This document shows, in pieces, positions 1-64,000 of a stretch of DNA of 64,000 nt (position 1 is its first letter; each line of letters begins with the position of its first letter). The notes under the pieces are model-generated. The model saw only the letters and a list, made by a program, of their open reading frames with translations, was not told the origin of the DNA and made no database searches. Both the position numbers and the translations under genes were made by a program. The stretch is from Abditibacterium sp. GTDB lineage: Bacteria > Armatimonadota > Abditibacteriia > Abditibacteriales > Abditibacteriaceae. The stretch lies in contig OZ251992.1 in NCBI GenBank assembly GCA_965246885.1, forward strand, positions 3,040,001 through 3,104,000, given 5' to 3'.

Positions 1-1170
1 GGTCGTCACGACATCCAGTTGCCGCGCGGAGCGCAGGTTGGCCGTGTAAATGTGCCCTTCCGTTGCGTTCGGGCCGCCCACAAGGGTTTCGGCAAAGCGC
101 AAACGTAGCGTCAAGCCCGGTCGCACGCTTTGAAGCGCCGCGAAGTTGAGCCGCGCGCGGCCAATCATGTTCTGCCCCAAGTCGAACACCCACACCGGCC
201 CCAAGTTATCCACATTGCCCGGCGACTGCACCGCGATGGGGCGTAGTTCCTGCGTCGCGCGAATCGGCGGCGCGACCGAAGCGCGCAAATGCAGCCCATC
301 GGGAAGCGGCGCCGCGTCCACGCGCCCCACGTCTCGCCACTCTTGGCGCGCGTCGAACGCTTCACCTTGCTGCAAGTCCGCGCCCAGCATCGGCCCATAC
401 GCCGCCGCCCACTTCTCATCGGACGCGACCACCTCGCGCGAGCCGTCCTCGAACTCGATCTCCAATTGCGCAAGTAACGCCGGACGGTCGTGGTAAGTGC
501 CGCGCGCGTTCCAGCCGATGTGTCCAACCGCCCAGCCATCGCCCAACAGCGCGCCGAGCGTGTTGTCGCCTTGCTGCAATTGGGCGGTTACGTCGTAGGT
601 TTGAAAGCGGAGCGAATAACGGTAGTCCGTCCAACCGGGCGCCAGTTCATCGTTGCCGACGCGCGTGCCGTTCAAATCCATGCGATACACGCCCACCGCC
701 GACGCATACAAGCGCGCTGCTTTGACTGGCTTATCGAGGTGAAAGCCCCGCGTCAAACGGGGAACGGGCGGCACCGTATACGGCCCACCCACAAGCGGCG
801 CGCTGATGAGTTGCGCTCCCCAATCCGCCATTTCAAAGAGTCCGGTTTCAAACCACGTCACCTCGCTTTGCGTTGTCGCGCCCGTTTCGTCCTCGATTTC
901 CACGCGCCAATAGACCCGCTCCCGACTATAAAGCGGCGCCCCACCATATTCGATGAATGCCGTCTGGTTCGAGGCGACGCGGCCCGAATCCCATAGCTCT
1001 GGCACGCCGAAGCCATCGGGCGAACTCGATGCCATCAAGCGATACGCCACTTGCCGCGCGCCCTCGCGCGGCGTATCGAGGCGCCACGACAAACGCGGAC
1101 GGAGTTCGGTTAAACCGAGCGGGCAAGAGAAACCTTCACATTTCAAAGCGACAACGGATGTTTGGTTCAT
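1..1170 (-). CDS. Alpha-L-rhamnosidase (GH78 family), N-terminal part; runs off the window edge
   Basis: Not in the ORF track because it has no stop in the window. Manual translation from ATG 1170 gives MNQTSVVALKCEGFSCPLGL..PRLSWRL..QVAYRL..LWDSGRV, and the same frame gives VFDLGQNMIGRARL at ~150-190. These are typical GH78 N-terminal motifs. Confidence 0.85.
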   Translation of the reverse strand, partial: MNQTSVVALKCEGFSCPLGLTELRPRLSWRLDTPREGARQVAYRLMASSSPDGFGVPELWDSGRVASNQTAFIEYGGAPLYSRERVYWRVEIEDETGATTQSEVTWFETGLFEMADWGAQLISAPLVGGPYTVPPVPRLTRGFHLDKPVKAARLYASAVGVYRMDLNGTRVGNDELAPGWTDYRYSLRFQTYDVTAQLQQGDNTLGALLGDGWAVGHIGWNARGTYHDRPALLAQLEIEFEDGSREVVASDEKWAAAYGPMLGADLQQGEAFDARQEWRDVGRVDAAPLPDGLHLRASVAPPIRATQELRPIAVQSPGNVDNLGPVWVFDLGQNMIGRARLNFAALQSVRPGLTLRLRFAETLVGGPNATEGHIYTANLRSARQLDVVTT

Positions 1171-1214
1171 AGAAAGCAGCCCCTAATTTAGCGCACTTGG
1201 CGCGGTGCGCGCCG

Positions 1215-1352
1215 TCCGCCACACAAAGAATTACATCCGCCACCGCGTCGCCGACGTCCGCCACCGATTCCCAGAGGTCTGTCGCCGATTCCCACACGTC
1301 TGTCGCCGATTCCCAGAGGTCTGTCGTTGAATCCCACACGTCTGTCGTTGAA
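1215..1352. repeat. Degenerate 21-bp tandem array (~7 units)
   Basis: TCCGCCAC/TCTGTCG words at 1215, 1236, 1257, 1278, 1299, 1320, 1341; units such as CCGATTCCCAGAGGTCTGTCG and CCGATTCCCACACGTCTGTCG. Confidence 0.9.
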
Positions 1353-1420
1353 CGGCGCAAGGCGGCGGATGCGGGAGCGGCGCGCGCCACTTCCTTGGCG
1401 CGGCCTTGTCTTTTCAAAGG

Positions 1421-2473
1421 ATGCGCGCACCTTCTTTCATCCTCTTCTGTCTTGGCCTTGGCGCCCCGCTTTGGCTGGCCGGGTGTGGCGGCGGGAGTGG
1501 CGGGCCAAGCGTCTCGCCAACGGCCACCCCCTTTCCCGGCGCCACCGCGACGCCAACTCCCAAGCCCTCGCCCACCCCGACGCCCACCGCCACGCCCCTT
1601 CCCGGCGCGACGGCAACTTTGGCGCTCCAAACCGTTGGCGACCCTTGGCCGCGCGCGAGTCCGCGCTGGCGCGACATCGGCAACAACCCCTACTCCGCCA
1701 CTTTTCGCGCCGCGTTTTCCTATAGCTCAGCAAGCGTGGCGCTGACTTACCAAAAAGCGCCCGCGTCGGGAGTGTTCGTCGGACACATCGAAGCGCGCGG
1801 ACTCAAGCCGAACTTCGCCTACCAACTCAAGTTGGCGGGCAAACCCATCGCTGGCAACCGGGGATGGGGGCAAGGGCAGTCGTTTGTCACGGCCAGTTCC
1901 GCCTTTCCCGACGCCGTGCCCACCCTCCACACGGTCGGCAACACGCCCGTTGGCGGCGACGACTGGGCCAACACTCAACTGGGCTACGCGGGCCGTTGGT
2001 GGGACGACACTGCCGCGCCTTCGACCAACCTCAACGACGCCTATTTCCGCGCCAACTCGCCCGCGCATACCATCTACGGCTACTTGTTTATGGGCGATTT
2101 TCTGACCGACGCCGATGGCAACGCGAGCGCCGACCTACGCGGCGACCGCTCCTTGCATATCACTTGGCAAGACGCGCAAAGCGGCATTAACGACGTTTTG
2201 CTCGGCACCTTTCCCATCCGCGTTTCGGCTGCCACGCCCGCGTATGATGCGCCGCTCAGCGCGAGTTCGCAAAAGCTGTGGTATGAATTAGAAGCGGGCC
2301 GCACCCAACCCGTGCGCTTGCCCAGTGGCACTTATCACTGCCGCTTGCTCGTCACCGAAGAAGCCTTTCACACTGCGGGCGGAAGCGACGGCGGCGTGTG
2401 GCAGACCGTGTTCGCTACGGAAGACGCAGGCGACACGAGCGGAGCGAACGATGTCGTCTTCGCGGTGCGGTAG
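1421..2473 (+). CDS. Putative lipoprotein with Pro/Thr-rich linker, unknown function
   Basis: Signal peptide with lipobox LAGC, then GGGSGG, PTATP/PTPTP repeats and a globular domain; ATG 1421 preferred over TTG 1406. Confidence 0.75.
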   Translation: MRAPSFILFCLGLGAPLWLAGCGGGSGGPSVSPTATPFPGATATPTPKPSPTPTPTATPLPGATATLALQTVGDPWPRASPRWRDIGNNPYSATFRAAFSYSSASVALTYQKAPASGVFVGHIEARGLKPNFAYQLKLAGKPIAGNRGWGQGQSFVTASSAFPDAVPTLHTVGNTPVGGDDWANTQLGYAGRWWDDTAAPSTNLNDAYFRANSPAHTIYGYLFMGDFLTDADGNASADLRGDRSLHITWQDAQSGINDVLLGTFPIRVSAATPAYDAPLSASSQKLWYELEAGRTQPVRLPSGTYHCRLLVTEEAFHTAGGSDGGVWQTVFATEDAGDTSGANDVVFAVR

Positions 2474-2502
2474 CCTCTTAATCCGTTAAAATTCCCCTCG
2501 CT

Positions 2503-3615
2503 ATGCAAAAATCCAAAGCCGCTATTTTCACCGGGAAGAACGAACCCCTCGTCGTAGACGAGATCGAAGTGGACGACCCCCGCGCGGGCGAAGTCATGAT
2601 CCGACTCGACGCCACCGGGTTGTGCCACACCGAAATCTGGTACATGTCCGGCGGCGACACCCAAACGCGCGGCAACTCCATCTTGGGGCATGAAGGCTGC
2701 GGCGTTGTCGTGAAAGTGGGCGAAGGCGTCACCGAACTCCAAGAGGGCGACCGCGTCGTGCCCATCTACATCCCGCAGTGCAACCACTGCCGCGAGTGCT
2801 TATCGGGCGAGACGAACCTGTGCTCCGCCCTTGATGACGCCTACTTTGGCGGCTCGATGAACGACGGCACCATGCGCTTCCACCACAGGGGGCAGGACTT
2901 ACACCACTTCATGCTGACTTCGACGTTTAGCCAGTACACCGTCGTCCACCAAGAAGCGGTCGCCAAAATCCGCCCCGATGCGCCTGCCGAGGCCGCGTGC
3001 TTGTTTGGTTGCGCGGTCACAACGGGCATTGGTGCCGCGCTGTATACCGCCAAAGTCAAGGTGGGGGCGAAGTGCGCCGTGTTTGGCGTCGGGCCAATTG
3101 GACTCAACGTCTTGCAAGGCTGTAAGTTGGCGGGCGCGGAAATGGTTATTGCCGTTGATCCCAATCCCGCGCGTTTACAGCGCGCCGCCGAGTTCGGCGC
3201 CACCCACTTCGTCAACCCCAACGACGGCGACAGCGTGGCGCAGGTCAAGGAACTCACCGGCGGCGGCGCGGATTACGTGTTCGAGGCGACGGGCAACACC
3301 AAAGTGATGCGCCAAGCGCTTGAATCCACCATTTACGGCGGCGGCGTGTGCTGCTTGATTGGCGTCGCCAAAACCGGCGAAACGATCGAAGTCACGCCGC
3401 GCCTGCTCATCGCAGGGCGTAGACTTATTGGCACCGCCTTCGGCGGTGCCAGAGGCAAGTCGCAACTCCCCGGACTCATAGACCTTTACATGGACGGCAA
3501 GGTCAAAGTGGACGAACTCATTACCGGCAAAATCCCCCTGACGGGCATTAACGACGCGTTCGAGGACATGAAGCGCGACTCCGGCTACCGCTACGTCGTG
3601 GACTATTCGCTATAA
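2503..3615 (+). CDS. Zn-dependent alcohol dehydrogenase, class III / S-(hydroxymethyl)glutathione dehydrogenase-like
   Basis: GLCHTE, GHEGCG, structural Zn cluster CNHCRECLSGETNLC, GCAVTTG, GVGPIG, GTAFGG. Confidence 0.9.
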   Translation: MQKSKAAIFTGKNEPLVVDEIEVDDPRAGEVMIRLDATGLCHTEIWYMSGGDTQTRGNSILGHEGCGVVVKVGEGVTELQEGDRVVPIYIPQCNHCRECLSGETNLCSALDDAYFGGSMNDGTMRFHHRGQDLHHFMLTSTFSQYTVVHQEAVAKIRPDAPAEAACLFGCAVTTGIGAALYTAKVKVGAKCAVFGVGPIGLNVLQGCKLAGAEMVIAVDPNPARLQRAAEFGATHFVNPNDGDSVAQVKELTGGGADYVFEATGNTKVMRQALESTIYGGGVCCLIGVAKTGETIEVTPRLLIAGRRLIGTAFGGARGKSQLPGLIDLYMDGKVKVDELITGKIPLTGINDAFEDMKRDSGYRYVVDYSL

Positions 3616-3616
3616 A

Positions 3617-3659
3617 CAGAACGGGGCGCGGAGCAAAGCAGAGTCCGCGCCCCGTTCTG
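3617..3659. terminator. Hairpin, probable terminator of the ADH gene
   Basis: Perfect 16-bp stem CAGAACGGGGCGCGGA / TCCGCGCCCCGTTCTG directly after the stop codon; weak U tract. Confidence 0.6.
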
Positions 3660-3797
3660 CGTTTCGTTGCGCCTTCTGTGTTCTGGTTGTATCCGACGGC
3701 GCGCGACGGCTGTTAGTCGCTTCTGGCAATAACATTGATTACGGTTACTCATCCCCTTCTGGCTGGACTGTCCGAAAGAACGAGAAGAGAACCAATC

Positions 3798-6997
<3,200 letters not shown>

Positions 6998-7198
6998 AAA
7001 GTTGCGCTGCCATCTCGTCGCTTCCCGACAAGTAAGCTCCCCCGCTCCGTAAAAACGGCCAGAGTAGCCGCGAAATCAGGGAGCGAGGGAGGGCGGTTGT
7101 AAAAAGTTGTCCAAAAAGGTTTAAGAAGGCGGTTCCGCGGGTAGAATGAAGGGGAGATAAATTTTTACCGCTCAAGAAATTGGCGGATACGTCCCATC

Positions 7199-8233
7199 AT
7201 GACAACGCTGCAAGAGATCGCCCAGCGCGCGGGGGTGTCGAAGATGACGGTTTCCAATGTTCTCAATAACCGCAACAAGGAGAACTGGCCCTCGACCGCG
7301 TCACGGGCGCAGGAGATTCGCGCCTTGGCCGAGCAGATGGGCTACCGACCCAACTTGGCGGCCAAAGCGGTGGTGACGGGGAAGTTCGGGGCGATTGGCA
7401 TCTTGTCGCCCAAAAGTCTGCCGAGCGCGCCGCACGATGGCATCGCGTGGGGTCTGTAGGCGGAGGCCGAAGACAAAGGCTTTCATCTGGTGGTGGGTTC
7501 GGTTCCCGACGCGCGGCTTTGCAATGCGACGGAAGTGCCCCGCCTGTTGAGCGACTGGATGTGCGATGGGTTCGTCATCAACCACATCCACAATCCGCCG
7601 CCGCGTTTGGGCGAAATCATCGCGCGTCATCGTCTGCCCGCGATGTGGCTCAACGTCGAGCAACCCAGCGACTGCGCGCACCCCGACGATTTTGGCGGCG
7701 CCGTCCAAGCGACCCGGCATCTGTTGCAACTGGGGCACACGCGCATCTGCTACTTCCATCCCAGCGGTTCACCCCACTACAGCGCGAGTGCGCGGCGGCG
7801 CGGCTTTGAGCGCGCCATGAACAACGCCGGTCTTCCAGCGTGGGTGGAAGAAATCGAGAGCAACGCGAACTCTGCCTCTTATGTGGCCAGAAGCCGAGAA
7901 CTGTTGCGCCTGTCAGAGCGCCCCTCGGCGATTTTGTGCTACGAGTTATGGCTGGCGCAACCCGTTTGGGCCGCCGCCCTGCACGAAGGCTTGCGCGTGC
8001 CAGAAGACCTTTCGCTCATCACGTTTCACGAAAAAGTCTTCGACGGTTTGGGCGCCCCGTTCTCCACGATGCAAATCCCTTTCGTCGAGATGGCGCGCGA
8101 GGCAGTGCGGGGAGTAGTGGAAAAAATCGCCGACCCGTCGTTGGTAATCCCCACCCGCGTGCTACTGTATCCCGACCCGCAAGGCGAAATCTGCCTTCCG
8201 CCGTCACCGACTTACGCTTCCAACGTGCGTTAA
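7199..8233 (+). pseudogene. LacI-family transcriptional regulator interrupted by one in-frame TAG at 7457-7459
   Basis: HTH TTLQEIAQRAGVSKMTVS..GYRPN; ORFs 7199-7459 and 7490-8233 are in the same frame; downstream ATRHLLQLGHTRI and GLRVPEDLSLI. Confidence 0.85.
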
Positions 8234-8272
8234 CGTTGTTCGTTTACAGCCAACACTTTGGCCAGCTATACT

Positions 8273-8398
8273 ATGTCACATCTTGCAAATGTCCGCTCCG
8301 GGCGGAACGCGTTCACCCTCATAGAATTATCGGTAGTTGTCGCCATCATTGCTATTTTGGCAGCCATCTTCGCTATTTTGGCAGCTATCTTCCGATAA
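8273..8398 (+). pseudogene. Truncated prepilin-type N-terminal cleavage/methylation protein (DUF1559-like stub, 41 aa)
   Basis: Manual translation MSHLANVRSGRNAFTLIELSVVVAIIAILAAIFAILAAIFR*; contains a 21-bp duplication at 8351-8371 / 8372-8392. Confidence 0.75.
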
Positions 8399-8582
8399 TA
8401 TTGATAAATCGACGACGCTGGGCGCTTTCTCCGCACCTATCACGCTCGCCGCCAACACGAATTACACCATCAAGATGGAATATAAAGAACTCAGCGGGCA
8501 GGCTTTTGCCAAGTTGCTCTGGCAAAAGCCGGGAGCCTCGACCGCTGTCCTTGTGCCCAAAGCGCAGTTGTTTCCTTTGTAA
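8399..8582 (+). pseudogene. C-terminal fragment of a PA14-like domain
   Basis: ITLAANTNYTIKMEYKELSGQAFAKLLWQKPG..VPKAQLFP resembles the PA14 C-terminal half; no credible start. Confidence 0.6.
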
Positions 8583-8602
8583 AAAGAGCAGTTTCGCTTC
8601 GT

Positions 8603-10375
8603 ATGAACACCTTCAAAGCAATCTACTGGCGTGCATTGGGGCGCGGCGTTTTCCTCCTATCCATGCCGTTGGCGAGCGCCATCGCATCGCCTGCCCAAAC
8701 GCTGCAAAACGGCAGTTTGGAGGGGGCTTACACCGCCGCGTCGGGTTCGGCAACCGCCGCCGTTTCCGGGTTGGTGACGCCCAGTTGGACGGACAACACG
8801 ACTTGGGCCAGTGGGGTCAACCTTTCCTATGAGCGCGACGCCAGCACCGTGCATGGCGGCTCGGCAAGCCAGAAAATCACCGTCAACTCCGGCTTCGCGC
8901 AGTTCCTAACGTGGAGCGCCAGCACCCAAACTTTCTCGGTCTGGCTCAAGGCGCAGTCGCCGATGTGGGTGGATGTGACTCTGCGCCAAGCTGACGCGCC
9001 TTACACGAATTACGCGGGCCACGCCGTCCGACTGACACCCACATGGACGCAAGTTTCGCTGAGCGGCCAAACACCTGCGGTGGGCGGTGTCATCCTCATC
9101 AAAACTGCGGGCACCGGAACATTGTGGGTGGACGACGCGGCGCTGACGCAAAGCGCGCACGGGCTGGCGCAAATGTTACGTCCGCCCTCGGCAACGCCGA
9201 TTCCCCCGACCTACTTTGGCCTCAACGCCAATCATCTGCACGATTCGCCGGGATACTCGTGGCCCGCCGTCCCCTTCGGTGCGTTTCGCAACTGGGATTC
9301 GGGCGTCATCTGGTCAACTATTGAAACCGCGCGTGGGGTTTACAACTGGGCTGACTTAGATAAAGATGTCGCGGGGGCACAGGCCAAAGGCCAGAAATAT
9401 CTCTTCAACTTCGCGGGCATACCGCGCTGGGCGGCACCAAGCGGGCCACAAACCTATGTGGGCACTTCGGCGGCGCCCGACGATCTCCAAGATTTGCGCG
9501 ACTTCGTGCGCGCCATCGCCACGCGCTACAAGGGCCGCATCGAAGCCTACGAGGTGTGGAACGAACCCGACCTGAACGACTTCTACTCCGGCACGCCCGC
9601 GCAGTTGGCGGCAGTCGAACTGACCATCAAGGAAGAGTTGCGCGCCGCCGACCCAAAGGCACTTCTGGTGGCTCCGCCGCTCGCGGGCGCCGATAACGCG
9701 GGTTCCCTTTCCTTTTTGGAAGCCTACCTCGTGGCGGGTGGCGGTAAGAACTGCGATGTCTTCGCCTATCATTCTTACGACCCACCGGAAACTCAACCCG
9801 ACTCCACGCGCGCCGTCCACAATCTTCTGGCGACTTATGGCTTTGGTGGCAAGCCCGTGTGGGTGACGGAGCGCGGCCTAATTCGGGGCACCTTGCCCGC
9901 CTCGGAGGGAGCGAGTTTCGTCGGACGCTCGTATCTACTTGGGTGGGCGACAGGCGTGAGGCGCCAATACTGGTATGCTTACGACAACGAGACCTACTCC
10001 GGCCTCGACCAGCAAAGCGCGGACGGCAAGACCCGCGACCCCGCGCAACTGGGCGCCGATGGCGTCGCCTACGAACAAATCCAAAAATGGCTGGTCGGAG
10101 CGAAGATGCTCTCGTGCGGCGTGGACAACAACAGCACTTGGACGTGCGTCGTGCAGGATGGCGCAGGCAATAAAGGCTACATCGTGTGGAGCACGCAAGG
10201 CCGGGCTGACTTCTCTGTGCCCACGATATGGAAAGCGACGACCTACCGCGACTTGGCGGGCAACGCCGCTCCTGTTACCCGAAACTCCATTGCTATAGGC
10301 CCATCTCCCATTGAGTTGCTGCCCACAAAAGTTGTTGTCCGCACAAAAGTCACCCGCCGCAAAGAGAAACAGTAA
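8603..10375 (+). CDS. Secreted clan GH-A glycoside hydrolase (GH39/GH5-like) with N-terminal CBM-like domain
   Basis: Signal peptide; LQNGSLEG..LWVDDA CBM-like region; YEVWNEPD acid/base and VWVTERG nucleophile motifs. Confidence 0.8.
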   Translation: MNTFKAIYWRALGRGVFLLSMPLASAIASPAQTLQNGSLEGAYTAASGSATAAVSGLVTPSWTDNTTWASGVNLSYERDASTVHGGSASQKITVNSGFAQFLTWSASTQTFSVWLKAQSPMWVDVTLRQADAPYTNYAGHAVRLTPTWTQVSLSGQTPAVGGVILIKTAGTGTLWVDDAALTQSAHGLAQMLRPPSATPIPPTYFGLNANHLHDSPGYSWPAVPFGAFRNWDSGVIWSTIETARGVYNWADLDKDVAGAQAKGQKYLFNFAGIPRWAAPSGPQTYVGTSAAPDDLQDLRDFVRAIATRYKGRIEAYEVWNEPDLNDFYSGTPAQLAAVELTIKEELRAADPKALLVAPPLAGADNAGSLSFLEAYLVAGGGKNCDVFAYHSYDPPETQPDSTRAVHNLLATYGFGGKPVWVTERGLIRGTLPASEGASFVGRSYLLGWATGVRRQYWYAYDNETYSGLDQQSADGKTRDPAQLGADGVAYEQIQKWLVGAKMLSCGVDNNSTWTCVVQDGAGNKGYIVWSTQGRADFSVPTIWKATTYRDLAGNAAPVTRNSIAIGPSPIELLPTKVVVRTKVTRRKEKQ

Positions 10376-10384
10376 GCAAGCGGT

Positions 10385-11251
10385 TTACGAGAACATCGTT
10401 TCTGTCCACTCGCGGGCGTCGAAGTCGCAGATTTCGTCGGCGCGCTCGCCCACTCCGAGCAGCTTCACAGGCACGCCGGTCTCTTTAGTGACGGTGAGAA
10501 CGATGCCGCCTTTGGCGGTGCCGTCCCACTTGGTGAGAACAATACCCGTGAGCGGCGCGATACCTGCGAAGGCCGTCGCTTGATGCAGGCCGTTTTGTCC
10601 GGTCGTGGCGTCTATCACGAGCAGGGTTTCGTCGGGCGCCCGCCCAGTTTCGCGCTCGATGATGCGCGCGATTTTGGCGAGTTCGTTCATTAAGTTCGAC
10701 TTGTTGTGCAAGCGTCCGGCGGTGTCCACAAGAACGACGTCTCGCCCCCGACTGCGGGCGGCGCTCAGGGCGTCAAAGACGACGGCGGCGGGGTCAGCGC
10801 CTTGCTGCCCGGATACAACGGGGACGTTCGCGCGAGTTGCCCACTCCGCCAGTTGCTCGCTCGCGGCAGCGCGGAAGGTATCGCCCGCCGCAAGTAAGGG
10901 TCTATGGCCCTCTTCGACTAAGCGGTGGGCCAATTTGCCTATGGAAGTAGTCTTGCCCACGCCGTTCACGCCGATAAACAGCCACACCGTGACGCCGGAC
11001 GGGTTAAAGCGGAGCGGCTCGGTTTCCACGCCAAGCGTCTCGACGACGCGCGCTTTGAGCCACGCGCGGGCCGACTCGTCGTCGCGCGCTTCACCCCGCT
11101 TGGCGGCGGCGCGCAGGTCGCCGATTAGTCCAGTGGCGGTTGCAACCGACACATCAGAAAGAATCAGCCCCTCTTCGAGTTCTTCCAGGAACTCCTCATC
11201 CAGTTTGCGCCCGCCCAAACCGCCCAACCGTGAAAACAAACCGCGTAACAT
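10385..11251 (-). CDS. ftsY: Signal recognition particle receptor FtsY
   Basis: GVNGVGKTTSIGKLA, DTFRAAA, DTAGR, DATTGQNG, TKWDGTAKGG; start trimmed to MLRGLFSRL. Confidence 0.95.
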   Translation of the reverse strand: MLRGLFSRLGGLGGRKLDEEFLEELEEGLILSDVSVATATGLIGDLRAAAKRGEARDDESARAWLKARVVETLGVETEPLRFNPSGVTVWLFIGVNGVGKTTSIGKLAHRLVEEGHRPLLAAGDTFRAAASEQLAEWATRANVPVVSGQQGADPAAVVFDALSAARSRGRDVVLVDTAGRLHNKSNLMNELAKIARIIERETGRAPDETLLVIDATTGQNGLHQATAFAGIAPLTGIVLTKWDGTAKGGIVLTVTKETGVPVKLLGVGERADEICDFDAREWTETMFS

Positions 11252-11360
11252 GACGGCTTTCAGTCTGACGAAGCTCTCAGGCGGGCGGCCTCTGTCAGGC
11301 GAAGATGTGCGAAAACGTTGCATATGGAAAGAGCACGCGCCCCGAAGCCTTGCTTTCACG

Positions 11361-14300
11361 ATGAACCACAAACCCCCGGTGTCCGTCGCCTCCGAACTGT
11401 CTTCCTCTCCTCCGCTTCTGCTGGTCGAGGATGTCGAAGCGCGTCCCGAACGCGGGGCGCCCATCTCCTTCACGACGGTGGGCGCCGTTTTTGAACCGCC
11501 CACCGGTTTTGTGGTCAACGAGGTCACGGACGTGCCGCCTACGCTGATTGAACAACGGGCGTTACGCGCCGAAGCGCGCGCGGGCGCTTTGGTCATGGCG
11601 ACGCTCACGGCGTTAGGCGTCTTGATGGCGACGCTCGTGTTTTTGTTTGCGCGCGGCGGCGTCACGTCGGCCTCCGGGGGAATTGGGGTGTCAGTGGGAC
11701 AGGCGTTACTACTCGCGCTGTGCGGAGGCGCAAGTGCGTGGGGGGCGGGTATGGCGATCAAAAGCGCGCGCGGTGACGAGTTGATCCGCAGGCGGCTCGG
11801 CTGGGGCGCCATTGCGGGAGCGTGTGCGCTTTATGGCGTCGGATGGCTGGCGTATGAAGCCAACGGGCGCGGCGGCGCGGCGGCTTCTGCATCGGGTACG
11901 GTCACGCTCGCTGATTGGTTTTGGATCGCGCAACAACCGCTTTTATGGGTGGGACTGTTTTTGCTCGCGTGGCGCGGCAAGAGTTTGGGACTCATGCGCC
12001 TGCTCACCGATACCATCATTGTGGTGCTTTCGGCGCTTGTGCTGTTGTATTCGCTCGTGTTGGAAAATCGGCTCTTGGACTCCAACCCACAGGTTAGCTC
12101 GATGGCGAGGTTCGCGGCGCTGTATTTTCCTTTGTGCGACATCGCGCATTTGTTTTGCGTCCTGATGCTGTTGGCGAACGTGCGCGAGTATCCTTCGCTT
12201 CAGCGCGCGGCGCGGTTCTTGTTCGCGGGCGTGGTATGTTTAATCGCTTCCGATACGGTCGCCGCCTCGCTTGCGGCGGGCCACGTCCACCCCGCGTGGC
12301 TGACGGCACTGCAAGGTTGGGGCGTGCTGTTGTTGGGTGTGGCGGGAGTCGTGAGTGTCTTGTCGCCGCGTTCAGCCAAGCTGAGGCCGCAGTCGGACGC
12401 CGAAGAAGCCATCGAAGCCGCGCCACGCGAAGCGACGACCATCGGGGTGGCGGGCTTAGACGAAGCCCTCGCGCGCTGGCACCGTTCAGCCATGCTGTGG
12501 CTTCCCTATCTGGCGACGCTGGGCGTCTCGTGCTTTCTGATTGGCAAAGAGTTTTGGGGCAAAGACATCATGGGCAAAGACGCCCAAAGCGTGCAGCACC
12601 TGTTCCCCGTCTTGGCGCTTCTCCTCGCTATCGCCGCGCGCCAGATGCTCACACTATGGGACAACGTGCAACTCGCGGAGCGGCTGCGCGCCTCTAACCT
12701 CGACCTCGAACAAAACGTCAACGACCGCACCCGCCACCTCGCCACCCTCCATAGCATCACTTCGACTCTCAACGGCAGCCTCGACCGCCGCACCATCCTG
12801 CGCGTGGCACTCGAAAAAATCCTCGTCGCAACGGGCGCAACCGCAGGCGGCATCTGGCTCCGCGAAGTGCGCCGTGACGTGTATGATGGCGCCGCGCCGC
12901 ACCATCAGTGGGTGCTCATGCACTGGCAAGGCGGGGCCGATCCCGCGATGCCCTCCCTTTTGCGCGACCTGTCCATCGCCGAAGCGACCGAAACGGAGGC
13001 CGACCATAGCGATCGTTTACCCCTGTCACCCGCCACGCGCGAGGCGCTCCAAAGCGGACTCGCGCCTTCCAGTCAACGGCGGATACTTGTCCCCGTGCGT
13101 TGGCAAGGCACCCTTTTGGGCGTGTTGGGCTTGATGCGCGAAACTGGGCAATTCGGTTACGAAGACCGCGCTTTAGTCGAAAGCGTCGCTTTGGAAGCGG
13201 GCGCCGCCTTGCAAAACGCGCTGATGTATTCCGAAGCCGCGCACCGCGCCGACCGCGACTCTGTGACTAACCTGCTCAACCACCGCGCCGTGCAGGACGA
13301 GATGACCAAAACGCTCACCCGTTGCAAACGCACCGGGGGCGTGTTCTCCATTGTGATGATGGACTTGAACAACTTCAAGTTCTTTAACGACACCTACGGC
13401 CACCCCGTTGGCGATGAGGTGCTCCGCGCCGTTGCGCGCAGTCTTCGCGAGTCGTGCCGGGGCAGCGACATTCTGGGGCGCTACGGCGGCGACGAATTTA
13501 TCGTCGTTTTGCCCGACACCGACGCGCAGGGGACGCTCGACGTTTGCGCGCGCATCAAGGCCGCTCTCGACGCCAAGCACTTTGAACCCGTGCCGGGAAC
13601 GCGCCTTCCCATCGGTACCGCCTTCGGCTGGGCCGCTTATCCCCAAGACGGCGAGGTCATTATGGATTTGCTCCAAGCCGCCGACGCCAACCTTTACAAC
13701 CACAAACGGGGCGGCGCCTCTTATCTGTCGCAGTCGCAAAAGGCGCTGCAAGAGGGCCGGGACGAACTGCGCAAGCTGAAAAACCGCGCGCACGGCGGCT
13801 CCTTCGGCGTGCTCGATGCCCTCGTGACGGCCATTGACAACAAAGACCACTACACCCGCGCGCACTCCGAGGAAGTCACCTATCTTTCGCTTCTGGTCGC
13901 CCGCGAGTTGGGCTATGGGCGCGAGCAACTCGAAGCCGTGCGCATCTCCGGCCTCTTGCACGACGTGGGTAAAATCGCCGTCCCCGATTCCATCCTGCGG
14001 CACCCCGGCAAACTGGGCCGCGACGAGTGGGACATCATGCAGCAACACCCGGTCTTCGGCGCCCTCATCGTCAAAGACGTGCCGCACTTGGAGCGCGTCA
14101 TAGACGGCATCAAATACCACCACGAGAAATGGGACGGCTCCGGCTACCCCGAACAGCGCGTGGCTGAGGACATCCCCGAAATGGGCCGCCTGTTGGCAAT
14201 GGGCGACTGCTATTCTGCCCTCACCACCGACCGCCCCTACCGCAAAGGTTGGAAGCCCGAAGCCGCCTTAGAGGAAATCGAGCGCTGCGCGGGCAGCCAC

Positions 14301-14435
14301 TTCGACCCGAACTTGTGCGCCCTGTTCCTCCAAATCATGCGCCGGGAACTGGCTTTAGGAAGCGACAACAGCGACTATGGGAGCCGCATCTCCGAAGAGT
14401 TCGGCGCCGACCGCGAAGAAGCAGTCGCGGCGTGA
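11361..14435 (+). CDS. Membrane-bound sensor with GAF, GGDEF and HD-GYP domains (c-di-GMP enzyme)
   Basis: Multiple TM helices, GAF-like region, RGSD I-site with YGGDEF, LLHDVGK, HHEKWDGSGYP; the ORF-track N-terminal extension is antisense to ftsY. Confidence 0.9.
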   Translation: MNHKPPVSVASELSSSPPLLLVEDVEARPERGAPISFTTVGAVFEPPTGFVVNEVTDVPPTLIEQRALRAEARAGALVMATLTALGVLMATLVFLFARGGVTSASGGIGVSVGQALLLALCGGASAWGAGMAIKSARGDELIRRRLGWGAIAGACALYGVGWLAYEANGRGGAAASASGTVTLADWFWIAQQPLLWVGLFLLAWRGKSLGLMRLLTDTIIVVLSALVLLYSLVLENRLLDSNPQVSSMARFAALYFPLCDIAHLFCVLMLLANVREYPSLQRAARFLFAGVVCLIASDTVAASLAAGHVHPAWLTALQGWGVLLLGVAGVVSVLSPRSAKLRPQSDAEEAIEAAPREATTIGVAGLDEALARWHRSAMLWLPYLATLGVSCFLIGKEFWGKDIMGKDAQSVQHLFPVLALLLAIAARQMLTLWDNVQLAERLRASNLDLEQNVNDRTRHLATLHSITSTLNGSLDRRTILRVALEKILVATGATAGGIWLREVRRDVYDGAAPHHQWVLMHWQGGADPAMPSLLRDLSIAEATETEADHSDRLPLSPATREALQSGLAPSSQRRILVPVRWQGTLLGVLGLMRETGQFGYEDRALVESVALEAGAALQNALMYSEAAHRADRDSVTNLLNHRAVQDEMTKTLTRCKRTGGVFSIVMMDLNNFKFFNDTYGHPVGDEVLRAVARSLRESCRGSDILGRYGGDEFIVVLPDTDAQGTLDVCARIKAALDAKHFEPVPGTRLPIGTAFGWAAYPQDGEVIMDLLQAADANLYNHKRGGASYLSQSQKALQEGRDELRKLKNRAHGGSFGVLDALVTAIDNKDHYTRAHSEEVTYLSLLVARELGYGREQLEAVRISGLLHDVGKIAVPDSILRHPGKLGRDEWDIMQQHPVFGALIVKDVPHLERVIDGIKYHHEKWDGSGYPEQRVAEDIPEMGRLLAMGDCYSALTTDRPYRKGWKPEAALEEIERCAGSHFDPNLCALFLQIMRRELALGSDNSDYGSRISEEFGADREEAVAA

Positions 14436-14438
14436 ACC

Positions 14439-14536
14439 CGCCCGCTTACGGGAACGGTTGCCGCGCCCCGGTGAACGAGCCGCCGGGGCCGGTGAACGAG
14501 TCGCTGGGGCGCGGCAACCGTTCCCGTAAGCGGGCG
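14439..14536. repeat. Long palindrome (31-bp perfect arms) with 21-bp periodicity, between convergent genes
   Basis: 14439-14469 CGCCCGCTTACGGGAACGGTTGCCGCGCCCC is the reverse complement of 14506-14536; GAACG recurs at 14452, 14473, 14494. Confidence 0.9.
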
Positions 14537-14558
14537 CTTCGTTCGCCCAGTCCCGTCT

Positions 14559-15818
14559 TCAAATCCCCAGCGCCCGCAAAACGCGCGCGGCATTAAAAGC
14601 GCCGACGGTGCCTTCCAACATCACGACGCGGCGCCCGCGCTGGATGAGCCACACGCCGTCGGGCGCGGCGTTCCACACGCTCAGGGCGCCGCGCTTGATT
14701 TCGGGTGCCCGCACGCCGAAACGCAGGTTGGTTCGGCTCGCATACGCCGCGCGCCACAGCGTTGCCGCGTCTTCGTCGTCCCACAGCGAGTCTTGCACGA
14801 TTAAATCGGCTCCCTTTGGCCCGACGTAGACGGCGTAACGGTCGCCCGCCCAGCCCGACGCGGCGGCGCGCGCTTGCGCCTCGTTGCCGTTGGCGCCCGC
14901 GACTTGGCGCAAGCCCAATTCGCCGTTGACATCGAAATCGAGCAACTGCCAGCCGCGTAACACCCGGCGTACATCGGGCATGGCCACCTCTTCTGGCTCT
15001 TTGCCCGCCAGATACAGCGAGGGATGCAAGATTTGCTGCGTCGAAACCGGCGGGTGCGCGTAGGCTTTGGACACCTGCGTCCAACCGCCGACCGCTTCAA
15101 GGCGCGTGCAAAAGCGCAAACCCGCCACATAGGGGAACGTCACCGTTTCGCGCAGAGCGGACGGCGCTTGGCTCATCTGCACCGTGTCGCCTCCCGCCAA
15201 ATGTCCCAACGCCGACATGAACATCCCGAAGGAGCGCAAGGGGTCGCGCGCCATAAAACGCGACATTGAAAGCGTGGCATCGCCTTCCACTAAGGCGCGG
15301 AGCGCCAACTGCCCGTCGCCGTTGTGCGGCGCGGAAGAAAGTAGGCGCGTTAAGTCGAAGTGTTGGTCTTGCAAGGCGTGCGTGAGTTCGTGCGCCATGA
15401 CGGTTTCCAACTCACCGCGTCCCACGCGGTCACTGGTGGTGAACGAGCGCGTGCGGTTGTCGTAAAAGCCCAGTATCTGCTCGCCCATCAAGTGCGAGTA
15501 GGCGCTCTTGAGGTCGAAGTTCTTGGGCGCCAACCCCGTTTGGCGCAGGTAGATGTTGGCGGCTCGCACCCCGTTTGAGTCGCCTTCGCTGTTCACCCCG
15601 CGCGTGACGTAGGCCGCCACCTGCTTTTGCGTGAGCACCCGCGTCGGGACAGGACGCAGGATGGAGAGTTGCCGAATGGCGCTGGTTTCCTTCAAGACGC
15701 GGTTCGCCATCGCTTGAACGCTTTCGGCTTTGGCAGGGGTGGGCGTGGGCGTGGGCGTGGCGAAACACGGAAGGGACGAGGCGCTTATCGCCGCGAGACA
15801 GAGCCAAAAACGATTCAT
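14559..15818 (-). CDS. Secreted putative zinc metallopeptidase (HExxH plus downstream Glu)
   Basis: Signal peptide with PTPTP; HELTHALQDQHF, LVEGDA, FPY, GWAGDR. Confidence 0.7.
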   Translation of the reverse strand: MNRFWLCLAAISASSLPCFATPTPTPTPAKAESVQAMANRVLKETSAIRQLSILRPVPTRVLTQKQVAAYVTRGVNSEGDSNGVRAANIYLRQTGLAPKNFDLKSAYSHLMGEQILGFYDNRTRSFTTSDRVGRGELETVMAHELTHALQDQHFDLTRLLSSAPHNGDGQLALRALVEGDATLSMSRFMARDPLRSFGMFMSALGHLAGGDTVQMSQAPSALRETVTFPYVAGLRFCTRLEAVGGWTQVSKAYAHPPVSTQQILHPSLYLAGKEPEEVAMPDVRRVLRGWQLLDFDVNGELGLRQVAGANGNEAQARAAASGWAGDRYAVYVGPKGADLIVQDSLWDDEDAATLWRAAYASRTNLRFGVRAPEIKRGALSVWNAAPDGVWLIQRGRRVVMLEGTVGAFNAARVLRALGI

Positions 15819-15911
15819 GCGCAGAGTGTAGGGGGAACGCGCTTTGCCTTTTGGGGGTCTTTCTCTAACCGCTTTCAAGATCGTTCCCCGCAAGCGGCAA
15901 GACCCACTATC

Positions 15912-17675
15912 ATGGCCAAAAACCGCGACCGTCGCACCTTGGGCGACGATGCCGACGAAGCGTTTCCCGCTTCGTCGTTCCCCGAAACGCAACTCGACGC
16001 CGCCGGACTGTTGGACGAAGTTCTGCGCTCCGGCCAGATTGACGACGCCAAAACGCGCAACACCCTGTTCCTGTTGCGCCACCAATTAGAAACCGACAAA
16101 CGCCAACTCGAAGAGGCCGCCGAACTCATCGGCCAATACGAGGAGGCTTATAACAAGCTCACCCAACCCGCCAACCGCTTGGGCACGTATCTGGGCCTGC
16201 CGCCCGAAGACCGCTCGACGCGCAAAATCGCCAAAGAAGGCGAGGACACCCTCGCGCTGATTGCCGTTGGCGACCAAGAATACGTCGTGCAGGTTGACCC
16301 GAACATCGAAAATCCCGCTTTCGAGGTCGGCACGCGCGTCAAGATCAACGAGGGCTATGCCGTCGTGGGCGACCTTGGCCCCGCCGAGAACGGCCCCATC
16401 GCCAAAATCGCCGAAGTCCTCGACGACACCCGTTTGCGCGTGTCGTCCGACCCGCAAGGGATGCAGTCGCGCATTGTGTTGCGCGGCCCAAAGCTCGCCG
16501 TCGCCGATGTGAAAAACGGCGACGAAGTGCGGATGGAGCCGAACTTTAAAGTCGCGCTTGAATCGTTCGCGGGCAACGACTCGCGCGACTACTTCCTCGA
16601 CGAAGTGCCCGAACTGCCTTGGGAAAAGGTCGGCGGGCAAGAGGAAGCCATCACCGTCATCAAGGACGCCATCGAACTGCCGCTTTTGTATCCCGAACTG
16701 TTCGAGCGCTTTGGCAAAAAACCGCTCAAGGGCATCCTGCTGTATGGCCCGCCCGGTTGCGGTAAGACGCTCATTGGCAAAGCGACCGCTTACAACCTGA
16801 CCAAAGCCTACAACGAGCGCACCGGGCAGAACTTGAAGGAGTATTTCATGCTCATCAACGGCCCGCAAATCCTTAATATGTGGCTGGGCGAATCGGAGCG
16901 CCAAGTGCGCGAGATTTTCCAATCCGCCCGCGAAAAGGCTAAGGAAGGGCACCTCGTTTTCATCTTCATGGACGAAGCCGAAGCGCTCCTTCGCACCCGT
17001 TCAAGCGGACGGATGGGCAACATCAACAACACCTTAGTGCCGCAGTTCGCCGCCGAGATGGACGGCCTCGTCGCCATGCAAAACGTCGTGGTCATGCTGA
17101 CCAGCAACCGTCCCGACTACATTGACCCCGCGATTCTGCGCCCCGGTCGCATTGATCGCAAGGTGAAAATCCGCCGCCCCGATAAGCCGAGCGCCCGCCA
17201 GATTTTCAGCATCTACCTGACCGACACCCTGCCCTACGACCCGGATTTGCTCCGCGCGCACGGCGACAACCTCACCGCCGTGCGCGACGAACTCGCCGAG
17301 GCCGCGACGAACTACGTGTTCCGCCGCACCGCCGAAACCGAGTTCCTCGAAGTCTTTACCCGCGCCGGGGGAGTCGAGACGCTGCACTACAAAGACCTGA
17401 TTTCGGGCGCGCTGATTGAGTCCATCGTCGAGCGCGCCAAGGACTTCGTCATTAAGAGGAGCATTGACGTAAAGTCCTCGCAAGAGGGCCTTTCCTTCGA
17501 GGATTTGAAGAAGTCCATAGACGCCGAGTTCAAGGAAAACGAGATTTTCCCAAAAACCGACAACGTCGAAGACTGGCTCAAACTGCTCGACTACGAACCC
17601 GAAAACGTCGTCACCCTCAAGCCCATCCGCCCCGGCGCCCGCGACAAAGCGCAGTCCGTGCGCGGCGTGATTTGA
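15912..17675 (+). CDS. arc: Proteasome-associated AAA ATPase (ARC/Mpa type)
   Basis: N-terminal coiled coil ending KLTQPAN, OB-like interdomain, GILLYGPPGCGKTLIGKA, NRPDYIDPAILRPGRIDRKVKI, ISGALIESIVERAK, EFKENE. Confidence 0.88.
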   Translation: MAKNRDRRTLGDDADEAFPASSFPETQLDAAGLLDEVLRSGQIDDAKTRNTLFLLRHQLETDKRQLEEAAELIGQYEEAYNKLTQPANRLGTYLGLPPEDRSTRKIAKEGEDTLALIAVGDQEYVVQVDPNIENPAFEVGTRVKINEGYAVVGDLGPAENGPIAKIAEVLDDTRLRVSSDPQGMQSRIVLRGPKLAVADVKNGDEVRMEPNFKVALESFAGNDSRDYFLDEVPELPWEKVGGQEEAITVIKDAIELPLLYPELFERFGKKPLKGILLYGPPGCGKTLIGKATAYNLTKAYNERTGQNLKEYFMLINGPQILNMWLGESERQVREIFQSAREKAKEGHLVFIFMDEAEALLRTRSSGRMGNINNTLVPQFAAEMDGLVAMQNVVVMLTSNRPDYIDPAILRPGRIDRKVKIRRPDKPSARQIFSIYLTDTLPYDPDLLRAHGDNLTAVRDELAEAATNYVFRRTAETEFLEVFTRAGGVETLHYKDLISGALIESIVERAKDFVIKRSIDVKSSQEGLSFEDLKKSIDAEFKENEIFPKTDNVEDWLKLLDYEPENVVTLKPIRPGARDKAQSVRGVI

Positions 17676-17755
17676 GGAGGTAGAATGAAAAGCGAGGCAT
17701 CGAAAAGGTGTCTCGCTTTTTGCTTGCCTCCAAGTGCTTGCACAAACTCGCTGCT

Positions 17756-18772
17756 ATGCCTTCTGCAATCCTCGTCAACTCTGCCTTTGATGCCGTGTGG
17801 CCCTTTTGCGCCGATTACGCTCATCGTGAATGGGGCGCGCAGGGCGCAGTTGAGTTCATCCGTGTCGGGCCGGAAGACACGCGCCCTGTGAACGAACTGC
17901 TTGCCTCGCCATCGGAAACGACGCGCCTCCTCAGCTTCGGCATACCGCTCACTTCGCGCTGTGTCGAAGCGTTATCCGCACTGCGAGAAGCGGCCATTAT
18001 TCCGTCCGACGAGAACAAAACCGACGAGGACGCGAGAAAACAACTCCAAGCGCGAGGAGTGCGGCTCATCAAGCACACCTCGGAGGGGTTTTGGGGGCAA
18101 TCCGTCAGCGAGTTCGCGTTGGCTTTGACGCTGTGCGGATTGCGGCGCATCCCGCAAACTCACCACAACATCCTGACAAGCCACGAAGACTGGGACTATG
18201 ACCCGCCTGAGGGCCGGGGGCGCCCCGGCGTGCGCGGGCAACAGTTCGGCGACGACCCGTGCTTTGTCAATGGCACCGTCGAGGGCAAACGCGTTCGGGT
18301 TGTCGGCGCGGGTAACATCGCCGCCCGTTACGCGAGTTTCGTTCATTTTCTCGGCGCCGAGGTCGCGGCGTGGGATCCCTTCGCGGCGGAACCAGCCTTT
18401 CACCGCGCGGGCACTCGGCGCGAGCATTTTCTCGACCGTTTGATAACGGACGCCGACATCTTCGCTCCCATGCTTCCGCTCACCGACGCAACGCGCGGTT
18501 TGGTTACGGCAACTCACATTGAAGCGCTCCCCAAAGGGTGCCTCGTCGTGTTGGCGACGCGCGCCGACATCGTGGACGTTCCCACCCTACGCCGCCGCGT
18601 GCTCAACGACGAATTGGCACTCGCTGCCGATGTCTTCGACATCGAGCCACTTCCTATGGACGACCCGCTTTTGGGCCGCCACAACGTAGTTCATACCCCC
18701 CACAACGCCGGACGCACCCGCCAAGCGAACGAACGTTTCGCCGCCATGCTCCTCGAACAGTTCGCCCCCTGA
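17756..18772 (+). CDS. D-isomer-specific 2-hydroxyacid dehydrogenase family protein
   Basis: VGAGNIA, PLTDATRGLV, ATRA, AADVFDIEPL, HTPHNAG. Confidence 0.85.
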   Translation: MPSAILVNSAFDAVWPFCADYAHREWGAQGAVEFIRVGPEDTRPVNELLASPSETTRLLSFGIPLTSRCVEALSALREAAIIPSDENKTDEDARKQLQARGVRLIKHTSEGFWGQSVSEFALALTLCGLRRIPQTHHNILTSHEDWDYDPPEGRGRPGVRGQQFGDDPCFVNGTVEGKRVRVVGAGNIAARYASFVHFLGAEVAAWDPFAAEPAFHRAGTRREHFLDRLITDADIFAPMLPLTDATRGLVTATHIEALPKGCLVVLATRADIVDVPTLRRRVLNDELALAADVFDIEPLPMDDPLLGRHNVVHTPHNAGRTRQANERFAAMLLEQFAP

Positions 18773-18781
18773 GCGCCCCCA

Positions 18782-18848
18782 GAACTCGAAAACATCGTCA
18801 TCCTCAAGCCCATCCGCCCAGCTCCCGCGACGAAACGCAGTCCGTGCG
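18782..18848 (+). repeat. Degenerate direct copy of the arc 3' end (17595-17662)
   Basis: By-eye alignment: 60 of 68 positions identical (7 substitutions, 1 gap). Confidence 0.9.
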
Positions 18849-18982
18849 AGGAGCGCGAGCGAGGGAAGAACAAGCACGTTGCGTTGTATCAAGCAGTTGA
18901 ACATGATAAGGTAAACCCTACCGTTCCTCAAGCGTCACGTTTATTCCCTTTTGGCGGGGCTTGGTGCTGGGCGGTTACAACC

Positions 18983-20041
18983 ATGTTCACACCCACATCA
19001 TCTGCGCGCCGCGCGCCCTCTTTGGGCCGCCAGTTCTGGCTTCTCGCCTCCGTCCTTACGCCGATTGTCTTCCTGTCCGGCGGTTGCGGTGGCGGCTCTG
19101 GTGGCGGACTGTTCGGCACGCCCACCGCGACGCCGGTTCCGGCGGCTGTGACGCTTCTCTCGAACGCTCCCATCGCTCTGGGCAATGGACAAACCGGCAC
19201 GCTCAACGCCACGCGCATTGGAAATGCCGTTACAGGCACGCTGACGGTAGCGAATACCTCCCGCGCGGCGCTCAAACAAACGAGCGCCATTAGCTTCAAT
19301 ATCCCACCCAACGTTTACAACATCACCGGCTCGTTCTCGCCGCCACGCGGCTTCACCCTAACGGGCACCTTCCCCGCCCCCATCGGCGCGTTTAGCTTGA
19401 GCGGCCAAACCCCCACAACAACCGACACCGGCTCGTTTAGTCTCACGGCGGCGGGACAAACCCAAAGCGGCACCTTGCCCGTCATCTCGACGCCGACTGT
19501 GACCCCAACTACTCCGACGGCGACACCAGCGCCCCAAATGACGCCGACGACAATCCCAACAACAGGCGGCGGCTCGCTTCGGACATCGGGCGGCGGCACG
19601 GACACGCTTTCTCTGACTGGCTCCGGGACAGGCATAGGGGCGAACTTTTCCGAAGTGGGTTACTTCGGCATCGTGACATCCAACGGCACTGCGGCACTGC
19701 GACTGGAAGGCACAACGCCACGCAACGACACCACACCCTATCGGGACATTGTGGTTGGAATTTATAAAACTGGCACCATCAACGTCGGCGACTCCTTCCC
19801 GATTGGCCCCACAACCGGCCAACACGCTTCGGTGCTCATCAGCTACGCCCCCGCCGGAAGCACAACCGGCACCGTTTACTACGGCGTGAGCGGGACGGCA
19901 ACGATCACCGGCGCGACAGCAACGGGCTTTTCGGTCTCGCTCTCGAACGTGAAAATTAACGGCATCGGCAGCGCCACTGGAGGCGGGAACGACTTCCACA
20001 CCTTCCCCACCGGCTCGGCATCGGGCACTTACACCAATTAA
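18983..20041 (+). CDS. Thr/Gly-rich putative lipoprotein, unknown function
   Basis: Signal peptide ending LSGGC-GGGSGG, PTATP linkers, beta-rich low-complexity domains. Confidence 0.7.
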   Translation: MFTPTSSARRAPSLGRQFWLLASVLTPIVFLSGGCGGGSGGGLFGTPTATPVPAAVTLLSNAPIALGNGQTGTLNATRIGNAVTGTLTVANTSRAALKQTSAISFNIPPNVYNITGSFSPPRGFTLTGTFPAPIGAFSLSGQTPTTTDTGSFSLTAAGQTQSGTLPVISTPTVTPTTPTATPAPQMTPTTIPTTGGGSLRTSGGGTDTLSLTGSGTGIGANFSEVGYFGIVTSNGTAALRLEGTTPRNDTTPYRDIVVGIYKTGTINVGDSFPIGPTTGQHASVLISYAPAGSTTGTVYYGVSGTATITGATATGFSVSLSNVKINGIGSATGGGNDFHTFPTGSASGTYTN

Positions 20042-20280
20042 TCAAACACCACTCCAAGCCAACAAGCGCGCCCTGAATTGGGCGCGCTTGTTTGTGTTTG
20101 GCAGGCTCGCGCCGCGCGCGACAGAACAGCTTGGTGGATTAGGCCGTTGGAAACGCCGGGGTCTTGGGCGAGCAACGCGGCCAAACGGCGGTCGCGGGCG
20201 GTTAATTGGCCGCGCTTCGCGCGCTCCAAAATGAGCGCGGCCAACTTCGCTTTGCGCCAATGGATGTTTTCGTTTTTCAT
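20038..20280 (-). CDS. Small hypothetical protein (doubtful)
   Basis: ATG-started 80-aa ORF filling the gap; its 3' part overlaps the terminator hairpin. Confidence 0.35.
   Translation of the reverse strand: MKNENIHWRKAKLAALILERAKRGQLTARDRRLAALLAQDPGVSNGLIHQAVLSRAARACQTQTSAPNSGRACWLGVVFD
20061..20099 (+). terminator. Intrinsic terminator
   Basis: 13-bp stem AACAAGCGCGCCC / GGGCGCGCTTGTT followed by TGTGTTT. Confidence 0.65.
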
Positions 20281-20330
20281 CGCGTTGGGAAGCGTAGTTC
20301 AGGCGCGCGGCTTGCCAACCCGCGCCCCAA

Positions 20331-21545
20331 ATGATCAATGAAACGCAAGATTCTACCGCCGTGCCGCATTTGGGCGGCGTGTCGCTTTCCCTTGAACGGG
20401 TGAACGAAGAGGAAGAGAAAACGCCCTCACCGCGAACGAAGAGCGTGCCCAAGGCGGCGCCGCTTTGGATGCCGGAGCGGGTCATCTTCACCCCCGCCGC
20501 GTTGGAGTGGGAGCATGGGCGGGCTATCTTGGCGCGCTGCGAGGCGATCGGCATACCTGTGGAGAAGCTCCGCGCGAATCGGCTGACCGGCCTGACGCAG
20601 GAGGATGTGCGCAAGACCTACGCGGCGGCGAAGCGCACGCTCGCGGTGGTGGTTTCGCCGCCCAGTTACCTCAAGTTGCAGCCGATTCCGCCGTCCGCCG
20701 ATTGGCAGTTCCACGTTGCCGAAGGCTGTCCAGCGCACTGCCAATACTGCTACCTCGCGGGCAGTTTGTCCGGCCCGCCGATTGTGCGGGCGTTTGCTAA
20801 CTTGCCGCAGATTCTCGAAAACCTCGTTCAATATGAGACCATCCGCCCCAACGTCGCTAAGCCGCGCGGCAACTCGCCAACATCCGAGCGCGGGCGCGAG
20901 GACTCGATGAGTTTTGAAGTTTCGTGCTACACCGACCCGCTCGGCATCGAACATCTGACCGGCAGTTTGGCCGAAGCGATTCGGTATTTCGGCACGCGCG
21001 ACCGGGGCTTTTTGCGCTGCGTGTCGAAGTTCGACGCCGTTGACAACCTGCTCCATCTGCCCCACAACGGGCAAACGCGCTTTCGCTCCAGCATGAACGC
21101 CGAGCCGATTTCGCGCCGCTTGGAAGGCGGCACCGCCAACGTTCCGGCGAGACTGCTCGCGCTTCGCAAATTGGCGCTTCCGCCCGAACGCGGCGGGGGC
21201 GGCTACCCGATTGGCATCGTCATCGCCCCGATTATGCCGATGGACGACTGGAGCGCGCACTACACCAAACTGCTGAACGAAGCCCAATCCGCGCTCGATT
21301 TCGAGTGCGACCTTTCCTTTGAACTCATCACGCACCGCTTCACCCCCGGCTCGAAAGACGTGCTGCTCCAATGGTATCCCAACACCTCGCTCGACCTCGA
21401 CGAATCCAAACGCGAAGTCAAACGCAACAAATTCGGCGGCACCAAATACGTCTACCCCCGCGAGTTGATGAAGGAGTTGAAGAGTTGGTTCTTCGAGGAG
21501 ATCGGCGCGCGCTTTCCGACGGGGAAGATTTTGTATTGGACGTGA
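20331..21545 (+). CDS. splB: Spore photoproduct lyase family radical SAM protein
   Basis: GCPAHCQYCYL, FEVSCYTDP, HNGQTRFR, ITHRFT, KFGGTKYVY; start uncertain. Confidence 0.85.
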   Translation: MINETQDSTAVPHLGGVSLSLERVNEEEEKTPSPRTKSVPKAAPLWMPERVIFTPAALEWEHGRAILARCEAIGIPVEKLRANRLTGLTQEDVRKTYAAAKRTLAVVVSPPSYLKLQPIPPSADWQFHVAEGCPAHCQYCYLAGSLSGPPIVRAFANLPQILENLVQYETIRPNVAKPRGNSPTSERGREDSMSFEVSCYTDPLGIEHLTGSLAEAIRYFGTRDRGFLRCVSKFDAVDNLLHLPHNGQTRFRSSMNAEPISRRLEGGTANVPARLLALRKLALPPERGGGGYPIGIVIAPIMPMDDWSAHYTKLLNEAQSALDFECDLSFELITHRFTPGSKDVLLQWYPNTSLDLDESKREVKRNKFGGTKYVYPRELMKELKSWFFEEIGARFPTGKILYWT

Positions 21546-21580
21546 GGGGTAGAGTTTTTTACGATGTATAATTAAAGACA

Positions 21581-22162
21581 ATGTGTTTCACACCGATAGA
21601 GAACACCGCCTACCACGAAGCTGGTCACGCGGTTGCCAACGTAGCCCTTGGACGACAAATAGCTCGCCTTAGTATCATCCCCGAAGGCGAGCTATATGGT
21701 GTCTGCTCTCGTGTCCCCATGTCGGACGAGTTGCTTAACTTAGAGAACGAAATTGTCTCTCTTCTATCGGCAAAATTTTCAGAGGAGCTGCATGGCCCTC
21801 CATTACCAGCAGGAATCCAAGGTGACGAAAAGGTTGCCAAACCCATCGCGGTGCGTCTCTTAAAACAGAGGGGAGAGTGGGAAGAAGAACTCACAAACGA
21901 CGAGATAGATGCGATTAACGCTCCGTTTCTTGAGCGCCAACGGCGGCGCTCCGAGAATAACGAAGCGATAGATAGAAACAACGAGAAGATAGATGAGAAC
22001 TTATTTGCTCTGAAGGAGAAAGCCCGTCTTTTGATTCGAAAGCACGAGTTAGCAGTTCACAGAGTAGCTGCTGAGCTACTGGACAAGAGAGAGTTGATTG
22101 GTTCGGAAGCACATAACTTCGTCGAGAACGCCGTCTTGGAAGCCGAAAATTCGGGGGAATGA
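21581..22162 (+). CDS. Stand-alone FtsH-like (M41/M50-type) zinc peptidase domain protein
   Basis: TAYHEAGHAV, LSIIP, GD motif, AVHRVAAELLDKREL; no AAA or TM region; visibly AT-richer than its neighbours. Confidence 0.65.
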   Translation: MCFTPIENTAYHEAGHAVANVALGRQIARLSIIPEGELYGVCSRVPMSDELLNLENEIVSLLSAKFSEELHGPPLPAGIQGDEKVAKPIAVRLLKQRGEWEEELTNDEIDAINAPFLERQRRRSENNEAIDRNNEKIDENLFALKEKARLLIRKHELAVHRVAAELLDKRELIGSEAHNFVENAVLEAENSGE

Positions 22163-22217
22163 TTTGTGCAGAAGCGCGGCTCTATATCCCGTGCATTAGC
22201 ACCAGAACCGTTTATCG

Positions 22218-22441
22218 TCAATAATCGGCTTCCGTTAATTAACAAGACCCTCTTGTTAGTCAACGAGGGCCAATTCTTGTTCAATAAGAGCCTCTTAATG
22301 GTCAACGGGAGCCGATTGTTGGTCAAGGCGAGGCTCTTGATTACCGAGGAGAGGCTCTTATTGGCCAATGAGAGCCGATTCTTAGTCAATGAGAGCCGAT
22401 TATTGTTCAACGCGAGGCTCTTGTTAATCAACAATCGGCTC
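22218..22441. repeat. Degenerate 21-bp tandem array (~11 units)
   Basis: (T/C)CAA-type word every 21 nt from 22218 to 22428, e.g. GTCAATGAGAGCCGATTATTG. Confidence 0.9.
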
Positions 22442-22465
22442 GGCGCGAGAAGCAATGGGTGTTCA

Positions 22466-22603
22466 TCGGGGATATAAAATCCCCGGCATCCGGGCGCGGG
22501 CGCCCAAGTGTCCTGCCGGACACGCTTCCCTTGCCAACTCTCTAAACCCCGCGTCCGGCAGGACGCTTGGCGAAGCCGGATGCCGGGGATTTTATATCCC
22601 CGA
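22466..22603. repeat. REPIN/MITE-like palindromic element
   Basis: 28-bp perfect terminal inverted repeats (22466-22493, 22576-22603), each containing the hairpin CGGGGAT-ATAAA-ATCCCCG; inner 21-bp inverted repeat 22504-22524 / 22550-22570 with 2 mismatches. Confidence 0.85.
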
Positions 22604-22612
22604 AAAACCGGA

Positions 22613-25279
22613 CTACGCCACGTCCATCCCTTCGCCGCTTTGTTGAATAAGTTTCGCAACCAGCGCCGTCCAGCCGGTTTGGTGACTGGCGCCCAAACCT
22701 TTCCCTGTGTCGCCGTGAAAATACTCGAAGAACTGGAGGTGGTCGCGGAAGTGGGGGTCGGATTGCAGGGTAGCGTTGTCGCCCCAAATGCGGCGGTGGC
22801 CGTTCGCGTCGAGGGTGAAGAGGCGGATGAGGCGGCGGGAAAGGAGGGTGGACACGTCCCACAGACTGAGCATCGTGTTGGGGTCGTCGGGCGAGGGGAC
22901 GGCGAAAGTGTCGCCGTAGAAGAAGTCGAACTTTTGGAGCGCCTCGATGAGCAGGTAGTTGATGGGAAACCAGACCGGGCCGCGCCAGTTGGAGTTGCCG
23001 CCGAACAGACTCGTCGTGCTTTCGCCCGGTTCGTAGTCGAGCGTCCACGAGTGGCCGTCGAGGTGGACGGTGAGCGGGTTCTGAGCGTGGAACTTCGAGA
23101 CCGAGCGCAAACCGCCGTCGCTGAGGAACTCGTTGGGGTCGAGCATCCGCGATAGGAGGCGGCGCAGGCGCGTTTCGTCCACGACCGAAAACAAGCGGCG
23201 CGCTTTCATGCCCTGCACCGTGAGGCTCGCGGCGTTGCGCGTCAGGTCGGGTCGGTGCGCGAGGAACCACTCCATGCGCGAGCGGAAATCCGGCAGGCGT
23301 TCGAGGACAGACTCTTCGATGGTTTCGACGGCCAGCAAGGGGATGAGGCCGACGAGCGTGCGGGTGCGAACGAACTGCGGCGGCGCGTCGCGCGTTTGCA
23401 GCACGTCGTAATAAAAGCCATCCTCTTCGTCCCAGAGGTCAATGCCCGCTTCGCGCATCATCATCGAGCGGTCGTTCATGGCGTGCGCGATATAAAAGAA
23501 GTGCTCCAAGAACTTGCTCGCCATGTCCTCGTAGGTGTTGTCTTCCGCCGCTAATTCGAGGGAGATAGCGAGCATGTTCAAGCAATACATCGCCATCCAC
23601 GCCGTGCCGTCGGCTTGGTCTAACTGCGCGCCGTTGGGGAGCGGCGCGCTCCTGTCGAAGACGCCGATGTTGTCCAGCCCTAAAAAGCCGCCCTGGAAGA
23701 CGTTGCGCCCCTGCGCGTCTTTGCGGTTCACCCACCAAGTGAAATTGAGCAGCAACTTGTGGAAGACGCGCTCCAGAAAGTCGCGGTCGCCCGTTCCGGT
23801 GCGCTTGCGTTCGATGCGGTAAACGCGCAGCGCCGCCCACGCATGGACCGGCGGGTTGACATCGCCAAAGGCCCACTCGTAGGCGGCCAGTTGCCCGTTC
23901 GGGTGCATCACCCATTCGCGCAAGGACAGCAGCAGTTGCTCCTTGGCGAATTCGGCGTCCATGATCGCGAACGTGACGCAGTGAAACGCCAAGTCCCACG
24001 CGGCGAACCAAGGGTATTCCCACACATCGGGCATGGACATGACGCCGTTGACGTTGAGGTGCGTCCAGTCATGGTCGCGCCCGCCCCAACGCGCGTCGGG
24101 CGGCGCTGGTTGCGCGGGGTCGCCGCTCAGCCATTTGAACACGTTGAAGTTGTAAAACTGCTTGCCCCACAGCAGCCCCGCGAGGGCTTGGCGTTGCACG
24201 CGCTTTTGGTCGAGGTCGGCGCCAGAGGGTGCGAGCGCCCCAAAGAACTCGTCGGCCTCCTTGCGCCGCGTTTCGACCAACTCATCGAAAGCGGCGCCCA
24301 AACTCTCGCCTTCGTGCTCCTCGTCCGACAAGCGCAAGCGAATCCGCGCCGACGCGCCGCCCGCGATTTCGAGGACATAATGCGCCGCCGCCTTAGTGCC
24401 GACTTGCCGGGGATTAACTGCGGTTTTGTCGCCTTGGACGACGTAGTTGCCGATGCCGTCTTTAACAAAAGGCGTCGAGTTGGGCACGTCGTAAAGGCGC
24501 TTCGCGTTGGTCTCGTTGTCGCAAAACAGCGCCGCCGCGTCGCCTTGCGCCCGCAGAAGGTAGGGGCCAAACCCCGGCTTTTCGGCGCGGAACTTCAGTC
24601 CCGATGCGGCGTATTCGAGGTTGATGCGCGGCTTATCCGCCACTCCCCTCCACGCCCATGTGTTGCGAAACCACAGCGTTGGCAACAGGTGCAAAGTCTG
24701 CGCGTCCGGCCCGCGATTGTGCGCGGTGATTTGGATGAGCGTATCAGTGGGCGCCGCTTTGATGTACTCAATTTCAACGTCGAAATACCTATCTCCATCG
24801 AAGACGCTGGTATCTAAGAGTTCAAACTCTGGCTGCGACTTGTTGCGCGCGGCATTTCCCTCGACCAGTTGCGCGTAGGGAAAGGCGGCGTGCGGGTATT
24901 TGTAGAGGGCGCGGTTGTAGGAGTGGCTGGGCGTGGCGTCGAGGAAATAAAGTAGCTCCTTGACATCCTCGCCATGCACACCCTCGTTGCCGCCCAAACC
25001 GAACAACCGTTCTTTGAGAATGGGGTCGCGCCCGTTCCACAAAGCGAGCGCGAAGCACAAGTTCTGCCCGTCGTCGCACCACCCCGCCAGCCCGTCCTCG
25101 TTCCAGCGATACGCTTTGGAGCGCGCGTGGTCGTGCGGCAAATAATCCCACGCGCGGCCATCGGGCGAATAATCTTCGCGCACCGACCCCCACGCGCGCT
25201 CGGCCAGATACGGCCCCCATTTGCGCCAGTTCTGGGTGTCATCTTGGTTCTCTTGAAGGCGGGTTTGTTCGGGAAGCAT
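22613..25279 (-). CDS. Glycoside hydrolase family 63-like glucosidase (MGH1-like)
   Basis: WGPYLAERAWG, SMPDVWEYPWFAAWDLAFH, NPPVHAWA, GGNSNWRGPVW, FFEYFHGDTGKGLGASHQTGWT. Confidence 0.9.
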   Translation of the reverse strand: MLPEQTRLQENQDDTQNWRKWGPYLAERAWGSVREDYSPDGRAWDYLPHDHARSKAYRWNEDGLAGWCDDGQNLCFALALWNGRDPILKERLFGLGGNEGVHGEDVKELLYFLDATPSHSYNRALYKYPHAAFPYAQLVEGNAARNKSQPEFELLDTSVFDGDRYFDVEIEYIKAAPTDTLIQITAHNRGPDAQTLHLLPTLWFRNTWAWRGVADKPRINLEYAASGLKFRAEKPGFGPYLLRAQGDAAALFCDNETNAKRLYDVPNSTPFVKDGIGNYVVQGDKTAVNPRQVGTKAAAHYVLEIAGGASARIRLRLSDEEHEGESLGAAFDELVETRRKEADEFFGALAPSGADLDQKRVQRQALAGLLWGKQFYNFNVFKWLSGDPAQPAPPDARWGGRDHDWTHLNVNGVMSMPDVWEYPWFAAWDLAFHCVTFAIMDAEFAKEQLLLSLREWVMHPNGQLAAYEWAFGDVNPPVHAWAALRVYRIERKRTGTGDRDFLERVFHKLLLNFTWWVNRKDAQGRNVFQGGFLGLDNIGVFDRSAPLPNGAQLDQADGTAWMAMYCLNMLAISLELAAEDNTYEDMASKFLEHFFYIAHAMNDRSMMMREAGIDLWDEEDGFYYDVLQTRDAPPQFVRTRTLVGLIPLLAVETIEESVLERLPDFRSRMEWFLAHRPDLTRNAASLTVQGMKARRLFSVVDETRLRRLLSRMLDPNEFLSDGGLRSVSKFHAQNPLTVHLDGHSWTLDYEPGESTTSLFGGNSNWRGPVWFPINYLLIEALQKFDFFYGDTFAVPSPDDPNTMLSLWDVSTLLSRRLIRLFTLDANGHRRIWGDNATLQSDPHFRDHLQFFEYFHGDTGKGLGASHQTGWTALVAKLIQQSGEGMDVA

Positions 25280-26058
25280 TAATACAAAGTGACTTGCTGC
25301 GTCAACCCGCCGTCGACGTAATACGTCGAACCGGTCACGTATTCCGATTCATCGCTGGCCAAGAACGCCGCGACTGCTGCGACTTCTTCGGGCTTTCCAA
25401 AACGGCCCCAAGGAATTTCGGTGAGCGCATTTTTCAGGGCTTCGGGGTCGGACAAAACGCTCTGATTAATGGGCGTAGCGATGGCGCCGGGAGCGATGTT
25501 GTTGACGTTGATTTTGTTGGGCGCCAGTTCCATTGCGAGGTTGCGCATCATCATGCGCATGGCGCCCTTGCTCGCGCAGTACGCGGTGTAGCCGGGGAAC
25601 GGAATGTCCTCGTGAACCGAGGAAATGTTGATGATTTTGCCGCCGCCGCCCTGCGCGATCATCTGGCGCGCACCGAGTTGGGATATAAGGAAGGCGCCGA
25701 ACAGGTTGACGTTGAGGACTTTGTTCCACTCGTCGTCGGTCACGTCCAGGAACGGCTTTTTGAACTCGATGCCCGCGTTGTTGACCACAATATCTATGCG
25801 CCCGAACTGCTTGACTACGGCGTCGAACATGGCTTGCACGTCGTCGCGTTTGGACACGTCGCCGCCAACGGCAATGCCGGTTTCGCCGTAGGTCTTGTCG
25901 AAGTCGTCCACTTCGGCCTGCGCGTCGGCGGCGTTGTGGCCAACCGGCAAGTAATTGACGGCGACGTGGGCGCCCTCTTGGGCAAAGCGGGTGGCGATGG
26001 CCTTGCCAATGCCGGAGTTGGCGCCCGAAATCAGCGCGACTTTGTCTTTGAGCTTCAT
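25279..26058 (-). CDS. SDR oxidoreductase, glucose 1-dehydrogenase-like
   Basis: GANSGIG, NNAG, SSVHEDIP, YCASK, PGAIATPIN. Confidence 0.88.
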   Translation of the reverse strand: MKLKDKVALISGANSGIGKAIATRFAQEGAHVAVNYLPVGHNAADAQAEVDDFDKTYGETGIAVGGDVSKRDDVQAMFDAVVKQFGRIDIVVNNAGIEFKKPFLDVTDDEWNKVLNVNLFGAFLISQLGARQMIAQGGGGKIINISSVHEDIPFPGYTAYCASKGAMRMMMRNLAMELAPNKINVNNIAPGAIATPINQSVLSDPEALKNALTEIPWGRFGKPEEVAAVAAFLASDESEYVTGSTYYVDGGLTQQVTLY

Positions 26059-26130
26059 AGCGGCCCCAGTTTGGAACACTTTGGGTGCCAAGACAGGAAT
26101 GTTTGGCGTATTCCCAAAGGAAACTGTTCC

Positions 26131-26742
26131 CTACCCCAACACCCAGTCACGCACCGTCGAGATAGCCTCGCGCAGGCAGTAAAAGAGGCGCGTTTGCGGC
26201 GGAAGCGCATCCCACCCCGCGAGGGCGGGCGAAGTCGTGGCAACCAACCCGACGCGCTCCAAGTCGCGGCGGCACCGGAGCAAGTGGAACGGGTCGGACA
26301 CGGCGATGACGTGGGCGCCGTGCGGCAAAAGTGCGGCGGCGAATTGGGCGTTTTCGCGGGTGGAGGTGGAGCGCTCTTCGCGCAAAATGGCGCTGGCGGG
26401 CACGCCCCAGCGTTCCAACAGGGCGGTCTCGACTATGGACTCGGCGGGCGGGTTGTCCCCGACGCCGCCGGTGCAGACTATCTTGGGCGCGAAGCCGCGC
26501 TTCCAAAGCTCGAAGGCATGGCGCGAGCGAAAGTAAAGCAGCGTCGAGGGCGCCCCGCCCGGTTGTACCCTCGCGCCGAAGACCACAATAGCGGCGGCGG
26601 GAGTCGCCCGCTCAACCCGTCCCCAGCGTTCGATCCACGCGCCCAATCCATACAGCGCCAGCAATGGTAAGGCACCAAGGAGAAGAAGGGCCAGAACGAA
26701 ACGGCGGCGGCGCGCGGCGGGTTGGCGGAGGAGGCGGGGCAT
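26131..26742 (-). CDS. YdcF/DUF218 family protein
   Basis: N-terminal TM helix, VVFGA, TGG, EERSTSTRENA, SDPFHLLR, LRE. Confidence 0.85.
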   Translation of the reverse strand: MPRLLRQPAARRRRFVLALLLLGALPLLALYGLGAWIERWGRVERATPAAAIVVFGARVQPGGAPSTLLYFRSRHAFELWKRGFAPKIVCTGGVGDNPPAESIVETALLERWGVPASAILREERSTSTRENAQFAAALLPHGAHVIAVSDPFHLLRCRRDLERVGLVATTSPALAGWDALPPQTRLFYCLREAISTVRDWVLG

Positions 26743-26760
26743 GGCAGTGGGCGTTCGCTC

Positions 26761-27621
26761 TTAAAAAGAAAGTCCGCGCGCGACCACGTGGTTGGGGTCA
26801 ACCGGCTCCTGCTCGATGCGGACTTCCCAGTGCAGATGCGGGCCGGTGACAAAGCCGGTCGCGCCGACTTTGCCGATCTCCGCGCCCTTCCCGACGGCTT
26901 GTCCCTCGCTGACTTCGCGCTTGGACAAGTGCATATACACCGAGAAGACGTTGCAGCCGTGATCTATCACCACGCAGTTGCCGCGCAGAGCGGGCAAGTA
27001 GGCGCTCAAGGCGACGCGGCCAGAGTTGGCGGCGTGGACGGGGGTGCCCAAACCGGCGCGCACGTCGGCGCCGTTGTGCTGGCCCCACCATTTGCCGTTG
27101 ACAAAGCGCCGCCGTCCGTATGCTGAAGTCGCCCCGCCCGCACAGGGAACAATCCAGTTGCCCTTCCAAAGCGGCGCCGCGTAGGAGTCGGCCATCTTGC
27201 TTTGCACGTAGAGTTTCTCGGCGTGGAGGGCATCCTTGGCGTCCATCTTGGCGGCGGTGCGGGAATCGCGCATGGTGATGTATTGCGTGGGATAGAGGCG
27301 CGTGCGGCCTTGGAAAGTCACGCGAATGGTCTGCGCACCCTTGTCGGTTTCGACGCGCGCCGCAAGTGGGAACGCGCCGCCCTTGCGGTCGAAAGGAAAG
27401 CCCACGAAAGCGCGCGCGCTTCCATCGGGGCGGGTGTAGAACTTCACCTCTTTGGTATCGAAGGCGCTCATGCCAATGGCTTGGATATGCTCACCATTGT
27501 CGGGCGCGACGGTAAGCGTCAGGATGTCGCCCGGTTGGGCGCCTTGCGGGGCAATGGAGAGGCTCGCGGCGTGCGCGGACGCGCACAGTGTAAGGAAGGC
27601 GGGGAGAAAGAAGCGGTTCAT
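26761..27621 (-). CDS. M23 family metallopeptidase
   Basis: HNGAD, YMHL, GATGFVTGPHLHWE; signal peptide. Confidence 0.9.
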   Translation of the reverse strand: MNRFFLPAFLTLCASAHAASLSIAPQGAQPGDILTLTVAPDNGEHIQAIGMSAFDTKEVKFYTRPDGSARAFVGFPFDRKGGAFPLAARVETDKGAQTIRVTFQGRTRLYPTQYITMRDSRTAAKMDAKDALHAEKLYVQSKMADSYAAPLWKGNWIVPCAGGATSAYGRRRFVNGKWWGQHNGADVRAGLGTPVHAANSGRVALSAYLPALRGNCVVIDHGCNVFSVYMHLSKREVSEGQAVGKGAEIGKVGATGFVTGPHLHWEVRIEQEPVDPNHVVARGLSF

Positions 27622-27657
27622 GCCACCACAGTTTGCAGAGCCGCCGCGCGCCGTGTG

Positions 27658-28230
27658 TCAGGGTTTGGCGGCCATCTCGCGCGCCAACCGCTCCACTTCA
27701 CGCGGGTTCTCGATGCCGTAAAAGCCGACTTCGACGGTTTTAGTATCGCCATCATTATCTTTAACTGCGCTCCTCAGAACGAGGTCGCCGCGCCCATTCG
27801 CGCTCTCGGTGCGCTCAAGGGAGAACTCGGACGGCAGGATGCTTTGCACTTTGGTGGCGCTTCCCGTAACGACAACGAGGGCGCGGCGGTCGGTAAGGGC
27901 GTAGAAGGTGCGCGTCGCCTTGGCGCGCTCAGTGAACGGCGACAGCACTCCCGCAACAGCGACGCCCACGAAAAGGAGGCCGAACGCGGGAAAGCAGATG
28001 CTAAACAAGTCGGGCGTTTTCCCGGCGGCGAGGCTCTGTCGCACGGGCGTTGTGGCAATCCCCATCCAAAACAGCGAGAAAGCGAGCATGAACAGCATCG
28101 CTGGAAAGTATCTGAAAGCCCGTTTTTGCATGCGCGCCGGGTCGGGTTGTCCGGCCCACACGACGCGCTCGCCCGCGTCGAGTTCGCGCGCGATGGCCGG
28201 GGTGTCGGCGGAGATGGTATAGGGCGACAT
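27658..28230 (-). CDS. Membrane protein with two TM helices and a PH-like C-terminal domain
   Basis: GERVVWAGQP, two hydrophobic helices, YALTDRR, GRGDL, FYGIENPREV. Confidence 0.7.
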   Translation of the reverse strand: MSPYTISADTPAIARELDAGERVVWAGQPDPARMQKRAFRYFPAMLFMLAFSLFWMGIATTPVRQSLAAGKTPDLFSICFPAFGLLFVGVAVAGVLSPFTERAKATRTFYALTDRRALVVVTGSATKVQSILPSEFSLERTESANGRGDLVLRSAVKDNDGDTKTVEVGFYGIENPREVERLAREMAAKP

Positions 28231-28296
28231 AAACCGTAGTCTGCTATTTTCGAGGACGCCTTGACGCGCGCCTCCAAAGCGGGAAACTGCGCGGAG

Positions 28297-31080
28297 ATGA
28301 AGTTCGGTCGCTTTGGCTGGAAGCGGGCCTGCGAGTGGGCGGGGGTACTGCGGGTGTGGGCGTCGCCGGGAACCAACCCGTTCGTGGCACAGGCGGCGCG
28401 CGTCGAGGAACGGCGGCGCTTGCCGTTTCGGGTCGCGTTCTGGTGGGCGGCGTGGTTTGGGGTGGCGTGGTTCTTCGCGTGGTCGGTAGACAGTGGATTG
28501 GGGCGGCACCCCTACCCGGCAGTGACGGCGGCGCAAACGGCGGTTGGTCTGGCGTGGCTGTGGGCCTTTTTCGCCGCGCGATTGCGGTTGGCGAGCGCGC
28601 TGCAAAGCGAGTGGATTAAAGCGCGCCTCGCGCCCATCCTGCTGTCGCGCTTGTCGCCCGACGAGGTGGCGGCGCGCGCGGGAGCGCCCGCGTTTTGGCT
28701 CGGCTTATTGGTGGCGGCAATGGGCTTACCGGCGTGGGCGTTCGGGCTGGCGCTGGGGTTCTTTAGCCCGCTTGATGCGTTGGGGTACGCGCTACTTTTG
28801 GCTCTGGCCATCGTGGGTTTCCCGGTTTGGAGCGCGACGCTGTGGGAAGCGCAAGTGAACGCGCGGGCGCGCCTCAAAGCGGGCGCGACGCCCTCGGCGA
28901 CCAAGCGCCGCGTGGCAACAACGACGACCAACGCGGGGCCAATGTCGCTGTCGCGGGCAGTGTTCCTCTCGCTGTTCGTGGTAGGGCAGGCGCTCGTCTT
29001 CTCGGTTCAACTGCCGATGATGATGTCGCTGGGAACGTGGGTGGCAATGTGGCCCTACGAAGTCACCCACCTCTTCATGCGGCCCTACATGTATCCGCTT
29101 TTGCTCGCACGGCTGTTGGTTTACCCCTTGCCCTTCTACGCCGCGTCGCTCCCGTTGGCCCTCGCACTCGCGCCGTTTTGGATCAACGGACTGCGCGACT
29201 CGCACGCACGACTAAGCGCCTCCCTCGAAGCGCGGAGCGACTCGGCAGAGAAGCGGGCGGCGCGGGTGGCGGCGATTTGGCGCCCGATACGCGGGTTGTG
29301 GGCGCCGCTTCTGCTCGGCTTCCTGTTGCCCGTCGCGTATCAGGACGGTTGGCTCGGAGCGTGGCGCATCGGAGCGGTGGCGATGCCGACCAAAGCGGGC
29401 GTGGACGCTTCGGTCACGCTGAGTTTGTGGCACGGCCTCATCGCTATGGCAACCTTTGCTTCGTCGTTTTGGCTGAGGGCGCGCGTGGCCAAGGGCGCGG
29501 CGGTGGTGGAATGGCCCATATTGCGGCGGCAGTGGGCGCGCGTCGCGGCGCGCACCTTTGGAGTAGCGACGCTGGTGGGCACACTCGCGCCGCTCGCGTG
29601 CGGACATACTCCCTTCCCCGCGCCATTCGGGGTGCTGGCGGCGCAACTGGCGCTCGTGGCGGGAATGTGGCTGACGCTGCAAGTGGCCATAGCGCGCTTA
29701 CAGTCGGTGCGAGGCGTGACCTCCGGGTTCGGGCGGAGCGCGCTCGATTGGGGCGTAATACTGTGGCTCGTTGGTATCCCGTTCCTCATTACAGCCGTGC
29801 CCGCGCTGGTGACGTGGGGCGTCGTGTTCGTCAACCCGCTTAAGTGGCCGATGTGCCTCGCGTCTCCGGTGACGCTGTGGTTCGCGCCGCGCTTTGCCCA
29901 GTCGCTCGACTCGCCCCTCTTCTACGGCGCGGCGGTCGGGCATGGGATGTTGGCGGGCGCGCTGTTGCTGTACACTCGGACGCTGAAAGCGTCCGAGGGG
30001 AAGCCCGCTAAAGCGGCGAGACGGCGGCGACTGAGCGCAGCGACGCGCCGCAAACTCGCGCTGAACCCGCAAGCGGCCCAAGAGGAACAGGCGCTGCAAC
30101 AGTCCCGCGAGGAAACGCTCCAAACCGTCCTCGAAGCGCGCCAGCAACAGGACGCGCCCACCGCCAAGACGCCCGCGCCTCCCCTCAACACCCTCGACAC
30201 CGACGCGCCCGAAACGGCGGCGCTTCGCACCATCACCCGCCCGCCGCTCCCCAAGCCCAACGCCGCGCAGGAGCGGTTTCTGGGGCGCTTTGGGCGCTTG
30301 GACAACCCCCTGCTGCTCTTGGAAATGCGGCGCGCAATGGGACAAATTGATTGGGCGACAAACGCGCGCTACGGCGCCGAAGCGGGCGCTATTGCGGTTG
30401 TTATTTTCTCGATTGTCGTGCCAGCCATTTACCTGCTGATGAACTTGCTCACGGGGCCGACGCCGCCCAAAGGCAGTCCGCCGACTTTCGCTGGCATGGA
30501 GTGGGTGTTCGCCGGGTTCACCTTGCTGGGCTTGGTCATTGCGGTTGCCGACATCGTTCAAAAAGTTGAGTCGCTGTATGCCCGCGACCGCTTGGACGGC
30601 GCGCTGGACTTTTTGTGGCTTTCTCCCATGACGACGCAAGAGATCGTGATGGGCAAGCTCGGCCCGCCGCTTATCAAGGCGACGCTTTACATGGCGGCGT
30701 TCTGGCCCGCGCTGCTTACCATCTCCGCCCTCTTGTCGCTCGCGGGCGATTATCGTTTGTGGCCCTTTGCCGTTGTGATGCCCATTTTTGTCTGGGCGTT
30801 CGCGGCGCGCGGGGTGGCGTGGTTGCACCTAACGGGCGTGGCAAAAACCTCCTCCCGCTTCGCGCTGTATGTTGCAGGAGTGGGGTTGGGCGCGCTGTTG
30901 TTGCCGCTCGCCGTTGGCATTGGTTACGCCTTTTCGCTGCTGTTGGGCGACTTCGACACGGCGGATTTCTCGCCGCTTCTTTGGTGGGCGCTCGCTTCCA
31001 CTGTAGCGTGTTTGCTCGATTGCTGGTTGCCGCTCGCGTGGAGCCTGCGGCTGCTGGAGCGCGAGCGAGTGCGGCGCTAA
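28297..31080 (+). CDS. Large polytopic membrane protein with two ABC-2 permease-like modules
   Basis: Many TM helices; repeated motifs NPFV../NPLL.. and LLSRLSPDEV / LWLSPMTTQEIVMGK. Confidence 0.65.
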   Translation: MKFGRFGWKRACEWAGVLRVWASPGTNPFVAQAARVEERRRLPFRVAFWWAAWFGVAWFFAWSVDSGLGRHPYPAVTAAQTAVGLAWLWAFFAARLRLASALQSEWIKARLAPILLSRLSPDEVAARAGAPAFWLGLLVAAMGLPAWAFGLALGFFSPLDALGYALLLALAIVGFPVWSATLWEAQVNARARLKAGATPSATKRRVATTTTNAGPMSLSRAVFLSLFVVGQALVFSVQLPMMMSLGTWVAMWPYEVTHLFMRPYMYPLLLARLLVYPLPFYAASLPLALALAPFWINGLRDSHARLSASLEARSDSAEKRAARVAAIWRPIRGLWAPLLLGFLLPVAYQDGWLGAWRIGAVAMPTKAGVDASVTLSLWHGLIAMATFASSFWLRARVAKGAAVVEWPILRRQWARVAARTFGVATLVGTLAPLACGHTPFPAPFGVLAAQLALVAGMWLTLQVAIARLQSVRGVTSGFGRSALDWGVILWLVGIPFLITAVPALVTWGVVFVNPLKWPMCLASPVTLWFAPRFAQSLDSPLFYGAAVGHGMLAGALLLYTRTLKASEGKPAKAARRRRLSAATRRKLALNPQAAQEEQALQQSREETLQTVLEARQQQDAPTAKTPAPPLNTLDTDAPETAALRTITRPPLPKPNAAQERFLGRFGRLDNPLLLLEMRRAMGQIDWATNARYGAEAGAIAVVIFSIVVPAIYLLMNLLTGPTPPKGSPPTFAGMEWVFAGFTLLGLVIAVADIVQKVESLYARDRLDGALDFLWLSPMTTQEIVMGKLGPPLIKATLYMAAFWPALLTISALLSLAGDYRLWPFAVVMPIFVWAFAARGVAWLHLTGVAKTSSRFALYVAGVGLGALLLPLAVGIGYAFSLLLGDFDTADFSPLLWWALASTVACLLDCWLPLAWSLRLLERERVRR

Positions 31081-31093
31081 AATGGACGAGCCG

Positions 31094-31229
31094 CCGGGGT
31101 GGGCGGATGGGCCGCCGGGTTAATTCTTTCGTCGGCGCATGTAATTCTTGCTTCCACCGACGTGCGCCACCCGTCGGCGCGTACGCGCCGACGAAAGAAT
31201 TAACCCGGCGGCCCATCCGCCCACCCCGG
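31094..31229. repeat. Long palindrome (45-bp perfect arms) between convergent genes
   Basis: 31094-31138 is the exact reverse complement of 31185-31229; TAATTCT at 31121 and 31142 (21 nt apart). Confidence 0.92.
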
Positions 31230-31230
31230 T

Positions 31231-32232
31231 CTATCCCTCACCGAGGGCGCTGATTAAGTCCGCGAAGACGGCGGGTGGCGGAGCCTCAAAGCGAAGCGGC
31301 TCGCCGGTGGCGGGGTGAGCGCAACCGACGACCCGCGCATGGAGCGCTTGTCCGTTCAACGCTTCAATAAGGGTTTTCGAGCGCTCGTTCGGGGCGCACG
31401 TCAAGGCGCGATACAGCCCGCCATAAATGCCATCTCCCACGATGGGATGCTGTAAATAGGTGAAGTGGGCGCGGATTTGATGGGTGCGCCCCGTTAGTAA
31501 GTTGATGTCCACGAGCGCAAACTTGGGCCACGAGCGCTGCACTTCGTATTCGGTAATGGCGGGCCTGCCGCCGGGAGCGACCGTCATTTTCTTGCGGTTG
31601 GTATGGCTCCGTTCGATGGCGGCCTCGATGCGACCCCGCGCGGGAGGAACGCCGTTGAGAAGGGCCACGTAGCGCTTTTCGACGGTGCGGGCCTGAAACT
31701 GCGCGGTCAAATTCCAATGCGCCGCGTCGGTTTTGGCGACCAGCATGACGCCGGAAGTGTCTTTATCCAAACGGTGCACGATGCCCGCGCGACCGGGCGG
31801 GCCGACATTTGAAAGCGTCTTGCCTTGCGCGCGCAGAATGTCCACCAAAGTCGCGCCGGTATCTCCCGCGCCGACATGAACCGTCACGCCGCGCGGCTTA
31901 ACGACCACGAGCAAGGCGTCGTCCTCGTAAAGAACCGGGACGTGCGGCGCGCGCGCTAATTCTTCGGGCGTGGCGTTGATGGGCGCGGCGTCTTCGTCGT
32001 CCCACGCGGGCACTTCAACGGCGTCGCCCGCGCGCAACGTGGTTTTAGCCTTGACAAGTTGGCCATTGAGCGTCGCGCTTTCCAATAGCTTCTGGGCGCG
32101 CGCGCGGGACACATGGAGCTTGGCGCTTAAAAAAGCGTCAACGCGCGTGCCGACGTCACCCGCGCCAACGTGGAAAACTGCGCCCCCTGTGAAATCTTCT
32201 TCCGCGTCTTCGACGTTCAAATCTTCGTTCAT
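31231..32232 (-). CDS. rluD: RluA-family 23S rRNA pseudouridine synthase with S4 domain
   Basis: GIVHRLDKDTSG, TGRTHQIRAH, HPIVGD, QALHA. Confidence 0.9.
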   Translation of the reverse strand: MNEDLNVEDAEEDFTGGAVFHVGAGDVGTRVDAFLSAKLHVSRARAQKLLESATLNGQLVKAKTTLRAGDAVEVPAWDDEDAAPINATPEELARAPHVPVLYEDDALLVVVKPRGVTVHVGAGDTGATLVDILRAQGKTLSNVGPPGRAGIVHRLDKDTSGVMLVAKTDAAHWNLTAQFQARTVEKRYVALLNGVPPARGRIEAAIERSHTNRKKMTVAPGGRPAITEYEVQRSWPKFALVDINLLTGRTHQIRAHFTYLQHPIVGDGIYGGLYRALTCAPNERSKTLIEALNGQALHARVVGCAHPATGEPLRFEAPPPAVFADLISALGEG

Positions 32233-32920
32233 AACCCTCAGTGTGTGCGCTTTGCTCGCGGCATCGGCGGCGGCGCAACCCAAAGCGGGAACGTTCGTGG
32301 TCTGCATAGACCCCGGCCACCCGTCGGAAACCGCGCGCGGCGCCTCGGCGAACGGTCTGGTGGAAAACCACCTCAATTGGGTCGTCGCGGTCAAATTGGC
32401 CAAGCGCCTCAACGCGCTGGGCGTTCCCTTCGTGTCCACGAAGAGGCGCGAAAACCAACTGGTGACGAACCGGGAACGGGCGGAAATCGCCAACCGCGCG
32501 GGCGCGGCGCTCCTCATTCGCTTGCACTGCGACGCCGGGAGCGGGAGCGGCTTTAGCTGGTATTATCCCGACCGCGCGGGTCGCAAATACGGCGTCACCG
32601 GCCCCTCGCGGCAAGTACAAGGGTGGAGCAAGGAGGCGGCCTACACCCTGAATGAGGCGATGAAGCCGGTTTTGCGCGGCTCGCTGTCGGCGGGGAGCGT
32701 CAAGACCGACGCGGCGACGGGCGTGGGCGGCAAGCAGGGCGGCGTGCTCACGGGTTCGATTTTCTCCAAAGTCCCGACGGCGCTGATTGAGATGTGTTTC
32801 ATCACCAACCGCCGCGACGCGCGCTTCATCGCGTCCGAGAAGGGGCAGGACAAGATGGCCGAAGCGTTGGCGGCAGGAATTGTGGCGTGGCGCGCGCGCT
32901 GGCAGTCGGAAGCGCACTGA
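32189..32920 (+). CDS. N-acetylmuramoyl-L-alanine amidase (Amidase_3)
   Basis: IDPGHP, ENHLN, RAEIAN, LHCD, ALIEMCFITN; start uncertain (GTG 32189 or later). Confidence 0.85.
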   Translation: MKSSSASSTFKSSFITLSVCALLAASAAAQPKAGTFVVCIDPGHPSETARGASANGLVENHLNWVVAVKLAKRLNALGVPFVSTKRRENQLVTNRERAEIANRAGAALLIRLHCDAGSGSGFSWYYPDRAGRKYGVTGPSRQVQGWSKEAAYTLNEAMKPVLRGSLSAGSVKTDAATGVGGKQGGVLTGSIFSKVPTALIEMCFITNRRDARFIASEKGQDKMAEALAAGIVAWRARWQSEAH

Positions 32921-33040
32921 ACGGCGAAAATTAAGGGAAAAAACGGTCGCGCGGCGGGACGGTTTTCGTTACAATAAGAGGCACGTCATTGTGCAATGTT
33001 TCTCTCAAGGAGCATCGCTGTCAATGCGCGTTCAATGACC

Positions 33041-33769
33041 ATGAAAACATCCCACGTCGCACCCGCACTTTTGGCGCTTTCCCTTGCAACAGCCCCCGTG
33101 TGGGCGGCGCCGCACCTCTTGATGAACGGTCACACCGTCTCGACCAAGGTCGAGACGCTTAACGGGAGGGCCTACGTTCCCTTGGCCGACATCGCGCGGG
33201 CATTGGGTCTGGTCGTGGTGAAGGTGGATGGCGGTTACGAACTCAAAAAGCCGGGCGGGGCGTCGCCCATTCGGGGCGTGACGCAGGGCAAAATCGGCGA
33301 TGTGTTGTTCGATGGCAGTTGGAGGTTCCAAGTCACGAGCATTGGGACGCCCAACTCGTTCACCATGAAAACGCCCGCCGATTATTCCGACAACGGCGGC
33401 ACAACGCAGTTCGACCCGAAGACGCGCACCTTTGTGGCGAGCAACAATTACCGGCTCGTTGTGTTGCAGTGCCGCGTCACCAACGCCATGCAGTCCAAGC
33501 GCACGCTGTGGACGGCGCTCACCGACGCGACGACACACACGGCGCTCACCGATCAGGACGGCGGCTCGCATCCGCCCGTCGCCTTCGATTTCGAGGGCGG
33601 CACCATCCAATCGAAGCCGCTCGTTCCCGGCGAAATTCTGCGCTTTCCCATGCTGTTTAGCGTGCCGCAAGACGCGCGCGTTACGGGCCTCATCTTCACG
33701 CTGAAGGACAACCAAACAGATCTGCCCGCGCGCGATGTGCGCGTCTCGCTCCGCCTCCCGGCGCAATAA
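33041..33769 (+). CDS. Secreted hypothetical protein (copper-amine-oxidase-N-like stalk plus Ig-like domain)
   Basis: Signal peptide; NGRAYVPLADIARALG; beta-rich C-terminus. Confidence 0.65.
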   Translation: MKTSHVAPALLALSLATAPVWAAPHLLMNGHTVSTKVETLNGRAYVPLADIARALGLVVVKVDGGYELKKPGGASPIRGVTQGKIGDVLFDGSWRFQVTSIGTPNSFTMKTPADYSDNGGTTQFDPKTRTFVASNNYRLVVLQCRVTNAMQSKRTLWTALTDATTHTALTDQDGGSHPPVAFDFEGGTIQSKPLVPGEILRFPMLFSVPQDARVTGLIFTLKDNQTDLPARDVRVSLRLPAQ

Positions 33770-33847
33770 CAAACTGCCGCACCGCCGCGCCGCCACTCAA
33801 GCGGACACCACTTGCTGTCACCCAATCAGAACGTTCTTTACGACACC

Positions 33848-35650
33848 ATGAAACACTTCGCTTTCAAGACAGTATTGGCCGTCATCGCCGCCCTGTTGCT
33901 CGGCGGTGCGCCCGCCGCGCGCGCCCAACTGCAATCGTTTCCCGGCGGCGTGACGCTGCTCACGCGCCAATTTGACCCGGCGCACCCCGACCAGAGCATC
34001 CTCAAGCCGGTCTATGGCGACCCGACGCTGCTACGTCAGGTGGTCAACTCGGCGTGGCAAGCGTCGCGCGCCTCCATTGCCGACCAAATCATCGCCCAGA
34101 TGGGCAAAAGCGACTCCATTTCCAAGGGCGTTACGCCCTATGACATCGTGTGCCGGATGGGTGAGCCGGGCGATTTGAGCGTGAAGCCGGGGGCCTACCC
34201 CAATGGCTCGTCGCTGGAGATGCAGTATCTGGTGCGCGGCAACTCCATCGAGTTCACCACCACGCAGCCCACCGCCGCAGGCAAATGGGCCGACCCACGC
34301 TTTTCGTGTGATTACGACCTTGGCCTGACGCTTTCAGTCACGTTTGGCGATCCGGCGGTTCCCATCCGGGTGACGAGCGTCAAAGCGCAGATTTCCAACG
34401 CCAAGCTCGACTCGCACGGGCTGATTGCCGACCTCGTGTTCGTCGGCAACGCCGTGACGAAGATGTTCGGTTCCGATTATATCAAGCGCGCGCAAAACGC
34501 GGTCAACGGCAAGAACTTCGACTTCACCCGCCAACTCAACGACGGCCTCGCGCCTTTCAACGCGCTGTTGGGGCAGTATGGCGCGCAGGGTTACTCGCTT
34601 GTGGACTCGGCTCTCAACGCCGCGAATGGCGCGCTTCCGGGCGGTTTGAGTCCGCGCTCCTTGCCGGGGATGACGCCAAACGGCCCGCAGTTGCTGATGT
34701 ACCTGAGCAAGGACGGGAACATCCCGACGACGGGCCGGGGCCAAATTAGCGGCGCCATTCGCTGGAAGAAGACCATCGGCGAACCCATCGCTGTCCGCCA
34801 AAATCATCGCCCGATTCTGGGCAGCCTGAACGTGATGCACCCGTTCGCGCGCGGCTTTCGGATTCGTGCCGTCGCGCAGTCGGGCTTTGCGCGCGAGGGG
34901 ATGTTTTTGCCGCCCATGACACAGGTCGGCAAACTGCAAAGCGCTACGCTCGATCAACCCTCGCCGGGACGGGATGGCACGCCGGGAACTGGCGACGAGT
35001 ATGTGTTGCGTTATACCATCGGCGACTTGCCGATTGGCATCCCGATGAAAGTCGAGGTCTCGCTGTCGGATGCGACTTGGAGCGGCGACATCGGCGCCAA
35101 TGTGTCGCGCGGCGTCGGCCCGACCGATTGGGAGGGCGTCATCACGCTCAAGCCCGGCATTCGACTTTCTGATATGGTCACGAACTCCACGAGCATCGGC
35201 ATGCACAGCGACATGAGCGACATCCTGCGCTCTACAACTCCGGCGGCTGGCAGAACGGGCGGCGAGCGGAGCATCATTATCATCGGCGGCAAAACCGCGA
35301 AAAACCGACTGGGGCGCATCCGCATCCCCGGCGCGGCGAACTCTGGGGGCGACACGGTTTCGCTCAACCCGCAGCCTCTCCCGCCCGAACCCAACCCCAA
35401 CATCGCCCTCCCGACACGCGGCGGCACCATCAAGATGGGCAAGCTCGGCGGCGTTCGCTCGCAACTGGGCAGCGCGGGCATCGGCTCCCTTTTCCCCAAG
35501 GGGAGCGACTCCATTGGCATCCATTCGGGCGCGGAAGATTTGGCGAATGTAATAGCGAACATTCCCAAACCGAAGGTCAACAACCCGACGGGCATCTTGT
35601 CGGTGGGGGATATAGATTTCGAGGTCGGCACCTTCGCGGGGCCGCGCTAA
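33848..35650 (+). CDS. Secreted hypothetical protein with LNPQPLPP motif
   Basis: Signal peptide ending ARA-Q; 600-aa ORF; VSLNPQPLPP near the C-terminus. Confidence 0.7.
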   Translation: MKHFAFKTVLAVIAALLLGGAPAARAQLQSFPGGVTLLTRQFDPAHPDQSILKPVYGDPTLLRQVVNSAWQASRASIADQIIAQMGKSDSISKGVTPYDIVCRMGEPGDLSVKPGAYPNGSSLEMQYLVRGNSIEFTTTQPTAAGKWADPRFSCDYDLGLTLSVTFGDPAVPIRVTSVKAQISNAKLDSHGLIADLVFVGNAVTKMFGSDYIKRAQNAVNGKNFDFTRQLNDGLAPFNALLGQYGAQGYSLVDSALNAANGALPGGLSPRSLPGMTPNGPQLLMYLSKDGNIPTTGRGQISGAIRWKKTIGEPIAVRQNHRPILGSLNVMHPFARGFRIRAVAQSGFAREGMFLPPMTQVGKLQSATLDQPSPGRDGTPGTGDEYVLRYTIGDLPIGIPMKVEVSLSDATWSGDIGANVSRGVGPTDWEGVITLKPGIRLSDMVTNSTSIGMHSDMSDILRSTTPAAGRTGGERSIIIIGGKTAKNRLGRIRIPGAANSGGDTVSLNPQPLPPEPNPNIALPTRGGTIKMGKLGGVRSQLGSAGIGSLFPKGSDSIGIHSGAEDLANVIANIPKPKVNNPTGILSVGDIDFEVGTFAGPR

Positions 35651-35674
35651 ACATCGGGCACTTTGCCAACGACC

Positions 35675-36748
35675 ATGACCACCCACTTCTCGCGCGCGCG
35701 TGCGCTTTCTCTCGCGCTGTTTTTCTGCCTTGGCACACCGCTTCTCGTTCGTCCCGCCCGTGCTGCCATGAGTGCGGTGACGGTGGATAACACCGTGACG
35801 AGCCAACCGTTCCGCGCGTATTTTGTGCGCGGCGTTTATCAGAAACTCGTCGGGCGCGCACCGACGGCGACCGAAGCCGCGCCGCTTATCACCCAACTGG
35901 GCGGGGGCGCCAAGGGGTGGCAGAACGTCGTTGTCGCCGTCGCGGGGTCGCCCCTCTATTTCCAGAAGACCGGCGGGACAAATGCGCTGTTCGTGGGCCG
36001 CTTATTTCAGGACTTGGTGGGGCGCGCGCCGGACGCCACCGAGGAAACGCCTGCTGCGCTGGACTTTCTGAAGGACGGCACGCGCGATGGGTTGGCGGCG
36101 GTCGTTGCCGATACGCCGGAGTGCCGCGCGCATTGGGTGCAGTTCCTGTATGGGGCGCTTTTGAACCGCCCTGCGACCGACCTCGAAGCCACGAGCGGCT
36201 CCGCGACTCTCGAAGGGGGTGGGATGGATGAGTTGGCAGCGTCTCTTTTGTCCTCGCCGGAGTTTTGGAAAGCGAGCGGCAAGTCGCAAAGCGGTTGGAC
36301 GCAACGGGTGAACCAACTCCTGACGGACGCCCCGGCGTCCGATGATGGCATGGGCGGCATGACGGGCGACCCAACGCTCCCCACTTCCCTGCCCGCCAGC
36401 TACCCGGCGAACAACAGCCGCGCGCCGATGGTGCAAGCCCTGCTGAGTAGCCCCGAATACTCCGCCAATGTGCTGCGCACCCTCTACCAGAAATACTTGC
36501 ACCGCGCGCCGACGCCTGCCGAACTGCAAAGCGCGGGCGCTGGTGCGTCGGTTGACCAGATAACGATGAGCCTTCTGACAAGCGACGAGTATTTCAACCG
36601 CGCGGGCGGCACCACGACGGCGTATCTCAACCGCTTATCCAAGGACTTGCTCGGCAAAGCGGGCGGCAGCACGTCCATCACGGACGGCTTGCCCTCGACG
36701 GGCGACTTACTCGACTTGTGGCACAAACTGCCGCACCGCAAGAAATAG
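35675..36748 (+). CDS. Secreted DUF4214-like repeat protein
   Basis: Repeated FV..Y..LLGRAP / LLSSPEF/Y modules; signal peptide. Confidence 0.7.
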   Translation: MTTHFSRARALSLALFFCLGTPLLVRPARAAMSAVTVDNTVTSQPFRAYFVRGVYQKLVGRAPTATEAAPLITQLGGGAKGWQNVVVAVAGSPLYFQKTGGTNALFVGRLFQDLVGRAPDATEETPAALDFLKDGTRDGLAAVVADTPECRAHWVQFLYGALLNRPATDLEATSGSATLEGGGMDELAASLLSSPEFWKASGKSQSGWTQRVNQLLTDAPASDDGMGGMTGDPTLPTSLPASYPANNSRAPMVQALLSSPEYSANVLRTLYQKYLHRAPTPAELQSAGAGASVDQITMSLLTSDEYFNRAGGTTTAYLNRLSKDLLGKAGGSTSITDGLPSTGDLLDLWHKLPHRKK

Positions 36749-36802
36749 GCGTTCAGGGGGCACCCGAACGGAGCGCGCCGCTCGGCGTTCGTCTCTTGTT
36801 GC

Positions 36803-39121
36803 ATGAAAGAAGCACCGCCAGTCGCCACCGCGTTACCCCTTGGGGGTGAGGTGGCGCGCGCCGAGTTGCCCCTGCTTGGCATGCACTGCGCGGCGTGCGC
36901 GGGTCGGGTGGAGCGGGCACTTGGCAAGGCGGCGGGCGTCCAAGAAGCGAGCGTGAACTTTGCCACGACGCGCGCAAGCGTCGCCTTCGACCCGGCGCAA
37001 ACCGATGTTCTCGCGCTCCGCGCCGCCATTCAAAAGGCGGGTTACGACGCCATCGTGGTGGAAGCGCCGACACCCGCCGAGGACGCTAAAGCGCCCGCAG
37101 AATCGCTCGAAGACGCCGAGGAAGCGGCGCGCGCGCGGGAGTATGCGCGGCAACGGGCGCGCTTTTGGGCGGCTCTCGCGCTTACGCTACCCGTTGCGGC
37201 GTTGGCGATGGGCGGGCACTTGTTGCCGTCATTGGAGCAAACGCTCGACTTTCCGGCGCGGCCTTGGATAGAGATGTTGCTGACGGCGGCGGTGCTGTTT
37301 GGGGCGGGGCGGGAGTTTTTCGTGGGCGCGTGGAGCGCAGCCAAGCAACGCACCGCCGATATGAACACCCTCGTGGCGATGGGCACCTTTGCGGCCTTTG
37401 CGCTCAGCGTCGCGGCGACGGTCGGGCCGCGCGCGTTCATCGAGAGGGGCGCAATGACGGACTCGGACATGTACCCGATGAGCGCGCCCGTGTATTATGA
37501 AACGGCGGCGATTATCATTACGCTCATCTTGATGGGCCGTTTGCTGGAAGCGCGGGCGAGGGCGCAAACCGGAAGCGCGATACGGGCGCTCCGCGAATTG
37601 GGCGCCAAGGTCGCGCGCGTCGAACGGGACGGGCGAGAGGTCGAAGTGCCGCTCGCTCAGGTGCGCGTGGGCGACATCGTGCTGGTGCGACCGGGCGAGA
37701 AGGTGCCGGTGGACGGCGGCGTCGTCGCGGGGTCGTCGCACGTGGACGAGTCCATGCTGTCGGGCGAAGCGGCGCCCGTTCGCAAGGGCGCGGGGGACGC
37801 GGTGATTGGCGCGACGCTCAACGGCGAAGGCGCTTTTCGCTTCCGCGCGACGCGGGTGGGCGCCGACACGACGTTAGCGGGCATCGTGCGCATGGTGCAA
37901 AGCGCGCAAGGCTCCAAAGCGCCCATTCAACACCTTGCCGACCGCGTCGCGGCGGTTTTTGTGCCGGTTGTGTTGGGGATAGCGCTCCTCACGTTTGGCG
38001 TGTGGATGCTGGCTGCGCCCGCGTCGCACCGCTTGCAATTCGCGCTGCTGACGAGCGTGTCCGTTTTAGTCATCGCGTGCCCCTGCGCGTTGGGTTTAGC
38101 GACGCCAACGGCGCTGGTCGTGGGCACGGGGCGCGGCGCGGCGAGCGGGATTCTGGTCAAAAACGGCGCGGCGCTGGAGATGGCGCACCGCGTGACGACG
38201 GTTGTCTTCGATAAGACGGGCACCCTCACGCAGGGCAAGCCGAGCGTGCTCCAGATAGAAGGCGCGGACTGGCGTTGGCTACCGATGCTATTGGGCGCGG
38301 AGCGGCAAAGCGAGCACCCCTTAGCGGGCGCCATCGCGCGTCATCTCGAAGACCGGGGCGTGCGGGGCGGGGCACCTGATGAGTTCGTGGCGCTGTCCGG
38401 GCGGGGGATTCGGGCAAGTTTTGGGACGCAAACCCTGATCGCGGGCAACGCGCGGCTGATGGAAGAGGAGGGCGTCGCGCTTCCGTCGGAAGCAGTGTTA
38501 GACACGACGCTAACGCCCGTTTGGGTGGCGCTTGATGGGCACTTCGTCGGGGCGTTGGGGTTGGCCGATGCGCTCAAACCCACATCGCGCGCCGCCGTCG
38601 AGCGGTTGCAAGGGTTGGGGTTGGAAGTTGTGCTGCTCTCCGGCGACAACGCGCAGACGGCGGAGGCTCTCGCGCGGCAAGTCGGCATTTCCCGCGTGTG
38701 GGCGGGTATCCTCCCCGGCGAAAAAGCGGACGTCGTGCGGCAGTTGCAACGGGAAGGCGAGGTGGTGGCGATGGTCGGTGACGGCATCAACGACGCCCCG
38801 GCCTTGGCCCAAGCGGACGTGGGGGTGGCGATGGGAAGCGGGGTGGACGTGGCGCTCGAAGCGGCAGATATTACCCTCGTTGGCGGCGACCTGCACGGCG
38901 TCGCGGCGGCGCTGGCGCTGTCCAAGGCCACAATGCGCACCATCAAGCAGAACCTATTCTGGGCCTTTGCCTTCAACACCCTTGGTATTCCCATCGCGGC
39001 GGGGGTGCTTTATCCGTTCACTGGCTGGCTCCTTTCGCCCGTTCTGGCCAGTGGGCTGATGGCGCTGTCCAGCGTGTTCGTCGTTTCCAACGCGCTGCGT
39101 CTACGCGGCTGGCGGGCTTGA
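36803..39121 (+). CDS. copA: Copper-translocating P1B-type ATPase
   Basis: [37 protein letters not shown]. Confidence 0.93.
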
Positions 39122-39136
39122 GTTGCGCAGTTCCTC

Positions 39137-39553
39137 TCACACTTGCATCAAGATTTGACCGAGCTTGTTCTGCCCCGTGCCCGTGCGTCCGCAACCCCAA
39201 TAGTAGTCAGTGGGCGCGTTCTCGATAAGTTCCTCGTCGCCCGTTCCCAGTAGCAGGGCGCGGGGAATGGCGTGCGTCGTGAACTTACACCGGATGGCGT
39301 CCAGCATCACTTTATTCCGCGTGGTATCCCAATCGGGCAGTATGGGCAGGGCGCGGGTGCGGCCCAGAGCTTTCGCGTCCTTGGGCGTATGGGCGCGGCG
39401 TATGCGTTCGCGGTAGGCGGCGTCGGTGAACTTCTGGGCTTGGAAGTAGTGCTCGACGGTGGGCCAGTAGACGTCGCCCAGTTCGACGCCGTGCGGGGAG
39501 AAGTTCGAGAACTCGAAGTATTCCACCGACTTGGAATAGAAGTAGATCGCCAT
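39137..39553 (-). CDS. NADAR (YbiA/DUF1768) family protein, copy 2; last helix shortened by a TGA
   Basis: FSNF, WPTVEHYFQAQKF, YWGCG, GQNKLGQILM; the frame continues EELR after the TGA. Confidence 0.88.
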   Translation of the reverse strand: MAIYFYSKSVEYFEFSNFSPHGVELGDVYWPTVEHYFQAQKFTDAAYRERIRRAHTPKDAKALGRTRALPILPDWDTTRNKVMLDAIRCKFTTHAIPRALLLGTGDEELIENAPTDYYWGCGRTGTGQNKLGQILMQV

Positions 39554-39556
39554 AGT

Positions 39557-39994
39557 TCAACTGCCTCCGAGTTCGGCGCGCAACTCCATGAGCAGTTCGC
39601 CCAATCTGTTCAGCCCATCGCCGCGCGTTCCGCAGCCCCAGTAAGTGTCGCCAGTCGTCTCTTCGATGATGTCTTCGTCGCCCGTCGAGAGCAGTAGTTC
39701 GCGCAGTTCGGGGTGCGCCGTGAACTTGGCGCGGAGGGCGCGGCGCATGGCGTCGTCTTTGACCGCTTCCCAATCGGGGCGCAGTGGAATGGAGCGCGAG
39801 CGGCCCAACTTCGCGGCGTCCATCGGCGCTTTGGCCAGCCGGATTTGCTCACGGTAGCCTTCGTCCGCGAACTTCTGCGCTTGAAAATACGCCTCGGAAG
39901 TCGGCCAGCGTTGCCCGTCGAGGTCGAACGGGTGCGCCGAGAAGTTCGAGAACTCGCCAAACGGTTTCTTGACGGAGTAAAAGCGAATCGCCAT
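39557..39994 (-). CDS. NADAR (YbiA/DUF1768) family protein, copy 1
   Basis: FSNF, WPTSEAYFQAQKF, LRPDWE, YWGCG, NRLGELLMELR. Confidence 0.9.
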   Translation of the reverse strand: MAIRFYSVKKPFGEFSNFSAHPFDLDGQRWPTSEAYFQAQKFADEGYREQIRLAKAPMDAAKLGRSRSIPLRPDWEAVKDDAMRRALRAKFTAHPELRELLLSTGDEDIIEETTGDTYWGCGTRGDGLNRLGELLMELRAELGGS

Positions 39995-40003
39995 AACCCC
40001 AGT

Positions 40004-40921
40004 TTAAATGCGCCCGACTTCGGCCAACAGCGCCTCGACTGCGTCTCGCGTGGGCAAGCCCCGTTGCGCACCGACCACGCGGGCTTTGAGGCTTGCGGCG
40101 GCGTTGGCCCACTGGAGGCGCGTTTCGAGGGGCCAGCCCCATGCGAGGGTGGCGCAATAGACGCCGTGAAAGCAGTCGCCGCAGCCGGTCGTGTCGGCGA
40201 CTTCGGTAGGAAAGCCGGGGAACAGAGCGGCACTACGCCCATTCGTTGTGGCCCACGCCCCCGCTTCGCCGCAGGTGACAATGACGGCTTGACGGTTGGG
40301 GTTCCACAAGGCGCGGGCGCACCCCTGCGGTGAGTCTTCCCCCGTCAAGCGGGCCGCGAAGCCGCTTGATAGGATGAGGTGATCCACGAGCGGGAAGAAC
40401 TCCTCCCACGCCGGGACATCAGTGCGCTCGAAATCGGCGACGACGGGGACACGATGCTTGCGCGCCAACTCGCAGGCGCGCACGTTGCCACTCCCGCCGT
40501 AGTGATCAAGAAACACGCAACGTGAGGCGGCGATTTCCACTTCGGAGGGCGCGTCGGGCGGGGTGCCCAAAAGCGCAGGGCGCTGTAAGAAGATGTTGCG
40601 CGAGTGGTGGGTGGTGTCCACCACGACAAACGCGCGCACTGGCCCCGCGCCTTCGCGCCACGTCACGAGGTCGAGGTCAATGCCCTCGTCTTCCATCAGG
40701 AGCGAGGCGCGCTCGGAGGCGGCGTCAAAGCCAAGCATCCCGGCGTAGGCGCAACTGGCGCCCATGCGCGCGGCGGCAATGAGCGCGGTCGCGCCCAAGC
40801 CGCCGCCCTGCGATTCGAGGCGCTGGATGGGGATTTTGCGGTCGCGGTCGGGCCACTCTTCGACGTAGATTAGCTCGTCCAAGGCGGTGCAGCCAAAGCC
40901 CAACACATCGCGGGTTTTCAT
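40004..40921 (-). CDS. PfkB-family carbohydrate kinase
   Basis: GGGLGATA, VTCGEAG, DTTGCGDCFHG. Confidence 0.88.
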   Translation of the reverse strand: MKTRDVLGFGCTALDELIYVEEWPDRDRKIPIQRLESQGGGLGATALIAAARMGASCAYAGMLGFDAASERASLLMEDEGIDLDLVTWREGAGPVRAFVVVDTTHHSRNIFLQRPALLGTPPDAPSEVEIAASRCVFLDHYGGSGNVRACELARKHRVPVVADFERTDVPAWEEFFPLVDHLILSSGFAARLTGEDSPQGCARALWNPNRQAVIVTCGEAGAWATTNGRSAALFPGFPTEVADTTGCGDCFHGVYCATLAWGWPLETRLQWANAAASLKARVVGAQRGLPTRDAVEALLAEVGRI

Positions 40922-40962
40922 GGTTATCAGGGGACGTGCGTCCTTTCAATCATGCTTTGATG

Positions 40963-41061
40963 CCCAGCGACTGAAGTCGCGGACAACTCATGCTGCACTT
41001 CCAATTTCCAGCCTCCGCAGGGAGGCTTCGCTGTGGGTTGCCCGCGACTTCAGTCGCTGGG
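40963..41061. repeat. REP-doublet (REPIN-like) element
   Basis: 28-nt inverted arms (2 mismatches), each with the hairpin GCGACT(G/T)(A/C)AGTCGC; inner hairpin AGCCTCC-GCAG-GGAGGCT. Confidence 0.8.
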
Positions 41062-41074
41062 GTGGGGTAAGAAT

Positions 41075-42850
41075 CTACTCTGCCGCGCGCACGTCCTTGA
41101 CGGCCAATTGTAGGCTGGTGCGCCCGTTGTATTCGTTGACTTCGGGCACGAACAGGCAGTCCACCAATTGGTCGTGGCGGAACTCGGCCAAGCGTTCCTG
41201 ACTGCGCCACCACACCCAATCGAACTCACGGCCATCGAGGGCGAACTTGCCCCGGCAATGCCCGCCGTTCATCGGCTTGATTTGCGACAGCCGCGCGCCG
41301 AAGAGCAGGAGCGAGGGCGCTTCGTTCTTCGTCCCGCATGGCTCCATGCGGGTGAGTTGCAGGGCGAGCTTCAAGTCCAAGTCGCGTGCTTCGACTTCGC
41401 AGTCGGCGACGATGCGCGGCACGAGGTCGTCCTCGCCGATGTTCTCCGACGCGAACTCCAGCGCGGCGCGCTTAAAATGAGGGATGTTGCGGGTTTCCAT
41501 GCTCAGGCCGCACGCCGCCGCGTGCCCGCCGCCGCTGGTGAGTAGGTCGCGCGTCGCTTCGACGAGGGCGTGCAAGTCGAACTCGGCGCAGGTGCGGCCC
41601 GACCCGTGCGCGTGCGCGGACTCCACGCCCAGCGCAAACGCGGGGCGCCCGTATTTCTCGACCAACTTCGCGGCGACGAGGCCCACGACGCCCCGGTGCC
41701 AGCCGCTTCCCGACGCGACGACCAATTTGTGCGTGTCGGCGTCAAAGTCGCGCTCCACCGACTCGCTCGCTTCGAGCAGCGCCGATTCGGTGCGACCCTT
41801 GCGCGTTTGGTTGAGTTCCTCGATTTCGCCCGCCAAGGCCGCGCACTCGGCGGCGTCGTCCGAGAGGAGCAGACGCAGCGCGAGTGTGGGCGACGCCAAG
41901 CGACCCGCCGCGTTGAGGCGCGGCGCAAGCCCAAACGACACGTCGCGCCCGCTCCACTTGGTCTTGGGCTTTTTGTCGCCCTTGGCGAGTGCCAATTGAT
42001 GCGGCAACGCGGCGTTGTTGATGAGCGCCAGTAACCCCTTGCGCCGCGTTTCATACAAGCGCTGCAAGCCCATAAATGCGAGGTAGCGGTTCTCGTCGCA
42101 TAATGGCACGCAGTCGGCGATAGTCGAAAGCGCGACCAAATCCACGAATTTCTCCTCGAAGGAGCCGAGCGCCGAGGGCTTGACGCGCGACAACAGCGCC
42201 TGCATCACCTTGAACGCGACGCCGCACCCCGACAGGCCGGTAAAGCCGTACGCCGAGTCGGGGCGCTTGGGGTTCACGACCGCGAGCGCGTCGGGCAACT
42301 CCTCGGAACACTCGTGGTGATCGGTGATGATTAAGTCCAGCCCGACCTCGCGCGCGCGCCGCGCCGGTTCGAGGGCGGTAATGCCGCAGTCCACGCTCAG
42401 CATGAGCGCAAAGCCGCCCGCCTTGGCGTCGTCTATGGCCGCGACCGATAGGCCGTACCCCTCGCTTCGTTCGGGCAAGCGCCACGACACATTCGCGCCC
42501 AGAGCTTTCAGCGTGCGCACCACGAGCGCCGTCGAAGTCACGCCGTCCACGTCGTAATCGCCAAAAACCAGAATTGCCTCGCGCTTTTGCAGCGCCTTCT
42601 CCAAACGGTCAACGGCCCGCTCTATGTCCGGTAGCGCACCGGGGTCGCGCAGTAAACCCGGATGCGGCGCGAAGAACGCCTCGACCAGTTCGGGCGTATT
42701 CAAACCACGCGAGCGCAGAATGGCGGCACACACCGGCGAGATTTGGAGCGCCGACGCGAGGCGCCGGTCGCAAAAGTCAACGCTCGCCCGCGCTTCCCAA
42801 AAAGCGGCGGGCGAGGTGCTGGGCGGCGAAGGGGACAAAGGGGAGTTCAT
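41075..42850 (-). CDS. recJ: Single-stranded-DNA exonuclease RecJ
   Basis: GDYDVDG, DCG, TDHH, PRLNAAGR, GSGR, GGHAAACG. Confidence 0.95.
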   Translation of the reverse strand: MNSPLSPSPPSTSPAAFWEARASVDFCDRRLASALQISPVCAAILRSRGLNTPELVEAFFAPHPGLLRDPGALPDIERAVDRLEKALQKREAILVFGDYDVDGVTSTALVVRTLKALGANVSWRLPERSEGYGLSVAAIDDAKAGGFALMLSVDCGITALEPARRAREVGLDLIITDHHECSEELPDALAVVNPKRPDSAYGFTGLSGCGVAFKVMQALLSRVKPSALGSFEEKFVDLVALSTIADCVPLCDENRYLAFMGLQRLYETRRKGLLALINNAALPHQLALAKGDKKPKTKWSGRDVSFGLAPRLNAAGRLASPTLALRLLLSDDAAECAALAGEIEELNQTRKGRTESALLEASESVERDFDADTHKLVVASGSGWHRGVVGLVAAKLVEKYGRPAFALGVESAHAHGSGRTCAEFDLHALVEATRDLLTSGGGHAAACGLSMETRNIPHFKRAALEFASENIGEDDLVPRIVADCEVEARDLDLKLALQLTRMEPCGTKNEAPSLLLFGARLSQIKPMNGGHCRGKFALDGREFDWVWWRSQERLAEFRHDQLVDCLFVPEVNEYNGRTSLQLAVKDVRAAE

Positions 42851-42910
42851 CGAAGCGGCGAAAAGTGATGGGAAAAGGTTATCAAACGCCGCGCAGTTCC
42901 CTCGCCCGCC

Positions 42911-43882
42911 CTACTTCTCCCACAACGGCATCATTTCGGCGGAGCCGAAGACGCCATACACGCCGCGCTCACGCAACCAATGGGCGCGGCTGAGATAACC
43001 GAGCGCCGTCCCGCACACGTTGGCGGCCATCGAAGTTTCGTCGCCCAGAATAAAGCGGTGCTCCGATGTGTGGCCGTCGAAGGTTTTGCCGCGCAGTGTC
43101 ATGGTGGTTGAGACGGGCTTGTGGGCGCTCCGCGTGTCCATCACGCCGCCAACAGTCACCTGCTCGCGCCCGCACACGCCCGCGCGCTCCAACATTACGT
43201 CGTCCGCGTGTTCCATGTCGTGCAGCGTCAGCTTGCCGTCGGTTTTGCCAAGCAAGAGTTCGACTTCGTTATCGCTGAGCGCCTTGGCCGATTCGACGTC
43301 GAAACCCGGCAGATGGGCGATGTCCTCGCGGATGGTCGCCTTGTAGTCGTCCCAACGCGCTATCCCGACGCCCCACCAGATGTGGACGGACTCTATCTCG
43401 ATAAACGACTGCGCCGCGAGCGCCGCCGCCGCCGTCAGCATGCCGGGCGTCGCGCCGCAACCACTGAGGAAGGTGCAGCGATTGGCCTTGAGAAGCGGGT
43501 CAAGGTCAAAGATCATTTCCATCGCGCGCGTCCGCTTCAAAGCGTCCACAAGCGCGCCCTGAAAGCCGCCCGCGACGAAGCGTTCGACCACGCCGGGAAT
43601 GAAGTTGTTGGGCAGGTTGGGCAGCGCGAGGAACACGCCGTCGAACTCGTCTTTGAGCTTGACTATCTCGCCGATAGCGTCGTCACTCGCGTGGCCGCCC
43701 GCAAGCCCCGAAACGGAGCCGCCGACTTTGACCTCGCCGATGGCGCGCGCATCCAAACCGCGCGGGTTGAAGGCGAAGCCGCCCGCGTCGGCAATGGCGA
43801 CGAGGGTGTGAGAGGGTTTGTGTGCGAGAATGTGCGCGGCAGCCTTGCCCAAGCCGCCCGCACCTAAGATAGCAATTTTCAT
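42911..43882 (-). CDS. bioU: BioU (BioA-replacing suicide dehydrogenase of biotin synthesis)
   Basis: GAGGLG, LALPNLPN, VDALKRT, GCGATPG, ATIREDIAH, MEHADD, LGDETSMAANVCG match cyanobacterial BioU as recalled. Confidence 0.88.
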   Translation of the reverse strand: MKIAILGAGGLGKAAAHILAHKPSHTLVAIADAGGFAFNPRGLDARAIGEVKVGGSVSGLAGGHASDDAIGEIVKLKDEFDGVFLALPNLPNNFIPGVVERFVAGGFQGALVDALKRTRAMEMIFDLDPLLKANRCTFLSGCGATPGMLTAAAALAAQSFIEIESVHIWWGVGIARWDDYKATIREDIAHLPGFDVESAKALSDNEVELLLGKTDGKLTLHDMEHADDVMLERAGVCGREQVTVGGVMDTRSAHKPVSTTMTLRGKTFDGHTSEHRFILGDETSMAANVCGTALGYLSRAHWLRERGVYGVFGSAEMMPLWEK

Positions 43883-43891
43883 TTGGATTCG

Positions 43892-43925
43892 TTTGACCGC
43901 AGATGAACGCGGATTGACGCAGATG
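43892..43925. repeat. 10-nt-period repeat flanking the GxxExxY gene
   Basis: CGCAGATGAA-CGCGGATTGA-CGCAGAT; 30/34 identical to 46915-46948. Confidence 0.75.
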
Positions 43926-43939
43926 ATTTTGAACGGATT

Positions 43940-44320
43940 TCAAAAGTCGCGCACGACACGCTTGGTTTGAACGCGCGTAGTGCCGAAATTGAGGATGAGG
44001 GCGACTTTAAAACCGGTCGTTTTCAGGTAGTTCAGGCACTGCGCGATGTGCGCTTCGACGATGGCGGGGCGCGACTTGAGTTCGAGCAGAACGCAGCCCT
44101 CAACAACGATGTCGGTGATGAACTCTCCGACCAATTCGCCCTTGTAAAACACCCGAAGCGGTACCTGTTGCTCGACTGCCAGCCCACGAGAGCGCATCTC
44201 GTAGACAAGAGCGTTCTCATAGACCTTCTCCAAATAACCGGGGCGTCAAGCCTTGGCGACTTTAATCGCGCAACCCAAGACACGCCCGGAAATCTCCTTC
44301 AACTCTTCCTCTGTGATCAT
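43940..44320 (-). pseudogene. GxxExxY protein (PD-(D/E)XK-like) with in-frame TGA at 44246-44248
   Basis: Manual translation MITEEELKEISGRVLGCAIKVAKA*RPGYLEKVYENAL..DIVVE..ELKS..QCLNYL..LNFG. Confidence 0.88.
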
Positions 44321-45414
44321 CCGTGAACTCCTCCGTGTTCTCTGTGGCTATGCATTTTATCGAACACCAGCGCCCCGACATGCCCGCCGAAGCCGTAGTT
44401 CAGGCTCAATACCGACTCCACCTTTCCGGCGCGCTCCTCTCGCACGATGTCCAACTCAAAGGCGCTTTCTTCTAAGCCAAGCGTGGGCGGCAGAACACCT
44501 CGCTTGAGCGCCAACACGCACAGCGCCGCTTCGACGGCGCCCGATGCGCCGAGCAGGTGACCTGTGAGCGCCTTGGTGGAGGAAACGGGCACGGTTGCCC
44601 CGAACAAACGGCACAAGGCGCGCGCTTCGACAGCGTCGTTTTGCGCGGTCGCCGTCCCGTGCGCGTTGATGTAGCCGAGGGCCGGGTGGCCCGCCTGCGC
44701 GGAGGCTTCCTCAACAGCACGGATGATGGAATCGCCACCCGGCGCCATCGAAGTCATGTGAGTCGCGTCGGCGCGCATGGAGTAACCGGACACGCGGGCG
44801 TGAACCTTCGCGCCCCGGCTTTGCGCGTGCGCGAGCGATTCGAGAAGGAGGAAGCCACTGCCCGAACCGGGCACGAACCCGTCGCGGCGGGCGTCGAAAG
44901 GACGCATGACGCCCGACTTGGAAAGCGCGCCCATTTGGGCATAGGCCGCCAGCACCATCGGATGTTGCGGCGGCTCCGTCGCGCCGCACAGGACGACGTC
45001 CGCTTCGCCCGACTCGATCAAGCGCGCGCCCAAGATAACCGCGTGGCTGCCCGTCGCGCACGCAGCAACGGGGCACAGCGTTTGGCCACACGCTCCAAAG
45101 CGCGCGGCCAAGTAGTGCGCCGTGTAGTCGGAAAAGAACCCTATCCCCCGCTCGCCGACGGCGCCCTCGAAGGCGCCGAAGTTGTTCTTGGAAACGCCCC
45201 AAACTACCGAGCGCCGCGCATATTGATCGCCCGAAATCTGGTTGAACAGCCCCTGCCCTTCGCGGGGCACAAGGTCAAGGATGCCCGCGTGCCCCGCAGG
45301 AATCGCCGAGAAGACGCCCGAACCGCGCGAGCGCGAACTCCAGCCGCCGATGGGGGCGCCGGTCGCATCCGTGATGACGGCGCCAAAGCCCGTCACGGCG
45401 ACTTGTTGCTTCAT
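44317..45414 (-). CDS. Divergent beta-ketoacyl-ACP synthase (FabF/FabB-like)
   Basis: AACATGS (Cys), NAHGTAT (His), KALTGHLLGASG (Lys, His), RPFDARRDGFV, FGFGG-like YGFGG; ATGA overlap with the upstream SDR. Confidence 0.88.
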   Translation of the reverse strand: MKQQVAVTGFGAVITDATGAPIGGWSSRSRGSGVFSAIPAGHAGILDLVPREGQGLFNQISGDQYARRSVVWGVSKNNFGAFEGAVGERGIGFFSDYTAHYLAARFGACGQTLCPVAACATGSHAVILGARLIESGEADVVLCGATEPPQHPMVLAAYAQMGALSKSGVMRPFDARRDGFVPGSGSGFLLLESLAHAQSRGAKVHARVSGYSMRADATHMTSMAPGGDSIIRAVEEASAQAGHPALGYINAHGTATAQNDAVEARALCRLFGATVPVSSTKALTGHLLGASGAVEAALCVLALKRGVLPPTLGLEESAFELDIVREERAGKVESVLSLNYGFGGHVGALVFDKMHSHREHGGVHG

Positions 45415-46094
45415 AGACGGCAGTCGGGCCTCAGCACCTGCCCGCTCGTGCGAGAGTTTGCCGTTAAAAACCACTGGACAAACGCGGCCAACGCCTGCGC
45501 CGCGTCGCTGTCGGGCACTACATTCTCTAACGCGCGCTGAGCCTTGGTGCGCGGCGAAAGCGCTTCGTCGGGCGTCGGAGCGTAGCCGGGGCACAGCGCG
45601 TTGACCCGAACGCCCCGCTCGCCCCCTTCGATGGCCGCCGTGCGCATCAGTCCTAACACCCCCGCTTTGGCGGCGCCGTAAGCGCTTTGACCGATGCTTC
45701 CCCGAAGTCCCACGCGCGACGACACAAGTAGCAGTTGCCCGCCGGAAGGCAGGTACTCCAGCGCCGCGCGGGTAACGAGAAACGACGAATCGAGGTGCGC
45801 CGCCAACACGTCTCGCCACTCCTCCGGTGAAGTGCGCGCAACGAGCGCGCTGTGCGAAGCGCCCGCCAGATGAACGACGGCAGTAAACTGGTGCGCTGTA
45901 AACAGCGCACCCACCGCTTCCTCGTCGCGCAAGTCGCCTTGCCACAAGGCGCAGCCGGTTTGCTCGCGCAGGTGCGTGGCGCGCTCGCGGTTCGAGGCAA
46001 ACGTGGCGACGACATCGTGGCCTCCCGCGCACAGTTCCCGCGTCAAGGCGCTCCCCAAGGTGCCCGTCCCGCCCGTCACCAGAACCCGTTGCAT
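45411..46094 (-). CDS. FabG-like SDR (3-oxoacyl-ACP reductase-like)
   Basis: TGGTGTLG, SSRVG..GQSAYGAAK, VNALCPG. Confidence 0.82.
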   Translation of the reverse strand: MQRVLVTGGTGTLGSALTRELCAGGHDVVATFASNRERATHLREQTGCALWQGDLRDEEAVGALFTAHQFTAVVHLAGASHSALVARTSPEEWRDVLAAHLDSSFLVTRAALEYLPSGGQLLLVSSRVGLRGSIGQSAYGAAKAGVLGLMRTAAIEGGERGVRVNALCPGYAPTPDEALSPRTKAQRALENVVPDSDAAQALAAFVQWFLTANSRTSGQVLRPDCRL

Positions 46095-46128
46095 CACCCA
46101 TCAGTTTGCCGCGCCAAACTCTATCGGC

Positions 46129-46911
46129 ATGGTGTGGCACAACGGCGAGCTACGGGAAACGGCGTGGGTGGACGCTTCGAGTGCGGGCCTCACCCTCGGC
46201 TGGGGCGTCTTTTCGACCCTTGCCGTGCGCGAGGGGCGCGCGACGCTGGTAGCGCAACACGTGGCGCGGCTACGGCGCGACGCGGCGCGGTGTGCGGTCG
46301 AAGTGCCCTTTTCAAACGCGCAACTGAGCGAGGGCTTGGGCGCGGTGATTGCCGCAAACGGCGTGCGAAACGGACTCGCGCGCCTGACGGCAACGCGGCG
46401 GGGGGATGGGCGTTGGAACACGGACGCGGCGGGCAGCGAGGTGACGATTCTGGCGCTCGAAGCGGCGCCGTCCAAGGTGCGCGGCTTGCGCGTGACGGTC
46501 GCACCTGCGCCGGAGTTGGGGGCGCTCCGGGGCGTGAAGACAACGTCGTATCTGCCCTTTTTGTGGGAGTGGCAACGCGCACTCGCGGCGGGGTACGACG
46601 AAGTGATACTGCTCGATGCGCAGGAGCAGGTGGTGGAAGCGGCGCGCTCAAGCCTGTTCTGGGTGCGCGGCGGGCGCTTGGAAACATCGCCGCTTGCGTC
46701 GGGCGCACTCGAAGGCATCGGGCGCGACATTGTGCTGCGCGGGGGCCGCGAAGCGCAGTTGCATCGGAGCGAGTTGGTGGCGTGTGAGGAACTCCTGCTG
46801 GTTTCGGCAGCAACAGGGCCGCGCTCCATTGCGGCAGTCGAGGGAACGGAACTGCCGCGAGAAGCGCCGGTCTTCGAGCGGTTGCGCGCGTGGTGGGACG
46901 AACAAATTTAA
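46129..46911 (+). CDS. Class IV PLP enzyme (PabC / branched-chain aminotransferase-like)
   Basis: GWGVFSTL, HVARL, KTTSY, LEGIGR. Confidence 0.8.
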   Translation: MVWHNGELRETAWVDASSAGLTLGWGVFSTLAVREGRATLVAQHVARLRRDAARCAVEVPFSNAQLSEGLGAVIAANGVRNGLARLTATRRGDGRWNTDAAGSEVTILALEAAPSKVRGLRVTVAPAPELGALRGVKTTSYLPFLWEWQRALAAGYDEVILLDAQEQVVEAARSSLFWVRGGRLETSPLASGALEGIGRDIVLRGGREAQLHRSELVACEELLLVSAATGPRSIAAVEGTELPREAPVFERLRAWWDEQI

Positions 46912-46914
46912 CTT

Positions 46915-46993
46915 TTTGACCGCAGTTGGACGCGGATGGACGCCGATGTTTTTTTGGTTCATCTGCGCTCATCGGCGTCCATCGGCGGTTAAA
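46915..46993. repeat. Imperfect palindrome of 10-nt-period repeats between convergent genes
   Basis: CGCAGTTGGA-CGCGGATGGA-CGCCGATG versus ATCTGCGCTC-ATCGGCGTCC-ATCGGCGGTT. Confidence 0.75.
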
Positions 46994-46994
46994 A

Positions 46995-47981
46995 TCAAGA
47001 AGGCAAAAGGTCGCTGGTCATGTCTAATTCGCTTTCTAATTCGGCGACGGACGCGGCTAACTTCCCTTGCCCGAACGCATCGAGCGGCACGCCTTGAACA
47101 ATCTGGACAGCGCCGTTGTCGAAGCGCGTGGGAAAGGAGGAAACCAGACCGGCTGGCACGTTGTAACTGCCGTCGGAAACAAGAGCGACGGAGTGCCAGT
47201 CATCGCGCGGCGTGGGGGTTGTGAGGGAAACTACGCTGTCTACAACCGCGTTGGCGGCGCTTCCGGCGGAACTGGCACCGCGCGCTTTGATGACCGCCGC
47301 GCCGCGCGTTTGCACGGCGGGAACGAAGGCGTTTTCGAGCCAAGAGCGGTCGGGGATAGCATTGGTGGCGGGGGCGCCGTTGATGCGGGCGTTGCCGAAG
47401 TCGGGAAACTGAGTGGAAGAGTGGTTGCCCCAGATGGTCACGCGGTCGACGGCGGCAACCGGGGTGCCCGCTTTGACGGCGAGCATGGTTTTGGCGCGGT
47501 TCTCGTCCAGACGGGTCATGGCGAACCACCGGCTGGCGGGCACGTCAGGGGCGTTGCGCTGGGCAATCAGGCAGTTGGTGTTGCACGGGTTGCCCACGAC
47601 CAAGATGCGCACATCGGAGGCGGCGTTCTCTTGGATGGCGCGGCCTTGGCCGGTAAAGATTTTGCCGTTGATGCCGAGTAGGTCTTTGCGCTCCATACCG
47701 TCTTTGCGCGGGACGGAGCCAATGAGGAGCGCCCAGTTCGCGCCGTCGAAACCGGCTTTCAGGTCGGATGTGGCGCGCGCTCCGGCCAAGAGGGGGAACG
47801 CGCAATCGTCCAATTCCATCAAGACGCCGTCCAACGCGGGCAAAGCGGCTTCGATTTCGATGAGGTGCAAGAAGACGGGCTGATTCGGGCCGAACATTTG
47901 GCCCGACGCGATGCGGAAGATGAGGGCGTAGCCGATCTGTCCGGCGGCTCCGGTGAGGGCGATGTGGATGGGTTGGGACAT
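46995..47981 (-). CDS. mdh: Malate dehydrogenase
   Basis: [53 protein letters not shown]. Confidence 0.96.
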
Positions 47982-48008
47982 GGTGCAAAGGTGTCCGGTG
48001 CAAACAGG

Positions 48009-48037
48009 TTGACGCGCGGGCGCAAAACCGCTAAGAT
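48009..48037 (+). promoter_or_regulatory. Putative sigma70 promoter for the small ORF and tRNA
   Basis: TTGACG-17 nt-TAAGAT. Confidence 0.55.
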
Positions 48038-48082
48038 TTTACGGGCCTTTTGCGGAGGGCACCCAACAGGAGAACTCACGAC

Positions 48083-48256
48083 ATGGCCTTAGATTTAGTG
48101 CGCTTGCAGTCCTACGACGCCGCGCCATTGCAACAAGTAGATCAACAAATGTTCGACGCCATCACTGGCGAACACGCCGAGCGGCGGCGCCGCATCGAAG
48201 ACAAGCGCCAGCGCAAACTCAAAAAGCGCAAGCAAAAGCGCAAGCGCGACGACTAA
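48083..48256 (+). CDS. Small basic hypothetical protein (57 aa)
   Basis: AGGAG upstream of the ATG; C-terminus RRRRIEDKRQRKLKKRKQKRKRDD. Confidence 0.55.
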   Translation: MALDLVRLQSYDAAPLQQVDQQMFDAITGEHAERRRRIEDKRQRKLKKRKQKRKRDD

Positions 48257-48286
48257 ACCGGACGCGGACACCCCGCGCCCCCTTAT

Positions 48287-48359
48287 GGCGGGATAGCTCA
48301 GCGGTTAGAGCAACGGCTTCATAAGCCGTAGGTCGAGGGTTCAAATCCCCCTCCCGCTA
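48287..48359 (+). tRNA. tRNA with CAT anticodon (elongator Met, or Ile2); CCA not encoded
   Basis: Acceptor stem GGCGGGA/TCCCGCT, D arm TAGCTCAGCGGTTAGAGC, anticodon arm ACGGC-TTCATAA-GCCGT, T loop GGTTCAAATCC; lacks initiator features. Confidence 0.95.
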
Positions 48360-48368
48360 CTTCTTTCG

Positions 48369-48407
48369 GCCTCCGTCTCCCGCAAGGGAAGCGGAGGCTT
48401 CCGTTTG
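48369..48407 (+). terminator. Hairpin after the tRNA
   Basis: GCCTCCG..TCCC-GCAA-GGGA..CGGAGGC followed by TTCCGTTT. Confidence 0.6.
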
Positions 48408-48423
48408 TCAGGTAGCGAGTCAT

Positions 48424-48500
48424 TTGGACGAGCCACCCGCACCGGTGACTCATCGGCGCGTACGCGTGACTCATCGGCGCGCCCCGGTGCAAGAGCGACC
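48424..48500. repeat. Short 21-bp-period array
   Basis: GTGACTCATCGGCGCG at 48445 and 48466; decayed third unit at 48487. Confidence 0.75.
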
Positions 48501-48543
48501 AGTACGGGCGCAGCCTCGCCCGACGACGGCGGAAATTTCGGGC

Positions 48544-48572
48544 TTGACAGCGCTCGCGGGCGACGGTAAAAT
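48544..48572 (+). promoter_or_regulatory. Near-consensus sigma70 promoter
   Basis: TTGACA-17 nt-TAAAAT, followed by the palindrome CTGAATTCAG at 48582-48591. Confidence 0.75.
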
Positions 48573-48659
48573 ATATGGCGCCTGAATTCAGCTAATTCAG
48601 TGAAATAGGAACGAGAAAGCCCGTTAGCTGTCTTTCATTAGACACACGGAGAACACATC

Positions 48660-49628
48660 ATGAGCGCAGAAAAGAAACCTCGCGCGCCGCGTAGCGGCCC
48701 CTCGGCAACTGCCGAACACCTCGATTCGACCGATGTCGAATCTTTGTCCCCGTCCACCGCTCCGGTTGACCAGCAACCGGAAGCCCATCTTGCCGCGTCG
48801 GGCGAAATGCTCGCTCCCGCCGACGCTTTCCCCGACTTCGCCGTTGACCCCGCCGAAGTGACGCGCCGCACTCAGATGCTACGGGATTACGTGCGCAACC
48901 ACATGGTTGAAGGCGAGGATTATGGCGTCGTTCCCGGCGGCACCAAGCCTACTCTGTTCAAGCCGGGTGCCGAAAAACTCAACGCCGTTTTTGGCCTGTC
49001 GCCGCTTGTCGAAGTCACCAACCGCGAAGAAAATTGGGACGACGGCTTTGTGTCTTACGAAATCAAAGTCACCCTTTTCAACAAGCGGAGCGAAAAGGTG
49101 GACGCCGAGGGTATCGGCTCGTGCAACTCACGCGAGCGCCGCTACAAGAACCAAGACGCCGCCAACATCGCCAACACCGTCCTCAAGATGGCCAAGAAGC
49201 GTGCCCTCGTGGACGCCACACTCAGCGCGACGCGCGCAAGCGGTATGTTCACCCAAGACCTCGAAGACATGGACTTGAGCGAACCTGCGCCGCGCTACGG
49301 CAACCGCCCCAACCCGCGCGACGCCGCTCCCGAAACCCAGCCCATCCGTGAGGGTGGCACAAGCGGCGGCGACCTCGCCACCGAAGCGCAGCACCGCGCG
49401 ATCATGGCCATTGCGGGTCGCGTCTTCGGGCGTCATTCGCGCGACGAGGATGTGCTGCGTTTGGCCAAAAAGCCCCTCGAAGCGCTTTCCAAAAGTGAAG
49501 CGAGCGGCCTCATTGACCGCTTGCGCGGCATGCTCGGCGAGTCGGACAAGCCCGCCGGGGCGCCCGACCGAGAAGTGGCGTTTGTACGGTCGGCGCGCAA
49601 CGGCGACGCGCGCGTCGGCTCCAATTAG
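48660..49628 (+). CDS. Hypothetical protein, phage-type single-strand-annealing/recombination-like
   Basis: DYGVVPG..KPTLFKPGAEKL, GSCNSRE, KMAKKRALVDA, FTQDLED; C-terminal ATEAQ..LSKSEASGLID module; GGAG RBS. Confidence 0.55.
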   Translation: MSAEKKPRAPRSGPSATAEHLDSTDVESLSPSTAPVDQQPEAHLAASGEMLAPADAFPDFAVDPAEVTRRTQMLRDYVRNHMVEGEDYGVVPGGTKPTLFKPGAEKLNAVFGLSPLVEVTNREENWDDGFVSYEIKVTLFNKRSEKVDAEGIGSCNSRERRYKNQDAANIANTVLKMAKKRALVDATLSATRASGMFTQDLEDMDLSEPAPRYGNRPNPRDAAPETQPIREGGTSGGDLATEAQHRAIMAIAGRVFGRHSRDEDVLRLAKKPLEALSKSEASGLIDRLRGMLGESDKPAGAPDREVAFVRSARNGDARVGSN

Positions 49629-49769
49629 TGTCCTATTCCAACCCACTTCCCCCTCGGCAAACGTATGGCGGGCGCAACCATTCCGGTCGCGCCCGCCGCT
49701 GTTTGGCAGTTCGTTTAGCTTTAATCCCGCCCTCCGCCCTCGGAAAAGAACTTGCTTGACTTAGGGTAT

Positions 49770-50336
49770 ATGCAACCACAACTCGACGCGCCGCCGGACG
49801 TGCCACCCATTGCCTCTCCCTCTGGCTCCGCTCCGCCGGTCACCGAATCCCCGAAACACGACCCCCGATTTGTTTTGCAAGTCGTGCAACCCGGTCTACT
49901 CGGTTTGATGGACGGCTCCGTCTCAACGCTCGCTCCCATCTTCGCCACTGCTGGACTCACCCACAACCCCCACGACGCCTTTTTAGTCGGCATGGCCGGT
50001 TCCCTTGGCGCAGGACTGAGCATGGGACTTGCCGAAGCCCTCTCGGACGACGGCGAAGTTTCGGGGCGCGGCACCCCGCTCAAACGCGGAGCCATTACGG
50101 GCATCGCCACTTTCGTCGGCGGCGCGTTGCACTCATTGCCCTTCTTGATTCAGAACTTGCAAGCCGCCCTCCATCTCGCCTACGCCGTCGTCGTCGCCGA
50201 ACTGCTCACCATCGCCTTCATCCGCTACCGCTACATGAAAAGCCCGCTCGCTCAAACTGTTGGCCAAGTCATCATCGGCGGCGGCATCGTCTTCCTCATC
50301 GGCGTCTGGCTGGGCCGTTTCGGAGCGGGGGGCTAA
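49770..50336 (+). CDS. VIT1/CCC1-family (MbfA-like) iron transporter
   Basis: [38 protein letters not shown]. Confidence 0.85.
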
Positions 50337-50340
50337 ATCT

Positions 50341-51018
50341 ATGGGAATGGAACATATCGAAATCATCATGCGCGTGGAGGAGGAATTCGGCATTGAGGTC
50401 GCCGACCGCGAAGCGGAAGCCGTGCGGACGCCGCGCGACTTGTGCGCCCTGATAGAGCGCAAAGTCGCGCTTCTCGCCGCCGAGCAAAGCTCCGGTTGCC
50501 CGTCGAGTCGCGCGTTTTATCGGGTGCGGCGCGAGCTAACTGCGTTGGGCATTGAGCGGGCGGATGTCAAACCGGGCGCGACGGTCGAGGCGCTCCTGCC
50601 GCTCGCAAACCGCCGCGCGCTGTGGAAGCAGTTGGACGAGCGGCTGGAAGTCGGTCTGCGCCCGCTCCACCGTTCGCCCTTTTGGACTTACGTGGCCTTG
50701 TCGCCCCTTGCGGCGCTACCCTTCGTGTGGCATTTCGCGGGCGAAGCGCCGATGGTGGCCATGTGCTTTTGCCTGCCGCTCGTATGGTGGGTTGGATTTC
50801 GGGCGACTCAGCCGTTGGCCGTTCGTGTCCCGACGAAGCATGAGACCGTAGCCCACCTGTCGCGCCGTCTCGCGTCCACGTTGCCCGTAGTCGGAGATGA
50901 ATCTCCGACGCGCGAGCTATGGCCGCAGTTGCAAGGGATTCTCTCCGACGAACTGGGCGTCCCGCTCGAAAAGGTGACGCCCGACGCCGACTTTGTGCGC
51001 GATTTGGGCGTGGGTTAA
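50341..51018 (+). CDS. Circularly permuted ACP-like membrane protein
   Basis: N-terminus EIIMRVEEEFGIEVAD resembles the ACP C-half; C-terminus ILSDELGV..VTPDADFVRDLG resembles the ACP N-half; two TM helices between them. Confidence 0.7.
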   Translation: MGMEHIEIIMRVEEEFGIEVADREAEAVRTPRDLCALIERKVALLAAEQSSGCPSSRAFYRVRRELTALGIERADVKPGATVEALLPLANRRALWKQLDERLEVGLRPLHRSPFWTYVALSPLAALPFVWHFAGEAPMVAMCFCLPLVWWVGFRATQPLAVRVPTKHETVAHLSRRLASTLPVVGDESPTRELWPQLQGILSDELGVPLEKVTPDADFVRDLGVG

Positions 51019-51971
51019 GAGGGCAAAGCGGCGACGCGCGCTGCCACTTCCGCGTGCGAAGGTAAGGAAGGAATGGCGCCCGCTTTTTGGGTGGCGAGGG
51101 CGCCGCACACGTTGGCGAAGCGTAGGGATTGGCCCAATTCCTCCGGGTTGAGGATGGCGTCGAGCGAACCGGCGCGGGCGACCTCGGCGAGGAACCCGGC
51201 GACAAAAGCATCGCCCGCGCCGAGGGTGTCAATGGCGGCAACGGCTAAACCCGCGACCTCGCCCTGCCCGCCCGCGAAGTCGTAGGCTGCGCCGTTTTTG
51301 CCGCGCGTTTGCAAGACCAAGCGCGGGCCAGCCTCGCGGATTTTGCGTGCGCCAGAGGTGAAATCGGCGGTGCCGGTCACGAACTCCCACTCCTCGTCGG
51401 CGACTTTGACGACGTCGGATAGCTCCATCATTTGCCAAATGAGCCGGTGCGCGAGGGCGGTGTCCTCCCACAGGGACGGGCGCCAGTTGGGGTCGAACGA
51501 GACCAAGCCGCCGTGTGCGCGCACGCGATGCGCGGCCTCGAATTGGGCGGAGCGGCACGGCTCCACGCTGAGGCTCACGCTGCCGCAGTGGAAGATGGTG
51601 GCATCATGGAGATCGGGCAAGTCGCGCTTACCAAAGTCCGCGTCGGCGCCGGGGTTGCGGTAGAAGACGATGTCTTTGGAGCCGTCGGAGCGGGTCGCCA
51701 CAAACGCGATGGTGGTGCGGTTGGCGCTGAGCTTTACGCCCGACACGTCCACGCCCTCGCGCCCGACCGTCTCGCGCAAGAAGTGCCCGAACGGGTCGTC
51801 GCCGACGGCGCCGACAAAGGCCGCTTCGATGCCCAAACGGTGCACGCCCACCGCCACGTTCGCCGGAGCGCCGCCCGGCGCTTTGACGAACTGCGTCGCG
51901 CTTTCCAAGTCCGCATCGGGCGCGGGCGACACCATGTCAATGAGCAACTCCCCAAAGCAAAAAACGCGCAT
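51015..51971 (-). CDS. PfkB-family fructokinase-like sugar kinase
   Basis: GELLID, PGGAPANVA, FDPNWR, DTLGAGDAF. Confidence 0.9.
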   Translation of the reverse strand: MRVFCFGELLIDMVSPAPDADLESATQFVKAPGGAPANVAVGVHRLGIEAAFVGAVGDDPFGHFLRETVGREGVDVSGVKLSANRTTIAFVATRSDGSKDIVFYRNPGADADFGKRDLPDLHDATIFHCGSVSLSVEPCRSAQFEAAHRVRAHGGLVSFDPNWRPSLWEDTALAHRLIWQMMELSDVVKVADEEWEFVTGTADFTSGARKIREAGPRLVLQTRGKNGAAYDFAGGQGEVAGLAVAAIDTLGAGDAFVAGFLAEVARAGSLDAILNPEELGQSLRFANVCGALATQKAGAIPSLPSHAEVAARVAALPS

Positions 51972-51986
51972 AGATAGGGCGCAAGG

Positions 51987-52907
51987 TTAGCGAATTTCGG
52001 GGGCACTCGTCACCCCGGCGCCCAACACAGCCGCCGCCATTTCCGTCATCGGCGCGCGCGCGTCCAGCCACGTCGCGCTCGTTTGGCCGCGAAACCACGT
52101 GCCTTGGCGCTTGGCGTATTGGCGGGTGGCGGTTTGCCAGAGTTCGACGGCGCCCGCCAAACTCATCTCGCCGCGCAGGTAGGCAACCAACTGCTTGTAG
52201 CCGACACCCCCCAAAGCGGGCGCATTGAGGCCGTATTGCTCAAGCAGAGCGCGCGTTTCTTCGAGGGCGCCGTCATGGAGCATCGCTTCGACGCGGGCAT
52301 GGATGCGGGCGTTTAACAGTTCGCGCGGCCACGCGAGGGCGAAGATGCGGGCGGGGCGGGACGCGGCTTCGCTCTGTGCGGGCGCGGGCGCGGGCGGAGA
52401 CAGGGCGACTTCGAGGGCGCGCAAGGTGCGGTGCGTGTCGTTGGGGTGCAAGCGCGCGGCAGCTTGGGCGTCCACGCCCGCCAAGCGCGCGTGCATCGCC
52501 TCGTTGCCGACGCGCGCGAGGTCGGCTTCCAAGCGGGCGCGCAGGGCAAAATCGGGCGGCGCGGCGGCGAGCGAAGCGGGTTCGAGCAGGGCGCGCAGGT
52601 AAAATCCGGTGCCCCCGCAGATGATGGGAACCCTGCCGCGCGCTTCGATGCCTTCGATGGCGGTGCGGGCGCGTTCGGCCCACGTCGCGGCGGAGAAGGG
52701 TTCATCGGGGCGCGCGATGTCGAGGAGGTGATGAGGGACTTGGGCGCGCTCCGCAGCGGTGGCTTTGGCGGTCACGATGTCGCAGCCGGTGTAGATTTGC
52801 ATGGAGTCGCACGACACGATCTCGCCGCCAATGCGCTCGGCAATGGCGAGTGCGAGCGCGGACTTGCCGCTCGCGGTCGGGCCGACAATGCACACGAGCG
52901 GCTTCAC
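51987..52907 (-). CDS. miaA: tRNA dimethylallyltransferase
   Basis: GPTASGKS, DSMQIY, TAK, GGTGFY, TRQYAKRQ; GTG start overlapping the upstream stop. Confidence 0.95.
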   Translation of the reverse strand: MKPLVCIVGPTASGKSALALAIAERIGGEIVSCDSMQIYTGCDIVTAKATAAERAQVPHHLLDIARPDEPFSAATWAERARTAIEGIEARGRVPIICGGTGFYLRALLEPASLAAAPPDFALRARLEADLARVGNEAMHARLAGVDAQAAARLHPNDTHRTLRALEVALSPPAPAPAQSEAASRPARIFALAWPRELLNARIHARVEAMLHDGALEETRALLEQYGLNAPALGGVGYKQLVAYLRGEMSLAGAVELWQTATRQYAKRQGTWFRGQTSATWLDARAPMTEMAAAVLGAGVTSAPEIR

Positions 52908-54745
52908 GTCGCAAAGCGCGCTTCCCACCGCGTTTGAAAGCGCCCCTTGGCATCGTACAGCAAGGCCGACAGCGTGTGCTGGCCTGCGGGCAACGCGCGC
53001 GGATCGAGCGGAAGATACGTCGCTCCGCCCGACTTGGCGCGCGTCCAAAAGCGCCCATCTATCGCCAAGAACACCGTCCCCTCCCCGCCGAAACTCTTCG
53101 CCCACACGCCCACTTGCGTCGGTGCGTGCAGCGTTTGACCCGCGAGCGGCACGAAGATGGGCGGGATGGCGTCGCCCAAGTCCAGCCACTGCCCCAAGAA
53201 ATGCGGTGGCGCCGTCGCTTCCCTCCACGCCGCCAAGACTTGCGCGTTGTCCGTAAGCAGGTAGTCGCAGGGCGTCTTGCCTGCCGTCGGGTGGCGGAGC
53301 GTGTCGGCGTTGAACCAGTCCACCAACTTCACGCGCGGATACAGCAACGGGAGCGCGCCGTAAACCAAGCGCAGTTTGGCGGCGGCGAAAGCGGCACATG
53401 GGCGCGGGTCAACATGAGCTTGGTGGGACGCGGCAAACTCGCAGATGGCGATGGGCTTGCGCGCCGCGAACCGCTTGTAGATGGGGTCAAGCAGGGCAAG
53501 CGGGTTCTCGTCGAAGGCGGGCTTGTTCAGCTTGTCCTCGTGGTAGGGCACAGCGTAGAAGTTGACGCCAACCCAATCGCAGCCGTCGTCGCCGGGATAA
53601 TAGTCCATCGCGTTGCCCAACGGCGGGTTGTTGACGCACCAGATGGTCGCGGCGCGCGGCGCCGTCTCGTGGAGGACGCGGTTGACAAGCCGGAACTTGG
53701 CGCGGTAAAGCGCGGCGTCGCCGTTCCAACCGTATTGAGCGCGCGTCCACTTCCCGTTCATCTCCGACGCAAAGCGGATGAAGACCGGAAAATCAAAGGC
53801 GCGCAGTTCGCGGGCGAACTCATGCAAATACGCATCGTCGCGCACTTCCGGCAGGGTGCGGATGTTCGCGCCATAACGCTTGGAAGCGGACGGCTCCCAC
53901 GCGATATGCGGGATGGTGCCCGCCGCTTTGAGGCGCTCCGCCCACGCGCGCGGGAACGGCTGGCCGTAGCTCAGATACGTGAAGAGGGAACCGGGATGGC
54001 GCCCCGTCGCGCTCGCCCACTGCTCCGGCGCGCGATACCACTGCGAGCGGTCGGCCTCCCAAAACGGCGCGCCCAGCGATTCGTCGCGGTCAATGAACGC
54101 GCCCAGATAGCACCCCGTCACCGGCTCATTGACGGCGCTCGTCGTCCGATTGGCCGCGCCCTGCGCGGTTGTTTGGACTTGCAAAAACACGCGCAACTGG
54201 TTCTCCATCGCCCCCGCTTCATTGTCGGCGATAATGGACGCGTCCGCCAAACCTTTGGCGCGATACAGCGCCGCTTGTTCGCGGTCGAGCCGCGCGGCTT
54301 CGTCGTATAGCCCCGCCGCTTTGTTGATGCCTACCAACTCGCGGTAAGCCGCGAAGAGGTGGTATTTGGCGATTTGCGCTTTGAGTTGCCCGACCCGCGC
54401 CCCTGCAAGCGGCGCGCGCGTCGGCGGTGACGGCAGCGCCTTCGCTAACGGGGTCGCCGCCATCGGGCGCGGCGCGGCGGGAGCCGGTGACGCGGTGGCG
54501 GACGGCGGTGGCTCCGTGATGGACGGCGGCGATGCGGCGACGGACGCCCCTAATGTGGCCACAGACGTCTGGGCCGGGCGCGAGAAGGTGGGCGGCTTGA
54601 AATTGAGCGACGGATTGACGTGAGCGGCGGGCGGCGCAGAAAGAGGGGCGTCCGTCGGCGCGGCAGCAACTTCCGGCGCGGCTTGAGGCGCCGCGCAACC
54701 GACGAGCAGGAGCGGCGGCAGGAGAAAGTAAAGGACGGGACGCAC
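52904..54745 (-). CDS. Lipoprotein with GH26-like glycoside hydrolase domain
   Basis: Lipobox LVGC, Pro/Ala linker, IAWEP, RFASEMNG, YYPGDD..DWVG, ICEFA. Confidence 0.8.
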   Translation of the reverse strand: MRPVLYFLLPPLLLVGCAAPQAAPEVAAAPTDAPLSAPPAAHVNPSLNFKPPTFSRPAQTSVATLGASVAASPPSITEPPPSATASPAPAAPRPMAATPLAKALPSPPTRAPLAGARVGQLKAQIAKYHLFAAYRELVGINKAAGLYDEAARLDREQAALYRAKGLADASIIADNEAGAMENQLRVFLQVQTTAQGAANRTTSAVNEPVTGCYLGAFIDRDESLGAPFWEADRSQWYRAPEQWASATGRHPGSLFTYLSYGQPFPRAWAERLKAAGTIPHIAWEPSASKRYGANIRTLPEVRDDAYLHEFARELRAFDFPVFIRFASEMNGKWTRAQYGWNGDAALYRAKFRLVNRVLHETAPRAATIWCVNNPPLGNAMDYYPGDDGCDWVGVNFYAVPYHEDKLNKPAFDENPLALLDPIYKRFAARKPIAICEFAASHQAHVDPRPCAAFAAAKLRLVYGALPLLYPRVKLVDWFNADTLRHPTAGKTPCDYLLTDNAQVLAAWREATAPPHFLGQWLDLGDAIPPIFVPLAGQTLHAPTQVGVWAKSFGGEGTVFLAIDGRFWTRAKSGGATYLPLDPRALPAGQHTLSALLYDAKGRFQTRWEARFAT

Positions 54746-54777
54746 CCGCTTAGTGTGCGAGAATCATGGGCGCCGCT

Positions 54778-55392
54778 TCATCCCTTGCGCGCCACCACTG
54801 CCAAGAGCGGCTCCCGCGCCCCTTTGGGGGTGCGGTCACGCTTTTCGATGCCCGTCCACCCGCCCGCTTCGGCCAGATACGACGCGACTAAGTCCAAGTG
54901 CCCCGCGTCGTCGAGCATCTGCCACGCCAGCACCGCCTTGGTCGGAAAGCAGCGATTGGAGAAGGTAATGATAAGCGGCGCTCCCACCTTCGCCACGCGC
55001 GCCGCGTCGCGCATGACTTCGACCGGGCGCGTCAGGTATTGCACCGACACGCAGCACAGCAGCGCATCGAACGAGTCGGGCTCAAACGGCAGCGTCGGGT
55101 CAGCGTTGAAGTTATGCACCACGAAATCGGACAAGCGCGGGTTAGCTTCCAACTCGCGCGCGTTCATCCCCGTCGCCGCGACGCGCCCAAATGTCATCTC
55201 TGGCGGCAGGTGCGACACCCAACTACTCATCAAATCGAGTACCGCCCCGCCCGGTGGCAGCAGTTCGCGGTAGAGCGCGGTCACGGCGGCGATGGTCGCG
55301 TCCTCGATGTGCGTTACCAAACGCGGCTGGGCGTAAAACAGCGCGTCGCTCGATTCATCGGCGCGGCGGAACAGGTGGGGCGAGAGGGGCAT
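54778..55392 (-). CDS. SAM-dependent methyltransferase (type 11)
   Basis: FYAQPRLVTHI, LDLMSSWVSHLP, SVQYLTRP, FSNRCFPTK. Confidence 0.85.
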   Translation of the reverse strand: MPLSPHLFRRADESSDALFYAQPRLVTHIEDATIAAVTALYRELLPPGGAVLDLMSSWVSHLPPEMTFGRVAATGMNARELEANPRLSDFVVHNFNADPTLPFEPDSFDALLCCVSVQYLTRPVEVMRDAARVAKVGAPLIITFSNRCFPTKAVLAWQMLDDAGHLDLVASYLAEAGGWTGIEKRDRTPKGAREPLLAVVARKG

Positions 55393-55432
55393 GGCAAGCG
55401 CGGACATGGCAAAGCAGGCGCCGGACATCCGC

Positions 55433-55720
55433 CTAAAACGTCCGAACTTCTCCCGTATCCAGCCAGAACCACGCATTGCCGCAGCGAATAATCTGTCCAT
55501 CTTCCGAAAGAAATTCGGGCGACCACTCGACGCGCCCTTCCACTTCGCGGAGCAGTCCGGCCTTCAACAACTCGAAGAAACAGCCACTTTGGGGCGCTTC
55601 GAGATACGCGAGCAAGGCTTGGCGCGTCGGTTTCTCGTCGCGGACGAAGCGCGCGAACTGCCCGCCCCGCAACTGGATGCAAGCGTGGATTCGCCCTTCG
55701 TTGGCGAGGACAGAAAACAT
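55433..55720 (-). CDS. Hypothetical protein
   Basis: 95-aa ATG ORF with protein-like composition, co-oriented with downstream genes; AGGTGG upstream. Confidence 0.5.
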   Translation of the reverse strand: MFSVLANEGRIHACIQLRGGQFARFVRDEKPTRQALLAYLEAPQSGCFFELLKAGLLREVEGRVEWSPEFLSEDGQIIRCGNAWFWLDTGEVRTF

Positions 55721-55732
55721 AGGAAGCCACCC

Positions 55733-55770
55733 TAAAAACGGACAACCGGGATGCTTTCGCATCCCGGTTG
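55733..55770 (-). terminator. GAAA-capped hairpin with U tract, just upstream of ORF 55720
   Basis: Minus strand CAACCGGGATGC-GAAA-GCATCCCGGTTG then TCCGTTTTT. Confidence 0.55.
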
Positions 55771-56016
55771 CCTCTCCCCCCTCAACAATACGTAGAATTC
55801 AGGCGAAATCTTGCGGTGGTGTCGGCCCATGAGGGGGCCGCGAAAAGACTTCTCTGGATTGTCGAGGTCGGTGCGAAGCGCATCTCTGCGGCTCGCTTGG
55901 CGCCCAGTGTAGGCGATGGGGTCGCGGGCCGCAACTTTTAAAGGGTGGCATTTTGTCCAGCCGCCCGCGATGGCGCCGAAAATGCGAAGGGAAGGCGGCT
56001 AAACTTCTTAGCCTTG

Positions 56017-56613
56017 GTGAAACGTATTTCTATCGGACTGTTGGCGTTGCAGGGCGACTTTTCCGCTCACACCGCGATTTTAGAATCGCTGGGCGCTCAC
56101 ACTCGCTTGGTGCGCGCGCCGCGCGACTTGGACGGCTTGGACGGCATCGTGTTTCCCGGTGGCGAAAGCACGGTTATGAGCCGCTTGTCGGAGCGTTACG
56201 GCCTGCTGGAACCGCTCCGCGAGCGGTTGCGCGAGGGCCTGCCCGCTCTTGGCACGTGTGCGGGCCTAATTTTCTTGGCGCGCCACATCGAAGGCGCATC
56301 CACCAACTTCGAGCAGACCACCTTGGGCGTTTTGAACTGCACCGTTCAGCGCAACGCCTACGGCGCGCAACGCGAATCGTTCCAGACTGAACTCGAAGTG
56401 CCGATTTTAGGCATTTCCATCGGGGCGACCTTCATCCGCGCGCCGCGCATCGTTTCCGTCGGCGCAGGCGTCGAAACGCTTGCGTGCTTCGGGGGCGAGG
56501 CTGTCGCGGTGCGTCAAAAGCAGATAGTGGCGTGCGCCTTCCATCCCGAAATCGCGGGCGAAGCGCGCTTGCATCGCTTGTGGCTGGACGGCATCCGAGG
56601 CTTTGTGCGATGA
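56017..56613 (+). CDS. pdxT: Pyridoxal 5'-phosphate synthase glutaminase subunit
   Basis: LALQGDF, PGGEST, GTCAG, RNAYG, FIRAP, FHPE. Confidence 0.93.
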   Translation: MKRISIGLLALQGDFSAHTAILESLGAHTRLVRAPRDLDGLDGIVFPGGESTVMSRLSERYGLLEPLRERLREGLPALGTCAGLIFLARHIEGASTNFEQTTLGVLNCTVQRNAYGAQRESFQTELEVPILGISIGATFIRAPRIVSVGAGVETLACFGGEAVAVRQKQIVACAFHPEIAGEARLHRLWLDGIRGFVR

Positions 56614-57728
56614 ACCGCTCGCCCTTTTTGACGCTCGCATTGGGCGTAGGACTGCTTTCGACGGGCTTTTTCGTGGGTTACGGCTTTCAAAGTCGCGCCG
56701 CGCAAACCGCCAAACTGCGCCCCCAAAGCCCGCCCGCCCCTCGCTCGCCGCCGCTCGTGAAGGGGCTGCACTCTTCGCCCGATGGGAGTTTGCTCGCGTG
56801 GACGGGCGTGTGGGATAAAACCTCGCGCGCGGGCGTGTGGGTCTTTGATGTCCGCTCCCACCGCGCGCGCTTGACCGCCTCGCCGCTCGGATGGCAGGAC
56901 TTCGTGTCGCAGTGGAGCACCGATGGGCGCGAGTTACTCGTGGAGCGCGAGAAAATCCCGCGCGCCGCCGCCGATGCCAAGGCCGGACTGTTCCAAATCG
57001 GCGTTGACCGCGCCAGCCTCCTGTCCACCCCGCCGCAAAGCGTCACTCCCGTCCTGCCGTCGGGCGAAAAGCTGGTGTCGGGCGCGTTCGGGCCGGACGG
57101 CTCGCTTCTTGTCAAAACGCGCCGCGAGCCGAAGAGTTTGTTCCTCGCGCGCGGCCCAAATGCGCGCCTCATTGACCGCGCGAGCGGCTCCTACGGCCAA
57201 AACCGCGCCGTCCTGCAAGGGGGCCGCACCGTCGTGTATGCCGTGCGCGACGTTGCTGGCGGTGGGGGCGCCGCCCTCTTCCGCATCAGGGACGGGCGCG
57301 CCGTCGCTCTGACCCCGCCCTTGGCTGACGTCGCGTGGAGTTATGTGTCGCCTTCCGCCAAGTATTTGGTCGTGGCACGCGATAACTCCTACGCAGGCGA
57401 CTACTTGTGGACGCTCTACGCCATCGAAGCGGGCGGCGCCCGCGAACTACGCACCCAAAGCGTGCCCGCCGACGCCATCTCCGTGTATTGGTCGCCCGAC
57501 GAGTCGCAAATCTTGGGCGCGGCGGGGCAAAAGCTGTGGAGCGTGTCGGTTCCTGCGCTCAAGGTGCGCCAGATCGGGGGCAAAGCCCATTGGGACGCGG
57601 ACGACGCGACGTGGATTGGCAACGACAACGCCGTCGCAGTCGCCGCCGATGGCGTTCTCTGGCGCGTTGACGTGGCGTCGGGAGCCGCCACAAAACTGTG
57701 GACGTTCCCCCCGCAGTTCTGGGATTAG
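56610..57728 (+). CDS. Membrane-anchored TolB/PD40-like beta-propeller protein
   Basis: N-terminal TM helix; SPDG, WSTDG, FGPDG, WSPDE repeats. Confidence 0.7.
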   Translation: MNRSPFLTLALGVGLLSTGFFVGYGFQSRAAQTAKLRPQSPPAPRSPPLVKGLHSSPDGSLLAWTGVWDKTSRAGVWVFDVRSHRARLTASPLGWQDFVSQWSTDGRELLVEREKIPRAAADAKAGLFQIGVDRASLLSTPPQSVTPVLPSGEKLVSGAFGPDGSLLVKTRREPKSLFLARGPNARLIDRASGSYGQNRAVLQGGRTVVYAVRDVAGGGGAALFRIRDGRAVALTPPLADVAWSYVSPSAKYLVVARDNSYAGDYLWTLYAIEAGGARELRTQSVPADAISVYWSPDESQILGAAGQKLWSVSVPALKVRQIGGKAHWDADDATWIGNDNAVAVAADGVLWRVDVASGAATKLWTFPPQFWD

Positions 57729-58855
57729 CTCGCGCCCGCCAGCTTCACTCCCACGCGTCGCGCCCACTCCTCGTACACGAACGGCGAGACTTCGCTCGGC
57801 TTGATTTCGCTGCGCCCGCCCCAAAAGACGTTGGTATAACCGACCGCGATGCCGCGCTCCATCAGGTGCGCGTCTATGGCGGCTTTGTGGGCGAGGACTA
57901 ACTCCTTGTCGCTCCCGTGCGCGACTCCCATGATGTTCACGTCGCCAAACTCCGGCCCGCCCTCGCGCCAGTAAGCGTGCGTCATAATGTGGAAGCGGCC
58001 CACCTCGCGCCCCGCGTCCAGTTCGCGCCCGACGGGAACGCGCCAGTGAAACAGCGCGTTGAAGCGCGTCACGCGCTCGCCGCTTTGCAGGGGTTTGGCG
58101 TGTTCGAGAAACGTTGAGAAGCGCCCGATAATCCCGCGCGCGTTGAGGTCGCGCGCAATCGAGAGAAACTCCTCTAACGGCAACCCCGCCTCCTCCGCGC
58201 GGCCTTGCCACAGGTTCGGGCGCAGTTCGTCCGGCTCAAACTCGCGCTTGAGCGCAGTCAGCGCGCGCCATTCAAGCGGAGATAGCTGCGCGACAGTCGG
58301 CTCCAACACGGCCCCCGGCTCGTCCGATTTGGCGCCCGGTTCGAGCAGTCGGCGCCGCACATGCCCGACGCCCAAGGCGAACAAACGCTTGGCGGGCATG
58401 AGCTTATACGCCGTCGCGCCCGTTTGCGCCATGAGGAACTCGCAGTGCCGCTCCATCGAGAACCCCTGCGGCACTTTGAGCGTTGTCCACAAACGGTAGC
58501 GCGCGCCGGGAATGGCCGCGTCGGTCGAGCGAATCACCACGTGGCCCGAAAAGGGGTCACGCCCGAACATCCAATCAAACGCCGCTTGCAGCTTCTCTTC
58601 GGGCACCTGCCACGCAACTAAGGCGCCGGGCGCGAGATTGGTCGCCATGAGCGTTTGACGCACGCGGCGAATCGTCCCTGCTTCGAGCAGGGCGCGGATG
58701 CGCGCCGTCACCGTCTCTTCCTCCACGCCCGCCAAGCGCGCTATCTCGCCGAGCGGGTCGGCATGAAAGCCTTGGATTTTGTCTTCGGACACGCCCAAAA
58801 TGGCGGCGTTGACGGGGTCGGTCGTCGTAACGGGGATGGTTGGCGCAGCGAGCAT
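57725..58855 (-). CDS. Fused siroheme decarboxylase (AhbA/B or NirDL-like, Lrp/AsnC fold)
   Basis: Two Lrp-like halves; GALVAW, SGHVVIR, MTHAYWR. Confidence 0.75.
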   Translation of the reverse strand: MLAAPTIPVTTTDPVNAAILGVSEDKIQGFHADPLGEIARLAGVEEETVTARIRALLEAGTIRRVRQTLMATNLAPGALVAWQVPEEKLQAAFDWMFGRDPFSGHVVIRSTDAAIPGARYRLWTTLKVPQGFSMERHCEFLMAQTGATAYKLMPAKRLFALGVGHVRRRLLEPGAKSDEPGAVLEPTVAQLSPLEWRALTALKREFEPDELRPNLWQGRAEEAGLPLEEFLSIARDLNARGIIGRFSTFLEHAKPLQSGERVTRFNALFHWRVPVGRELDAGREVGRFHIMTHAYWREGGPEFGDVNIMGVAHGSDKELVLAHKAAIDAHLMERGIAVGYTNVFWGGRSEIKPSEVSPFVYEEWARRVGVKLAGAS

Positions 58856-58918
58856 AAAGAATAGAAGTTTGGCGCGGATGGGATTAGCACCTTTGCCCGC
58901 AACAGAACGTGAAGTTCC

Positions 58919-60121
58919 TTAACCCAACAGCGTTCGCACCGCCTCGGTCATGGCGCGCGCGCCCAGTAGCACCGCGCTTTCGTCCACGTTAAAGCGCGGG
59001 TGATGGTGCGGAAACGTCGCGCCGATGGCCGCGTTACGCCCGCCGACGAAGAAGTAACAGCCGGGGATTTGCTCTAAAACCAGCGCCATGTCCTCGGCGC
59101 CGAGCGTCGGCTCGAACTCCAACAGGTTGTCCGCGCCCGCCACGCGCTCAAAAGCGGGCCGAAGCCGCTCGACGAGCGCCGCGTCGTTGACGACGGGCGG
59201 AAAGCCGGGCACCCACTGAAGCTCACCGCGTCCACCGAACACAGGCGGCAAACCAGCGACTATCTCCCGCACGCGCCGCTCCAACAGCGCGCGCACGTCC
59301 GATTTAAACGCGCGCGTCGTGCCCGACAAATGGGCTTCGCCGGGAATCACGTTAAAAGCGCTGCCCGCCCGAATTTCGCCGACCGTCACCACCCCCGCAT
59401 CGAGCGGCTTCACGTTGCGCGCCACGATGCTTTGCAGCGCCACGACGGTATGCGCCGCCATCAGAACCGCGTCCACCGTCTCGTGCGGGAGCGCGCCGTG
59501 CCCGCCTTTGCCTACTATCTTAGCGCGAAACTCGTCGGAACACGCCATGACCGGCCCCGGCGCGACGCCGATTTTTCCCTTCTCCAAGGGACTCCACACA
59601 TGAAGCGCAAGCGCGAAATCGGGCCGGGGGTCTTGCAACACGCCGCCCCGAATCATGCGCCCCGCGCCGCCCAAGCCTTCCTCGGCGGGCTGAAACATGA
59701 ACTTGACCGCTCCCCTTAAACTGTCCCGTTGCTTGCAGAGCAACCGCGCGACCGACAAGCCCACCGCCATGTGCGCGTCGTGCCCACAAGCGTGCATCAG
59801 CCCAGAATTGCCCGATTTCCACGCCCACTCGTTCTCCTCTGCAATGGGCAGCGCATCCATATCCGCGCGCACCAAAACGCACGGCCCCTCCCCCGCCCCG
59901 CCGCGAAGTAGCCCCACCACTCCCGTCCCACCCACTCCCTCGCGCACTTCCATTCCCAACGCCCGCAACCGCGCCGCGATAATGGCAGCCGAGCGCACCT
60001 CCCCAAACCCAATCTCCGGGTGCGCATGAAAGTCACGCCGCAGCGCGATGGCGTCGCTCTCCCAAGGCAAATCGAGCGACGGAGCGACGGTTTTCTGCAG
60101 CAGTTCAGGCGGGAAAGTCAT
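58919..60121 (-). CDS. M20D family amidohydrolase
   Basis: HAHPE, RADMDALP, MHACGHDAH, FQPAEEG, AED, HHPRF. Confidence 0.92.
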   Translation of the reverse strand: MTFPPELLQKTVAPSLDLPWESDAIALRRDFHAHPEIGFGEVRSAAIIAARLRALGMEVREGVGGTGVVGLLRGGAGEGPCVLVRADMDALPIAEENEWAWKSGNSGLMHACGHDAHMAVGLSVARLLCKQRDSLRGAVKFMFQPAEEGLGGAGRMIRGGVLQDPRPDFALALHVWSPLEKGKIGVAPGPVMACSDEFRAKIVGKGGHGALPHETVDAVLMAAHTVVALQSIVARNVKPLDAGVVTVGEIRAGSAFNVIPGEAHLSGTTRAFKSDVRALLERRVREIVAGLPPVFGGRGELQWVPGFPPVVNDAALVERLRPAFERVAGADNLLEFEPTLGAEDMALVLEQIPGCYFFVGGRNAAIGATFPHHHPRFNVDESAVLLGARAMTEAVRTLLG

Positions 60122-60194
60122 GGCGGGGAGTTTAAGGGGCAGATTCCAAGGGCGCTTGCGAGCGAGCGTCTACGCCTACATCGCCAAAGTCCCC

Positions 60195-61193
60195 CTACTT
60201 CAAAAGCGTCCGGAACTCGTGGTAACTGACATTGGGGTCGAAGCCGCCTGCGACGCCCTTGACGACGACGGCGATAGCGTCGTGGGAATGGAGGGATTCT
60301 TGGTGGGAACAGACGATTTTGAAGTCGAGAACGCGGGCGTCGCGCTCTAAGGCTTCGTACAAGAGGCGGGCGGCGTCTTCGACGAATTTGAGGTAGGCGC
60401 CGTTGAGTTCGGCGAAGGCTTGCTCGTCCTCGCGCTTGACCATGACCTGCGTTTCGGTTTGCAAGGCGGCCAAGCACATTTCCTGCAAATCTTCTATCCA
60501 GATGAGCTTGTCGGACTTAACCGACACGCGGGCGACGGAACGCTGGGAGTGCGAGACCGTCGCTTTACCGCGCGTCGCGCGGGCGTGCTCGGCGAGTTCA
60601 AAACTGCATGGGCACGCCGACGAATAGACGAAATCCAAGTGCAAAACCTTGTGAATCTTGTCGTCCGCGTCCATGCTCATCTCCAAAATCACGTCGTAGT
60701 ATTGGAAGCCGGTTAACTCCGAGCGCAAAGAGCGTTGCGGGATGGGATACGAGAAGCGCAGCATCAACTGAGCGCGGAACGACCCCAAGGCGCGCTTGTA
60801 ATCGCGCAGAACAGCTTCCAACGTGTCGAAAGTAAAGTGGTCTTCCCCGGCATGCTCGTAGAAGGTGCGCATGATACGGCTCATATTGATGCCTTTCTTG
60901 CTGGCTTCGAGCGAAACAGTGCCAGTAACGGAGGTTTCCAGTTCCAAAAACTCCCCGGAATCGCGCTTGCGGTAGCGGATGGGCAAGCGGAAGTTGTGGA
61001 TACCGACGCGTTCCAAGGCGACGACGGCGCCGCGCACGCTCATGCCGGTCTGCGGGTCGGGGAGAGCGGCGACGTAAGCGGCGTCAGCGACGAAATCACG
61101 GTCGTAAGCGAAGTCGAGGGCGGGGCGAAGTGGCTCTAAATCGCGCGCGACTTGAGCGGCGACGTCGCTCAGTTGTCCGTTCATCTCGCTCAT
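60195..61193 (-). CDS. folE2: GTP cyclohydrolase IB
   Basis: KGINMSR, SACPCS, HSQRS, VKREDE, FVED, ESLHSHDA. Confidence 0.93.
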   Translation of the reverse strand: MSEMNGQLSDVAAQVARDLEPLRPALDFAYDRDFVADAAYVAALPDPQTGMSVRGAVVALERVGIHNFRLPIRYRKRDSGEFLELETSVTGTVSLEASKKGINMSRIMRTFYEHAGEDHFTFDTLEAVLRDYKRALGSFRAQLMLRFSYPIPQRSLRSELTGFQYYDVILEMSMDADDKIHKVLHLDFVYSSACPCSFELAEHARATRGKATVSHSQRSVARVSVKSDKLIWIEDLQEMCLAALQTETQVMVKREDEQAFAELNGAYLKFVEDAARLLYEALERDARVLDFKIVCSHQESLHSHDAIAVVVKGVAGGFDPNVSYHEFRTLLK

Positions 61194-62002
61194 CGCGTCA
61201 CCTCGAAGCCGTTTTTGGCCGTTTCTTGCAGCGCCACCCTTGCGAGGCGGAAGCCTTCTTTCGCTAAGCGCGCGTCCAATATCTCCCAAATCGTGAGCGC
61301 CAAATTCTCGCTGGTGGGCACCTTGTCCCGGAACTCAGGGCAGTCCGTGTTCAGATGCTTGTGGTCAAAGCGGGCGAAGACCTCCTCCTCGACGACCGCA
61401 TCGAGTAGCGCGGGTGGGATGATATACCCCGTTTGCGCGTCGGGCCAGCCCTCGACGGCGACGGTTAAAGCGAAGTTGTGTCCGTGCCCCGCGCGGTTCG
61501 AGCAGATTCCGAAGCGGTCGAGGTTGGCGGCGTCATCCAGTTCGGGGAGCGCCAAACGGTGCGCGGCGGCGAATTCAAATTGGCGGGAAAGAGTCATAGT
61601 GTCAGGGGAAATTTGGACGCACACCCGCGCGCCTTCTTCCAAGCGAAGCGCCGCAAGCGTCGCGCCTTTGACGGCGTGTGGGAACGATTCCCATAGATAA
61701 AGCGCGAGATTCTCCGCCGTCGGGCGCTTATTGGCGAAATATGGCAGAGAATCGGGCAGCCACGCGCCTTCTAAGGGCAACATCAACGCGGATATAAGCG
61801 GTTTTAGCTCGGCGATATTGACGATCATGCCGTCTTCGGGCGATATGGCGCCGGAAAAGGTCAATTCCAGCGCGTAGTTAGCGCCGTGCGGCCCGCAATC
61901 GCGCCCAAAAGCCGCACGGTTGCCCGCCGCGTCCCAGTCGGGATGGAACAGGCGACGGCCCAGCGAAAACGCCGCGCGGCGCGACAGGAACACGGTAGGC
62001 AT
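61190..62002 (-). CDS. Tandem-domain 6-pyruvoyl-tetrahydropterin synthase family protein
   Basis: Domain 1 degenerate (HGANY, PTAEN); domain 2 AAHRL, CSNRAGHGHNF, DHKHLN, PTSEN; ATGA overlap with folE2. Confidence 0.85.
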   Translation of the reverse strand: MPTVFLSRRAAFSLGRRLFHPDWDAAGNRAAFGRDCGPHGANYALELTFSGAISPEDGMIVNIAELKPLISALMLPLEGAWLPDSLPYFANKRPTAENLALYLWESFPHAVKGATLAALRLEEGARVCVQISPDTMTLSRQFEFAAAHRLALPELDDAANLDRFGICSNRAGHGHNFALTVAVEGWPDAQTGYIIPPALLDAVVEEEVFARFDHKHLNTDCPEFRDKVPTSENLALTIWEILDARLAKEGFRLARVALQETAKNGFEVTR

Positions 62003-62021
62003 AGGAGCAACAGTGCAGTGT

Positions 62022-62232
62022 GGACGGTTCACCGGCAGGGGCGGACGGCTCACCCGCGCGGGCGAACCGGTGACGCGCATAATTCTTCCGGCCACCGGGT
62101 TAATTCTTTCGACGACACGCATAGTTTTCCTTTCCACCGGGCGAATTCTTCAATTAGCACAGCTAATTCTTCGCTTCGCCGGGTTAGTTCTTCCGACGAT
62201 GCGGTTAATTCCCGCGCCAGTTAGCTAATTAT
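62022..62232. repeat. Degenerate 21-bp tandem array
   Basis: TAATTCT-like word at 62080, 62101, 62122, 62143, 62164, 62185, 62206; GGACGG(T/C)TCACC at 62022 and 62043. Confidence 0.9.
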
Positions 62233-62341
62233 TTTGCCGCCGCGACCCGGCGAGCGGTTGGCACACGTGGCTGAAACGCTCGCTTGCCAATGGCACTCTT
62301 TACATTTAACCGTACAAAAGCTGCCCTTGGGGCGCAACTTT

Positions 62342-62357
62342 TGGCGCGGCGCTTGCA
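62342..62357 (+). promoter_or_regulatory. Possible sigma54 (-24/-12) promoter
   Basis: TGGCGCG-GCGC-TTGCA, one mismatch to TGGCACG-N4-TTGCW, ~80 nt upstream of the glycosyltransferase. Confidence 0.35.
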
Positions 62358-62437
62358 TTATGCTCGGCGTCCGCACCCAACAGGCGATTCTCCACCCCCC
62401 AGACACGCCACAAGCGCGACTTTTCCGCGAGGTTCAT

Positions 62438-63655
62438 ATGTCACTATCACTTGCAGGCGTGGCGTCGCCTTCCTATCCGCTCATCGTGTTTTGCCACCTG
62501 CGCTGGGACTTCGTCTGGCAGCGCCCCCAGCAGTTCCACTCCCGGCTCGCCAAACGGCACCGCGTTCTGTTTGTCGAAGGCCCACTCGTGGACGCGGGCG
62601 ACTTCGAGCCGTATTACACCCTGCGCGCTGTGCCCGAACACCCCGGCGTAACCGTCATGCAGATGCACTTCTCGGAAGTCGCGTGGGGACGCGGCGGGGA
62701 ATACGTGGACGGGATGCGCCGCACCCTCTTAGACCAAGCCCTCGCCACCGACCTCAAGGGCCGCTTCGAGGCGCCCGTCGCTTGGTTCTACGACCCGATG
62801 GCTGTTGAGTCGCACCTCGGACAGCACGGCGCCGTCGCCACCGTTTACGATTGCATGGACGAATTGTCAAAGTTCCGCTTTGCGCCGCCCGAACTCATCG
62901 CCCGTGAGCGCCGCTTGCTCCTCAACGCCGATGTCGTTTTCGCCGGTGGTCGCAAAATGGCGCAATCGAAGCGCCGTTACAATACGAATGTCCACTTCTA
63001 CGGTTGCGGCGTGGATGTCGCCCATTTCGGCAAAGCGCGCGCCTCGTCCACTCCCATCCCCGACGACATCAAGGGCATCGAAGGCAAAGTCTTGGGCTAC
63101 TTCGGCGTCGTGGATGAGCGCTTGGATTACGATCTGCTCGCAGGCTTGGCCGACGCTAACAGCGACTGGCACGTCGTCATGATCGGCCCGACCGCCAAAG
63201 TCAACCCCGCCGAGTTTCCGCAGCGCCCAAACCTCCATTGGCTCGGAGGCCGCGATTACTCGCTCCTCCCCGCTTACACCAAGCGCTTCGACATCGCGCT
63301 TATGCCCTTCGCGCTCAACGAAGCGACGGAATACATTAACCCGACCAAGGCCCTCGAATACATGGCGACGGCAACGCCGATCATTTCGACGCCCGTGCCG
63401 GACGTGGTTTCCAACTTTGCCTCGGTCTGCAAAATTTCAAAGAGCGGCTCTGAGTTTATTCAGTTGGCCTGCGAGCAAGCGGCGCAAGTGGATCAAGTCG
63501 CCGTTGAGCGCGGCATCAAAATGGCGTCGGAGAATACGTGGGAAGCCATCGTCGCCAAAATGGAAGGCCATATCAGTGACGTGTTCAGTCGCCGCGCCGA
63601 AGTGCAAGCGCGCGTTAGAATCCCCGTTTCCTACCCCGTCGCCACCGCCGCTTAA
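62438..63655 (+). CDS. Glycosyltransferase (GT-B fold), type associated with UDP-galactopyranose mutase
   Basis: HLRWDFVWQRPQ, YDCMDEL, GVVDERLD, NPTKALEY. Confidence 0.88.
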   Translation: MSLSLAGVASPSYPLIVFCHLRWDFVWQRPQQFHSRLAKRHRVLFVEGPLVDAGDFEPYYTLRAVPEHPGVTVMQMHFSEVAWGRGGEYVDGMRRTLLDQALATDLKGRFEAPVAWFYDPMAVESHLGQHGAVATVYDCMDELSKFRFAPPELIARERRLLLNADVVFAGGRKMAQSKRRYNTNVHFYGCGVDVAHFGKARASSTPIPDDIKGIEGKVLGYFGVVDERLDYDLLAGLADANSDWHVVMIGPTAKVNPAEFPQRPNLHWLGGRDYSLLPAYTKRFDIALMPFALNEATEYINPTKALEYMATATPIISTPVPDVVSNFASVCKISKSGSEFIQLACEQAAQVDQVAVERGIKMASENTWEAIVAKMEGHISDVFSRRAEVQARVRIPVSYPVATAA

Positions 63656-63669
63656 CGCGGTTACCTTCC

Positions 63670-63699
63670 GGGACATGGCAACGGTGCCATGTCCCTTTT
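63670..63699 (+). terminator. Hairpin with U tract between the glycosyltransferase and glf
   Basis: GGGACATGGCA-ACGG-TGCCATGTCCC-TTTT. Confidence 0.55.
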
Positions 63700-63715
63700 C
63701 GTTTGTCATACCACA

Positions 63716-64000
63716 ATGTTCGATTATCTTATCGTGGGCGCCGGATTTTCGGGCGCCGTCATCGCGGAGCGGCTGGCTTCGCAACAAGGCAAGAAGTGCT
63801 TGGTCGTTGACCGTCGCAACCACATCGCGGGCAACGCCTACGACCACTACGACGACGCGGGCGTGCTGATTCATAAGTATGGCCCGCACATCTTTCACAC
63901 CAACTCCAAAGATGTCTTCGACTACTTGTCCAACTTCACGCAGTGGCGCCAATATCAGCACTGGGTCAAAGCCTGCGTGGATGGGCAGATGGTACCCATG
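63716..64000 (+). CDS. glf: UDP-galactopyranose mutase, 5' part (truncated by the window end)
   Basis: Manual translation MFDYLIVGAGFSGAVIAERLA..RNHIAGNAYD..HKYGPHIFHTN. Confidence 0.93.
   Translation, partial: MFDYLIVGAGFSGAVIAERLASQQGKKCLVVDRRNHIAGNAYDHYDDAGVLIHKYGPHIFHTNSKDVFDYLSNFTQWRQYQHWVKACVDGQMVPM

Follow-up and report, generated by a model that had tools for sequence, protein, structure and literature searches.

Introduction

KS/KR biotin clusters are already known from Desulfovibrio, for which a 2004 prediction placed genes for an ACP and for FabF-like, FabG-like and FabZ-like proteins in a bio cluster (PMC545781). In D. vulgaris it comprises DVU2558-DVU2565, with the ketosynthase (KS) DVU2563, the KR DVU2561, the ACP DVU2562 and the FabZ-like DVU2560 (PMC545781, PMC10102598). 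Genetic support came from the finding that the extended cluster is needed for growth without biotin, and the route has been reported solely from anaerobes of a few phyla, although Fig. S3 of the same paper may hold more hosts (PMC10102598). BioZ of alpha-proteobacteria is a FabH-type enzyme that uses glutaryl-CoA in a single round and needs no private reductase; the bottom of its pocket is basic or polar, and malonyl-CoA is not used as primer (PMC7645780, PMC8024396). In FabF itself, the I108-F202 gate meets the bound chain at C7-C8 (PMC9006962). Here we describe a locus of Abditibacterium in which a FabF-type KS and a FabG-like SDR stand next to bioU. What is new in the Abditibacteriaceae is this two-gene form beside BioU, plus a link through a basic gate to PRK05952, a second FabF of cyanobacteria.

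Results and Discussion

The window analysed here is the whole 64,000-nt stretch of contig OZ251992.1. The four co-oriented minus-strand genes SDR, KS, GxxExxY and bioU that an earlier note had described are present where it placed them, and the ATGA overlaps it reported between SDR and KS (45411-45414) and between KS and the GxxExxY gene (44317-44320) were read directly in the sequence. The SDR (45411..46094, minus strand, 227 aa) is FabG-like, a probable 3-oxoacyl-ACP reductase predicted to act on a carboxylate-ended chain. It is followed by the KS (44317..45414, minus strand, 365 aa), by the GxxExxY gene (43940..44320, minus strand), broken by an in-frame TGA at codon 25, and by bioU (42911..43882, minus strand, 323 aa). 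Head to head with the SDR, with 34 nt separating the two starts, lies a class IV aminotransferase or PabC-like gene (46129..46911, plus strand), a conserved neighbour whose part in the pathway would be only conjectural. Promoter and terminator scans of the locus gave chance level only.

The bioU product, a putative BioA replacement, aligns end to end with Synechocystis Slr0355 (phmmer E 1e-105, residues 2-321). Its sole family match is NCBIfam NF047886, with a score of 426 bits, which is under the cut-off of 600 that none of the 14 Abditibacteriaceae matches reached; in this score, and in representing a new host family, it differs from Slr0355. In the alignment the counterpart of Lys116, within DALKR, is residue 136 in the 343-residue chain of PDB 6ir4, which we take to be K124 of Slr0355 if the chain has 12 residues in addition to the native length. 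K124 is the lysine that Slr0355 sacrifices (PMC12704756). As expected where BioU replaces BioA, bioF, bioD and bioB were found elsewhere in the same genome (92.7% complete), all three being absent from the window as the earlier note had said, and neither BioA nor BioH was found in that genome.

The KS keeps the Cys-His-His triad, Cys119-His252-His286 aligning with C163-H303-H340 of E. coli FabF, and its shortness, also remarked on earlier, is mainly due to deletions at FabF 59-86 and 118-129. Structure comparison gave a FabF fold (Z 48.6, rmsd 1.8 over 344 residues). The protein carries KAS I/II Pfam domains and scores below the cut-offs of both TIGR03150 (housekeeping FabF; 258 bits, cut-off 493.75) and NF004618 (PRK05952; 248 bits, cut-off 455). 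The hydrophobic I108-F202 gate of FabF is not kept: in the alignment Ser75-Lys76 and Tyr158 replace Gly107-Ile108 and Phe202, and Lys76 falls on I108, the residue altered in the B. subtilis I108F structure. Position 108 is Lys or Arg in 120/120 homologues of the KS and in 0/49 other KSs of the same alignment, and position 202 is Tyr in 119 of the 120. The pair could in principle serve biotin synthesis otherwise, for instance by moving or trimming a ready dicarboxyl chain onto the carrier of BioF with no net elongation. KS-fold acyl transferases exist, the AmcF model scoring 183 bits on our KS, and three Omnitrophota bio operons have a related SDR with no KS nearby, but the residues of condensation are all retained (Cys, His, His and Lys335 in 120/120 homologues, Phe400 in the 27/27 aligned), which makes this reading highly improbable.

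The SDR has the catalytic residues Ser126-Tyr139-Lys143 plus an invariant Arg127 and Asp224-x-Arg226. The pair does not represent the only fabF and fabG of the genome, as the earlier note had allowed that it might: a housekeeping fabH-fabD-fabG-acpP-fabF cluster lies separately at C1:2819709-2824907, and trees against housekeeping FabF and FabG place both proteins apart from the genome's own. A housekeeping identity is thereby ruled out, and neither tree shows a recent duplicate of the genome's fabF or fabG. FabZ is present in single copy, as is FabH, which sits within the fab cluster. With this sole FabH located there, and given the KAS I/II domains and the Cys-His-His triad, the KS is also ruled out as a BioZ on fold and triad.

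Among 27 Abditibacteriaceae genomes the KS was found in 23 and the SDR in 25, each in single copy. Linkage to bioU is conserved in relatives: in 19/23 genomes the KS shares the strand of bioU and lies upstream of it by at most 4 kb. In 6 of these 19, other genes, partly of opposite orientation, stand between the two; the KS is unlinked in 3/23 and without a call in 1/23. In 19/23 genomes the SDR is found upstream of the KS at a distance of at most 3 kb, and bioF-bioD often comes after bioU (bioF within about 4 kb downstream in 10/20 bioU regions). With linkage conserved throughout the family, the arrangement is more than chance, the family being one lineage whose counts are mutually dependent. 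Profiles of the KS and SDR matched 14/14 members of the family and 0/137 others in the phylum, a contrast that is partly by construction as the profiles were built from Abditibacteriaceae itself. A complete BioC/BioH-type route, which the earlier note had set against its own proposal, was not found: BioC (at E<=1e-25) and BioW were each detected in 0/27 family genomes, and in the positive controls for both. This absence alone does not demand the KS, because five other BioU genomes gave no basic-gate KS, BioW or BioC with the queries used.

The same pair appears in a second phylum. Omnitrophota operons, on which we found no paper in the literature searched, have the order bioB-SDR-KS-bioF-bioA-bioD, and in 16/16 of their KSs the gate is Ser107-Lys108 with Tyr202. 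They share with the Abditibacterium locus the SDR-then-KS order and a short loop before the PFD motif, and their SDRs have the same Ser-Arg and C-terminal Asp/Glu-x-Arg; they differ in having BioA, not BioU, and a KS that is about 400 aa long and lacks the large deletions in the N-terminal part. The loop, common to the Abditibacteriaceae, Omnitrophota and cyanobacterial groups, is weak evidence because an unrelated KS of the Abditibacterium genome has it too. In the SDR tree the Abditibacteriaceae and Omnitrophota bio-operon proteins form a clade at 100/99 against 25 other SDRs, with bootstrap unsettled and the signature columns retained. In the KS tree, with the gate columns removed, the Abditibacteriaceae KS groups tentatively with the Omnitrophota KSs and PRK05952, at a moderate 82/69, and its mean identity to the Omnitrophota KSs (34.5%) is not above that to FabF. 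Across 40 Omnitrophota regions the KS occurs in 16, BioC in 14 and both in none, but 14 of these regions were chosen for a KS near bioD, and in the 26 blind ones (2 KS, 14 BioC) the exclusion is not significant (Fisher p 0.20). That the KS must always go with BioU is ruled out by these operons, in which the pair goes with BioA, and by the five BioU genomes that lack the KS; the pair, which the earlier note had seen as coupled to bioU, is not bound to it.

We also considered that the pair might make some other short acidic acyl product, for a lipid or small polyketide, its position by bioU being inherited gene order and pimelate coming from BioE, from BioI, as free pimelate via fatty-acid synthesis, or from outside. 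Conservation in the bioU/KS region extends to unrelated genes (GxxExxY, aminotransferase IV, D-Ala-D-Ala dipeptidase-like, YaeI-like phosphodiesterase, kinase), the linkage has been lost in three genomes, every precursor gene tested is missing from the five BioU genomes, and the cyanobacterial look-alikes neighbour ycf4 and a cyclophilin, none of 117 such loci containing a bio gene. Set against this, another phylum has compact bio operons, exclusive of BioC, in which the SDR belongs to the clade of ours and the KS shares its gate, and in the family's loci the pair is accompanied by neither an ACP nor an acyl ligase nor a tailoring gene. We therefore judge a product outside biotin synthesis to be decidedly improbable.

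Taken together our results point to a very probable role of the SDR-KS pair in the pimeloyl step of biotin, as judged from sequence, and we favour, with less assurance, a methyl-free pimeloyl-ACP module in a two-round form from a malonyl-ACP primer. We infer its substrate, number of rounds, carrier and shared dehydratase and reductase as follows. KS and SDR would build a pimeloyl (C7 diacid) thioester with no need for the methyl ester by which BioC-BioH disguise the chain. As its substrate the KS would accept an acyl chain ending in a free carboxylate, and Lys76 and Tyr158, in place of the hydrophobic back gate, could bind this carboxylate and end elongation at C7. A malonyl-ACP primer and malonyl-ACP would give 3-oxoglutaryl-ACP and then glutaryl-ACP, from which a second round would lead via 3-oxopimeloyl-ACP to pimeloyl-ACP. 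The charged 3-oxo intermediates would be reduced by the SDR via its extra Arg127 and Arg226, the remaining steps would be supplied by housekeeping ACP, FabD, FabZ and an enoyl reductase, and pimeloyl-ACP would then pass to BioF, BioU, BioD and BioB to yield biotin. Since E. coli FabG, FabA and FabI process 3-oxopimeloyl-ACP (PMC7645780), the presence of a reductase specific to the module speaks for an intermediate that is short and charged. The locus resembles the D. vulgaris cluster in its gene content, a FabF-like KS and a FabG-like 3-oxoacyl reductase beside bio genes, with BioC, BioH and BioW not found where searched, and in the proposed methyl-free elongation to pimeloyl-ACP. It differs in lacking the dedicated ACP, FabZ-like dehydratase and nitroreductase-like gene and in using BioU for BioA; no dedicated ACP was found in the family's bioU/KS loci, and the second ACP of the genome is far from the bio genes. 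The earlier suggestion that a private FabF/FabG pair makes the pimeloyl precursor is thus well supported as to role, but as a new kind of route it is preceded by Desulfovibrio (PMC545781, PMC10102598).

The KS would also resemble BioZ in being a condensing enzyme that takes a free end carboxylate through polar or basic residues at the pocket bottom, which for the KS is a prediction, and differs in being FabF-type. One possibility is that it works in one round, joining glutaryl-CoA or -ACP from lysine or other breakdown to malonyl-ACP to form 3-oxopimeloyl-ACP, which the SDR would reduce. BioZ itself works so, the I108-F202 gate is where a glutaryl carboxylate would reach, and the cyanobacterial look-alike has no adjoining SDR. 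We consider this unlikely, as BioZ does without a private reductase, yet the SDR is kept throughout most of the family and mostly near the KS, and FabF-type enzymes normally take ACP-bound primers.

The proposed two-round module has a wider bearing through PRK05952, reportedly long regarded as a spare fatty-acid synthase. Members of PRK05952 have Ser-Ser-Arg at the 106-108 gate and a Pro four residues before the catalytic Cys; the basic residue at FabF 108, Ser107 and Pro159 are common to them and the KS. They also have a shortened N-terminal part and loop and fall on the same side of the tree, and they differ in having Arg instead of Lys, in keeping Phe202 and in their gene neighbours. An SDR of the Abditibacterium type was not found adjoining the cyanobacterial genes, and for cyanobacteria one control genome is the basis for saying that PRK05952 occurs together with BioU and excludes BioC. 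Because the Abditibacteriaceae locus puts such a KS beside bioU-bioF-bioD, we hold it nearly as likely as not that basic-gate FabF paralogues are one widespread class of methyl-free pimeloyl-ACP synthases, with PRK05952 (presumably including slr1332 of Synechocystis) as the missing first biotin stage in BioU-type cyanobacteria. If the look-alike has the same job, this would close a gap that a 2020 review on the metabolism of Synechocystis pointed out when it called the pimeloyl source undetermined, and a gene that engineering studies have targeted as a fatty-acid synthase would be re-assigned. The Abditibacterium locus offers a two-gene form with named residues, Lys76 and Tyr158 of the KS and Arg127 and Arg226 of the SDR. 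In the literature searched, largely without subscription papers and without supplements, we found neither a biotin role for PRK05952 nor a paper tying such a KS to BioU, Abditibacteriaceae or slr1332.

When 1.84 billion representatives were searched with a profile, modular polyketide synthases took up the whole result and no outside relatives emerged; on plasmids the searches returned only haloarchaeal BioU and ordinary FabF-type genes. The clusters found in the atlas searches were generic for both KS and SDR, and one KS cluster, a lead only, was mostly cyanobacterial. The TGA within the GxxExxY gene was present in contigs of both public runs aligned, with no alternative letters, and a sequencing error is ruled out, one of the runs possibly being the source of the assembly. 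GxxExxY stands at the corresponding place in only 5/20 of the relatives' bioU regions; it is no part of the pathway but a passenger.

Genes in the window and in the genome

Re-reading of the sequence confirmed the four minus-strand genes first described here, an SDR (45411-46094), a ketosynthase (KS; 44317-45414), a GxxExxY gene (43940-44320) with a stop at codon 25 and bioU (42911-43882), as well as both ATGA overlaps. In a profile scan the top family models of the SDR were FabG (112 of 222 bits, far under the cut-off), the KS reached 258 of 494 bits against the fabF model and 248 of 455 against PRK05952 (NF004618, a cyanobacterial second FabF), and bioU matched only the BioU family model NF047886 (426 of 600 bits). 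Its closest relatives are from Abditibacterium or Abditibacteriaceae, and its Lys116 aligns with the sacrificed lysine. A short repeat-like element in the GxxExxY/bioU gap (43892-43929) is matched by contigs of many other sequences, and two tandem NADAR-domain genes (39137-39994, minus strand) close the co-oriented run bioU-recJ-sugar kinase.

The genome (3.56 Mb, 92.7% complete), in which the window spans C1:3040001-3104000, carries a normal housekeeping fabH-fabD-fabG-acpP-fabF cluster on the same contig (C1:2819709-2824907), so that the SDR/KS pair is extra, as the earlier note held in calling it dedicated. One FabH, one FabD, one FabZ and two ACPs were found; the second ACP is far from every bio gene, and no dedicated ACP or dehydratase accompanies the pair. 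An open reading frame at 50260-51018 (plus strand) with an ACP-like (PF00550) start, an ACP-like end and a hydrophobic middle is unlinked to bio genes in relatives. Both bioB and bioD exceed their model cut-offs; bioF, 33 kb away from the window, reaches 405 of 426 bits. BioC was not found (best of 13 methyltransferases 76 of 185 bits), nor were BioA and BioH at thresholds at which the controls were detected; these searches turned up no complete BioC/BioH-type route.

Conservation in Abditibacteriaceae

The KS is present in 23/27 family genomes (16/16 of good quality) and the SDR in 25/27, each always as a single copy. Linkage to bioU is kept in relatives: in 19 of the 23 KS genomes, our own included, the KS precedes bioU on that strand by no more than 4 kb, either adjacent to it (7) or separated from it by GxxExxY alone (6) or by other genes, some of them oppositely oriented (6). 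It is unlinked in three (G019, G020, G021) and could not be placed in one (G001). In 19/23 the SDR lies no more than 3 kb ahead of the KS. Of 20 regions, 10 have bioF downstream of bioU at a distance of up to about 4 kb, and 6 have bioD after bioF; the family arrangement is therefore SDR-KS-bioU-bioF-bioD, with passengers. Other, unrelated genes are also kept in the same region. A class IV aminotransferase/PabC-like gene (46129-46911, plus strand) stands head to head with the SDR in 13/20 relatives' regions and stays with it where the SDR leaves the KS (G009, G011). In 10/20 regions (L051, L052, L053, L055-L058, L062, L063, L079) bioU has a D-Ala-D-Ala dipeptidase-like gene on its downstream side, mostly ahead of bioF; in our genome this gene is still near bioF (C1:3009313-3010149).

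Across the 27 family genomes neither BioC (E<=1e-25) nor BioW was detected. Of 151 genomes surveyed in the phylum, the same 14, every one Abditibacteriaceae, have BioU, KS and SDR. This co-occurrence counts little because the 14 are a single lineage, the family itself supplied two of the three profiles, and scoring took in only some of the candidates in each genome.

A basic gate in the ketosynthase

The KS model is confident (pLDDT 91.8) and FabF-like (Z 48.6, rmsd 1.8 over 344 residues), and the protein is short because of deletions aligned to FabF 59-86 and 118-129. In an alignment with B. subtilis FabF, wild type and I108F mutant, S-G-I-G of that enzyme corresponds to S-S-K-G of the family, which puts Lys at Ile108. 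In this protein Ser75-Lys76 replace Gly107-Ile108, and Tyr158 replaces Phe202. Among the 120 listed of 162 KS homologues, Ser, Lys/Arg and the triad with Lys335 occur in 120 and Tyr in 119; Lys/Arg at 108 is found in 0/49 other KSs, one mis-extracted bioF row having been dropped. A review puts the I108-F202 back gate level with C7-C8 of the acyl chain in the pocket and adds that methyl-glutaryl extends that far (PMC9006962). The Lys76 side chain would, judging from the alignment, point into the pocket. Besides its conserved Ser-Tyr-Lys, the SDR has two invariant arginines, Arg127 and Arg226, as putative carboxylate binders. Elsewhere in the genome (C1:1030405-1035367) another KS, with Phe at 108, the short KS-like partner gene behind it and a nearby SDR make up their own small type II synthase cluster.

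A probable pimeloyl module of a known kind

Taken together the pair is real and conserved, and probably a methyl-free pimeloyl module. Counting against this are the unrelated genes kept around bioU, the missing dedicated ACP and dehydratase, and the BioU genomes and loci described below that lack such a KS. We consider it rather likely that the pair would take malonyl, bound to the housekeeping ACP, through two rounds of elongation to pimeloyl-ACP, which would pass through BioF, BioU, BioD and BioB to biotin. A single glutaryl-primed condensation by the KS is a less likely alternative: in the BioZ system ordinary E. coli FabG, FabA and FabI complete 3-oxopimeloyl-ACP and malonyl-CoA is no primer (PMC7645780), so that a private reductase is best explained by a short 3-oxoglutaryl step. 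The KS is distinct from BioZ (PMC8024396).

The extended bio operon of Desulfovibrio, for which a pimeloyl route was proposed in 2004 (PMC545781), offers a precedent; when biotin is withheld, the genes for its KS, reductase, ACP and FabZ-like proteins have been found to be important (PMC10102598). The Abditibacteriaceae locus probably works in a similar manner. The ACP and dehydratases of the Desulfovibrio operon are missing here, so we set the locus apart on gene content and do not file it as a Desulfovibrio-type member. The private FabF/FabG route put forward in the earlier note stands as a probable module with conserved linkage, but not as a new kind: the pair beside bioU is a variant of the already known KS/reductase biotin clusters.

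Omnitrophota biotin operons

No other result speaks as strongly for a part in biotin synthesis as the SDR tree, in which 15 family and 14 Omnitrophota bio-operon SDRs split from 25 housekeeping or paralogous SDRs at 100/99. We sampled 40 of 135 Omnitrophota bioD regions, 14 chosen for a nearby KS and 26 blind. The KS occurs in 16/40, in 15 of these as (bioB)-SDR-KS-bioF-bioA-bioD, and all 16 carry S-S-S-K-G and Tyr202. BioC occurs in 14/40 and never together with the KS (Fisher p 0.0001 for all 40 and 0.20 for the blind 26, kin not being independent). Three regions hold an SDR of the same clade without the Ser-Arg motif (L347:4281-4994, L353:10430-11137, L354:4133-4843), in operons bioB-SDR-bioF-...-bioD-bioA with no KS or BioC nearby. 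L347 also encodes a 465-aa protein with no Pfam match between bioF and bioD.

BioU genomes and the cyanobacterial second FabF

Five BioU genomes outside the family (G028, G166, G167, G208, G240; bioU loci L027, L080, L081, L367, L350) have bioF and mostly bioD and bioB, with no BioW, no BioC and no basic-gate KS among 9 matches. Missing BioC/BioW therefore does not require such a KS, although these genomes may be incomplete. Among 69 BioU loci, the haloarchaeal, Methanoperedens, Planctomycetota-labelled, Omnitrophota and Sumerlaeia records gave no KS match.

Scanning metagenomes for a short motif yielded at least 117 cyanobacterial loci; the motif included Pro159 and not Arg108, and the invariance of Pro159 in them is by construction. 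Among the 117 listed, 103 are KS-like, and a Gly-Ser-Ser-Arg-type pattern was found in 93 by script and 7 more on reading, 3 not covering the site. These KSs retain Phe202. Of 12 scanned, 9 passed the PRK05952 cut-off, and PRK05952 was the best family for all 12. No bioU, bioF, bioD or bioB occurs in the 117 loci, 37 of which span only about 600 bases. With gate columns removed, a tree of 54 rows thinned from 114 placed the KSs of Abditibacteriaceae, Omnitrophota and cyanobacteria on one side of a branch and 22 others on the other (82/69, with a bootstrap that had not settled). In a quick tree made before under a mixture model, with no Omnitrophota in it, the SH-aLRT value was 97. Since mean identity among the three groups (31-35%) is no higher than to FabF (32-37%), convergence is possible.

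We take slr1332 to be the PRK05952 member of Synechocystis. An engineering paper handles sll1069 and slr1332 as two FabFs (PMC5798194), and a review gives this organism BioF, BioU, BioD and BioB, no BioC/BioH, and a pimeloyl-ACP synthesis still undetermined (PMC7133116). In a single control, Synechococcus elongatus, BioC and BioA were detected, BioU was not and no PRK05952 match exceeded the cut-off, which fits a cyanobacterial reading: it is a serious though tentative possibility that basic-gate FabF paralogues are methyl-free pimeloyl-ACP synthases and that PRK05952 is the missing first biotin stage in BioU-type cyanobacteria. Among the loci listed, the cyanobacterial KS neighbours a cyclophilin gene in 50/59, ycf4 in 42 and a gene that we take to be psbD-like in 20. 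The PRK05952 gene has a fixed place after ycf4 and cyclophilin, often near the psbD-like gene (L152-L231, e.g. L194, L226).
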